The translations under genes and the position numbers were made by a program. From NCBI GenBank assembly GCA_965637545.1, contig OZ281494.1, forward strand, positions 22,878,001 to 22,942,000: 64,000 nt of DNA. The letters are read 5' to 3'. This document shows positions 1 to 64,000 of the stretch, piece after piece (position 1 is the stretch's first letter; each line of letters begins with the position of its first letter). The stretch comes from Phallusia mammillata (taxonomy: Eukaryota). The notes beneath the pieces were generated by a model. That model searched no databases. It was not told the origin of the DNA and saw only the letters and a list, made by a program, of their open reading frames with translations.

Positions 1-662
1 GGACAGTTATGATGAAAATGCAGTATGTTGCCATACTGGGCTCTATGTACTACAATATAATTGTGTACCTTCTTATTGGTGCTGGGGTTCTGGTATTTCT
101 CACTGGCATTCTAGGCTGTGTTGGAGCAATTCAGAAAAACAATGCAATGCTTACATGCTATTTTGTCCTCCTGGTTGTGATATTTCTTTGTGAGTGTATT
201 GCTGGAATTTTGGCTTTTGTGTACTATGAATCACTACATGATGAGCTATCTGAGGGGCTCCGTTCCAACCTGAACAAGAACTACAATCAAACTGACAAAG
301 AAGCATTGAGTGATGCAGTAGACATGATGCAACAAGACTTCCAGTGTTGTGGTGTGGAATCATATCTTGACTGGCAAGATAGCACTTTTGTCAAGCAAAA
401 CAAAGATGGCCTGAAAACACCAGAGTCCTGCTGCAAATCAGTCACCCCCTTATGTAGCAAGCGTGATCACCCCTCCAACATCTACAGAATTTTGGGATCT
501 GATAGTATGGGCTGTTTGACTAAATTGGAGCTGTATATAAAGGAACATTTGTTCATTCTAGCTGTAACAGGAACTGCAGTGGCATGCTTAGAAATCCTGG
601 TTATGATTTTTGCTTGCTGTTTGAGAAGTGCTATTAAGAAAGAAGAAGGGGAACCTTATTAG
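1..662 (+). CDS. CD151: Tetraspanin, CD151/TSPAN11-like; 5'-truncated at the window edge, no introns in the visible part
   Basis: The ORF is open to the window edge. It has TM segments, the CCG motif (FQCCG), PESCC, and CSKRDHPSNIY (compare CD151 CGQRDHASNIY), then the conserved GC before TM4 and a short tail. CD151 versus TSPAN11 orthology cannot be resolved by eye. Confidence 0.9.
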   Translation, partial: TVMMKMQYVAILGSMYYNIIVYLLIGAGVLVFLTGILGCVGAIQKNNAMLTCYFVLLVVIFLCECIAGILAFVYYESLHDELSEGLRSNLNKNYNQTDKEALSDAVDMMQQDFQCCGVESYLDWQDSTFVKQNKDGLKTPESCCKSVTPLCSKRDHPSNIYRILGSDSMGCLTKLELYIKEHLFILAVTGTAVACLEILVMIFACCLRSAIKKEEGEPY

Positions 663-2418
663 AAACTTTGCACATTTTTTTAATATTTGCTTTTGTTTTC
701 TAACACTGCTGTATGCATTGCATGGCTTTTTAAGTTTTAAGAGAGGGTGACATACACAAAAAATATAACAACATGAACTTTCCAAGTGAAATCAATCTGA
801 AAAAGAGATGCATCTAAAATGGATTTTTTTGAAGTATATTTGTCATACAGTAGATTAAAAGAGATTGGGCACAAAAAAAAATGTCAAGTTGGCAGTGAAA
901 ATGTTGACATGCACTATATGTGACCACTGAAAAAGTACACAATTGTGGTGATTACCTATTGTTGATTTGATAGCAATGTAAAATAATGGCTAACCTAAAA
1001 TTAAGTGTAATTGATATTCCAATGTCTTTTTTTTGTTCAAATTTATTCGATTAGTTGCTTTATTCATTACATCATGATATTTTAGTTCTGTAAGTGTTTT
1101 GACAAGTTTATTTTTTGCATTTTATGTTTTTTTTAATTTTATCATCCAAATATGTGTTCTTTCTCGTTACTGCTTCATCACTTGTACAAGTATTCATGCA
1201 GAATACATTTTAACATTGTTTTAACACCAGTTTTGTGCTGAATCATAAGTTGACATATTTCGAAATACATTTTTCTTTGGTGAGTTTTATGTACGATTAC
1301 TAACAACCAAGTCTAGTCATAGCCCAAGGCTATTTCTTTCAAACCTGATCACATATTTTTGGTTTTCGGATTGTTCTAATAAATCTTTTAGTTCGATTTC
1401 TGTGTGATTTGTTTGTTATCTTGTGAAAATTTAGAAAGAGTTTGTGTCAGAAATGGGATTTTATACCCAAATGCTTGATGGTACTGCACTCTTAGGTCTC
1501 ATTTGTTTTTTCCCCTTTGAAAATAACACCAATCAAAAATGCGACAGAAGTACGACTTTCTTCAGTCACTTAATTTGATATCTTTGGATCTTCAGAATTT
1601 GAGGATCTTCAGAATACCTGATACAGAACTTTTGCCGAACACCAGGCCTACGACCAAACCTGGGCTGCTTTCGAGCACGGGCCGCAAATAATGTTTTAGC
1701 CTAAGCTATACAGAAGAACTGTGACTTAAGAAACAACCCACATAAAATGACACCAAACCTACCATGTGTATGCGCGTGTTCGTCAAGTTACGCAAAATAA
1801 GTTTGATTTTCTGTTTAAAATTTAAATATTTCTCTTTATTGTCGGAAAAAATGTTTGATTTGCGAACGCCAATGTTTATCTTTCCAAAAATTGCAAGCCG
1901 ACAGCCAAGAAATAGCAGTTGATTTTGGTCTTCACGTTTTGCAGATTTACAGTGATGAAAGACGCATTAGCCTACGTAGCGTAGTGATGTACAGAATATT
2001 CTATTTGCTAAATTAGGCCGAGTCAGTTTTTACGTAAACAACTCAGCAGCGCAACAGTCAATTCAGCTTAGTTACGTAGGCTACTACCAAATCTTTCATA
2101 CTGCACAAAAACTAACATCGCGTCATCTAGTATAATTTGCAAAACTCGTTTTGTCGACCCAGATAAGCGTTGGTAATGTATTTGCAGGCTTAAAACGACA
2201 ACCGAGACAAACACTTACACAACTAGAATACATTGCAATACAGCTATTCTGTTTTGTAACACTGTTTGTCTGCCCTGAAACTTATGTTTTATTGTAAAAA
2301 GCTTTTCGTACGACTTGGCGTGACGTCATAAATGGTTCCGTCGATTCGGCCGATTTTTTTCGACAAAACTGCCGAATAATAGGTTTCGGTCCGAACAAAT
2401 AAGTCGATTTAGTACATC

Positions 2419-2601
2419 CAGGGTTTTTTTAAGGTTTGGTTTGGGTGACCGCTAAGTAGTTTTAAGAGACCGCAAGCGTTTCATTTAAATACCAAAAAAT
2501 AGCCATATTTGCAAAAAATAGCCGTAAGTCCAAATTTTGGGAAACCGCTGGAGAAATTTGGGGGACCGTTTCGGTCCCCCAAAACACCTTAAAAAACACT
2601 G
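2419..2601. mobile_element. hAT-type MITE
   Basis: Imperfect TIRs CAGGGTTTTTTTTAAGGT / ACCTTAAAAAACACTG; exact 8-bp TSD AGTACATC on both sides. Confidence 0.8.
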
Positions 2602-2853
2602 AGTACATCAACAGTACATATAATCCCTAAATCTTGCACGATGAACTAATCGCCTAGTTGCCTATACTGAACGATTTTAATCCCAACATCAAAAACATTC
2701 CATTTTTTAAAGCTATAGCTAGGTCTAGGTTACTACATTATGGCCTGGTTGACAACTGTGCGAACGTTTCTGAAAGCTTCACGTTCATCAACATAGCTCG
2801 TAAAGTGCCATAAAATAGGAACAAATTTATAAATTGGCTTGTTTAGTGTGGAT

Positions 2854-3459
2854 CAGGGTCTTCAACCTAAAAAAGTTACAATTACGCGCAAACAATCGCC
2901 TTTTTAGTTGAAAATAATGGGGCACCACTCGGTAGAGGAGAATCCAAAACATTTAACATAAAATTACATTAGATTTAGCAAATTAAATGCTACAAATACT
3001 TCGCAGTTTGGAAAGCGCTAGTAGGCCTACAGAAAGTATCATTACTAGATGTGTCAAGTTTAAGGAAAGGCTATAGTTACCATTGAATTTAAAAAGTATG
3101 ACCCTTCACCACACATAGCCCTAATACAGTGTCCCTTGTGGCAAATTAGATGCCCAACCTTATTTTTAAATTGCTGTCGAATTCACAAAAAGTACAAACA
3201 ATCGCTAGTAAACACAATTTTTTAAAATAGCAGCATGTTTAAGCTGATGCTCTCCTTGTCCAGGGTGTTTGATTGCAAGACGAATAAAATCTGCTTGTAA
3301 GTTAAAGTTATAAAGAATCCCACAGTTCTTGTAAATATTTATACAATCAGTAATGTTGCAATCGCCCCCAACTTTTAAAAAGTCACCTGACACCATCGCC
3401 CGCTCGGTGGGCGAAATCGCCCCCCTGAGAGGCGATATCGCCCATGTTGAAGAACCCTG
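2854..3459. mobile_element. Degenerate hAT-type MITE
   Basis: Ends CAGGGTCTTCAACC / GTTGAAGAACCCTG. The flanks GTGTGGAT and GTGTATAG match only partly, so this is an old or uncertain element. Confidence 0.4.
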
Positions 3460-3498
3460 GTGTATAGGTTCAAATAACCAATTTCGTCTTTGCCGCAG

Positions 3499-6400
3499 TT
3501 ATGACAGCATCAGTTCATTTTACAAGCGCCTAAACGAGTCGGAAGATCCAAACGTGATCAACAATTATGAAGCGATGCTGCAAAACCTACTCAAAGACAT
3601 TGAGAACATGCAAGTGTCAATTAATGAGTTGGAGGGGTCGCTACACAGGTAAATATATGCTTATTATTTTACTTTTTTGTTTTAATAACGAAGTGACAAG
3701 AAAATAGCAAAATAGCCCAGTTAATTTTGTCTAAAGACAGAAATTTAAAAACAATAAAATTTTGACACGACGTTGCAATTTACACACAATTGAAACGATC
3801 AAAATGCGACAGCCCAGAGAGTGTTCAAACATTACATCAATAGTTATGTAACCAGCATGTCACCATCACACGATGCCTTTGTCACGAATAATTTGTTTGT
3901 CTTTAGACAACAGGATATTGCTACCGCTATAGAAGCTGTCTACAGTCCAATTTTAAGGTGCACACTTCAGTCAATATTGCAGACAATAATTAACTAACAC
4001 GTTTAACCCTTCGATGACATCACAAGGCGTTACGCGTGGCGAAACGTTACAGCGAAGAAAGCAGCCAATGTTTGCCAAGACAAAGTTAGGAATGGCATTG
4101 CGCTCAGTAAAGAGAAGCCCGTTTTGAGAAGGCTGAAAAGTTGTAAATTAGTTTGACTTCAAGTTTGGTTTGTTTTTTTAGATTTGTGAAGGTCTGCGTT
4201 TCGTTTTGAAAGTTTTGTTAATGTGCTGTTAGGCTGTGACATCGTACAAAAGTTGCAAACTGCTAAATTAATTATCTGTATTTTGGCGTTTAATTCTTAT
4301 TGTCGATTATTTTGCAACATTGCCGGATTGCTCCGAATTTTTATGAGGTTTGAAAACTGCAAAATTCGAATGAGAAATTACGCCGGCCAAAATGTTTTGT
4401 AAGTGCTTTAATGAATCGGCTTAAAATCTTACGACTAAAGTAAAACATCTTTCAGTAAAAACTAACGTTTTTCTCTTCCAGTCTAGTTATGCCTGAACTT
4501 TTTGTAAAGATGCTTTCATTGAAAAATCAGTGTCAACACAGCATAGAAGCGAAATGTTATTTTTAAAGTCTTTTTACTACGTTTACCAACAGCCAACGTA
4601 TTGGCATCGGATAAGGGCAATAAAAAACCCATTAACCTGGATCGAACAGTATTTAGTAAGCTTTGTATTTGGTGTTTACCAAAGTTATTCATGTGTGACA
4701 AGTTGCGTCGTTCAACCATGACACCACGCTTCAGTAGAGACACTTGATCCGACATAAGCGCGTAAGCCGCTGTAGCGAAAACATATAGACAGCAACTTTA
4801 CCATAGGGGAGGTTGACCAAATTCAGTAGACCGAAGCAAAGATAATACCAAGTAGTTTAAGGACGAAAAACCAAAGTTTATTGCTGGCACCCACATTTTG
4901 ACACCTGCAGTAAAATGAATCACAAAATGCGCTGCGCGGCGAGTAAAACGATTTGAATGTGTAAGTTTAGCTACAACGCCCGAGGGAAGTTGACAAGTTA
5001 AATTGCCGTGTTCACGAAATGATAAGATTTTTTTCGCATTTCCAAAGGACCAGAATATTACTAAAGAATGCTGGACATGGATTGCAGTGCTTTAAAGCGA
5101 AAAACGTCCTGTCATATACTTTTTGTGTCCATTAAGGATATAACTTTATAAAATCAACTTTACACAAACCTTAAGTTTGTTTAGGTATTCGAATTTTAAA
5201 TTTTAAATTAAGTACCTGACTAAAATCTAGTTCAGTTCGGATTGCTGAGTTATAGAAATTTTGTCAGCCGAAAAATTTTGTCAGTAGAAATTTTTTTTTG
5301 TCTGTAGCTTTAGAAACCACCTGTTCCTAAAAGCGACTAAAAACCATGAGGCGTGAGATTTCAGGTACTAGTTCGAAGGTGGCAACACGATCTTTTTAGC
5401 AGTCCAAATAAACCAAGCTTAACTGTTAACAGAAATCTTACGGGAAGACAAGTCTAATCAATTGGTGTCAGAAATTCGTCAAATCTTCAGCTGTTTCCAA
5501 AATGCTCGTTTATGTTTGCCTGGCGGATAAAGATGCTGTTTAGAGCTGTTTACAAACTTGCGTGTGGTTCTGAATGGAATGTTTAAACATATATAGCTAA
5601 TGATAGTTTAAAATATTCAAACCAAAGTTTTTCGAAAACAAAAACAAATCTAAAATGTTCGATTGGCATACAAGGCAAAAGTCGGTATATTTTCTGAAGC
5701 GTCTTGAAACCAAATGTAAGAAAGCTGTAGTCAAAATCGTGGTCTGCACCGAGTAGAATGGATGGGTGTAGGTGTAGGCGGCAAGTTTTAGGGCGCTGTA
5801 GACATAAAACAGCTGCACGTTGATGCACAGACAGAGATGTAAAGCATGTTACAAACAAAAAGCTTTTAAATTCCAGAAGATACCACAAAAACAAAAAATC
5901 AGAAAGAATTTGCAGTTCAAAGTTGCGAGCATATTAGTTACGGGTCTGAAATGTCCTTTTGGTACATACATTTAATATGTCATTTATACACAACGGTTGC
6001 ATGTTTGACCCTTTTCTGAACTATTCATACCAACGAACTCAGTGTCGATGACGTTATGAGTTGTGACGCTTCGATGTGTCACTGATGGTTTCATGTAAAA
6101 CGATTGTTGCGTAAAATGTGACCAAAAGTTGACTGCCATTGATCCATACCATAATGCGTATGGGTGATTTGTTGTTTTCAATAGCTTACCTACAATGATA
6201 TCACGTTAAATATATTTTATAGCTTGGCCTGGTTTTCTTTAACTTTTAACTCAAAATGATTTCACCCGACTCGAAGAACGGAATTTTGCATTTCTTGGCA
6301 TTCAGTTTTACGTTTCTCCAATTCCGCGGTTGCTAGGGTAACAGAGAAGAGCAGCGAGCAGCTGTCGATCCTGGAGGAAGAAATGGAGGCTCAAATTAGC

Positions 6401-9400
6401 CTCAAGGAGCGGAAAGTCAGGGAGGAGGAAAGAGAAAGAGCGGAAGAAGAGGAAAGAAAGCTGCGGGTGGAATATGAAGACCGAATTGCCCGTCTTCAAC
6501 AAGCTGTGCACAAACTGAAACAGGTGGAAATTACTGTTTTCACGTTTCACCGGTTTATATTTAGTTTACCAATTGCTTCGCTATCAATGCCATGCTAATT
6601 TTTGTTTAGTTTACACTTAAATTTAGGCGCAAAGTCTATACACTACAGCAAGGAGGGGTTTGGGAAAAAAGGGGTAAAATTACATGGGCCCCAGAAAAAG
6701 GCGCCCAATGGGTAAAACAGCTATTCTTAATAAATAAAATGCCTTTGCTTGGTTTGACCCAAAGTTGTCCTAAAAATGGATCTATCGAACTAAAGTTTGC
6801 AAAACGCGTACTGGTAATATTTCTTGAACAGTGCACAACCCGACCATTAGATGCAATGCGCGATGTTATGTAACATTTGCATATAATTTTAGGTGGATGA
6901 GCGATTGTCAAAAGTGAGTCCGCTCGAGAGCGAAGTGGAAAAACTGCGTGACAAACTTCGCACTATCACTGCGGTAAGACCATTGTTACGTCAATATCTT
7001 GCCATCTTCAGTATAATTTTCCATGGGAGGATACATCCTATTTGTAGCGAACGATTTTGTTGTCAAACTTTTTTTTGCTTAATTCTTTCTGTTCAGTGAG
7101 ATAATATTCGACTGGTACGTTTTGAGTATGATACAAAAGTATCAGTAGCGTAATGTAAATAGAAAATAAAATACCCTATTATATTATATATATAAGGATT
7201 ATAATAAAGGATTATAACTCAAATAAAGGATCATAACTCAAACTTACATTTTAACAGTGCATGTTTGGGTGTAAATATTGTTTCAAAACAAAAGAATCAC
7301 GTTGAATTTATGGCAGGAAAACGCAAGTCTCTCCTCGCGTTTAAACGAAGCCGAGACGCAAGGAGTTTTACTGAAAACGCAATTGGCAGCACTTCAAGTC
7401 GAATTACAAGAGAAAAGAATGATAGTGGATCGGTAGGTGGCGCTAAACTACACAAAAAAAGTTTTAATGCTGTGTATGGTCCGGCGCGCATGACCCATAT
7501 ACAGACATTAAAAAACCTGATCGGGATTCGTCCCCGTTAGTGTCCTGGGTTCAACTACATGTGCGAAAGAGAAAAAAATTCTTTACATTTACAAAATTTT
7601 AAATCGTTGCATTTATAAAAAAAAAGAACTACTATTTTGCTAAAACAACTGTTATACAGGATTGAACATGTTTTTCTGACGTTACAGCATTAAATACTTA
7701 CATATAATTTTTGTTGGGTATAAATTGTTTTCTGGTCATTTTTACGTTCGTATTCCCAGGGAAGTCCTGTTTTCTCTGAATCCGCCAAACTAATAATATA
7801 TACATTAAACTGACTATAGCTTATTCTCAACAACATGAAAACATTTTAAGCCCCATAAACCAATAAAAGTTTTGACAATCAGGCCTTACATCTCAGTGTA
7901 TACATTTCACACAATATCCATTGTTACTTCACAGAGAAAACGATGCCGTACGTCGGGTGTTAACTGAACAAGAGACGATGACGCGACAAGTTCACACATT
8001 GACGTAAGTTCTTCGCCTGTTTGCCAACTGCGTTCCGGCACGTTTATAAATGTTAATCCCTTTTTAGGGCGCCCAACACGAGTAGTGTCCCACATAGTCG
8101 TTTCTCGTTGCTAATTGCTTTGTATCGTTACAAACTCAAGACTTGGCGAGAAGTTCCAAATACGATTTATTCAGCGACCGACTCCCTCGTCGCCTTGACT
8201 TAATGTTAATGTTGCAATAACTCCGTACTCGGCAAATAAAAAACCTCTTACAGCGAGAACAGTTACAAATACTCGACGAAGCATGTAAGTTTGATTTCGG
8301 TGCCTCTAAAAATGGTGCTTTAGGAACCACAATCGAAAACTGCGGGACTCCAACGACGATTTGTTGGAAGTTTTGGAATCCAAGATGGCGGCCTACAAAC
8401 GGCTTTCCACGGAAATTCGGTCGCCCTCTGCCTCGTTGAACGGTGATTTTGCCTCCCTGTATTCCGCCACGCCGTCAAGGTTTGTGCTCTACTTATGACA
8501 CAGATTTCAAGACGTTGTATACATTAGAAGTTATTTGAAAGCAATGCCACTCACATTTTGATTTATAACGGTCTCTGCTGTTAGGTTTATAACAGTCATA
8601 ACATTTATATTCTGTACTGCGGATGTTTTACATTCTGCACTTATTTAGTACTGTATTTACTAATCTTGAGTTTTTGCCACTTTAATTTGTAAAAAAAACT
8701 TTACTCATTTTTTTGCAAAATTTGAATGAAAATGTTTGTTATCAAGGCTTGAATATCAGTTACAAAGTGGTCGTTCCTCTCGAGCCTCGTACGAGTCTGA
8801 AGCTCTTGCAATGTGCGACCCAAAACTCAGCTCAATTATATCTGAAGAAGATGACGTGAGCCATGATGATGACACCGAGGCAGATTATTCATTTAAATCA
8901 TCATTGGACGGCGGCATGGCCCTTGCCAGCAATGGCTTTGAACGAGACAGTGGAGTTGGCACAATTCGAGACGACCACGACACTGACACTGAAGTCGACG
9001 GTGGGCGGGTGTTTAGGCATCGATCCTTGGCCAATCGCTTGTCGGTTGGCCCAGTCTCGTCGGCAACTTCTCTGCGCAGTCCGAGTACCAAAAACATTGG
9101 ACGACATGACGTAATCGATGATGACGACACCGATGATGAAAATGATGACGACTTGGCGGAAGTACCGTCAGCAGAGAAGAGGAAGAGATTTGACCGACGG
9201 CGCGGTTCGTTGGAAAGAATGTCCAGGCGAAGGGTAAGTTATATGACATGCAACTTCATTATTTTGTGTTATTGTCATTGTATTTCAGATAACACCCACC
9301 CAGCCCCTAGTCAATGGTGAGCTGTACAAAATAATCCTGTGTGGGGATATGGGAGTTGGAAAATCAAGTTTTATTTTCAGAACTTGTAAAAATGAGTTTA

Positions 9401-10527
9401 ACCGACACACGAGATCAACGTTAGGTAAGTGCAAATGAAGCGAAACGTTTTGAAAAGGTTAAATAACAAAAATTCTGTAAGTTTTTTGTTGTTTATTTGT
9501 TCCACATTTGTGCAACTTTTTACAGGAGTTGATTTCCAGTCAAAAACTCTGATGTTGGATTCCCAGCAAGTGGTTACCCTTCAATTGTGGGACACCGCTG
9601 GCCAGGAACGGTTCCGAAGCATTGCAGCGTCATACTTCCGGAGGGCTGATGGCGTTATACTGCTCTATGACGTCACACAACAAGATTCTTTCCTCAACGT
9701 GAGGGATTGGATGGAAACTATAGCAGTAAGTTTTCGAATTTTTTTGTCAGTTATTTATATCACAGTAAACGAGGCAACCAACTTTATATGTGTAATTGGT
9801 CGTCTACAAGCTATCTGCGTTTGCTGTTTTGTCAATACATAATTTTGTGGGGTTTGAATTCAAAGCAACCCCGAACATGAATCCCTAACAGGTTTTTTAT
9901 GTTCGTAGGGTCAAGTGCTTGACACCTGTGTTAATTTTTGAATTTTAAAAATCACAGCATATTAATTAGTAAATCTTGCTGTTGAATGAAACTTATTAGT
10001 TTGCAACGTCCGTAATACATCGTGTACATTTGCTGCTACAGCATTCAGCACCTGAAGGGACACCCGTAATGATATGTGGAAATAAAGTTGATCTAAGAGA
10101 CGCAGGAACTAATGTGAAACGAGGTGCCGTATATCAGAAGGAAGGCGCACAATTAGCAGCGGTAAGTCACTTTATGGTAGTAAACTGTTTAAACCGAATC
10201 AAAAGAAACAAAAATTATGATGTTTTTTAATAATTTGCAAAATAAAACGTTTTCAAATGTTAAATTTATGCAAGAAATCGTGTACGATTCTTTTATAAAA
10301 TATAAATTTATCTGAAATATCTTATGTAACCTATTGTTTATCTGCAGAATTATGGGGTACTTTTTATGGAATGTAGCGCCGCAAGTGGACTAAACGTTCT
10401 CACCGCTGTAACGCGTCTGGCGCGTCACTTAGCGTCAAGAGTGCGACACCAAGTGGACAGTGGGTCTATCAAAGACTTAACAAACGTTGCGCCGAAAGTG
10501 GAGTCAAAGTGTTGTTTACGAAATTGA
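3499..10527 (+). CDS. RASEF: RASEF/RAB45 (coiled coil, linker and Rab GTPase domain); 5' exons not located
   Basis: Phase-consistent exons: 3499-3648, 6337-6523, 6893-6973, 7317-7432, 7935-8003, 8324-8479, 8747-9233, 9289-9424, 9526-9725, 10042-10161, 10348-10527. RASEF-like motifs: [40 protein letters not shown]. Rab motifs: [30 protein letters not shown]-terminal CCLRN prenylation motif. Confidence 0.93.
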
Positions 10528-10584
10528 GTATACCGTACACAAGATCGACAATCCAGCCAATTTTGTACAATATATTATTTAATG

Positions 10585-10838
10585 CAGGGGTGCACAACCA
10601 TTTCGTTATTAGCATCACGGTTTCTGCCGCTGGTGCGTCCGTTGTCGGTACGCTTTGCGTTATACTCGCTCATTTTGCATTATTTGCATACAATGAGTCA
10701 ACCGATAGCCTGACATTTGCATCCGCAACTCTTTCGGCCAGTTTTAGAAGGCAAATGTCTAGAAAACACGTTTAATTTACTGCCGTCAGTACGTATATTT
10801 TAATATACGTCTGCAACATAGCAAGTTGTGCACCCCTG
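10585..10838. mobile_element. hAT-type MITE just downstream of the RASEF stop codon (probable 3'UTR)
   Basis: TIRs CAGGGGTGCACAAC / GTTGTGCACCCCTG; exact TSD ATTTAATG. Confidence 0.88.
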
Positions 10839-12997
10839 ATTTAATGTTATTTGCACAATTTGTTTTCGTTTTTTTCTTTTGTCAATCTTCGCTGTTGACC
10901 CTTACCGAATTATACTGTTTGTTTGCCATTATTAGCTAATGGTCTGGACTTTATTTTGCGTATAATGTCTTAGTTTTGGTAGGACTCTTTTCTAAATGAC
11001 TCAGCATTTCCATTGCAGTGAATTAGCATTATTGCCGTCCTTGTTATTTTTTACCAAGTGTTCATGTTTTCGTAAGCTCCTGATTTTTAAACACAAAATT
11101 GAACTAGTACCGTCCACTTGTGTAAAAAAAACTACTGAAGCAAACAAACAATTGTAACAGTGAGTTAACAGACAAAAATTACCATAGTAATTAAAAATCA
11201 AACCTCACAAGCTTTTCCTAATCTTTTTTACTGTATATATTTTGTTTTCGCGGCGATGAATTCTTGTGGTGCAGCTGGCATCGCTCACCGCGTTCATATA
11301 TTTTGTACATTATAGGATACTGCCGTAGGTAGATGGTGCTCTTACTTTTATTTCTTCACGCTTACTTTTACTTCGTATTAGCTTTTTGGTTGTAGATTGT
11401 AGTGGGGACCTTCTAGGCAGGTTGCCCATAATTGCCTCATTTGCTATCAAGCTTGGCCCATCAGATTTCTTTTTTTTTTCGGTGACTAAATTTTTAATGA
11501 AACAATATCAAAGCGGTCTTTTTCGTCTTAATAATCTTTCCAATGTATTATTGGTAAATCACCACTGTCTTACGTCACAACCGTTTCTCGCGTGCAATAT
11601 GACGTCACAGAGGGGTATTTCGATAGTTCCAGGTTTGATTTACATTGTTTTTATGTGCGTGTTACGTCGCATTTACGAAATATATATATGTAATAGTTTT
11701 ACGAAGCGTGTATTTAAACCAGAAAAAAAATACTCATTCATGTTTGGGGGGGATATGTTTCCAAACCTTTCAATGTCTCGTCATAAATTTTTGACCAAAT
11801 TTTCGAAAAAGCTGGATTATTTTTTTCTCGGCATATCCATTCGTGGACTCGGTTTAAAAGTAAAAATGTGCTTCCAGTTTCTTTTACTTGCGCTTACTTC
11901 AAAAAGAAGCGTGTGCAGCATTGTGTTAACCAAGCGTGATCTCAGGGATAGGTGACAGTAAAAATAAGCACCTTATGATGTGCAGTAGCGACATAAAAAA
12001 GGTAAAATCAGAATACAGAAGCTTTTATTGTGGAATTAAGCGATACTGCATGGTCTCACAAAAATAAACATGGGAATAATATGCAAATTCGCTCTTGTTG
12101 AATATGACGTCAGAAACGAAAAACAGAAGCAGAACAATTCAATCGCGATTTCATTGTGACGTAACAAAAGTAGATTTGCATAATAAGCAAATAAACGCCA
12201 TTAGCGTTCCAAAATAAAAGATTCTCGATTAAAACAGCGCACTCATAGGACGATTAAGGCCTCATACGTTATGAAACAAAGCACGCCGTTTCGGCAACGG
12301 AAAGTTTCGCTGACATGGCGATCTATCTGTACGTCCACTGGAGGGCACAACAGTGGTGAAATAATAAGTGCTTAGGGAGCGGAAACTCTACGGATTCACA
12401 AGCAAAATAACACAGAAAATCAGCTGCTTTTTACATAAAGCGCTTCAATTTGAACCCACACCACAAAATTACTGTCCGAGAGATACTATAATTCAAAAAA
12501 GTTTGGCAGACTTTGTGACGACAAAAACGACGTCACAATTTATGTGAATGATGGCTGACTGTTTACCACAAGAAAAAAATCTGAAACATTTTTATCAAAA
12601 TTTATAGTTTTTGTTATCACACATTTTCATTTTTATTTAGTGAAAATAAAGTGAACTAATTGTGAGTCGCGTTTAATGAAAAGGCATTTAAAAACTTACA
12701 CAGGAAAATTCCGGGTACATTCCACCGGATAAAGCACAAGATATCGTAACTGCACAATTTCTTCAACTGCTGATAGGATGCATATGAACAGATGTTGACG
12801 TCTTGAAACTTCCAACGGCGTCAATAAAACCACTATAGGGACTAATTTGGATGGATATTTTGTTTAGGGAGGTGACTGGAATGCGTCATCAATTTTTCCA
12901 AAACACAGTGAATGTCAGAAACTGCTCCATCTAGCAATGGTGTGTGCAAAAGCGAAAGGGCCGATGCAAGTTGGTAGAGAGATCAGGAATGAAAGCA

Positions 12998-15900
12998 TCA
13001 GTTTTCGTCTAAATAAATACAAAATGCTGAATTGGTTCCTACACAGTTAATTTTTTTTGTAATTGATAAACATCAATGAGTTTTAAACAACCTTTGGTCT
13101 CTTTAGTGACTTTCAGTTTTCCCCAAGAAGCCGCTCGATTCCTTACAATCGAATCCGAATGAGATGATGAATCAATGAACTCTACAAATACCATACATAG
13201 CTTTTATGCAAAATAATTCGAATTTAACGCACTGATAACATATATTAAGCAGTGGTGGAATTTAACTGGTTCGTTGGAATGCATTTTGATAAATATATAT
13301 TAACAAACGCATGTTTAGGCCCATGTGGCACTTCGAACACTGCATTGCCTGGTCAATATAGCATGCTACTAGTAGTACAACCTGTTTATAAACAGTTTTA
13401 AACCCACGACTGCACTAAGGTTCACGTATACACAGGAGGACCATTAACAAAGCACACACAGAAGTTTGATTTTAAAAGTACAATAAAAACATGCAGTAAA
13501 AGAATATCAGGAAAAAAAATGATTTTTTTACCTGACATTGGTCGGGATTTTCCTTCCTTTAACAAACCTGAAGTAATTAGAAACAACCACGATCAGTTAA
13601 GCCACAACACTGAATTACTTACAATGACGACACACAACAAATCGTGCACGTAAAAATTTAAACAAAATTGTTACCTGATTTCAGGAAGGAGGGTTTGGGT
13701 TTGGTTGGCAGAGGCGGGGGCTTTCCCTTACCACCAATTGGGGGTTTAAGAGCAACTGTGTAGAATAAATAATAGAATACATTAAACAAACAAAAACAAT
13801 TTAACATGATTGTTTTTAAATTGTATTGCATATGATAAATGGAAAATTAATTTTACGAAACTACCTAAAAAATGTTAGCAGGATAGTAGAAACTCCCACT
13901 AAATTAAATGTTAGTAATGGACTAGGTTTTTTGGGCTTACCCTTTTTTTCTGGTTCAGGTTTTTCACTCCCTGAAACAGAAAAGGTGAAGTTTAGAATTT
14001 AGATTTCATGCTATTCGCTTTTCAATAGTGTGAAAAAAAGTTTGATAGTAAGCTAGCCCATGAAAATACAAGGTTAATATTTATACATTGATCTAATTTA
14101 AAATGCACCTTTGTGGTCTTTGTGATGTAGGGAAATCCCCCATTTTTTCAAAGGAGAAACTTTTTCATCACTAGGTGGCACCTTGCTGTTATTGTTGTTT
14201 ACGTTTGGCGAATGGCGGGGTGAAGTTTTGCGAAGCAATTCGGGACCAATGGAAGCTTCCCCTCCATTTGTGGAATCTTTTGCTGGGGATTTTGGGTCAT
14301 CTGATTCTGCCTGAATTATAGTTGTAATTTTGAAAACAGTTTTGGTCACAGGTTTTAAGTCAATAAATTTTTGCCCCGGCATTAATGTACTACATCCCAT
14401 ATAAGGAGTAAGATGATAGGGTATTCAGATACACATTTGCATTTCAAATAATCAGTCAATAATGTAACATGAAGTTTTTATTGCAAGTTTAAAACTCCTT
14501 GCATTACAATCAACTTCAAAAATTTTAAATTGAAAATTAATTTGACATGTTAAACTTAAAACCAACGTCTAGTAAACGTTTATATGGCAAATCAAATGTA
14601 AACTTACATATTTGTCTAAAACAGAAAATACAAACGAAATCCAATCAGTTTATTTCCTCCCATCTAGAAACTCACTTTTTTGTTGAGTTTTCTCTGTTTC
14701 ATCTCAGCGAAGAGATTATTTCCGAATCCCATTCCAGGCATAACCATTGCACCCTTGGGTCTTCTAGCAGGAGTAGGTTTCTGATCGTCAGGCACTGCAC
14801 TAGGTGAGGAGGGATCTGCCTCCTGACAATTAAATTTACATGTTTCAGATATTTTCTCTTATATGGTAAGTTAAAACTATAGCACTCATAAAAGACCAAC
14901 CAGTGTGAACAAAATTTGTTTTCTTGACACTTGAAATATTCATTCAAGAAGTACAGCTAGAGAACATTATAACATGCAATATAGTTTATCAAACTGTATC
15001 TGACCTCATTGCTTTCTTCAGCAGGTGGAGGTTCTGACGATGGTTGTGGGGAGACAGGCTTCTTTTTCAACATCCCTGGAGTCACCATGGGCATCCCACC
15101 CATAAGGATTCCCCCAGACAGCATTTTGGCCTCTAAGATTGGAACCCATGTTATGAAAATAAAATCTGACATGCCAAATATAATCAGCCACTATTTTAAA
15201 ATCATGACTAAAAGCAGCTGGGTGCCAGACAGCTGATGTTACTAACTAAACAGAGTGCTTTCCCTATCCTTTCAAGCAGTGGGTTACTGGTCTCAAGCCT
15301 TAAAGGGTCAAAAAGTTAATCAACACATTTTGGAAAAAATCACAGTAAGCATTCAAACTAAATTGTCCCATATTGCATAAAAACAAGCATGAACTTTTTT
15401 AAAAAAATTTTCACCAGCGGACAATAATACAAAAATCTTACTTTTCTCCTCTTGCTTATCTTTTTCTTTAAGCTTCTCCTCTTCAGTTCGAGTTGGGGTC
15501 ACCGAGAAATCAGTGTTACTGACACTAAGAAAACATAAAAGGAACCATTTAAACTCAAGTGAAATGCAAGCATGATATAGCTATGTGTACAACTTGAAGA
15601 CCAGCTTTTTTGTTAAACAACAAAAATAGATTGGATAACATTATAAATGTTACCAATGGCAGCTGAAATTAAAGTGGGACTAAATTTAGGCAATTTATAA
15701 TAAAAAAAATTTTTGATTTATAAAAAACGTTTTCAAATTTTACAAAAATATTTAAAATGGTTAGTCAGTGCGGGTTAGTAAAAGGTAAAACAAATGTATT
15801 TTGTTTAAATAATGTAAAATATTTTTTGCAAAATTACAGCTTCACATTTCAGGTAACAATCCTGAATTGTGCTTGTTGCAAAATCTGCTGTAAACACACA

Positions 15901-18900
15901 GTACCCTTTTATCCATGGAGGTAAACTTGGAAAAGGAATATCTGGAATGCTGCCAGTTCAACATTTGTGCATTTAACTTCAAACGTACTTTTCAACAGGA
16001 ATTAAACAAACATAATGTTTTTTAAGAGACATATAGCAGAAGGCTTTATTTTAAAACAAAATTTTGAATTTTGCTCAAACACAAACTGAGTTATTTACTA
16101 ACATCACTGATACAAATATATACTGTATTTAGTCAATTCATTATAAACAGGTGAAACAGGTATTTGTTACAAAACCAAACATAAGTCTTTACACATTTCA
16201 TAAAGCTACTAAAGCCAATAGACACAGGACATGTCAGTAAGCATGACAACTTACTCGCTAGTAAAGAAGTCATCAACTTTTTCCTGCTCTACTTCAGGTT
16301 TCTTTGTAGGTGGACGACGGGTACGACGATTTGGAGCACGGGCTCTTGTCTGTAACACAATTGGAATAAAATATTTCAAAACACAAAACTACTTTCTGTG
16401 GAATTTAAAGCCTACAATAGTTTGCTAAAATCTAAGTAGTGGAATTCTCATGTTTTTGTGAGAAGTATAAGACAAACATACTTTTGTGACATGATCAAGT
16501 TTTGGGTGTGAGTCTGTGTCAGGAAGATCGATTTCCACAGCAGGGGACGGGGCAGGCGGTGTAACCTCAACTCCATCGGTTGTATCTAAAAACACACATT
16601 TCAGGATTCCTGTTCACATTTAGAAAACAATATCTTTATTTTGATAAATCTGCATTAAAACAAATACAAATGCCCCAAAAAGGTAAATGTCTATGTATCC
16701 ACACCACACTAGTCCAAAATACTACATAATGAAAAAAATGCTTAACTTGTGTTAATTAGGTATACATAGTTTTTTACAAAAGTTTAAGAATGCTGATGAA
16801 AGTTTCATTTTTAGGATGCAGATAAGTTGGTACACCTACCTTTTTCATCAGACTTTTGATCTTCTGCAGCTTCCACTGAGGTTTTATCTTCTGTTTTAGG
16901 TTCTTCAACCTTTTCTTCTTGTTTAGTATCCTTTTGCTCTGCTACCACCTCATCCACTTGCTTGCTTTCAACTTCTTCATTACTCTTCTTCTTCTTTCCT
17001 GGTTCTTTCTTTTTCTCCTTTTTCTTCTTTTCTTCTTTTTTCTTTGGGGTCTTTTCTGCCTCTGGAGCAACTTCTGTTTTTTCCTCCTGTTCCTGTTTTG
17101 ATGTCTTCTCCTCTTCAAGCCGTTTCTGCATCTTTCGCTCCTTTACTTTATCATTGGAGTAAGGATCATAAACATCGGGTCCAAAGTCAGTGATCTTCTT
17201 GGCCTCATCCTCTTCAGCCGGGGTCTTGGGTTTCGAGCCAGGGATTGGAGGTAGATCTCCGAGCTGGTGACCCTTATTTCCATTTTCCTCTAAAAATTAA
17301 TAAGCCAAAATGTTTTAACAGATTAAGCAACTCTTGCCAAACTCATTTATCACTAATAAACATGTCAGTAAAAGTTATCAACTTAACAAATAATTGTAAA
17401 CTACATGAACATTTTCTTTAAAAAAATATAAATTTCTTGTACTTTAAATACAATTATTCAAATACTGTCATGCTTGAATGTTACATTTAGAAAACTACAA
17501 AACGGACTTCTTTGCCTGCTCATTAAATACAACAGCAAAAGACCGAAAGCAAACTAAACAAAACCAAGTTCTAGCAAATCAGTTATCCAATGTGACAAAG
17601 TAAACAAGAGTTCCGTTTCTAAATTGACACAAATATCGACAAGAACATATACAGATAAAATACAAAATACATTACTACAACCTTGCTCGATTAATACCAC
17701 CAAATCAGTGTTCTCATATTCCACAACTACACCTGCACCACAAGCATTCCCCGTTTTCATTGTTCTTCAACATTTACTAACTTACACAAGAATCTGAACC
17801 CATAGGTGACGCGCATTGTGACGACACAACGCAAAGATCTATAAATGTTCTATCCTCCAAATCCCTCCTAACAGGCTGTACTGCTGAACTAGACAGACAA
17901 ACGGTGTTTACCTTCGAAATACGGTCAAATGACGATGCTAAGCGTTCCTATTGTTTGCTAAATGGGGAATTTTGTTGAAGCGAGACAACGTGAAAAAGTG
18001 AGACGAACGGCGACTACCAACAAAATATTTTAGTCAAGTGGAGCAGCCATGACGCTTTCCAGACCCAATAAAAACACGCTGGAACAAGTAGCATTTAGAA
18101 CCAAGCTAAGGTTCGTTTTGAGGAATAACTTTTAAAATTGGCACCAGAAAGAATAGAAAATACGTTAAAATAGTGGGCAATTCATTTTTGAACGTCGTTT
18201 TAAAGTGACTTTAAAGTTCAAAAAACAAAACAAAACTGATTGACAATTAGTCCTACATCACAAACTAGCGTTAGTTAATTAAAAACATTTTGTTTCTATA
18301 TTATTCACATACAAATATAACCAGAACGAAGTTGGTTAGAAAACCTCCGACGCGCACAAACTCCTTGATACAACGATATACTTGTGAAAAGCACACATTC
18401 AAAACTTCACCAACGTTTTATCTTACCTGGCAAATGTAATTCCTGCATTTTATTATCGCTGGGTACAAGACTAATAGCGTTTAAAGTTTAAAACGAGCCT
18501 AATGACAGTCCCTAGTGAGGTTACCATGTTCTAGATTGCGCGGGTGAACAGCTGAAAGTCACGTGACGTATGAGTGACGTCACAGCGTGCAGAGAAACTG
18601 ACTTTATTGTGTTGTTGTGTATTCGATAGGCCGTGTGATTGTTTCTTTTTGCAACAGTGAACATTTAGTAATTTTGTGCGCAAATAACGAAATACATTTT
18701 CAACATGGATTATTAGGACGTTGCATGTATATTCTACTTTAGTCAATAAAAAGACTGTGCTTTTAAACTAACAACTTTAGCCGCCGTAAGACTGTGTGGC
18801 TATGCCTTTGAGAACTTGGTATTTCTAAGCAAAAGGGCTAAGCGGCATTACAGCAACTCTTACCACGTCCATGATGAGATATGCACCCTACACATTTCGA

Positions 18901-21900
18901 TTACTATAAAATTTTCCCAATACCAAGTGCAAACAAATTTAATAATGCTAGACACCCAATCAACCAGCAGTATTTCTAAAGACAATTTCCTACACAATTC
19001 AAACAACAGATCCATAACCACATCAACAAGCACCACAGCAGTATATCTAACACAACTATCAGAGAAAAAACTGACCGTAACTACTTGTGTTAACGGGCCT
19101 CTGTCGTCGCTTAGCAACGCTTTGCGCACGTTCTCTGCGCATATCTGGGAGCAGATCGCCACTCGGAGGTTTCCCGTCGACACCAGTTACTGCGACAGCA
19201 TCAGGCGATGGCGAACCCACTTCGGCAGGAGCTTCTTCATCGTATCGCTGCTGACGCTGTGACTGTGCCCCAAACGTCTGCTGCTCTTTGTACTTGCTCA
19301 GCTGGCTTGTCTGAATTTGAAATCAAGTAGTTTTTGAAAATCAAATTTGGAATAACTTTTTTTAATTCAAAATTTTAAAACTGCTTCTCTTGTAATCAGT
19401 TGAGATACACACAGTTTAATCCCTGGTTAATATTTTCGAAAAAGAGAATTTTCAGCAACAGGAATTCTTTTGCCAAAGCAAGAACGGTAAAATCAATATA
19501 ATTTTGTGCACAGGGAATCAGGTTAAAGATAATAAGATCTGTTTTTAAAAGCGCTTCATAGGTATTTAGTTTTTACAACTAAAGTCAGTGTTAGAAGTTC
19601 TGAATTGTAATTAGAAGTCAACCAACCAATCCCAGTTCCAGTAATTCTACCATTCTGCATTGATTTGTTTCGATCCGTTCTAGTCCATCACACATTCTCA
19701 TCACCACATTTAACATATTTTGCAACAAGCCATGTACGTTTGGTGATGTTACGTCAGCGGCTAATGACGTCACATCGGGTTTCACTGACGTCACATTGCA
19801 GTCGCGACGTTTTTGCCTAATCTGACAGTTGTTTCGTTGCAACTTTTTCACAGTTTCGACCTTTTTTCTCGATTTTACACTTCGTCGCTGTACAGCAAAA
19901 CCTGGACTTGATACCGTGTTCATTTTGACGTGACACAACAAAGACTGGTGTGCAGTAGCGTGATTTTAAGTAGGGTGGGAAACGTGAGGCGAATAATTTA
20001 CATGGTAAGATAATAGGGCATTGTTAAGTTGTGCAGGGGAGTTAGTACAGGAAAATCTGCATTGTGTTTTTAAAGTGCGTTATGGGGTGTACCCTATTCA
20101 CATTACCGATACAATGTCACTTGTGTAAATTCACGTATTGTACCAGATTATGATGAGTTTTATATAACATACCACAAGGTAGCTTTTTCGATTGGCTCTT
20201 GTGTTTATTTCCTTAAAGGGTTTACGGAACATTGTTTTGCATGTCTTTACATGAGCCCTTTTCTTAGTTTTAATTATTAATACATGCGTAATGTTCTTCC
20301 ACAGTTGTAATGATGCTGTAAGGTCTCACAGTTTCAAACTTTTGCTAGAGATGAATAGTAATGTTACCGACACTAACCAATCAATACAAGCCTCCAACGT
20401 GTTATATAAGACGTATGTCAGGCATGTTGTCTGAGCAGAAGCTCTTCCGGACAATATGCATTGAATCTTACAACAGCTTATGGCATCGGTGTGACGATAA
20501 TAAACAGCTAGGAAGTGTAGACAAAAAGATAATCACGCAACCTTGCAGTACCGAGGTACTGTTAAAAAAGCGAACCTTTTATATTTTCAGTTATATTACC
20601 TTTCATTTTTAAACATAATAAGTTAAACAGGGGCATAGCAAGTAATTGTATGTTAGCCTGACAAACGTGGTTGGCGTTTTTTTTTACTTCCAGCCAAGCG
20701 CTATTCGAATACATATTTAGATTTCCACTTGTGGTTGAACGAGAGTGTCTATTTGTATTATCGACTGTTATTCCTACCTTTTGTGGCCTGTTTCGTGGTG
20801 GAGGAGCAAATCCAGCATATTGGTAGAAAAGATACCGCAGTTGCGATAGAACTAACCCCATTGCAGTAAACTGCCATTTAAAATGCCATCTTTACTTATA
20901 AATGCCGTGAAATCACTTTACAAGTCTACAAAGACAAGGTGTTACAACAGTGGATCAGCTTCACCTCCATAGCTCAGGCAAATACTCGAAACTAATACTT
21001 ACTAAACCTCTACAAAATAGGTTTCCAGGTTGACACTAGACATGTATTTAAAAACTACACGTAAAACTTTATGTCTCAAGTAGTTGGAACTTTAGGTTTA
21101 ACTGCAACTAAGTAGCCTAATCTGCCTAAATTTAAATCACATAGCCTACGACTCAAGACTACTTTTGAAATTTTGGTTCGAGTCAAGTCACCACACATAT
21201 GTTGTCATTTAGACTTCTGTGACTCATTTAAGTATGCTTAAACTAATTCCTTGTATTTGCGACTTGTTTTTCTCAAGTGTTCCTTTAAACCGTTTTTCTA
21301 GCGTAAAATGGAAGCAATGACGATCTACAAAACAAATGTATAATTGGCACTTTTAGCACGGGATTTGATCATAAAAGCCCGCTCTCGTCTTCTGCAATCT
21401 GTACAAAGCAAAACAAACCACTATCCTGTAGCAAACGATGAAGCAAGACCGTCCTTATTCTTCTTCCTGTGGAGTTCTAAGTACAACACTGACAACGACA
21501 CTCTCATCCATTAATCAGTATAATATCCTTTCTCATTTAAAAAGTGCGCTGTCACAGTAAAAGTCGACGTACAAACTTGCATTACCTTGGTTTGAATTTA
21601 AAAAAAAAATCTTTTTTATCCACAAGCAGTAAGCTATTTTACCACATAACCAGACATAAAGTTTAATCAGGCGGTACTATCCCTAGCAAGGCGTTTAAAC
21701 TGTTTCTGCTGTAGCTACTACCGAGTGATCTACCGAGTGACTCACGACTTTCGAAAACCATACACTCCTGCTAAAATCGCCTATCTTATAACTTGTTTTT
21801 TAACATGATGTAGGTTAACACAAACGCCACTAATACCATTTCTAACACCTGTAATGTGACTTGCTGATACATTTTAATAACATAAACGACTACCATGACA

Positions 21901-24900
21901 AGTTTTTTGCAGGTTGTGTTGAAAATTTAAACCTAACCAATATTGGTTCCAAAAACAATACGCGATTTTCATCAAAGAGCAACAAATATCCTGTCCTATC
22001 CTCACATCATATTCGGCAAACCGTAGAGTTTTAAGTTCCTAACAAATTTTTAACTAAAGTCAGAGTCTGACAAAACACTTAATCTTACTCACACAAATGA
22101 CCTAACAAAAACCAAAAATATTAATCAATTTTCACACAAGATAAAGGCTTTATATAACCAAGCAATTTCACTACGAACCAGTGTTAAAACTTGTCACAGC
22201 ACGCTTTAATAAGACGCTAGACAAGCTAAATAACATTGTACTTGTTACAGAACTGTATCTTTTCTAAATGCAGCAGCCTATCGTGTTTATTTATTGTAGG
22301 CACAGCACCACGACAGGAAGCTGATCGACACAGCTCACGAGCAGACGTCACAACCCCCGGTTAGTGACGTCATAACGACTCGTACCTGTGGCACTTGTTA
22401 TTGTTTGAAATGTGACATATTGTATCTCAAACTTTCAAACACAAATTTAGCCGTTGTTTTTGTTTATGTCTTTTTTTCTTAAAGTGACGTCATATTTGAG
22501 ACTATCAACTCCAGCTTGTGTTTGTTCTTTGTGTTAGATTAGATTGGACATAATGCAGTGCAAATTGGGCTATAATTGTTTTAGTTTTAGTGCAAAGACG
22601 TACCACTTATTATATTTTTATGCTTTCACCACATTTACAACAATTAGTCTTTCTTAAAAACCACTTATTGGCAGAACTATTCGCAAATGAATGCTACGCA
22701 CTCAAAAAATAAAGGCTGTACATGAGTTAGGGCGAACAGATATCGAAAATGATCTTACCAACTGGAGGTTGCATTGAGATAAGGCTGCCAGTAGACTGTC
22801 GGTTACTTTGTCCGATATCAGAGTTGCGATGGAAAGGTTTAACTCGCTGTGAATAGTAAACGTTTAGTTATAGGTACAGTTAAAGCACTGTTAAAACAAG
22901 GGTATTTCCCAGATAAAACAATTGGTTTGTTGATAAAACTTAGCTAAACTTTAAGGTAAAAATTAGTGAAAAAAGTCTTTTTTTCTAGTACAATATGAAC
23001 CATGTAAGGAAAAACGCGTTTTCTCAAAAAAAGGAAGATGAGTCAGACTAAATTTACTCCTGCAAACCGACCCAACTTAAAAACACTTTTGTCACGAAGT
23101 AAAAATGATTAGTTTCACCCACCTAACTTGGTTGACAATTTCAGTTCCCGACGACTGTATCACGTGATCTCTGACGGAATATGCGGGAAGCACTTGTCTC
23201 GCAGCAACCGATTCGGTTAGGTCCGATTTAATTTCCTGTTAGTAACAATTACCAACAATTTAATTTATCCTCGGAAGATCCAACAACGATAGAATGTATT
23301 GTCCTTAAAATTTGCCACACTTCCTGATTTGTGCAGTTGCACAAAACTTCTAACTTTTCTTCGGCTTACGAAGATTGCTGGCTATTAGTTTGACAACGTT
23401 TTGAAGTTTTACGCGTTTGTAGATTATGGTGTTCAAATTTCGACAGCCAAGCGTAAATTAAAATATAAATCAGTTCTTGCAGTTGGTTTAGTTTTAAAAT
23501 CGGTTTGAAACATTGTTCTGAATCATACCTAAGCAATACCCTAAATCCGGTAGGATCGTCTTACATATTTCAAAAAGAGAATTTTTTCAAAACTTGCGTA
23601 CCTCGTATATTTGTGGACACTGGGACTCAGCATTCTTGGTCATCGCATCAACAGTACTCTGTATTCAAAACACACAGGTTACAATATAAATGAAGACATT
23701 ACACACAGTACCACAAGACTGTATTAAACTGACCTTGATGTGCTCTTGCACCATTTTGTCCACGTTCGTTGCCATCTCAGATATTTTGCATTGTAACTGA
23801 CTGCTGGGCCCGGCAGATTTTTCCATGCCAAGACCGTATATATCTGACAAAAGCTGCAAAACAATCAAAAATTGCAATTTCAAATTTTTCATAAGACAGT
23901 TTTACAAAAAAACAGAATTCAAACAAATATATGGCTGTAATCTATTTTTGGTTCCCGCTAAGTTGTTCAAACAATATCCACTTTACCAAACTCATCAATA
24001 CTTCCAGCCGGCGTCCAAAACAAACGAGTAACGAACACTTTTCTGATGGTTATCGAATCAACCTACATGTTGTGATTGTTTCCGCAATTATTACGCAGGA
24101 ATGCTACTTCTTTGTGACGTCATAGCGACGTTGAATGAAGGCATTCCAAATTTGTGCCGAATGGCTTCGTATGCTCGTTATATGAGCGCGGGTTAAAAAT
24201 ATTATGAGTTTGGATTTTGCTGCCAAAACTTTGAATTGCTAATGATCAAATAGAACACAACCCAATTTGAAAACACTCTCCGTTTAAATACATTTGGAAG
24301 GTGTTTTTGTAATCGATTTTGCATGAAACCAACGGCAGAAACCAATGGAACCGATACAAATAACGACATTTTTCAACAATGCTTTGTGAGTCATTATGAG
24401 TTTAAAAACGTTTTATCCACTGATAAACCATTGTGACTCGGATATAGTCTGTTTTTGTTTCAGTATAGGTGCAGTCTTAAGATAAAACAAATAAGAGTTA
24501 GTTGATTTCATTGCAGTCGTGAAGTAACTATGAAGGCAATTTATGGCAGCAAACTGTAACAATGAAAATCGGTAATGCTAAATTGGATTACGGTACTACT
24601 GCAACACGTAAGAACAGAGTTCATCATGCCGCAATGTCATCTGCTGCTTAATAAAGACAACCGCAAAGCAATCAGCAAACCGGTTGCCTAGCAACCTCCA
24701 ATAATTGCCTTTTATGTGTGCAAATCAGCTTTCAAACCGACTACGCTGCATCAGTTCGACCTAAAATCCTTTTTGTGCCTGCACGTTTTGGTGCTAGATG
24801 GAAACAATTTGGTCAGCCTTCTATGGCTTTGAACGATTTGAAGATGAACAATGTTTTACCTCTTTGGAGTTTTTCGCGTCTCTGACCAATTTCTTGCCAA

Positions 24901-27900
24901 CTATGACGCAACTGGCGTTCTCTGATTCGGCATCGATAATCTCCAAGGCGTTAATCACGTCATCAACTTTTTCTGTGACGTGTGAACAGCATATTTTTTT
25001 TAAAAAACACATCCAAAATGATGTAAAAAACAAACCAATTTTCTTCAATGCGTTGGTAACGAAAATTCAAAAATGCTACCAACGTTCAAGTGTTTTTCGT
25101 ACCTGCCACCTTGTCTAGAACTTGTTGTGCAGTTGAAGTGACGACCTTTTGTAGTCTGAACTGTTGGTCGTTGCTCGCTCTGTTGGTGTTGGCATTTCGC
25201 AATAGAAGATCTTGTATTTGAGCCAAAGCAGTTTGAGTCCTTTCCGGGTGCTGCTTCATCGCTCCCATGCAGTCGTTGACCGGGTACGGCATGTACCTCA
25301 GTGTATAGTTTCTGCAAAGTAATGTTCGTGACATCACAGTGCATCGTTGTGTGACGTCACATTAGCTGCACACAGTTTCATCTTTTTTGGTATTTTAATG
25401 TACTGTAAAATACGGATTACAGAAAATGAGGATGTTTGTGACGGGTTAATAGTGGTACGTGACGCAGTGACTTCAAGCTTGCGTAACACACAAATATGTA
25501 CATTATATACATACAAGAGTGCCTGTACAAATGTATCACCACTACGTAAAGCACTTACTTCCCCATGGCAACAGCAAGTTCATGAAAACCTGCAGCTGAA
25601 AGATTGTTCCGGTCAAACTTGAGAATTTTTAGTTTCGAGTTGATCTGAACGGATTTGGCGAGAACTCTGGCACCAGTGTCTCCCATCTGATTTCCACTGG
25701 AATTATCATAAATTTCATAAAATTAATTTTGTGCATTTTTTCGAAATCCAGTGCGTATAATAAGGAAATTGACCAAAGAGGGCCTTCTTGTTATGAGTTA
25801 AATTATTGGCTTTTTAACAACGTTTTCTATGTTTTGCATCTGTCATAGAAACGAACCTTATGTCGAGTTCCGTCAGTGAGGTATTACTACCAAGACATCC
25901 CAGCAGCACATGTGTGTATTCTCGCAACTTCGAATCAGCCAGGGAGAGGGATTCCAAAACCTTAATTAAAATGCAAAATTGTTACCTGATAAACATACCC
26001 TATATTCTTACATGTTTTCTTCACTTACATATAATTTATATGTGTCTACACTACAAAAGCAACATAGCAACTATCAATAAGATGTTAGTGCCAACAGCAG
26101 TAAGCTAAAATGTGTATCATTTAATTTACAGTTACATTTTCAGACAAATTACTACAATAGCAGTATGCATTAGGCATTGTCATATACAGTATATCGTCTG
26201 TGCAAAACCTGTTAACCACTGTTTTTGTCCAGGTTATGCACCACCAAAACAACATTTTCCATTTTCAGTGTTTGCATACAGCAGACTGCTAGAAGTTTGG
26301 TCATAAACTTAGTATTCCACACATTTTTATTGTGAAACATGTATTCGTTAATTTTACCGAGTTTTCTTCTTGAACCAGCTCAACGATGCTGTCCATCACT
26401 GGTCTCATGTTTTTCTGTTTAATCCCTGAGAAGTTTCGGCCAATCTTCAATTCACGGAGTGATTTGTTTTGCTGCAAAAACAAATGTTTAAAATATTATC
26501 TGCAGCTATTTAAAAAAATGCTCCAAACTGTAATGCAAACAATTGCTTTATCACAAAATCAATATTTTGCAAAAAAACAGCATATGGAATGCAACTTTAA
26601 ATTTGCATTATTTTTTGCACTGTTTTATGTTAACATAACATTATTTTTTCACCAAAAATTTAAAAGTAGATTCAATAAGGTTTGTTTTTTATCTTTAAGG
26701 CAAAATACAAAACTGTCCAGCTTACTATTTTAAAACTGTAATTATGCTTCGTTTTTGTTTCTTGTGTGCAGAAAGTGTAGAAACAAACAAATAAGCAAAC
26801 AATGTTCACCTGCAACCAGCCAAAAAAGTTAGGAAGTTCGTTGTCCATAGAATTGTCAGAGAGATCCAGACCCACCAGATTGCGGACTGTACCAATTCCA
26901 GATTGGATCACCTGACAGCCAGACTGCTTGATCTAAAAAATGTCACAGTTAAGTAGAAGGCTGCTTACACTTTTTACATGCATTTCGTTGTCCCATATGC
27001 AAGTTATGTTTTCAAAATTGTAATGATGTAACCATAAACTTGGCCTACTACATGCTCTGTTTTGATCACATCACATCTCCTCTTATTAAAATAAAAAGTA
27101 ACATGTTATTAGTGGAAAATGCTCTCTCCTCCTGTTTTGAATTTTTCTGCATTATTACAATTATTGGACAGTTCAAATGCACCACCAGCTTAAATTGTAC
27201 CAACTGTAGCGCAACAGACATTGGTAAAAAGTAGTTGCTAACAATCTTTTAGGGCAATGTGTACTCTTGGTGATAAAAACAAGGCAGTAACAAACACTGA
27301 CCAGTTGTCCTATTGTGCAAATTTACCAGGTTTTTTGAAAACAGTAAGTTTCTTTATGGAATTTATCAATTAAAAATCAGAGACATCCACATTAAAAATG
27401 AATGCAAAAAATAACAGCATTTTTACCTCACAGCTTGATAAGTTAACTGAAACTTCAAGACCTTTTGTTAAATTGACAAGCAAACCATCCATAATGCACC
27501 TGGGTAATAATAAAAAGATGTTTTAGTGATTAGTGTTAAGAAATTTGGACATTTTCGATAAAAATTTAAACAAAAAAATTAAATGTACACAAAAAATTTG
27601 ATCAAATACAATTTATTTTTTTTCCTGCTTACTTTAGCCCTTCATTTGGAAATTTGATGCCAGAAAAGTCAATGGACTTCAATGCATGGGTGTTTTGAAA
27701 GAACTACAACAAACAAAATTAAATCAACTATATATTGAAGATTTTTCTTAAGTAGAATTAAACAAGATAAAAAAGCAATCTTCCGTTTATTATACCAGTA
27801 AACTATTTGGCAGTGTTTTTAAATGTACATTTTACAACTATTGCTTGTTTACCTCCTGAAATGATGAGGGGAGTGAAGTGTCTTTTTGTTTCCTGTAAAC

Positions 27901-30900
27901 AAATCTACAATTTAAGACCTGAAAGGATAACAATTTTGTGCATGCATTGATACCAACAAAAACCTATTTAAATCCTAAAATGTTTTGAAACCTCTACCCA
28001 AAAAGCACATGCTAGTGCAATGTAAGTTGCTAAAAAAAACTTCTAAAATTCAGCATTTCATGTTCATTCGTTGTTCCCAAAATATTACAATACCACAGTT
28101 AAATAAGAGTTATGATTTTACACTTTTAAAAGCTTTATCACATTTTTATGATGATGCTATATTCTTATATTCAACCCATTTAACTGTCTATATTAATGGC
28201 ACCAGATTTTGTAATTGCCAAACACAGATACTGAATACTTTTGGTTGTTGGGTTATGGTTCTGTTTGTTCCTCAACACTGTTGGATCAAAAAAAACTAAA
28301 CAAATTACACAATAATAAGAAATATACAAATTGCATGAAAGTCAACAAAACAATACACTACAATGCAATTTCAGTTTTTTTGTAACCCTTTTGGGTATCT
28401 AATCCCAGCACTGAAACATACCCAATAATCAAATAATGACCAAGTTTTCATTTCTAAATCTTTAAAAAGTTACAAAAATAATTGTGTAGAACTAGACACA
28501 TGCCATTTAACATGTGCAAAGGCAAAAAAACATAAAAAGAAATAGTAATGTGATGTTGAAATTGGCAAACCTAAAGCATATCATGCAATTGTTAAATCTA
28601 TAGTTAACAAAAAAGTACTTGCAGAGTACTACCCTGCAAATGAAACAAATAAGGATTTAAAAGGAAAAAGTATTATGGTGGCAAAAAGTGTGCATTGTTG
28701 TTTATTTATTACACATAGCCAATTTTAATTGAACAATAAACAAGTAACAAAACTTAAATGAAAAAAAGCCAAAATTAGTATGCATATTACCTACTAATGC
28801 TAATAGATAGCCAAGAGTTGTGTAAACAACCATTGTTGAAATTTTTAGTTGGCAGAGCCAAGTATTAAATCAGAATGCAAGCTCCGTACAATTGATAACA
28901 GAAAAACAAAAACTACCAAACACACTAAAAGGCTACTAGTATTTCCGCATCTAGAACCAACCAAATCAAAGCAATAAAAAGTGCAAACAACTTGTGAGTT
29001 TGTGAACAAGACATTTAAGTGTTTTTGCAAGCCAATCTGAAAATCATGCTGAAAACCTTATTTTAGAATATTCCTCTTCAAGGAAATGTGGGTAACGTTG
29101 TCCAACAGATGACCTGGTGATACACATGGCAAAATCGAACAATCGAAAAAAGAGATGCAAGTTACATGCACAACCCAAACCATTGTCAGCAATGTTTCAT
29201 AACTTTGTGCAGTAAACCATAAAACTATTCTACCATAGAAACAATATGATAAAAAGGTTTTCAGAAAATGTTCAATTTGTTTTAACGCTGAACAAAAAAA
29301 TTGTTCGGCCAAATGCTACTGCAGCGCAATGTCAATACAACTACAGGTTACATAACACATCCTTATAGATTTCATTTTATTTAGAAAGGTTGCTGTCTGA
29401 AAGGATTCAATTATCGGCTTTTAAGTGTTTAATATGGCAAAATAAATTGATTTAAATGTAAAATACCTAATTTCAAAGCGTTATGGCAAATATTTTGTTG
29501 ACTGCACTAAACTTGTCCTGAAACAGCTGTTTCTCAACAGTTAAAGTCGCACATGAAAACAAAGATTTTGATTGCATAAATAAACAAAAATGTCAAATAT
29601 TACAAAGAGCACACTTGACAAATCACAGAAGCAGAAAAAGTAATTAATGAATTAATCACATGTTAAAAAAACAAACTTGTGTACATACTTTCCAAGAAAG
29701 TGGTTCTTTGAGAGGTTCACATGTTGTAAGTGCATAAGGCAACCATGAGAAAGGGCACTGATGTACTGCAGAGGAATAAAAAGGATGATATATTTTGCAT
29801 TTGTACTTTTTAGCACCTTTTTTGTCTTTTTTGGTCAAAAATTGTTACAGTAATTTCATCTCAAAAGAAAGCTCTGACATTTTGTAACCCAGCATGATTT
29901 TTGCTTTGCAATGCTTTCAAAGCTGTACAATTTAAAACCATCCGCAATTAATTTACCATTTCCACAGAACTGTCGGTGGCTGAAAGGTCAAGCTCCAGAA
30001 GGTGATTTTCGGTGGCCAAAAAGTTGTAAAGTCCCTAAATACACATTATTTGTTCATAGGAAATGCATGCAATTGCTTTGTAAAAATATGCTATGCAAGT
30101 TTTTTATGGCCTTCATATAAATGTGTAAAAAACATTCACATTCTTGCAGTAAAAACATGATATTTTAAACAGTTTAATTTAGTTATTGGAATGGACACCA
30201 TTTTTTTTACATGAGGGAACCAACTAAACACTTACAAACACACAGTTGATAACTTACGTCTGAAAAAAGACAAAACACCTTTTTATCAGTTTTTTAAAGT
30301 GTTGCTTACCTCTGAATCATCAACCTTTAGGCAGTTTCCAGACAAGTTGAGATGAGTTAAACTCCCCATAATATTTGCACTTGACCTGAGTGCTTGGCAT
30401 AAACCATTTACACCTTTTGCAGTAAGGCCTGAAAATAGAACATTGGGATCTTTTCAAATAGTACATCAACTAAAAAACGTAAAAAAAAATATTTTTTTCA
30501 CAACAATTTTGTATGTTTTTTAATTAAACGTCCTACATCAGAGGTGTACAACCTTTTTGTTATTGACAACCGCATCACAGGTGTTTATTACACCAACAGC
30601 TTCCAGTGTCCCCATGTATTTTGTTTACTACTTACAGCTTTAAAGCAACAGTATTTTAGTTTGTTCTATGGTATGATATCTATTGTTTGTAAGTCTAGAT
30701 TGATGTAGAACTTTATCAGCGGATTTAACAAATGCCAAGCAGTACATAAATTTTTGTACATAAGCACAAATTAATTTCCAATGCCACAAGCTCTTCACTG
30801 CTGTCTTTCATCATAAAAAGCCTGCAGTACCGCAAATAACCAAAAGTGATTCTACTTTTTAACACAGAAAATTCTTACCTGTGCGAGCTACATTAAGGTC

Positions 30901-33900
30901 TGTTAAACTGGCATGTTTAATCACAGGAAGTGCACCACTGAGGTGGATCAGTCCTTTGTCCTCCAGAGGATTGTTGGATAGATCCAACGTCTCGATCCTG
31001 CTCTCCTTGTTTTCAACCATGTTAGTTGCCAACTTCTGAGCAAATTCACTAAAATAAAAACAATCACAAAAAAGATTTTTGAAGAGTCCACACATGTGGT
31101 TATGCAAAAACCTCAAGGGTTTGTCTGTTTCAGCTTCAGGGGAAAAAGTAAAAAAATGTTATGATACAAAAAGTAGAAAAAAGATTAAATTACAACTACA
31201 TATTCAGGGCAGCCACAAATAGTCTAATTCACATTCATTCCAATGCTTACAAATTACCGGCAATGAAACAGTTGTAATGTCTGTTGTATTGAAACACACA
31301 ATTCATTGACCAACAAAACAGTTGTATAAAAGAAGAGTACAAAAAAACACAGGTTAATGTTTAAACCAGAGAAACTTTTTTTGCAACCTGTAGAAGGTAT
31401 AGTAGCGAGAATCTTACCCTTTCAGACCTACACCCTCCAACACTAAGGTCTTCATGTTTTGTGAATTCCGAGCAGCTTTTAACACAAAATCAAGAATTTC
31501 TCCATGCTGCAACAACAGTGAACAAATATTATAGTTTCAAAATCGGTTTGTCACAGATTTTTTTCTTACTTTTATCAATAGTTCTTAAAATATTTTCAAT
31601 TTCTTTTACAGTTTGTTGACAAAAAATATTTTAGTGCAACAGTTGTGTATTTACGTTAACAACAGATGATTAAATATCACTGAATTTGTTTCTGCAGATC
31701 TATCCAGGAGACAAGGGCATTTGCTGTTTTCATATTCTATATTAAAAGTACCAATTAAAGTATAAGTTACCAGTTTGGTATTTCTCACAATGAGTCCTTC
31801 AAACCATTTGTTGTAATTGAGCACAGACACAATGGGAATGATATCTCTGTTTGAAAACAATAACAGGCATTAATTCTAGGACAAACATTGTGTATGACAT
31901 TTAACGTCAAGATTTTAAATGAAACCAGAGAGGTCATGTAAACTTAGATGGGATGTTTATGCAAACTTTCCTCATAAAAAATCTCAAATCCTATTTTTTA
32001 CACCACAATCAGCAAAAAGTTCATTTGCATAAAAAAATGACTGCTTTATTGAAATGTTTGGGTGATGATCCATTTTTATTTCTCACTGTGACAATTTGCA
32101 TGATATTTAAATCATTCTGTTTTTGTACCATAATAAATCAATTGATTGGTATATAGCTGCTTACTCTGATGAGCTCGGCAATTGTGGCAATATTCAAAGG
32201 ACTTTTTTTAAACTACTACTATGCAGTATTACACATTTCTGGATGTGACTTAGTTAAATTAATTGGTTACATTACCTTGCATCTGGCAAGTCAAAATCCT
32301 TTAAACTGAGCTCACGACAATTTTGAGAGAGGTATATGGTGTCTACATCCTAGATGTAACACACAAAAAACATAAAATAATGTAATGACTTTTCCCTGTA
32401 ACACATAAAACCTAATACAGCTCTTCTGGCATTTGTATTACTTTGTTAGTGTAATTGATCTAAAGAAGGTGATAAGTAGGAGAAATCAAAATGACATGGC
32501 CAAAAGAGCTGCCTTAGTTCAAAACGCTTATTAGTCGGGCACACAAAACTCCAAACAATTAACTTACTCCTATTTGTTGGTAGATGTTAACGCAGTGCCA
32601 ACAGGCTACCAAAAATGTTTTAATCCATACCACACCAAAACAAACATTGTTGATGATGAGGCTAGGCAAGGTACAGTGTCTAAAATGTGCAAAAGTCCCC
32701 CTTGACTGTGTAACATTTTACATTTGGTTTTCAAAGCAAATAGAATAACATGGGACTAAGATTGCTTATGTATTAGGTTAAAACTGGTGAAATACAACAT
32801 TTGTTCATGTGTTCCAACAATTAATTTGACACAATTACCCACTCAAGTCCTTCATAACTGTTGTTTAAAATAAGTCTTTTTGGTGCTGTTGTGGCTTAAA
32901 AAACCAATGAAGAAAGTACAATAGCAAGCAATAAAAATACAGAGGTATGTATAACAGCAGCATTAACAAAATGTAGATCTTTAAATTGGATTCAAACTTT
33001 GATGTAATTTAAAATAAAAAAATCTTCGGTAAAATGCTGCAACACCACAGGTATCAAAATAGGGACTTACCCATTCCACTTCCTCCCTAACAGGACAAGA
33101 AAGGAAATCACAAACACAACGATACATCTCAGAAAAATTGCCACATGGGCCTGGTTCTGACTGGTCAGCCTGGTTTAGCATTTGTTGAATGACTTTCTGA
33201 CGATGTAGTGGTTCCAGTGAAGCCTTCAGAATACGTCTGAAAATGTGGATTTAGTGTAACTATAATTCATAACATAACACACTCTTCTAATAGTGTAATC
33301 ATAACTTTGACAGAGCAATATTTCTGCATTTTCAGTGAAAATTTTAAAGAAACATTCAATGTACAAGAGTGTTAAACAGGGTATTTTATCAATACAAATT
33401 TGGGATTATAATTGCAACAAATTAGTTTCGCTTCGACTTGACTCAAGTGGAGATGCTAGTTTGAAAAAAAAAATACAATTTTAATTCTTTCTGTTTAAAA
33501 AGGATATAGACTAGAGCATTCACGAAACCCTGTGCTTACACTGTGATATAGTATGTGTAAAAAACTGACTTGACCATTGTCAGCAAGTCAATTTATTTAC
33601 TTTGGCTTGAATAATTATTAAATTGAGGAAACAAAAATCTTTCTAAGGTCATTTGTTCAGAAATCTATGCCATGATACCCAAATAAGGATGAGATGTGCT
33701 AAACAAATAACTATATAGGGCTGATTTATAGAGGTAATGTGGTTAAATCAGATTAAACAAACAATGTTGCTTGTAAATTTATAAATAGCTGAATTCAGAT
33801 GCTGCTAAATGATAAATGAAAGTGAATAACATTGGAAAGTTGAGGTACAACTGTTATTAGTGTAAATACAGGCACAACTTTGCCATTAAAATAAAACAGG

Positions 33901-36096
33901 TTTGGGTTTTTGGATTGTACAAGAAAAAAAGAATAACAAGAAATGTATACTCTGTTTTAATCAATTTTTTGTTTTTTTTGTATGTACATGCTGCATCTTG
34001 TGAGAAGAATACACAGTTAATTTGACACTTATGTTGTCAGCTTTGACTTATCAGGAAGTGCTGCAAGTTTAACCAAACCTGTCACAGAAAACTTGCTCTT
34101 GATAAATCTTATGTAAAATGAACTTTGCTCAGCTCAGAAAATGTTTAGCAGATTTTAAGTGACCTGCTCATGCACCTTAATTTTTGTTTGCAAAAAGTGC
34201 AGACATTATTCCACATTAGGCCGAATTTGCAAAGATTTTATTGGTTTCCACATACTGTACTAATTTAGGTTTTATCCCTAATACAACCTGACAATAAAAC
34301 ACAAAACTTACGACAGAGGAACACTTGGAAAAATGGTTCGAAGTGACAATGCTACTCTCCCAATGATATGGTCTGCATCGTCAGTCCCAATCATTTGCAT
34401 GAAAAATATTTTTGAACTGTGAGTTGACATGACAAGCTAAAACAGAGGTAAAAATAAATTACATTAGGCTTTTTTGTCAAATATTAAGTAATCACTTTTT
34501 TGTAAGACAGGGCCTTCTAAAGTGTATGTTGAAACAAACACATGCGAACTGAGAGGCACATTTTTGAGACTGGTTGCACATTTTTATTGGTTAGTATGGT
34601 TTCAAAATTGTATTTTTTACAAGTACAACCAGGCATGAAACAGGTACAACCAAGCATCTGATAGTGTTGTAAGCAAACTCTAGTTTGACCTTGCTCTGTT
34701 AATGAATGTGAAAAGTTATGCTTACCCTGTCAGGAGATGGACTATCCATGGATTTGATTTCAAGGAAGTGGAAGTCTGCTTCCATCTTTAAAACAAAACT
34801 GTTTACCATTTCACAGTGAGAGTTGTGGTGATGTATAGTATGAGACAAAACTTACTTATTAGATACAAAAAATAGTGCAATATTCTGATTGAACAGCGCA
34901 ATATTCTTAATTCAGTGTCTTTTTTAAAAATATTATGTTTTTGGAACCATACTATGAAACAAATATTATTTTAAAGTTTTAAACATTTAAACAGATACTA
35001 CATAATCTAGTAGCATGATGGGCCCAAAATACTTTAAGAAACTTATCAATATTTAATAGGATTACAAGAATATCTCTTAAGAGGTTAAATCTGGTCATTA
35101 CATCACCCAACAAACTTGAGACATGTCACTGAGCAATCACCCAACACAATAAAGGCCACATACAAAAAGTGGTTATACTGCTATGAATTATTTAACAGTG
35201 CTTACTTTAAATGGGGCCTTGACACCAAGAATTTGGCATCGATACGGAGTTAGCACCTACAAAAATACAAAATCTTTTTAATCAACTTATTTAGTGTAAA
35301 CGATTAATTGTAACACAAAATTATTATTATATATTAAAATGTTGTTGCGAATATATTAATTTCTCACAGAGAAAAAAACATCTGCAACAATATGTTTAGT
35401 GGAGAATACTTTCACACAATAGGCGTAGGCAACAATGTATAGAAACACAGGCTAGATGTGTCTAAGTGTCTCTCCTTATTTTCCATAAGCAGGAAATACA
35501 AGCAATGCAGGAAGTTATTGAATGCGGGCAATCAACCAGATAGATATGGTGGGGCACAAAGAAACAATTTTTATGCAACATAATTACATTTATATTTTGG
35601 CATGAACAATAATAAACTATATGTAATGCTTAATGAAAAATTTGGATTCAAAATGCATATTGTGAATCCAGTTATTTACATAACATATCAATGAACATAT
35701 CTACAAAGCATTGCACAACTAAGTACATTTACAATTTTAACTATAAAAAATGAAGACAATGCAAAACCCGTACAAGAACTTTGGCATCCACTTTGTCCCC
35801 TTGAGGCCGTTCTAATTTCACCATCTTCTTCAATGTGACCACCTTTTTGCGACCAATAACATCACGGATACCCTCTGCAAAGAACACAAAACAAATGCTT
35901 TACCAACAATGATTTCAAATTTGACAAAAATAATACTCAGTAACTGGATTACTAATTTTATCACTAACTGTTGCAATCGATGCAAAAAGTCACTAAAATT
36001 GTACATTTGTGTCCAAATAATTATATGGTCATTACCTGCAACATCATATGGGACATTGCTTGCAGCAGAAAATGTGGGTTTTTTACCCTTTACCAT
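12998..36096 (-). CDS. CARMIL1: CARMIL (capping protein regulator and myosin 1 linker; LRRC16 family) with PH, LRR, helical dimerisation, CPI/CSI and Pro-rich regions; about 1448 aa
   Basis: 40 phase-consistent exons totalling 4347 nt: 36096-36036, 35874-35774, 35256-35206, 34785-34726, 34436-34312, 33236-33071, 32349-32276, 31846-31771, 31506-31418, 31048-30879, 30428-30310, 30034-29957, 29765-29689, 27892-27853, 27703-27633, 27499-27427, 26932-26810, 26471-26358, 25960-25857, 25696-25559, 25311-25103, 24972-24860, 23853-23734, 23658-23602, 23235-23123, 22846-22759, 19310-19076, 17289-16840, 16585-16482, 16349-16255, 15949-15905 (tentative cassette), 15524-15442, 15132-15005, 14822-14676, 14310-14109, 13970-13941, 13755-13675, 13567-13532, 13181-13092, 13008-12998. 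CARMIL-like motifs: IRDVIGRK, GPCGNFSEMYRCVCDFL..REEVEWDVDTIY, LSLADSKL, NYTLRYMP, RDAKNSK, LDHVTK (CPI) and VDDFFT (CSI). The C-terminal low-complexity exons are less certain. The paralog number is nominal. Confidence 0.93.
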
Positions 36097-36628
36097 TTTT
36101 ACTGTGTACGAAAACAATTAGACTTTAACTCATTCTAACCAAACACTGTTCATCTTAATTAAACTTACAAGCAACTTTCCTTAAAACTAAATATTTTTTC
36201 TTTTAAAGTTATCACTTATCATTCTCTTCAGAATTCCGATGTTTATTGCAAAAATCTCTTCACAATAACACCAAATTTACTCAAAACTTTGTGCTACAAA
36301 GGGCGTTTTGTTTTCTACACAAATTAAAGACAGACTGATCAAGTCCGCACTACTTAAAAACTTTATTTAATGTCACATAAAAGGAACTTTTTTGGTCCAA
36401 AATAAGCTCAATTCTCAAAGCCGTTGACCAGCAATGCGGAAATTCAATCATTTCGATCTTTTTCCAGAGCAATGTCACACACCACTGGATTTTGTCAACA
36501 ATCCGCAACCGAGCAGAACCAGCGGGAAGTTTAGTTGAGGTTTATTTCAATTCAAGATTTGAGAAAAAGGGGTGACAATAAGTAGACCGCGATCTAGCGG
36601 TCCGTTACAAATGTTGTAGTGATAGAAA

Positions 36629-37374
36629 CATAGGCGCCGAGTTTTACAAAAATGCAAGGTGGCGGACTTAAAGTATGACTTCATTTCATGTGACGTCACC
36701 AATACGTGCAACCACATCAGCTCAAACTCAAAGAACAAACTTCCCATAGAATGCAACGTTTGTCAAAATCAGTGGTTCTCAAACTCGGTTTTCGGGGTCG
36801 CATGCGGCTCCCGACTACTTATTTTGCGGCTCGCACCAGACCTCAGAAAACCACCAAAGATTGCTATTTTAGCTTTTATAAAGTCTTTAGTGATTTTCTC
36901 AAGGTTTCGTTTTTTGCGGCTCCCTACACACTTAAAAAAATACCATTTGGCCCCGACAATAAAAAAGTTTGAGAACCACTGGTCAAAATCATAAAAAAAT
37001 GAATTTTCGAAATAATATTTATTTGAAACACTTTGCTGTAACGTTTATCATTGGTTTAGCAGCGTTAAAAAATGTTTTGTCACGTTGTTGTTGCTTTGTA
37101 TCACCTAAAATAACCACTTATAACAGCACAATCGAATTGTACACAATAATGACAAAAATTGGCGATATAATTATAACAACCCCCTAACCAAAACAGGTTG
37201 TATAGTGTTTTTTGTTGCTTTTTCGCCAGCACACTTGTTTAAAAGCAAAATCGTTCGTTAGTTTTCTCAGATTTTGCGATGTTTTATACTATACCGCAAA
37301 CCAAAATTTTCACGGTGGCTGCCACCGTGCTTTGCAAACCCAAGGTGGCGGCCACCGCCCACTCGGCGCCTATG
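36629..37374. mobile_element. hAT-type MITE (CATAGGCGCCG family) carrying a nested MITE
   Basis: TIRs CATAGGCGCCGAGT / ACTCGGCGCCTATG; exact TSD GATAGAAA. A related copy lies at 41446-41959. Confidence 0.88.
36770..36981. mobile_element. Nested hAT-type MITE
   Basis: TIRs CAGTGGTTCTCAAACT / AGTTTGAGAACCACTG; exact TSD GTCAAAAT. Confidence 0.9.
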
Positions 37375-37389
37375 GATAGAAAGTATAAC

Positions 37390-37833
37390 CATGGGCGTCC
37401 GCAGCGGGGGGCAAGAGGGGGCTCCACCCCGTTAAACGCACCGAATACATGCTGTAACTGTAACAGAACAGGATGAGGTTTTTCAACAGATTAAATGAAT
37501 CGAACATTATTACTTAACAATAGCTCGGTAACAAGCATATTATTACGTCATTGATGAATGTGTCAAAAAGCCATTATGTGATACCTTCACTGTATCTGTT
37601 GTTACATCTGATAAGGTTCGTGTATGTAAATCCTACTTCCGTTAAAAATCGTTTGCCAACCTACCACATATTTCTGTAATAGTTGATATTGTGTTTATTG
37701 CACTACTTTGCTACATTGTGATTGGCAAGAGTATCACTGTCAGATGATTTTTGTTCGGAAATACCGTTTATCGAACGGCGATGTGACGATAGTTTGCCCT
37801 CCTCCCCTGTATTTTTTCCTGCGGACGCCCATG
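37390..37833. mobile_element. hAT-type MITE (CATGGGCGTCCGCAG family)
   Basis: 15-bp perfect TIRs; exact TSD AGTATAAC. Confidence 0.88.
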
Positions 37834-38851
37834 AGTATAACATTTAAAAGATAGGCCTAAACATTGGGAATCAACCATTCTGTCCTGTCTCTTGATTGAT
37901 ACACAAAGACAGGGCTATATGTTGCCTTTTGGCGGACTTTTTTTCCCGCTGTAACCCGGAACCAAAAAACGGACATACGGGCACTTTAACACACATTGAA
38001 CAAATAAAAAACTTTGCATTTTTGTTGTGGTTAATTGCATTTTTGTTGTGTTTGCATGTCTTTTTTGGCGTTATCGTATTTGTATGTGTCGATTTGAAAA
38101 GGTGAACGGTACAAGTAAAATGTTTTGTTACATAAGTTTGGATCAAAATGCTTGCAAACCCAACCCCCATTACAGAACACCTGCAACAGCTTTTCAGATT
38201 TGTCACATTTTCTAAAATGTCCTTCCTTGAATTATTGCGGTAGAATATCTCTCTCTTCTAGTGACGTAACACATCTGTAAAGGTGGATGTAATCTCATGA
38301 AGCTATTACATTCTAAATCACGTCCATTGAAAATCATCGGCCAGTCAGAGATTAGGCCTGCCCCTTTACTCAAGCCAAATCGTATAAACCACCAGTAAAT
38401 AGTTAAGAGAAAACGGACATTTGCGTTTGTTCACTGACGCACATACCGCCTCAAGACAATTACCGATGTATGAAACAATCAATGAAAAATGCCTGGGCTA
38501 GCGTAGAAAAAAATAGTTTGGTTGTTGCGTACGGTAAGCTAGTAAGTACTACGTCATGATATTTGGCATTTCCGAAACATAAATGTTTTACAAAGATCAG
38601 GAATTTATTAAAATTGTAACAATTTTGACGTATTTCACTTGCGTAAACAATATTTGATGATTCAACGTTTAAATGACTGTGAATCATTGTGTTAAATTAA
38701 AATGTCGCTAATTAACTGTCAATCCGTCAGTAAGCGTTTCGAAAATTTTTTGGGTTTAACATCACAGTGTTCGTGGACTTCAACAATGCAGATGTTTTCA
38801 CTGGTACTTGGTCTACAATTTAGCAACATTAACTGAATTGATGTAGAATGG

Positions 38852-38857
38852 AAAAAA
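38852..38857 (-). terminator. Pol III oligo-T terminator of tRNA-Lys
   Basis: A T6 run on the minus strand, 4 nt after the tRNA 3' end. Confidence 0.6.
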
Positions 38858-38861
38858 GAAG

Positions 38862-38934
38862 CGCCCGATAAGGGACTTGAACCCTTGACCGTTGGATTAA
38901 AAGTCCAACGCTCTACCGACTGAGCTAACCGGGC
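38862..38934 (-). tRNA. tRNA-Lys (anticodon UUU), intronless
   Basis: Minus strand reads GCCCGGTTAGCTCAGTCGGTAGAGCGTTGGACTTTTAATCCAACGGTCAAGGGTTCAAGTCCCTTATCGGGCG. It folds as a cloverleaf with A/B boxes and anticodon stem TTGGA/TCCAA around CT-TTT-AA. Confidence 0.96.
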
Positions 38935-40503
38935 TCACGTCTGCAGATCGCTCAAATGCGGTTTCTATACCACGCGCCGAAACGACACGTGTCACGCAAG
39001 AGCTAAAGTCAAATGATATTTTTATGTTTTGGGGACGATTTATTTAAGTTAGCCAGCAAAAAGCGTATATTCTTCAACTTTTTTTCACAAGTACAATACT
39101 ATAAGACCATTAAAAGAAAACAAAACTTTTATATGGAGAAACCTTAGTTTTCGCTAACAATAAAACCAAATATTTGGGTGTTGATTTAGCAATATCATTT
39201 CAGCATTATTCTGACCCTCATTTAAATTCACAGTACCAAACTAATTGTGAAAGAAAATGTAGCTATTGCTACAAAATTGTGTGGATTTTATAATGAAAGT
39301 AAAGGATAATGCACAGTATGCCTAACGACATTGGGGTCAATAAGTCTGACTTGTATTTATAAAAACAACCGTGCACAACCTCACTGCAGGAAATTTGGAA
39401 CGACTTCCAAACTAAAATCTGTGGGTTCGTGTCACAATAAGACCAGTCTGGTGATAAATACAGTTGATTAGCTTCATACACAAACCATACAGATAATTAT
39501 ACAAACTTGCTGCATCAAGAGTTTTGTGTTTCCTAGCGAAATAAAAATTGGCCCAAACCTAAGGGCTGAGTTGGCTTAAGAGGCTTATAGGGTTGGTTTG
39601 CAGATAGCTTAGTATGTTAATGACTAAACACGGACTGACAAATAAACTTGCGTTTCGCCTTTATTTTCTAAAGTACCATTTTTTTTCAAACTAACGACTA
39701 ACAAAGAACCCACCTCTTAAACTTTCCACGCTTCTTCGATTCATCTTAAATCTTGACCTTTTTTAGAACAGCTTTATGTTGAAAGCCTATTACCTCTTTG
39801 GAGTCTATAGGCCTACTAAACGGCCTTAAGGAAAGTGCTGTTTCCTCAAGGCAACACGCAATTCTTGGTGGACACGGTCCAAAATACCCTGTTGCAGTAT
39901 TTACCACGTGGTTTAGAGCAAAGGTTCCAATCTACATCCTTATTTGGATGTGTGTAAACGGTGCTTAAATTCAACTGAGTTCATTTTCTAAAGTGATCGA
40001 AGATGGACCAGTTACATAACACCATTATGACAAACGTTTAAACTTAACCTTATTAATTCAGTGCGTCAAGCATGACAAAGATGAAATCAAACTAGGACAA
40101 CGCAATGTCGCCTAAAAAATCATCTAAGACAGTCTATAGTTATGACTCAATAAAACTGAAGGTTAGTCAGCTTCTGCCTGAACGTCATGTTTTGCATAGC
40201 AACGAGTGCAACGCAGGTCCAAAAGATCAGTTTGGTGTTTATGCATAGACATGCATCGCATGTTTTGGCACTATGTAAGCAATAGTCCTATTCCTAATCA
40301 TTGACGGGTGCGGAACGTTCCAACTTTTCTCACACAAACAACAATCCTATCTCCATTTACAAATGTTCCTGGTATGCACAACACAAGCACACTTTTACGA
40401 TTTTTCAGATATGACAGCAAGACAATAAACACTAAAACTACCACTCTGATATTGCCAATGTACTATTGAAACGACTTTTACTAATCCAAAGAGAAAGGCA
40501 TTT

Positions 40504-43500
40504 CTAAACATTTGCTTTGCTATCAGAGCTATACAACCCACCTTCCTGCTTAATTGATGCAGAACCTTCTAGAAGTCCACCAATCATACTGATTGTATCA
40601 TCGAAGGGTGAGGGGTTTGGAATGACTTCGTTCAAACGAAGATTTCCATTTTTCGGCATGCGGTCTATAGAAGGAAATATTATAATATATAGGCGTTTTT
40701 GTTTGATAAAAATGGAGCATTTCGCTTCGTCAAAAGATCAATTTAAAAATGGCTTGCTTACGGACATATCTGCCTATTTGAGTGTTTAAAAAAACATTGA
40801 ATAGTGCAATGCATTATACTGAAACCGATGTCAGGATATGGATCTCCATGTTTCCAACACTGAAACAACCTGTGTATTTTTAGACGATTTGTTAGTCGTG
40901 CAGAACGCAGACAAGTATTGCATCTATTTAAACTTTTAAAGCAGCGGTTCCCAACCTTTCTGGTAGTGATGCACCGAAGTTTCGGTTGGCCGAAACATTT
41001 CGGCCGAATCCGCTGTTTTCCAATGTTTCGGTTTCGGCCCGAACTTTTTTGAAAATTCGGCCGAAACCGAACTTTTTTATTGCATGGAATTAAGGCCTTA
41101 AAATTTCATTTACGCCCATACGAAACATCATTAATTAACTTTTTGTTGTATCTATGAAATACCAGCCACGTTGTCTGTAAAATATTAGATGTTTAGCAAA
41201 GTTTACCCATTGTGAAAGTGATTTTAGTTTGTCAAAATTGAGTTCACTCACATCAACAACACAAGGTTCAGTCGAAACCATCCAAAAAACGGGGATTTTA
41301 GGTTCGGCCCGATTCGGCCGAAATTATTCGGCCTCATGGCCGAATATTCGGTTTCGGCCCGAACCTTTTTGGGCGGGTTCGGTGCATCACTACTTTCTGG
41401 TGCCACGACCCCTTAAAACGGTTCCCAAGTTGCGGTGACCCCACGCATAGGCGCCGAGTTTTACAAAAATGCAAGGTGGTGAATTTAAATTATGACGTCA
41501 ATTTTATGACGTCACTAATGCGTGCAGCCAAACGAGCTCCAACTCAAAGCCCAATATACTTTTAATAAAAAGCAAAGTTCGTCAATTTTAACAAAAAATT
41601 GTTTTTAAAATAATATTGATTTGGAACAATTCGCTTTAACGTGTTTTTGGTTTAGCATTGTTTAGAAACAGTTTCGTCAAGTCGTTGCTTTTGTATCGCC
41701 CAAAGTGACCATTTATTACAGAACAATCGCATTGTACACCATAGTGGCCAATCATTCACTGCCAACAATTGTGTGTTTGACGTCATACAAGTAAGGCACC
41801 AACCAAACTAGTTGCTTTTTCGTCAGCACGCTTGTTCAAAAGCAGAACTGTTCCCAAATTTGTTCAGATTTTACGGTGTTTCGTAAGATACCGATACAAA
41901 CAAACCCAAATATCCACGGTGTTCGCCACCACCCAGCCACCGCCTATACGGCGCCTATGACCCCAGGGATAAAATTAGTAGGCTATACATTAAAATTGAC
42001 TTCTAAATAGTGCAAAATTTATTTCTCACTATACTTTCTTTTCCTAATACTTGTCTTTCGATGCATCATTAACAGCCTGAAATTTTACAAATTAAATTTT
42101 AGTTCTGTTGACTATTAAGTTATAATTGGAAGATAGTGATATTATCGCGAGAATACAAAACAAGTTGGCAGGTTCTGACTTGATGATTATGATTATGTGA
42201 ATGCAGTATTATTACGTAATACAAGGCAATAATTAGCATTTTGTGAAAACAATTAAGTCTTCGAAAAACAAAGATCCACCCCAGATGTAGTTACTAGTTT
42301 ACATTTAACAAACAATGAAGGGAAGGAATGTGGTGCCCGGTTCTTTTGTTTTTTATTTGTTATATTAGTAAAAAATGAGTTGGGAGCCATTCCCTCAGGC
42401 GACCCCAGGCAAATTGTCAGGCGACCCCAGTTGGGGTCGCGACCCACAGGTTGGGAACCGCTGTTTTAAAGACTTTTAAACGATGCACCTCAGCGCCGCA
42501 TGCGGCTTTGTGCACTGTGGCTAAACAGTGCAATGAAAATCAGCGACCTTATTTCCGCTACTCCTATTGTTCAAGTATGGCCGAATTCATAGAAACGTGT
42601 AAACGGGGTTACAGATTTATTTTGATTGACTTACTCATGCTGACAGTGTCGTCACTCGTCTTTTTCGACCTTTTCGGTGATTTGAAGCTAAACTTCTTAG
42701 AATTTCGGGGCGAAGGACTCGGGTCGTACACAGAGAGGTTCTGAATGGATTCACCTTTCCCCAAACTGTGGATTTTTATTCCACGCTGCAAAAAATGTAA
42801 ATGCAGAATGTTGCTCCTTTGTTGAACTTTGTACTCCAGCCCGCTTTCTAAAACTTATTGTATGTACGAATGTTACATTTTTGTGCACCTGTTTGCTAGT
42901 TTCCTCAACAACTTTTCAACGTGACATGCCTAATTACATAAACACAAATATTAGTGCGGTTATTATACTTGCAGATGACAAATGGCTTGCGTTCGTGGGT
43001 TCGACAGGAGGAAGAAACCAGGAAAGCGAGGCCATGGCATCTCCCACACCCTGTGAGTACTTTTACCCAACAACAAGGTGTGTCTGACTTTTTCCACTGT
43101 TGCAATGGCGTAAATGCAACATATATCAAGCAAAAAGTAAAGCGTTTGTGGCTTAGGCGCACATTTGTTTGTATGTTTTGCAAAGCCACAGCCAACAATT
43201 TGCCAATCAACGGACAGTACACTTTATCAGCTTGTGATTTGCCTACGTCATTCATTTAGAAATAAATAACATAAACTTTTAAAAATCCGCAATGTCACAT
43301 CACCATAACGTTTGCGATCGATCATCTTGATTACAATGTTACTAGTTCGCCTATTTTATGCCCGATTACGAGAATACAACTTACTTTTTTTAACGGATAC
43401 ATAACAGGTTTAAAACAATTCATAATCTAAAATCTCAGTCAACCCAATATATTCCAGTAAACTACAAATCTGCGTAACACTTGAAGAACAAATCGGGACA

Positions 43501-45111
43501 TTCAACAATCTCCTATAAACTTACTCTAAGTGTTCCGCTTAAACTTGTTGTCTCAACTTGGTCGGTAGCAGCAAGTTTGATGCCTCTTTTGAGTGTGCCA
43601 CTCAGGCTAAGTCCTTCTTTTGTGCTTCCATTTCCTTGAGAGCTGTAACGCAAAACAGGTAATACCTTGAGAGCAAGCACATAGCAGATACAAAGCAAGC
43701 TATGCCTTCTATAATCAGTTATGCACGTATACCTCGTTATCGAGCCCGCATAACTTCCGCTGTAGCTGAACGCTCGCCCTACGTATCAGCAAGTTGTACG
43801 TGTAGTATGTGTTGGTAAAATGAAAGACAACTTTGAATGAAAAAGGTATTCGCAAGCGTGCCTTTAAGTGCGTGAACCTGAGTTACCTAATGACTGTATA
43901 CGGGTATTTTTTATATTAAAATTTGTACGATGTGTATTGCGCAAGCAGCACTTTGTCATGGACATATGCTAAGTTTTCTTCGTCACACTCGAGTAATTAA
44001 TCCAATAGAAAATTGTCCGGGAAGTCAAAGGGTCAGCATTTGCGTAGAAGCACAAAAAGTTCCAGTGAAACAACTAACCAACAGTCGATGGAAAACGCAT
44101 CGTATGAAAACCCTGATCCCACAAACCCTTTGATCCAATTTGCGTCAATCAACTGTTCGTACATGTTAGGCAAGATAATGTAATTAGAAATGGCGTATAA
44201 GGGCTTTTCAACTTATCGGTGTTGTACCAAAAGCAGGTTGTAACATTCAAACATGGTAACATGGGTGGTTTGTATCTTCAAAGGAGAGAAATAGGATCAC
44301 CATTCGAATCAAAACAACTCAGTCGCCCAGGCAAAAGACTTGATAAACAATGGAGTGATTCATAAGAACAAACCGGTTATGACGTGAAAAAGCTAATGTG
44401 CCTTTTGGAAAGAAGTATTGTTGTTTTCAAATTATGCAATAATGGAACTTAACTGTGGTGATCTCAACTAAACCAACAAGTTTCTGTCTTACGATCACTC
44501 TCACTTGGTTTGATTTATTGCCCAATTCCACGTAAAAGAATCGCAGAAAAGGAAAAAAATCAATTTAAAATATTTTTAGACTCGAAATTTGAGAGGACTG
44601 TCTCAACTGCCAACAGAATCAGTCAGTAAATTAGAAAGTAGGAATATATATTTCGCCTAATAATGGCATCATCAGTTCCTGAAAAACGCAATAGATCAAC
44701 ACCAAAATATCAAGAATGTAAAACAAACACAATGTTCTAAGCAACTCAACAACGCGAGTGTCGCCAATGATGATGCCATTATTAGGCGAAATATATATTC
44801 CTACTTTCTAATTTACTGACTGATTCTGTTGGCAGTTGAGACAGTCCTCTCAAATTTCGAGTCTTTTAACAATTTGCACAGTTATCGTCGGTATGCATGG
44901 CGGCTGTTGGAGGTTTAGATATTGCCCATCCACGACAATTTCTGATAAAATATTTTTAAAGCTAAACTTTTTCTAGAAAGTGTGTAAAACTTTAGGCAAG
45001 ATGCGAACCCCGTACTTACTATCTATTAGAGTTTCGAGGCGAAGGCAACTCGTCCAAATCGACATCGATAGTCCCATACTCGCCCGAGAATGTCTTCACT
45101 CCGTTGCTCAT
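40504..45111 (-). CDS. Uncharacterised 180-aa Ser/Pro/Lys-rich protein (5 coding exons)
   Basis: Phase-consistent exons: 45111-45020, 43642-43525, 42929-42889, 42765-42635, 40664-40504. AAAA precedes the ATG and three donors are GTAAGT. Translation runs MSNGVKTFSGEYGTIDVDLDELPSPRNSNRY...SDSKANV*. No family recognised. Confidence 0.65.
40964..41392. mobile_element. Nested hAT-type MITE (TAGTGATGCACCGAA family)
   Basis: 15-bp perfect TIRs; exact TSD CTTTCTGG; internal TTCGGCCGAA subterminal repeats. Confidence 0.9.
41446..41959. mobile_element. Nested hAT-type MITE (CATAGGCGCCG family, second copy)
   Basis: TIRs CATAGGCGCCG / CGGCGCCTATG; TSD ACCCCACG / ACCCCAGG (7 of 8 match). Alignable to 36629-37374. 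Confidence 0.85.
44578..44864. repeat. Perfect 97-bp inverted repeat with a 93-bp spacer
   Basis: 44578-44674 is the exact reverse complement of 44768-44864, checked base by base. Confidence 0.92.
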
Positions 45112-48100
45112 TTTTGTGACAGGGTAATCCCAAGAATCAAGTTATTGCAGTATTCAACGTCGTATGGAAATATTACAGAAAACAGTACAATAAACCCGCT
45201 GCAGAAAAAAAGAAACACACTATTTGTATTCTGTAGAATTTTTAAATTTTAAACTAAACAGCGTTGCCTATACTTGGTTTGGTCGAAAACACATTGTAGT
45301 GGACCCTGTTTTTTTACGCGTTTCCTACCCGTAGTAGACCATCTAACACCACAACATAAGACACGCTTCATTGTATAGCCCAAATCTATATACTGGTTTA
45401 TTCACATAGACCGCCAGGTATGCAAATTCCATTTTTTTATTGTCACACTACACCACACCACGTAGGCTCTTTGAACTGCAAAGGTTTTTTTGTGTTTACC
45501 TTTATGCACTCTTTAACAGACTCTGACTGAATCAGTGCTGCAAATTCTAAACCAAGCGCGTTATGTTAAATTTTAATGCAAATTTGATCCGTTTTTGCAA
45601 TGCTTTTTATGTAGTATTGAATCGAGATTGTTGGTTCATTTTTTTATCTGTTTACCAAACATACATTGTAAAAGATCGACTGCACAAGCCTAATATTTCG
45701 GTTGCGACGTTTCCAAAAATAAAAGCAACAGACACACATTGCATTGACAACACTACGGACACACATTACGGCTGCACTCATCGAAAAAAGTTTATACCGA
45801 AGAATGCGCAGAAAGCCAACGCTTTCATGCTACATACACAACTGCCCACTTCTAGGTCCAACAAACTGTCCAGTGCTATGAGACCACAAACTATCATGAC
45901 ATACCTTTTGTCTTGGCCTCGTTTGTACGAAGTATCAGACCGATTGTGAGTCACAACGGTATAACCCACGCGCTATCATCTGATTTCCGCAACAACATCA
46001 ACTGATTTGGCGCGCAACAACCTGTCCTGTTGCAACTGTTGGACTTTCAGTGTCGTAACAGGTCGACTGTAATGTTGTGTGTGTGGGCTAATTAACCGGC
46101 GTTATATCGTAAATATATGGGATGATAACGTTTGTTATCATACTAATTGTATAAAACAGAACATTGTATAAATATAATCCCATGAACAATGTTTATTTTG
46201 ACCATCGAACACCAATATACTAATCTGTAATTTGTACATATCCTGATTCTAAACCAAAAAAAACAAAACAATACTTGATGTGTAGGAAGTAACAAATTCT
46301 TCCATGTTTCCATACAAGTCTACTTAGATGGTAAACTAGGATCAACGCTTTATAAGGCCGTTGTCCCGGGCATAAGTCGAGGTCATTTACCAGTCATTTA
46401 ACGTCCCAAAAAGGCCAAATGGTAAAGTTAGTCAACTCACAATTTTGCCTCCTGTTAAATGACGTACTATTGTGGCCAAAACATTATGAACAAAAGTAAC
46501 AATTCAAGCAGTTAAATATACTTTGTTCAAAATTACTACACAAATAATTATATTAAGTATCACGTGAATTATAAAAACTACCGACTTCGTACTTTCTACA
46601 AATATAAATCACGCTCACAATAATTAACCTGTCGGACTTTTTATTACACTACGTCATGGAAGGGAAATTGGCTTGCTTAGGGGCACTGAATGTGATAATG
46701 ATAACTAAACAGCCTGCGTGAAAACATGACATGTCTGGTAATACAATAGCAACAATATCGGTTTTCATTAGTACCAATAAATATCGAATTGTCAGCCATT
46801 GCAATTAGTACTAAGCTGTCAGCCATTGTAATTAGTTGTTATTTCTTTTGTAACACTACTGTACATATAACTTCATAAAACATCTGCGTAATTTACCCAC
46901 ATCACCATCCCAGATAATGACTGCAAATGTATTTACACGTGTTACACAAAAAATGGTCCACAACACGGTTAAACAACCGTATTTCTCATTGATTAACAAT
47001 GAGCTCTCGCTTGCATGCAGTACGAAATAAAACAGCAGTTGTGCCGGAAACTGGCACAACAAAGGTATGTTCTATTGTGGTATGGCGTCACAGAGGTCGG
47101 GTGGTGCGACATAACTGCAATAGACCCATGTGTTTTGTAATCGTGAGTTTCATTTTCTTGATTAATTTGTTACAGAACCGCACTTACATAACTATCTTGC
47201 TTTTCTGTTGTTGCAGTTTTTCCCTGTTTTACATGTCTGCACTGAAAAAATAGAAAACACAAGTAAGCTTTTTTATGTCTAGGCTAGGTATACTTGTTTC
47301 AACCATTTGTAGGCGTTTTTGTTGGATGTCAAACCCTTTTTTTTTCAAACTGACTCTGGCTGGTTTACCACTATTTCAAATTGTTTAAATGTGGCTTGCT
47401 ACGGTAACTAAGTTTCGGTTGTAGACCTTCTATCTAAATTCAGGTTGATTTTTCAGAGCATCATCAGACCTATCAACCGCTATCGCCTATGACTCTTAGG
47501 AAAAAAACAACGATAGAACGGGGAATGCTTGTACCGTGAGATGGGTCATGTCTTGATCATGCTTTGTAGACACGTTGGTAACAAAAAAAGTGGAAATGCT
47601 TGGCAATTGTGGGGTGCGAAGTTTGATGTGTTTCCTATAATCCTATTGGCAGGTGTACATGTGCTGTTAAGTTAAATACTTTGTTTTCCAACCAGACACC
47701 CATAAGAGATTCCGAGGAAGTAATAAGTTCAAGTTTTTGAAAGTTTAAGGTCCCAAGCTTATTATTTGTGGTTACTCAGTTCATATCACGTTCAATGTAA
47801 TCCAGGTCCAAAAACTGTTTTGTTGGTGAGGGTTTAATTATTATGTTAAGTTGGCAAAAACCTAACATATTATAATACATGTAACACGAAATAGCCTAGT
47901 TTGGCCTTTATATTTAGACATTGTATATAATGAATACATTTAGAGTTCGTAAAAATACATTAAACAAAGTTAATTAACAAAAACAAAACAAAACGACTAA
48001 TTATTTAAAAGGACAGTTTTCGGTATTAAAAAATTCGGTATTAAAGTGATTTTTTTTCATCAGTTTGAAAAAAAAAACACAATAACGTGTTACTGATCCT

Positions 48101-48370
48101 CCTTAAATACAGGATTTAAAGAAATCAATCCCAGACTATTAAAGCGATTCATTTGTAAAATTGCTACCTTTAAGGTCGACAACAAAAGAACGAACTGCGG
48201 TTTTCTGCAATTTGTGAGGATGTACCTCTATTGCTATGACAACAGGCCGACGCTACTATCGCGCATGTGCAGTGAAGTGCGACGCCCTGTAGAAACTTTA
48301 GTGAAATTAGGGGTTGAATGGTAGAAAGAGTAAATTTGGTCTTTTCGACCCGACATGAGTATTTCTGCAG

Positions 48371-50896
48371 AAACCACGAATGGAGAATTACGTTGTTATT
48401 TGTGTGGTTATAGGTAAGAATTATCAAACAGATTCTTTTTTTGTAGTACGACTTTTTGTAGGATAGTGCATCTATTAAGCAACATGAATTGGAGTTCTAC
48501 TTATAAAATTAAGATTGGTATATAGCAAGTTAGACAGTCCTAGTCGGCAGCTAATAGCATAGCTGTTCATAACCTTCTTTGTAAAAATGCTTGTTTTTGA
48601 TGAGCTACAGACCGTGCACACTGTTTTAACCTATAAGGTCTCATCAGTGCAGCTGCTTTTTTCAACTAACTTACAGATAAAGTTTGAAGTAAACAAATGT
48701 CCAGCAGCATAGGGCGGAAATTGTCATGGAGTACCTGATTATTGACCTCATTGTAACCTATACCAAATTACTTAAGTGTTGAAACTGTTAAGAAATAACA
48801 ATTTCTCTGATAGGAAAACCATGTCAAACCCTTTCTCTCCAGTTTGTTTGAAACGAAGCAATTGCGCGTCGTCTATCGCCTGTGATGTAATCAGTGACGA
48901 CATCATTCGAGTAACTTGGCACTTCGATCCGGCGTTCGAATATTACGTGGTGAGCTGGTACGTGCTGGAGGATTATCTCTCAGTGAACCCAACAGCGGAA
49001 TCTGCCTTTAGAGAATATGTTAACTACGACTATGAAAGCGAGGTTTACAGGTGAAATTTTGCCGGGTTTTATTTGAGAGTGTTTGTAAGATTTGTGAGAT
49101 ATAAAATTAGAAATTAGGGAGAATCAACTGTGATAAATTTATTAACATTTTACCAAAACCTGTTTATATGGATTTAGCGGTTGGCAGATATGATATGAAA
49201 ACATAACAAGCAGACTGCTGTAAAAAATCTGCTTTATCTGATTAGACTTTTGAATTGCGTTTAGATACAGCTATGATCGGTCGTATGAGGAAGTCCTTGA
49301 AGATGTTGCTGCTTCCCTTAATCTGATAACATTTAGTTATGATGTCATCACCGCTGCAAGTCACCATGAAATTGCAAATTCTCTGAATGTTAACGCTACT
49401 TTCGATATCTCGGTTAGAGGTTTCCAAAACAGGTCACGAAAAAATCCACAGGAAAATTTACATGTGAATTGTGACGTCAAAGTCATTTATAAGCCAGGTA
49501 TTTGTTTGAAATATAAGTTTCTATTTTTTCGCACTTTTTGATCCCAAGTTTATTAGAAGTTACAACACAAGTGGCATCTGCATCTCCAGCGGTATCACAG
49601 ACCGATTGGTCATTGTTCGTAATTGTACCTGGATCTTTGTTGGCGGTAATTGGCATGTTGTTGGCAGGAATATTCGTAAGTAACCCACAGCCTTTGAACG
49701 TGATTATTTCGGCCATTGTCGCAAAAAGTACATCAAACTTATGCTTAAAGGTTCATCGATATGCAGTACGTCGTCAAAACCGCATCAAAACTCCTGTGAG
49801 TTGGCTCGAAAACTCCGCTGATTGGTCCGATCGATCACGTGACCGGCAAGCTGAGGGTTCTTATCCCTACCGACATTATGTAGTCACAGCCGACGATTGC
49901 TGGTCTCCACCGTTGCTAGGATACGAGGACTACGTTAGCACCGGGAGCGGGATGTTCGACAGGATGCATTACAGAAGGTGACATATATATGACGTCATTG
50001 TGGGAAAAATACCTATTTTTTGGCATGAAACAGGCATTCGCTGACCACTGTAACGGAAGAATCAGCTCATAACATGTCTGGGGAACAAACCGACGCCATT
50101 GTTCCGCGATCGAAACGCATTGCGTCATCAAGACAAAACAACAGAACAAGACCATCCACTAAGGGGCGCCACACGACACCACAGCCTCCAAAAAGTGCCT
50201 CGTCAAAACTAAGGTTTCTTAATTCAAGGTTTGTTTAACGTAAGAAGGTTGAGTTTGATAACAGCATGCTTTAGGTGAGTATAGGTGCATGAAAAAAGGT
50301 TGTGCTGCTGATAAAATTTGTTAATTTTCGTCAGATCAAGCAGATTATCAGATTTCCCGGAAACCACTGGTTCTTCTACGTCATTATGGTGGTCTGATGA
50401 CGAAACAGTTGATGACGCTGACGAAGTAAGAGAAGATAAAAGCTTGTGGCCCAACTTCGGGGTAAAATTGTCACTTCATTTTTGTGTTAGCAAGTTTGAT
50501 CGGTTAAAAATGATTATATAATTTACAGAAGCAACGAAAATATCGCTTTGCGGGAGTGTCAAACAAGAAAAATGACAAAGGAGGTGCGACTGGACCTGAA
50601 TCAAGTCGAACCAATCAGAGAACAGGAACCCCTGCAGTGACGTCATCTGCCAGGGTAATTTTGTGTTTGTTTTTTAAAAACACAGTTGCTTCGTTAAATC
50701 GACTTTTTTGAAGATAAAGGCTAAGAATGCAATACGAATCATTTAACTTCTTCGATTAGAAAAAATCCTAAATTAAAAACAAACGCTTGAATAAATTAAA
50801 TTATTTTTTTTGCAGAAATCCTTTCCTACTAGTGGCGGAACTTCTAGAAGAAAACTAAGAGCTACCAGCTCTACCGTAAACGTTCTGTCGCTCTGA
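48371..50896 (+). CDS. Uncharacterised type I membrane protein: Cys-rich/FN3-like ectodomain, one TM, long Ser/Arg-rich cytoplasmic tail; signal-peptide exon not firmly located
   Basis: Nine phase-consistent exons: 48371-48413, 48859-49050, 49265-49432, 49549-49675, 49751-49977, 50034-50213, 50335-50425, 50529-50654, 50816-50896. TM is LFVIVPGSLLAVIGMLLAGIF, followed by a basic stop-transfer. FN3-like hallmarks: ISDDIIRVTW, YYVVSW, TFDISVRGF. Candidate leader exons 47128-47142 and 47217-47262 are tentative. Confidence 0.72.
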
Positions 50897-51114
50897 ACTC
50901 CGTTCACAATGCTGATTACGCACAAACACCGCTTCGGTTGGCGTTATGCCGCTGTTATATATGATGCTCGTTTCCGCGTTCGTCCCTAAACGAAAATTTT
51001 ACGCGCAAATGTAAAAATATTTTCAGCTGCTTGATTGCTTACGAAAAAAAAAACGGTTAGTATCGTTGGGGTGAAAAACTGTCCCCCCCCCCCAAAAAAA
51101 AAAAACTATTAGAA

Positions 51115-51523
51115 CAGTGGTTCCCAAACTTTTTCATATTTTTTTCAAAACGGTCCTTTTGCCATTATTTCGAGGGCTCGCGGTCCTTAAGCCTTAATGT
51201 GTATTTCATAAAAACGAAAGTTGATTGCAGGATTTTAGCCTTGCGCATAACAATCATTCAAAGACAGCATGTGACATCACAAACAGGACAAAAACATTAC
51301 GATTGTGCGCGAACAATTGCATTTTTGATAGTTGTCATTCAATAAAGGCCATTGTTTAGCGATGGAGACAGTCGATTCTCAATTCTACTTTGATTTTAAA
51401 CTTATTTAGTGACACAAACTGACGCCAAATAAGATTATAGAATTATTTCAACCGCTTCGCGGTCCCCCCAAAATTGCTTCACGGACCCCTAAGGGACCGC
51501 GGACCCCAGTTTGGGAACCGCTG
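51115..51523. mobile_element. hAT-type MITE abutting the LRR pseudogene fragment
   Basis: TIRs CAGTGGTTCCCAAACT / AGTTTGGGAACCGCTG; exact TSD TATTAGAA. Confidence 0.88.
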
Positions 51524-51737
51524 TATTAGAAGGAATGAACGTCCAACAAAACTATGTCATTATGCTCGAAATGATAATCCAGTTTGTCTTTGGGAAACGT
51601 AAGTTCGTTCGGTGCTTTCTGTAAGTATTGGCAATACACCTATAGCGTGTTGAGTAAAGGCAGTCAGAACATTTAGTTCCACTTGTTGGTGCCAGTAAGA
51701 AACAAGAAAACGGCAACACACGCCAAATAATTCTCAT
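51524..51737 (-). pseudogene. Truncated, frameshifted paralog of exon 1 of the LRR-Ig receptor (signal peptide, LRRNT, start of LRR1)
   Basis: Aligns to about 60580-60790 (shared CAGAAAGCACCGAAC, AAAGACAAACTGGATTATC, TTGGACGTTCATTC). A net +2 frameshift follows KCSDCL. An in-frame TAA sits at the MITE junction, and I see no homology beyond the MITE. Confidence 0.8.
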
Positions 51738-52787
51738 TTTGCAACGATTTGGCCACCTCAGCTATGAAATACAAAATATCTGCATTATTAGTCATACATC
51801 TCTGCTGGTCAATTAATGCTCGTACCTCCAGGTAAGTGCATATTACTATTAATATTGCCGACAGATCTGTAGCGGTCACGTGCTTTTAAACCATCATTTT
51901 GGCACTTTGGTTTGGCTAAGCATTAAGTAATGGAACATTTTAACTTTGCAACCATGACTTTTCGTTCCATGGAATTTATATGCTGCTTTTGCGACATATG
52001 GTATCGAACGGTGTAACTTTACTGTTCCATGTGTTCTCATGATTCAGTAACTATTGGAAGCACATATTCAGTGTCGTTGTTACATGTTCCCGTCTTCCTG
52101 ATATGTTCCAACAGCCAGACCATAAGACAGGCTGTTGCGTAAACCGGGTGTTTCGAAATAGTTGTGCAATCCATTGCAGTGCTGCATATCTTTGCAAGCG
52201 TTTAACTTAAAACAAACTAATAACTGATGTGAGTAAAAGAAGGTACTGTTTTGCAATGATCGCACGAAAAACGAGTATCAGTTTGAAAACCAATGTTTTA
52301 TCGTTGATCGCTTTTTTCCATCGTATCTTTTCCTTGAGATAAATGAGACTTGATGTGTGTTGCGTAACCAGAATAAAAGACAAGAACTAAATTGATCTTT
52401 TGTGGATCATGTCGGCTCTATGCAGCAAGCGTTAAGAATCGTAATAATGAACTTACTCGCTACTGCAGACGACCGATACGAGCCACGAGAAGCAGAAGAA
52501 ATAACGAGCCTTCAAGTAAACAATAACACAGCACGTGCGCACCCTCGCCCCCGCAGATCCAACGAAAATCGGGCCTAAGTATTGTTACATTAAAGTTCGT
52601 TTTATAATCCCAAAGTAACTTTAAAATAACATTTAAACAGCCCGTTAAGTGATAAAATTGTCACTTATCAAAAGTAAGTTTTTAGTTTAAATAAAATATT
52701 GGTATTAAATATCGTTTATTGATCGTTTTCCACCTAATAATTGGTATCGTTATGGGCCCTTAAGCAGTTATATTTTATATCCTACGA

Positions 52788-53795
52788 CAGGGGTCACCAA
52801 ACTTTTTTCACTGCGGGCCGGATGAGTGCTAATAATGATTCGCGCGGGCCGCATAGTTCAGGCCTGTCAAACTCGCGACCCGCGAGCCGCATGCGGCCCA
52901 CAAACAGTCAACAAAAATGCCCTAAACAGAGTTTGTGTTACTGAAAATAGTATTACCAGCCTGGCAGCCATATGCGTCGGACTTTTTGTAGGCCTATTGT
53001 GTGCAAACAATGCGAAAAAACAGGTACGAAAAGCGTCACAATACAGATTATGACGTAATAAATAGTTAAAACTGATCTTCACATTGTGCAGCTCAATCTG
53101 TGCATCAAGTTGGAATTTAATCTGGGCTTTTGGGGCGTCAATAGATGGTATATATATGATATAAACCTTTTTCTTTACATCTGTAATTTTAAAACAAAAA
53201 CTAGCAGATAATTGGCGTCTGTTGGTGAAATAAGGATCCGCAATACGGCCGTCGTAGCGAAAAGATTGTTTAAGTTTATAAAACTAGATGAAAAATCACA
53301 TGCGGCCCTCGGCATAATTTCCAAACTGCAATGTGGCCCCCGAACCCCACGAGTTTGACACCCCTGGCATAGTTTACATGCCCTAGCGCCGTCTTTCCAA
53401 ACTTAGCTCGCGAGGCGTTTTTAGGTGCGCCAAGATATGGTCTTTCTACAATCCCATTTAAAAAGTAGTCATGCGACTGTTAAACTGTATAATTAGTCTC
53501 ATCTTACGAGCAATGCTTGTATATTACGCCACAAGTGACAAAAGAAGGCACTTATTTGCGCACAATTAATACTTGTAGTCTTGTCTGTGACGTAACAAAC
53601 TGGCTTTGGATCAATCCTGGGCGTTATAATCCTATGAAACTCGGTAACATCAATTCTGAATATCCCCACAGAAAAAAAATTGTAAGGAGTAGATTAAATT
53701 TTAATGTTACAAAGTTATTAATACAACTTGGCAACCTAAAAAATGTGGTCGCGGGCCGGACGAAATGACCTCGGGCCGTAGTTTGGTGACCCCTG
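52788..53795. mobile_element. Composite hAT-type MITE, copy 1 (CAGGGGTCACCAAACT ends)
   Basis: 16-bp perfect TIRs. The flanks TCCTACGA (left) and ATTTAGAT (right) do not match each other but match the flanks of copy 2 in swapped arrangement. Confidence 0.85.
52859..53366. mobile_element. Nested hAT-type MITE
   Basis: Ends CAGGCCTGTCAAACTC / GAGTTTGACACCCCTG; exact TSD GCATAGTT. Confidence 0.85.
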
Positions 53796-54152
53796 ATTTA
53801 GATGAAAGCAAGGCATAGGGCTAAAGCTTGAGTCGTGCATGCCTTATAAGGCAAATGATTGACCATTACAAAACAGCAGTAAACTTTTCGGTCCAACGAA
53901 TTGCGTCGTCACCATGTCATGTTAGCATTTTTCTTGAGTTTGTGTGACCAGTCAGCTTACCCAGGCATTGCACTGTAAATTAACCATAGAGCATTGAAAG
54001 GAAATTATAAATTCTTTAAGTTTTAAAGGCTAGTTGCTGCTGTCAGGCAAATGTTTAATGTGTTTGTCTTCTACGCAAAGTTAGGCCTGGCTTCTTAAAT
54101 GTTTGTTACTCGTCTTGGATCTGAGTCAAGATAATAATTCAGTCTCGTAGGA

Positions 54153-54629
54153 CAGGGGTCACCAAACTACGGCCCGCGAGGTCATTTCGTCCGGCCCGCG
54201 ACCACATTTTTTAGGTTGCCAAGTTGTATTAATAACTTTGTAACATTAAAATTTAATCTACTCCTTACAATTTTTTTTCTGTGGGGATATTCAGAATTTA
54301 ATGTGGCCGTAGGGCCGCAGGTTGTACATCCTTGACTGAAACTATGATGAACGGTTTAATTAGTATCATTTCTATTAATAACATATGAATTTGTATTTAT
54401 TAATTAAATTTCGGTAAATGTCTGTTTAAATAATAGCTTTCACTTTGAAATGTAAGAAAAATTTAGTATAATTAGATAAATTCTGACAAAATACTACAAT
54501 GTTTGTTGACTGTTTGTGGGCCGCATGCGGCCCGCGGGCCGCGAGTTTGACAGGCCTGAACTATGCGGCCCGCGCGAATCATTATTAGCACTCATCCGGC
54601 CCGCAGTGAAAAAAGTTTGGTGACCCCTG
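54153..54629. mobile_element. Composite hAT-type MITE, copy 2, inverted relative to copy 1
   Basis: Same TIRs as copy 1; about 145 bp at one end and about 130 bp at the other are near-identical to it. The flanks TCGTAGGA and ATCTAAAT are reverse complements of the copy-1 flanks. Confidence 0.85.
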
Positions 54630-54981
54630 ATCTAAATCATCATTCGAGTTTTACACAAATTTGTTTGTGCAAATAACTCTTATATTTGAAACTTTATCCG
54701 CCAATTCAATTCAATATCACAAAACCAAATTATCTCTTCTTAGTCTGAACAAGTTAAGAAAAGCGAAAATCAATCGTATGTAGTCCCACGCTAAAACATC
54801 TCGAAATAAACCTACTCGTAGTTGCAAACCATGTAATTTTATACACAAAAAATCAGAAGATTGCTTTTTGTCGTTGAGCGCAAATCTTTTTACAATTTTT
54901 TTTTTTTAATCAAACTTTGCACATTCTGTAAGGTACCACAGTAAATTACCCCACCAACAAACAAATTGGCTCTGTTGAATT

Positions 54982-55010
54982 ATAGATATTATAAAGTTTA
55001 TAATATCTAT
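54982..55010. repeat. 29-bp AT-rich palindrome (14-bp arms, 1-nt centre)
   Basis: ATAGATATTATAAA-G-TTTATAATATCTAT. Confidence 0.8.
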
Positions 55011-55122
55011 GGTTGAATGCACACCGTATGAATAATTTGATAATCGCGATAGTTTTGAATGGTTTCTTACGTATAATGCAATTGTAGTTTTTAAAAAAAA
55101 ACATGCATGGTAAGGTTTAGTA

Positions 55123-55427
55123 CAGGGGTGGGCAACCTACGGCCCGCGGGCCAACTTTGGAGCGGCCCGCGACTCGTATTTTATTTTAATCGGCCAGACG
55201 GAATGTGTGTGTAAAATCCTATTTTTGTACCAAAGAGTTGTTGCATTGAACGTTGATAGTTATTAGTTGATTACTAAGAATAAGTATTGTTACATACAAT
55301 GACAAAATTGTTGTGTGTTTGACTTTGCCTAGCAGTGCTATGTTATTGCATGACCATCGTTGCGGCCCGCCGCGGCAATATATCATTACTTTTTGGCCCG
55401 CGCATGCAAAAAGGTTGCCCACCTTTG
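55123..55427. mobile_element. hAT-type MITE
   Basis: Ends CAGGGGTGGGCAACCT / AGGTTGCCCACCTTTG; exact TSD GTTTAGTA. Confidence 0.87.
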
Positions 55428-55559
55428 GTTTAGTAGATGGGACAAAGTAAGCGAAGTATGACCACTCTATACCTGAAACTGATTGATTTTGTTCAAACAA
55501 AGAGTGTTAGCGTCGATTGATTTTACTGTTTTTAAGTTTATAGCACTCATAGTTTAAAT

Positions 55560-56090
55560 CAGTGCTTCCCAACCTTTTCCAGCTCACGGCCCACTTCCCA
55601 AAAAAAATTTTTTTGGCGGACCACCGTTTAATATTGCGACAAAACCACAATGAAAAAGAACAAACAATAAGAAAGAACAATAATAACCGCACAAGCAATA
55701 CTTCTGAAGCCTGAGCTTGCTGATTTGATATGATGAGATCAAGTCGGAGTTTAATTGGGAGACAAGTTCACACGCAATGCAGCATTTAGTGTATCAGTGT
55801 TAAGACTGTTTCGTGTCTTCGATTAAGTAGTGTTGTGATGCGACAATTGCAGTTTAAGTACTGTTATGACGTAACAATTGCAGTTTGTTTGTGTGATAAA
55901 GCTTTGTTTCACGTGAAATTTTATGCGACTTTCATAGTAACTAATATCATATTTTAGAGAAATATAGTAAAACTTGAAAGTACGTTCACACGAACTGTGT
56001 AACTTTTTGAAGTTTGACAAGCTTCGCGGCCCACGAAAAAGAACGTCGCGGACCACCAGTGGGCCGCGGCCCATCGGTTGGGAAGCGCTG
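55560..56090. mobile_element. hAT-type MITE
   Basis: Ends CAGTGCTTCCCAACC / GGTTGGGAAGCGCTG; exact TSD GTTTAAAT. Confidence 0.87.
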
Positions 56091-57071
56091 GTTTAAATTA
56101 TTTTTTTAGCGTTTGCAAATGATTCTGCAGTATACACCCTTTTCATATCGTATTTGTGCTGACGTAAACTATTGACGGTGTTTAAACCGGATTGTTTTGT
56201 TGTTGTTTTTTCTTTTTTTTCACATTATATTTAGTTTTAATTTGGGATAGTATCTTACAACTTGTGGCAATTTCTGCTCAGTGAAAATTATACTGCGAAA
56301 CTTGTTTGCAACCAAGCTCCACGAATGACGCGCCGTTGTGCTTTGTTAGCTATGCATAATATACCACTTGAGTGTTTTTCGATTTTATTGGCTAGGTGAT
56401 GTACCGAACCGTTTCAAAAGATTTCAACAGTTTAGAATTAACCGAATCAAATATTGTATGACGTTGCGCAAACCAGTGCGCCATGCAGCTTTTAATTTGA
56501 TCCCATTGGTTTTGCTGCAAATATTTGCGTTACTAAAACGTTGTAGTTGAGTTGCATTTTTACTTTAGATAAATGGATTTAAGGCTGTCTCGGCTGTTGT
56601 TGTCCACGTGCAATTGTTTTTCGGAGTAGTCAAAACGATAGTGCTTCAATGAACTCGTCAAGGCGATTTGTTAAAGCACTTGAGATTCTGTTGTACGTAA
56701 TTAGGCGAAAGGGGCAAGCTTTATGCCACAAAAACAAATATTGCTTTAGCAATGGTATTTAGAAACTCTGCTAAACAGATCGACAGACGACAGTTATCGA
56801 AAATAATAATCAGTCGAAAAACGCCAAATGTACAGAAACCGGTACAAATTAAGCTCTGAATAGCAAATTATTTACTTACCAGTTACCACACAAAACAGAT
56901 AAAACACTCCTAATGCGTCCATTACCAATGGATAAGAGTTCCAGTGCAACTGGTCTTAAGAATTGAAATAAATTTTCTGCAGTCAAAGTTGACATCGGGC
57001 ATTCAGGGTGGTTTTCCAAAATTTCCACCCACTCCTAATGAGTCGCCACAACCGGGTGATATAGTGTATGG

Positions 57072-57425
57072 CAGTGGTTCCCAACCTTTTGTGGACCGTG
57101 GCCCCCTAAAAGTAACTTTTGGGCTTCGTGGCCCCCCTCAAGTAACCCTGTAGGACCTGTGCCCCCCCTAAAAATGTAAATGGCAATCTCGTGTTGAAAT
57201 TTGGTACTAATTCAGGCTTTAAACAGGTCCAATAGCGTAAATAAGAATCTGTAATTGTGAAAACCTCTACACAAATAGTATGTGAAATAGTCGATTAAAT
57301 TAGGGAATAATGTTAAAAAGAAAATGGCTTTTAGTGGGTGTTTCTGGTGAATCTACACCCGTGGCCCCCCAGAACACAGCTCGTGGCCCCCCTGGGGGGC
57401 CATGGGCCCTGGTTGGGAACCACTG
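57072..57425. mobile_element. hAT-type MITE
   Basis: Ends CAGTGGTTCCCAACC / GGTTGGGAACCACTG; exact TSD GTGTATGG. Confidence 0.88.
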
Positions 57426-58094
57426 GTGTATGGTGTGGTCGGTTTTAAAATGTAAAAAGTGAAGGTGTATGTAAAACCGGTGTAGCAAGTAGGATCAAAG
57501 TTCAGCAATCTATTACGTCTTTAATTTTCAGAAACAAACACAATTAAGCAGAGTTTGTCGCCGTAAGGAAACGGATTATAATAAAACCCTTACAAAAATT
57601 TGGACAATAACTTAGTAGTAGCCCTATTGTAACGGTGTTCCATGATGAGGCCACATCAAACCGATCAAAATCATAAACGCTTGCTGTTCCGTTAAAATAC
57701 GAATAGACGAAGACACATTGAACAAAAGGTGAAAAAAGATCGTCAGAAGAATAAAAAAGCAATACCAAAACTGACTGTGCATGAGTTGGATCGAAGCAAA
57801 ATATACAAACATTTTAATAAGCGACTGGTTGATGGGTACGCACAATACTTGCATGATACATTAATTGTGTTGTTCTAAAAAATGATACTTACTAAACTTA
57901 AACCATGCAATTTTCATAAGTGCACTTTTCGCGTACCTGGAATAATAAAACAACCCAACAAAATGCCGGCAGAGAAAGGTTCATCGTGTACAGTTGGCGC
58001 GATCATAAAAAAACAGCACAAAGAATTTCTAGAATTCAGATACAGCACTTAAAGGGCAATTTGAAAAATTCTGAATCATGGAGCATCTGATGGC

Positions 58095-60790
58095 TCAAAC
58101 CAAAACCTCCTTATCATCGCCTTTTGAATAAACCTCCTCATCAGAAAACAGGTGTTCCTCCTCCAAGGGTGTGGCTTGTGTCTGATACTCAGGAACCTTT
58201 GATTCATCTAGTTCATAGTAAGCTGCACCGCCTCCAGTGTTTTCCAAGGACCCGTAACCATCTCTTGATTTCTGCCTTCTCCAAAAACAAGAAGCTACTC
58301 CGATGACAAAGATTACGGACAGCAGGATTGCAAGTATTGTACCTGTGATGTTGAACAAGTTTTAGCATCCTGGTGCAAATCCCACCAATAGTACAAAAAA
58401 TTGTTCGTTTTGTTTTAACCACCAGTGTGAAACGAAATAACAACATGTTATAATTCAAAGCATTTGATTTAAACAATTTTACCGACCGACGCTGACGGGG
58501 CGTTTGGAGGACGAATCGATGCGAAGATTAATAGTTTTGTTCACCACCAGATCGTGTCCTTTGTTATCTGTTCCTACCATCATGCATTTATATTTTCCAA
58601 GCTGATCACGAGTCACTTCCTTGATCTCGAAACACACGTGGCCTGATGATGTAACATAAGAGGTCATAAAAGGGTCGAAAAACAAAAAGTTCTCGGGGTC
58701 TACAAACCCACGAAAAATGAGTTTCGCGTTTCAAAAACTACCGAGAATGAAAATAACGGAGGTCAGTTAACACGATTTTACTTTAAACTGACTTTCGTTT
58801 TGGACAAACAGGTTGGTTGAAATAGTTGTTAATATAATCTCCAGTATAAGCAGTTAAGTTTTAACCCAAATTCTAAACGAACATGTTTTCGTGTAATTTT
58901 TAAAAAAAGCAAAAAAAAATACTAAACGATTACATAGCGAACTTAAATTGATATGATACCTATGCCTGTGATCAAAGTTTGTTGGACTTCGTTGAACAAA
59001 GTAAGATGGGGAATCGGCATTCCATGGCCGGAACAAGTAAGGTTGACGTTTCCACCTTCCACAGCATCGACATTGATTGAAACGGCAGACGAATTTAATG
59101 GAAAGTTAAAGAAGGCTTTTCGGCAAACTAGATCGTGTTTTGTCTTGTCTGTTAGTGCAGTTTTTCGCCCATCTGGACCAGGGCACATCGGTAAACTTAA
59201 ACTGCAAACAGACAAAGTGAAAAAAATTGAGGGTTATTTGATGTTTGTTGCAGGTATCGTTTAATCCCATTGTACGTAGGTACGATGGTTTACCTGGTTA
59301 AAGTCAAATAACAAAACAGATACGAACTTTCATCAAGTCAACACTTTCTATTTCCCTAACACCAATTAATTAATATTTGCTACCTTCTTAAATCAGCATT
59401 TATGACAATTTAAGTCAGTCCGGAGTCCTGAGTTCGGACTTCTGAGCAGTGCAGTTTTGATGAAGGCATTTTCATTGCGTCATGTTTGTTAGTTTGGGTA
59501 TAATAAGTCATATTTAAAACCCTTCATTTTTTGAAACCCTTCATTTAGTAAATACCAGCACTAAGGTTCTTATCCATTAATAGTTCGTGTCCCCCTGCTC
59601 ACCAAAAATAGAAGAATTTTGAGCATTTCGAAGGTTAAAAGGTTTAATGAAGAATAACATTTAAAAAAAATCACAACGAACAAAAACAAGAAGATAAAAA
59701 TGGCTTTACTTTCATTAAACTAGTGGCTATATCTAACTGATCTTCAAATGAATATAAAAGACAACTTACTGGCTATTCCGTACAACACTAAGTCGTTGTT
59801 TGTGAGATGTCACGCTGTGGACAAACGGCCACATTCTGCAGTCACATGACCATCTGTTTGCATCAAGCTCAATCTCTGAAGTGGCACTGAGACTCATGTT
59901 TGCAATCCACGTCCTGTGAAACACAGGAATGGTCCAGTTTAGAAATGCTAAGTAAAGATTCGACTATAAAGGTAATTCCGCATAGCACCAAAAAGATATT
60001 TGTACTGTTTTTGTCAACTGAGCTCAATCGTATGGACGATCTGAAATTCTTGCTATCATCACCATTAAAAAAAAATAAACGACGCAAGTTCTGTTTTTGT
60101 CAAAACAGAAACATTTTCATTCCACCTACGTACGAGCTAATTGTAACCAATTATAAACGAAATTTGAACTACAAATCATCAGAAATAAACTAAGCAAGGC
60201 AAGAGAGAACAAACAAAACAATAAAACACTTACCAGTACGCAGTCTCCAGAAGATTTTCTTCCAAATACAACGTGGATAGAGCATTCGCGGTGCTAAATG
60301 CCATTGGGTGTACAGCAACCAATCGATTGTTGGCCAAACGAAGTTGTGTTAGTTTAGGTAAGTTGGCAAACACATACTGATCAATGTGAGTAATTTGGTT
60401 GTCGCTACAGTAGAATTCTTGAAGATTTGGCGTTTTGCTAAAAAGATTCGAAGGCAAGTTTGTAAGGTTATTGTTGTTTAAATATACTGCATGTAGATCT
60501 GGGTTTTTGTAAAATGTTTTTCCAGGTATTTTTGTGAGACTGTTGTTGGTAAGATATATCCACTGCATGTTTGTAAGAAGATAGAAAGAATGAACGTCCA
60601 ACGAAACTAAGCCATTATGTTCGAAGCGATAATCCAGTTTGTCTTTCGGAAACGTAAGTTGGTTCGGTGCTTTCTGCAGGTTTCCACAATCAACTTCGCG
60701 TGATTTGCATAAGCAATCAGAGCATTTTTGTTTGCTTGCTAATGCCAGTACGAAATAAGAAAACGCTAACACGCACCAACAAATTCTCAT
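58095..60790 (-). CDS. LRR-Ig single-pass receptor (signal peptide, LRRNT, about six 24-aa LRRs, LRRCT, Ig, TM, ITAM-like tail); about 448 aa
   Basis: Phase-consistent exons: 60790-60234, 59913-59770, 59201-58960, 58642-58487, 58342-58095. Signal peptide MRICWCVLAFSYFVLALA; LRRNT CSDCLCKSREVDC; LRR cores such as LHAVYLNNNNL; LRRCT NRWSCDC...C; Ig VEGGNVNLTC...DQLGKYKC; TM ILAILLSVIFVIGVASCFW; tail YGSL-x8-YYEL. Confidence 0.85.
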
Positions 60791-63495
60791 TTTGCAGCAA
60801 CTTGTTTCAAGGTTAGGAAAAGCCTTTGGAATAAAAAATGTTAAAAGTGTACATCTGGCTGAAAAAATACGACGCAGAAAATATCTGCACAATAAAAGTA
60901 AGGGGACCCACAACAAGTAAACCGTTAAAACGTTACAAGCCGTGCTAAACATACTATTCATTACCCATTTTCAGCTTGAACCCAATAATTTTATGACATA
61001 TTTGCTTTATCAAGCAAAACCATGTTCGTCGAACACCATTCATTTAAGAAGCCTGAGCAAGTATAAATCAGGTCTATTGCATGGCAGCAAGGCGTTCATG
61101 CGTGAAATACACTGTGTCGGCGCAATCACAAACCTGTCTTTACCCCCTAAGAGTCTCGAATACGGTGGCTGGGACAGAACCGTTCGCAAATATGTGGAGA
61201 TGAGCCGATCTGGTTTAAATTCTTATATTTCAATAATTGTTCAAATTTTAGCAAGTTTTAATGCACAACTACAGAAAACTATTTATCATGCGTGTCAAAG
61301 GGAAAAAATAAACCAAGCAAACCCGTAAACGTCTTTCATTTATATTTTAACAGCTTTATTCAAACCTTCACTTGGCTGTAATGGATTGCACTAAAAAGGC
61401 ATTGAAACTATCTAGCAAACCAGTTTTTAAAATAATGCACAAAAGTTAAAAATTAAACATCAAGGGTTGACAATCTTTTGTGGCGAACGCCAAAATCCCT
61501 ACTTAGTCTGAAGTCTGAACTAAACACTCGCACAGGGTTGTACTTAACGACTTTCGTCATTTTTTGTCAAATGTTTAGTGACTTTACTTCGCTACTTATT
61601 CTTGATATCGCCTGTTTCATCACAATTCATTACCACCATTGCAATAGTCTACGTTTTTGCATCAGACCACAACTTGACCACCAATAATTTACAGCTTTAT
61701 TAGTTTATTGACGTCACAATGACTTGGAATTCAGACTGCTCGAACCACCCCGAGGGAATCGCTAGACAAAACATTACGACGAAATACAAGGCTTCTTTTG
61801 CCTGAAACAATAGGTTGTTAATTTGTAGTCTATTGTTGTGAAACAACATTTTTAAAACGCTTCATAGTTTACAGTAGTTTCAAGGTCCACATCTCTTTGC
61901 TGGTTAAATAGCCGTTGTGTGCAAATACATTGCAAATATCTATTTTTAAACTGGTTTGATAACCTCTTAACGGTAGTAATACCAACGTACAAGTATACCC
62001 AACAACACACTTAAGGCCTTACTAGAAAGGCTTTCTGCCTCGCTTGAAAGGCTTTTTGTAAACTGACTTCCTGCTTTCAGCCCCAAGGTGCTAAAAATGA
62101 CGTCAAAAATACACCAGGTTTGTTAAAAACCTATTGGGAAACTCTGCGTCCCAACCTGATTAAGCACCATGAAGCCAAATTTTTTCCTTTCTTAATCTGG
62201 TGTAATCTGTCTGTGCAAACATCTGAATAAGCTCACCAAACCGCAATGTCTGCTGTTAATAGAAATGCCTCCTAAAAATAATCAATGTTATATAGTGCCA
62301 AGCCAATATATCTCAAATCAAATCTGCTTGCTATAGCTTAACCGTGTAAATCCACAACAAGGAGAAATTAAGAGGTTATTTTATGTCGCTGGTATAAGAA
62401 AATGGTCTCCTAACAATTGCCCAGGGCTAACGGAAGGTTGGTGTCTCGTTCGCAACTTAGTTTGGTCAATGACGCGCCGATACGCTTGGCTAGCCACGTG
62501 TAACGTAACACAAGGTTGGTTTTGCAGTTTCAGCAAATCCGCTGGAGGTTTAGTTCGCATTTAATCCCTTAAAATGATGTTTTTACCTCCATTGGTTACC
62601 TTTTGGCCGCGCACTGTTCGTACCAGTAAACAATGTTTGATTTCTCCGTTTTGGGAAATATTTGTCGTTTAAAAAACGGTTAACACTTTTGCCGTGAAAC
62701 TTAAGTTACGTTGGTGGTTATCTTGGCAACGCAAATTCATTGCCTGTTCTAGTTCTTTTTTAATCAAAACCTTAATGATAGTTTTACCGCAAATTGTCTG
62801 TTAAGTATCCGGATCGGCAGTCAATTATTGCCAGAGGCGCTCAATATCAATAGCCGAAAAATGTTAAGTGCGTCGAAGCTATCACATATTACGGCCACCT
62901 GATGAGCAGTCATGTGTTTACCACACGAAACAGTAACTCATAGATAGTCAACTGATGCAACTGTATTAATGTGATTTTTCCTAGCAGGTTATTTTTACGT
63001 GTCTGCTTGCCAAAACGCTTTATTTTCATTTAAAACTTATTACTGGAATGTTTCTGTCATATACATCAAAAATGACTTAGTTTGTGCCCACTGGTGGGTA
63101 TTAAAACAAATGACCAATGACATAAACTTGCTAAATGGTTTTATTTTACACAATCACCTGAATTTGTATTTTACTAAATCAAAAAATGTAAATATCCGCT
63201 ATTCAAATCAAAAAAATCACTTATTAATCTAAAAAAAAACACTTGTATAACTCGCTTTACCAATAGACTTTTTCAAAAGCAATGTTTTGTAATGCTTTGA
63301 AAAACATCAATAGTTATTGTCCACAAGACCCAGAAACAGCAACTAAAAATGAAAACAATAGCACAATAACATTACATTAAGTTTTACACTTCAATATTGT
63401 TTTTTTTTCGTTTTTTTTTAAGAGCAGCACTTGTCTCATGGAAATCTAGTAGTATTCCAAAATTGAACTTCTTCCTATAGTATGCAATTTGAGTT

Positions 63496-63726
63496 TCAGT
63501 TGCATTTCATTTGACCTGACTGCTCTAAAACAGTTCTTAGTTGTTTTGAAAAATCATCTTCAATATTGTCATCATCCCAGTCCTCTTCCCAGAAAACTTC
63601 TGGTTCCTTTTCTACATCTTCCCACTCCTCAGCCGGGAATTCCTCAAATTCATCATCTTCCTCCAAGGAGCCAAGATCTGATGTTTTCTTTTCCTCCTTT
63701 TCCACTGTTTTCTTTTTGTCAGACAT
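63496..63726 (-). CDS. SEM1: SEM1/DSS1 (26S proteasome subunit, BRCA2 cofactor), intronless CDS
   Basis: Diagnostic motifs [19 protein letters not shown] and [19 protein letters not shown] in a 76-aa ORF. Confidence 0.96.
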
Positions 63727-64000
63727 TTTGTTTTTAAATTATTTTTCAATGTCAAGTTATTTTTACTAAATACAAACCAAAATATTTAGTCAAGTAGCAA
63801 AATATGCAGACACATCAGCTCTCATGTGGGTTCCTGGATTCGATATGGGTAAACAATTGCAAGAGTTGCAAAAAGAACCAGAATTGTTAGAAAAATAAGA
63901 TTATTTTTTGACATAGAACACTTAACTAATACTAATAAAACATTTCGCATCACATGGACTAACACATTGCACAAATTTAGACACTTCCGATTAGCACCAG

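Follow-up and report, generated by a model that had tools for sequence, protein, structure and literature searches.

An LRR-Ig membrane protein of the ascidian Phallusia mammillata with an ITAM-consensus match in its cytoplasmic tail

The gene described here is expressed, trans-spliced to a spliced leader and single-copy in the window (by which we mean the whole 64-kb stretch of DNA analysed). Its product is a type I membrane glycoprotein of 448 aa that belongs to the LRR_Ig class and has the architecture of the AMIGO and LRRC24/Kekkon-type proteins. A first-pass annotation of the DNA had read leucine-rich repeats, an Ig domain, a transmembrane segment and an ITAM-pattern tail in one invertebrate-chordate chain, and this is borne out by the spliced model and the domain patterns. 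The further proposal, that this one chain suffices as an activating receptor in immunity or allorecognition, is supported by nothing beyond the pattern match, and we do not adopt it. The protein is probably a cell-surface adhesion molecule or co-receptor without a dedicated Syk module, and its fit to the ITAM formula a by-product.

Gene model, transcript and expression

The gene has five exons on the minus strand of the Phallusia mammillata sequence (60790-58095), and the spliced model gives an open reading frame of 448 aa. All four introns, GT..AG on the minus strand, are base-exact from spliced contigs of four runs from four studies. The donor of the exon 4-5 intron is a weak one (G/GTCGGT), yet spliced contigs confirm the junction, and the transmembrane exon is therefore read in the frame that had first been proposed. 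The features, all on the minus strand, are:

60824..60825, minus strand: AG acceptor for the spliced leader; a contig (X3) has its loose end at 60826
60823-60791, minus strand: mature 5'UTR, the leader being joined at 60824/60823
60234..60790, minus strand: exon 1, coding from ATG 60790; signal peptide, LRRNT, LRR1 to most of LRR6
60790-60734, minus strand: signal peptide, within exon 1
60727-60641, minus strand: LRRNT cap Cx2CxCx6C, within exon 1
59770..59913, minus strand: exon 2, end of LRR6 and first half of LRRCT (RWSCDC); contig joints 59912/60233 (cut+1) and 59201/59770
58960..59201, minus strand: exon 3, remaining LRRCT (CPGP...LVC) and first half of the Ig domain (NLTCSG, C290), from contigs and domain search
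58487..58642, minus strand: exon 4, remaining half of the Ig domain (DQLGKYKC, C334), then a short stalk; contig joint 58340/58485 (cut+2)
58095..58342, minus strand: coding part of exon 5, with transmembrane helix, 61-aa tail and stop
58340-58281, minus strand: transmembrane helix in exon 5, residues 368-387
58280-58098, minus strand: cytoplasmic tail of 61 aa, exon 5
58209..58256, minus strand: ITAM-consensus stretch YGSL-ENTGGGAA-YYEL, 16 residues, Y396-L411; both halves also fit YxxΦ
58098..58109, minus strand: C-terminus EVLV, which could be a PDZ ligand of class II (Φ-x-Φ)
58097-58095, minus strand: stop codon, exon 5
57413..58094, minus strand: 3'UTR; transcript contigs extend to at least ~57413, and the X17 record has 287 letters past 57700

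The start codon is fixed at ATG 60790 because one contig bears the ascidian spliced leader. In reverse complement the loose end of the X3 contig reads GTACGGG-ATTCTATTTGAAT, and the genomic AAG next to it completes the 16-nt leader; the spliced leader of Ciona is ATTCTATTTGAATAAG (PMC1488885). An in-frame ATG at 60961 was considered as the start and rejected, as it sits in the outron which trans-splicing removes. At the other end no canonical AATAAA was found on the strand of the gene.

The exon-only share of words was present in 18 of the 20 runs listed, and spliced mRNA was found in all the RNA-like runs listed (four or five studies, with samples given as codes and not by tissue). The gene has no entry in the supplements of the single-cell atlas paper on Phallusia.

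There is no tandem family or paralog cluster in the window; the only thing of the kind nearby is a 225-bp piece of exon 1 with a shifted frame. The neighbouring genes, both to one side, code for a tetraspanin and a Ras-type GTPase. The protein was already public as A0A6F9DKP8, and the product of a deposited P. mammillata cDNA (P0010, 448 aa) is identical to the spliced model except for P97A and H430N. These two substitutions, both against the deposited cDNA, are also the only protein differences among six sequence sources, namely the reference, one cDNA clone and four RNA assemblies. At the mRNA level the four assemblies, from four studies, show one nucleotide difference in ~1.9 kb. Such near-invariance argues against a role in allorecognition.

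Domains of the protein

The order in the chain is signal peptide, LRRNT, six LRRs, LRRCT, one Ig domain, transmembrane helix and tail. The LRR block matches LRR_8 of Pfam at 1.5e-25 to 2.5e-24, the six repeats are in an exact 24-residue register, and the cysteine patterns of both LRRNT and LRRCT are complete. The repeats had been called VLR-like; they are indeed 24 aa long, but the likeness to VLRs is a generic one, and LRRC15, LRIG1, LGR4 and the Nogo receptor all outscore the VLRs.

The Ig domain is of the I/C2-type. It carries the pattern C290...DxGxYxC334, and its closest matches are neural adhesion proteins (8e-8 to 5e-5 overall; MAG 8.4e-8, IgLON5 2.7e-5), the Pfam Ig_3 match of 1.4e-5 being slightly under the cut-off. 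All six N-x-S/T sites are in the ectodomain. The transmembrane segment is a hydrophobic helix of 20 residues with RRQKSR after it, which suggests a type I topology that would place the ITAM-like motif on the cytoplasmic side. With a capped extracellular LRR block, an Ig domain as the sole other ectodomain module and a type I transmembrane helix, the protein belongs to the LRR_Ig/FN3 class of extracellular LRR proteins as defined by Dolan et al. (2007). A single-sequence AlphaFold2 prediction had a mean pLDDT of 41 and is unusable as a model; it places a helix at 366-394 and predicts a disordered tail, with pLDDT <50 across nearly all of 393-448.

The cytoplasmic tail

In the spliced model the tail reads just as the first-pass annotation had it, RRQKSRDG-YGSL-ENTGGGAA-YYEL-DE, then EYQT and EVYS, with EVLV at the end. 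Five of its 61 residues are tyrosines and 15 are acidic. The two YxxL/I motifs are separated by 8 residues, which is within the strict ITAM window of 6-8 (looser definitions allow 6-12), and an Asp stands two residues ahead of the first tyrosine, a frequent feature of ITAMs. That tyrosine is only 8 residues past the hydrophobic transmembrane segment.

How often such a pattern arises by chance was estimated by shuffling. The expression Y..[LI].{6,8}Y..[LI] occurred in 0.43% of 200,000 shuffles of the tail, and in 0.96% when the spacer was relaxed to 6-12; 159 unrelated LRR proteins, with 475,068 residues in all, contain the same ITAM pattern 5 times. The pattern is thus uncommon for a single tail, and some chance matches are expected when all the receptor tails of a genome are read.

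Read as sequence motifs, YGSL and YYEL would do equally well as YxxΦ sorting signals. Two other readings of the tyrosines were rejected: the tail contains no (S/I/V/L)xYxx(L/V/I) and so no ITIM, and no YxN for Grb2.

Relatives and look-alikes

Orthologs were sought in several ways. Word-index searches gave no word-sharing candidate with the tail and nothing at E ≤ 0.001 with exon 1. The full-length cDNA product (P0010) gave, beyond its own record, 10 matches which were all confined to the LRR region with a coverage of at most 41%, and inspection of their C-termini revealed no Ig-TM-tail relatives. In an exhaustive HMMER search with exon 1 the only useful match among the 150 listed was the protein itself; the listed matches are LRR proteins of several thousand residues, because their summed scores outrank any single-domain ortholog. 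Re-scoring the C-terminal half locally against 160 proteins from the full-length and exhaustive searches gave nothing, and one long match, to protein P0018, was spurious outside the LRRs. A metagenome scan found no relative and an exact-sequence contig look-up nothing on record. In the literature we found no ascidian LRR-Ig/ITAM protein and no ascidian LRRC24 or AMIGO homolog.

Placement in a family was based on embedding and predicted-structure searches, which are the basis of the likeness to AMIGO and LRRC24. By language-model features, nine of the ten top-ranking named Atlas clusters are of AMIGO1/2/3 and the other is of a generic Ig-like-domain protein (0.96-0.97, with 205-214 of 256 features in common). 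For the Atlas model the best structural neighbour is LRRC24, with a TM score of 0.63 by query (residues 8-362), and LINGO and LRFN come next. Phmmer against PDB chains, that is solved structures, favoured no single LRR-Ig family. By the embedding and predicted-structure searches the nearest look-alikes would be AMIGO1-3 and LRRC24, families of adhesion proteins or co-receptors.

AMIGO1-3 share with the Phallusia protein the LRRNT, six LRRs, LRRCT, single Ig domain, transmembrane helix and short tail, in 445-521 aa, but no specific signal for them emerges from plain sequence searches and no AMIGO chain is among the PDB matches listed. AMIGO tails are not known to be ITAMs. LRRC24 and Drosophila Kekkon have an LRR block, one Ig domain and a transmembrane helix in common with it, but are longer (~600-770 aa in the listed clusters) with longer tails, and the TM score by target is only 0.32-0.48. 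According to Dolan et al. LRRC24 is the closest mammalian relative of the Kekkons, and most members of the LRR_Ig class serve as neural adhesion molecules or as co-receptors (PMC2235866).

LRFN3 (SALM4), whose name was given automatically to the database entry, also has an LRR block, an Ig domain and a single transmembrane helix, but the FN3 domain which defines it is missing from the Phallusia protein: Pfam finds no fn3, and the Ig domain ends only ~12 residues before the transmembrane helix. The name is therefore misleading.

Receptors with an ITAM in their own chain

Receptor chains with an ITAM of their own are already known from ascidians, cnidarians and flies, and how unusual this arrangement is had been overstated. 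Drosophila Draper and human FcγRIIA both carry the ITAM in their own chain. An ascidian example is a haemocyte glycoprotein of Halocynthia roretzi, a membrane protein with two ITAMs in its cytoplasmic tail (Takahashi et al., 1997, as cited in PMC5465252). In that citing account it is tyrosine-phosphorylated and works in haemocyte aggregation and phagocytosis, whereas the Phallusia protein is known from its sequence; going by the account, ascidian ITAM receptors that need no separate adaptor chain therefore already exist. Oyster Ig receptors bearing ITAMs are reported to signal through Syk, as cited in PMC13344425. The same paper lists a Ciona Syk kinase (XP_002123000.1), and a downstream partner for an ITAM is therefore present in ascidians.

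Two further systems are instructive. The amphioxus receptor BbLcLRR is likewise an LRR receptor of an invertebrate chordate with tail tyrosines in SH2-based signalling, but its motifs are inhibitory, ITIM or ITIM-like, and recruit SHIP1 and SHP, with experimental support (PMC8211107). Members of the Hydractinia Alr1/Alr2 family have Ig-like ectodomains and, in the same chain, ITAMs or ITAM-like motifs, but they lack LRRs, are highly polymorphic and lie in a cluster, in contrast to the single-copy and nearly invariant Phallusia gene (10.1101/2022.03.25.485889).

Models for the function of the protein

As an adhesion molecule or co-receptor, the protein would use its LRR arc and Ig domain to bind a partner, either in trans or in cis, with the tail as a short docking strip. 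Unphosphorylated, YGSL and YYEL may engage the AP-2 clathrin-adaptor sorting machinery; phosphorylated, they could bind SH2 proteins, and the C-terminal EVLV may attach to a PDZ scaffold. The fit to the ITAM formula would then arise from a tyrosine-rich, leucine-containing acidic tail.

The model of a genuine ITAM receptor takes the LRR-Ig chain to be activating by itself: once a ligand is bound, Y396 and Y408 would be phosphorylated by a Src-family kinase, ascidian Syk would dock with its tandem SH2 domains on the two phosphotyrosines, eight residues apart, and the haemocyte would be activated. The exact YxxL-x8-YxxL fit, whose strict spacing only 0.4% of the shuffles reproduced, speaks for it, as do the Asp before the first tyrosine and the tyrosine- and acid-rich, predicted disordered tail. 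Ciona Syk and the oyster receptors (both PMC13344425), the Halocynthia glycoprotein as described in PMC5465252 and the ITIM-type tyrosines of the amphioxus LRR receptor (PMC8211107) lend it precedent, and haemocytes could be among the coded RNA samples. Against it, the tail, exon-1, full-length and metagenome searches retrieved no ortholog, the first tyrosine is very close to the membrane segment, the gene has a single copy and hardly varies, the closest look-alikes are non-immune adhesion families, and chance matches to the pattern are to be expected somewhere in a genome-wide reading. The case as first made was a pattern match, which the YxxΦ reading accommodates too, and we consider this model unlikely.

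A synaptic or neuronal organiser in the manner of LRFN/SALM or NGL would bind across the synapse and hold a scaffold through a C-terminal PDZ ligand. The LRFN3 name of the source record, the LRFN clusters among the Atlas structural neighbours, the closeness of the Ig domain to MAG and IgLON5 and a putative Φ-x-Φ fit of EVLV are all in line with this model, but the missing FN3 domain and the short distance from Ig domain to membrane are against it. LRFN1/2/4, moreover, end in a class I S/T-x-V, from which EVLV differs. We regard this model as rather improbable.

Phallusia is a solitary ascidian, which we count against a determinant of allorecognition or self/non-self. A polymorphic LRR-Ig ectodomain that sorts conspecific tissue or gametes while the tail signals has the analogy of the Hydractinia Alr proteins (10.1101/2022.03.25.485889) behind it, but with one nucleotide difference in the mRNA, two amino acids against the cDNA and a lone gene in the 64 kb, this proposal is barely credible.

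What the finding means

For the present the finding yields a gene model verified down to the trans-splice site and the start codon, and a corrected database name, A0A6F9DKP8 not being an LRFN. It also carries a caution, that an ITAM-pattern match in the tyrosine-rich tail of an ascidian receptor needs conservation or biochemistry before it is given an immune reading.

There is a small chance that the tail is a working ITAM, and that ascidian blood cells have co-opted an adhesion scaffold of the AMIGO type for activating signals. If so, it would be the first described case in a chordate of a single chain whose Slit/VLR-class LRR and Ig ectodomain is joined directly to an ITAM that recruits Syk. 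LRR-based recognition would then be coupled to ITAM/Syk signalling in the sister group of the vertebrates, which would bear on how immunoreceptor signalling was assembled prior to adaptive immunity.

Gene structure and transcripts

The gene was modelled by translating the minus strand of 57900-61000 and linking five open reading frame segments at GT..AG sites, which gives a coding sequence of 1347 nt and a protein of 448 residues. The window is free of N.

Exons of the LRR-Ig gene in the spliced model
60790-60234, minus, exon 1
59913-59770, minus, exon 2
59201-58960, minus, exon 3
58642-58487, minus, exon 4
58342-58095, minus, exon 5, transmembrane segment (TM) and tail

Before transcript evidence the sole doubtful junction was exon 4-exon 5. 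The exon 5 acceptor is forced because of a stop codon just upstream in the TM frame, and with this acceptor fixed the phase requires a weak donor, G/GTCGGT, at exon 4. Contigs of four public RNA runs from four studies were aligned to 57700-61000, and each run gave one spliced record.

Joints in the RNA contigs
58340/58485 (cut +2)
58641/58959 (cut +1)
59201/59770
59912/60233 (cut +1)

The joints coincide to the base with the introns of the model, all four of them CT..AC on the plus strand, and therefore the TM/tail exon is read in the frame of the first-pass annotation; the exon 4-5 junction, for which a cDNA check had been proposed, is confirmed by the same contigs. Eighteen of 20 listed runs contain 0.43-0.47 of the sampled words, the exonic share (1347/2696 bases); two runs from 2024 contain 0.81-0.91 and are presumably genomic.

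An exhaustive HMMER search with exon 1 retrieved a deposited Phallusia mammillata cDNA product of 448 residues, P0010 (UniProt A0A6F9DKP8, CAB3263485.1), which is identical to the model but for P97A and H430N. The RNA contigs differ from the reference at H430N alone (58154 G>T, in two of the four assemblies), and P97A (codon 60502-60500) appears in none of them. Both are allelic residue changes relative to the deposited cDNA, and neither touches the YxxL motifs of the tail. Between the reference, the cDNA clone and the four RNA assemblies there is very little variation.

The contig of one RNA run, X3, ends at 60826 followed by 20 unmatched letters, whose reverse complement is GTACGGG-ATTCTATTTGAAT; the genome continues with AAG. 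The 16-nt spliced leader of Ciona is ATTCTATTTGAATAAG (PMC1488885). The X3 end and the AAG spell a leader of this type, which places trans-splicing of the mRNA at the AG 60825-60824 (minus). Its 5'UTR is 33 nt and its first start codon is the ATG at 60790; an in-frame ATG at 60961 was rejected as start codon of this mRNA because it sits in the outron. The GTACGGG before the leader looks like the terminus of a template-switch oligo, and if it is one the X3 record is cDNA.

The contig of another run, X17, has lost all four introns by cis-splicing yet extends through the outron past 61000; RNA that is unprocessed or not trans-spliced therefore exists too. Translation of such RNA (60823-61100, minus) from the ATG at 60961 would lengthen the reading frame by 57 codons, which include a hydrophobic stretch of their own. 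The upstream region is probably unprocessed outron; conceivably it gives the protein an alternative N-terminus. The transcript contigs stop between about 57413 and 57584, and no canonical AATAAA is found on the gene's strand in 56384-61355 (minus); either the poly(A) signal deviates from the canonical form or it is located further downstream.

Domain architecture and related proteins

Features of the LRR-Ig protein (residues)
1-19, hydrophobic signal peptide
C23-x2-C26-x-C28-x6-C35, LRRNT cap (cysteine pattern)
51-194, six LRRs in exact 24-residue register (Pfam LRR_8, 2.5e-24)
RWSCDC...CPGP...LVC, LRRCT cap (cysteine pattern)
about 270-355, Ig domain (C290 and DQLGKYKC334)
about 12 residues after the Ig domain, stalk
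368-387, TM helix, then RRQKSR
61 residues, cytoplasmic tail (15 acidic, 5 tyrosines)

All six N-x-S/T sites are extracellular. The Ig domain lies slightly below the Pfam Ig cut-offs and matches, among solved structures, myelin-associated glycoprotein (8.4e-8) and IgLON5 (2.7e-5). The tail is unstructured in a single-sequence AlphaFold model that is otherwise poor. Domain and transcript evidence agree on the single chain originally described, with LRR solenoid, Ig domain and ITAM-pattern tail.

Plain sequence searches gave generic LRR similarity only. Among solved structures the top scores go to LRRC15, LRIG1, LGR4, the IGF-binding-protein acid-labile subunit (ALS), LRRTM and Nogo receptors, all of which outscore the VLRs, and the likeness of the LRRs to VLRs is no more than generic. 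A search with the LRRCT-Ig segment preferred no LRR-Ig family. The exact sequence is present in the ESM Atlas, where the ten best named clusters by language-model features (0.96-0.97; 205-214 of 256 features; 445-739 aa) comprise nine of AMIGO1/2/3 and one generic Ig-like-domain cluster. The top neighbour of the structure predicted in the Atlas is LRRC24 (TM 0.63, residues 8-362), followed by LINGO and LRFN. Dolan et al. (PMC2235866) assign AMIGO, LRRC24, LINGO and LRFN alike to the LRR_Ig/FN3 class, whose members are for the most part bound to the membrane and expressed in the nervous system, and name LRRC24 as the nearest mammalian relative of the fly Kekkons. AMIGO has exactly the architecture found here, a likeness of architecture and not of established descent.

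Word-index searches gave no word-sharing candidate for the tail and no match for exon 1. A search with full-length P0010 gave LRR-region matches only, at <=41% coverage, in amphioxus, insects and other assemblies. The matches listed for exon 1 in the exhaustive HMMER search are filled by giant LRR proteins, whose local re-scoring found nothing beyond LRRs; a metagenome scan and an exact-sequence look-up gave no relative. The blank from word-based searches tells little because the Phallusia and Ciona genomes are highly diverged (10.1101/371005); at most it indicates that a close relative with a similar tail is not easily found.

The ITAM-like motif

The stretch YGSL-ENTGGGAA-YYEL (residues 396-411; 58256-58209) matches YxxL/I-x6-8-YxxL/I in the verified spliced frame, and the ITAM-consensus observation of the first-pass annotation is confirmed in every detail. 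The pattern occurs in 0.43% of 200,000 tail shuffles (0.96% with a spacer of 6-12), and unrelated LRR proteins totalling 475,068 residues contain it 5 times; the expectation is ~6e-5 per start position at ordinary amino-acid frequencies. For one tail the match is uncommon; among all receptor tails of a genome of ~15,000 genes several chance matches would be expected. YxxΦ is the consensus for AP-2-mediated sorting, and both YGSL and YYEL fit it as well. The first motif tyrosine is only 8 residues beyond the membrane segment. Neither an ITIM nor YxN is present in the tail; as pattern matches only, EYQTQ is a predicted YxxQ site and the C-terminal EVLV a putative class II PDZ ligand.

Genomic context

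By tblastn and blastn the window contains no paralog apart from a partial exon 1 copy, and it contains no receptor cluster.

Other features in the window
9-662, plus, tetraspanin at the window edge, one uninterrupted ORF (Pfam 3.3e-44)
8736-9320, acidic, serine-rich ORF preceding the GTPase exon
9429-9842, plus, Ras/Rab-type GTPase exon (4.3e-22), ~9 kb beyond the tetraspanin
38018-38212, plus, weakly like the TM/tail exon (27% over 66 residues, E 6e-4 within the window)
51527-51751, minus-strand sense, copy of 60582-60804 (signal peptide, LRRNT, LRR1), ~9 kb downstream of the gene

The copy at 51527-51751 (225 bp, 79% identical, frame-shifted, same orientation as the gene) has no further exons found beside it and is a pseudo-exon or partial duplicate. 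No DNA-level similarity to the TM/tail exon was found for 38018-38212, and the likeness is probably hydrophobic-segment noise.

Interpretation

We are inclined to regard the protein as an AMIGO/LRRC24-type adhesion molecule or co-receptor, in which the tail tyrosines would be generic docking and sorting motifs and the fit to the ITAM coincidental. That the tail is a working ITAM, as its in-frame consensus match would allow, seems rather unlikely given the chance matches expected genome-wide. An LRFN/NGL-like synaptic organiser is suggested by the structural neighbours and by the automatic name of A0A6F9DKP8, 'leucine-rich repeat and fibronectin type-III domain-containing protein 3'. LRFN, however, has an FN3 domain; none was detected here, and with a stalk of only ~12 residues it could not fit, so the 'LRFN3' label was rejected and we think this role unlikely. 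The first-pass annotation had proposed a self-contained activating immune or allorecognition receptor. This is unsupported, and less likely than the adhesion or co-receptor role: the lack of paralogs and of a receptor cluster in the window and the very low variation speak against an allorecognition locus, which makes an allorecognition determinant very improbable, and they weakly counter a diversifying immune receptor.

Drosophila Draper and human FcγRIIA carry ITAMs in their own chains. In invertebrates this arrangement is not new: a Halocynthia haemocyte glycoprotein has two (cited in PMC5465252), Hydractinia Alr proteins have one (10.1101/2022.03.25.485889), and oyster Ig receptors with their own ITAM are reported to signal through Syk (cited in PMC13344425), which is also present in Ciona (PMC13344425). 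ITIM-type tyrosines are used by an amphioxus LRR receptor (PMC8211107). The pairing of an LRR-Ig ectodomain with a canonical ITAM would be new, though as a variation on known themes and not as a new kind of system.
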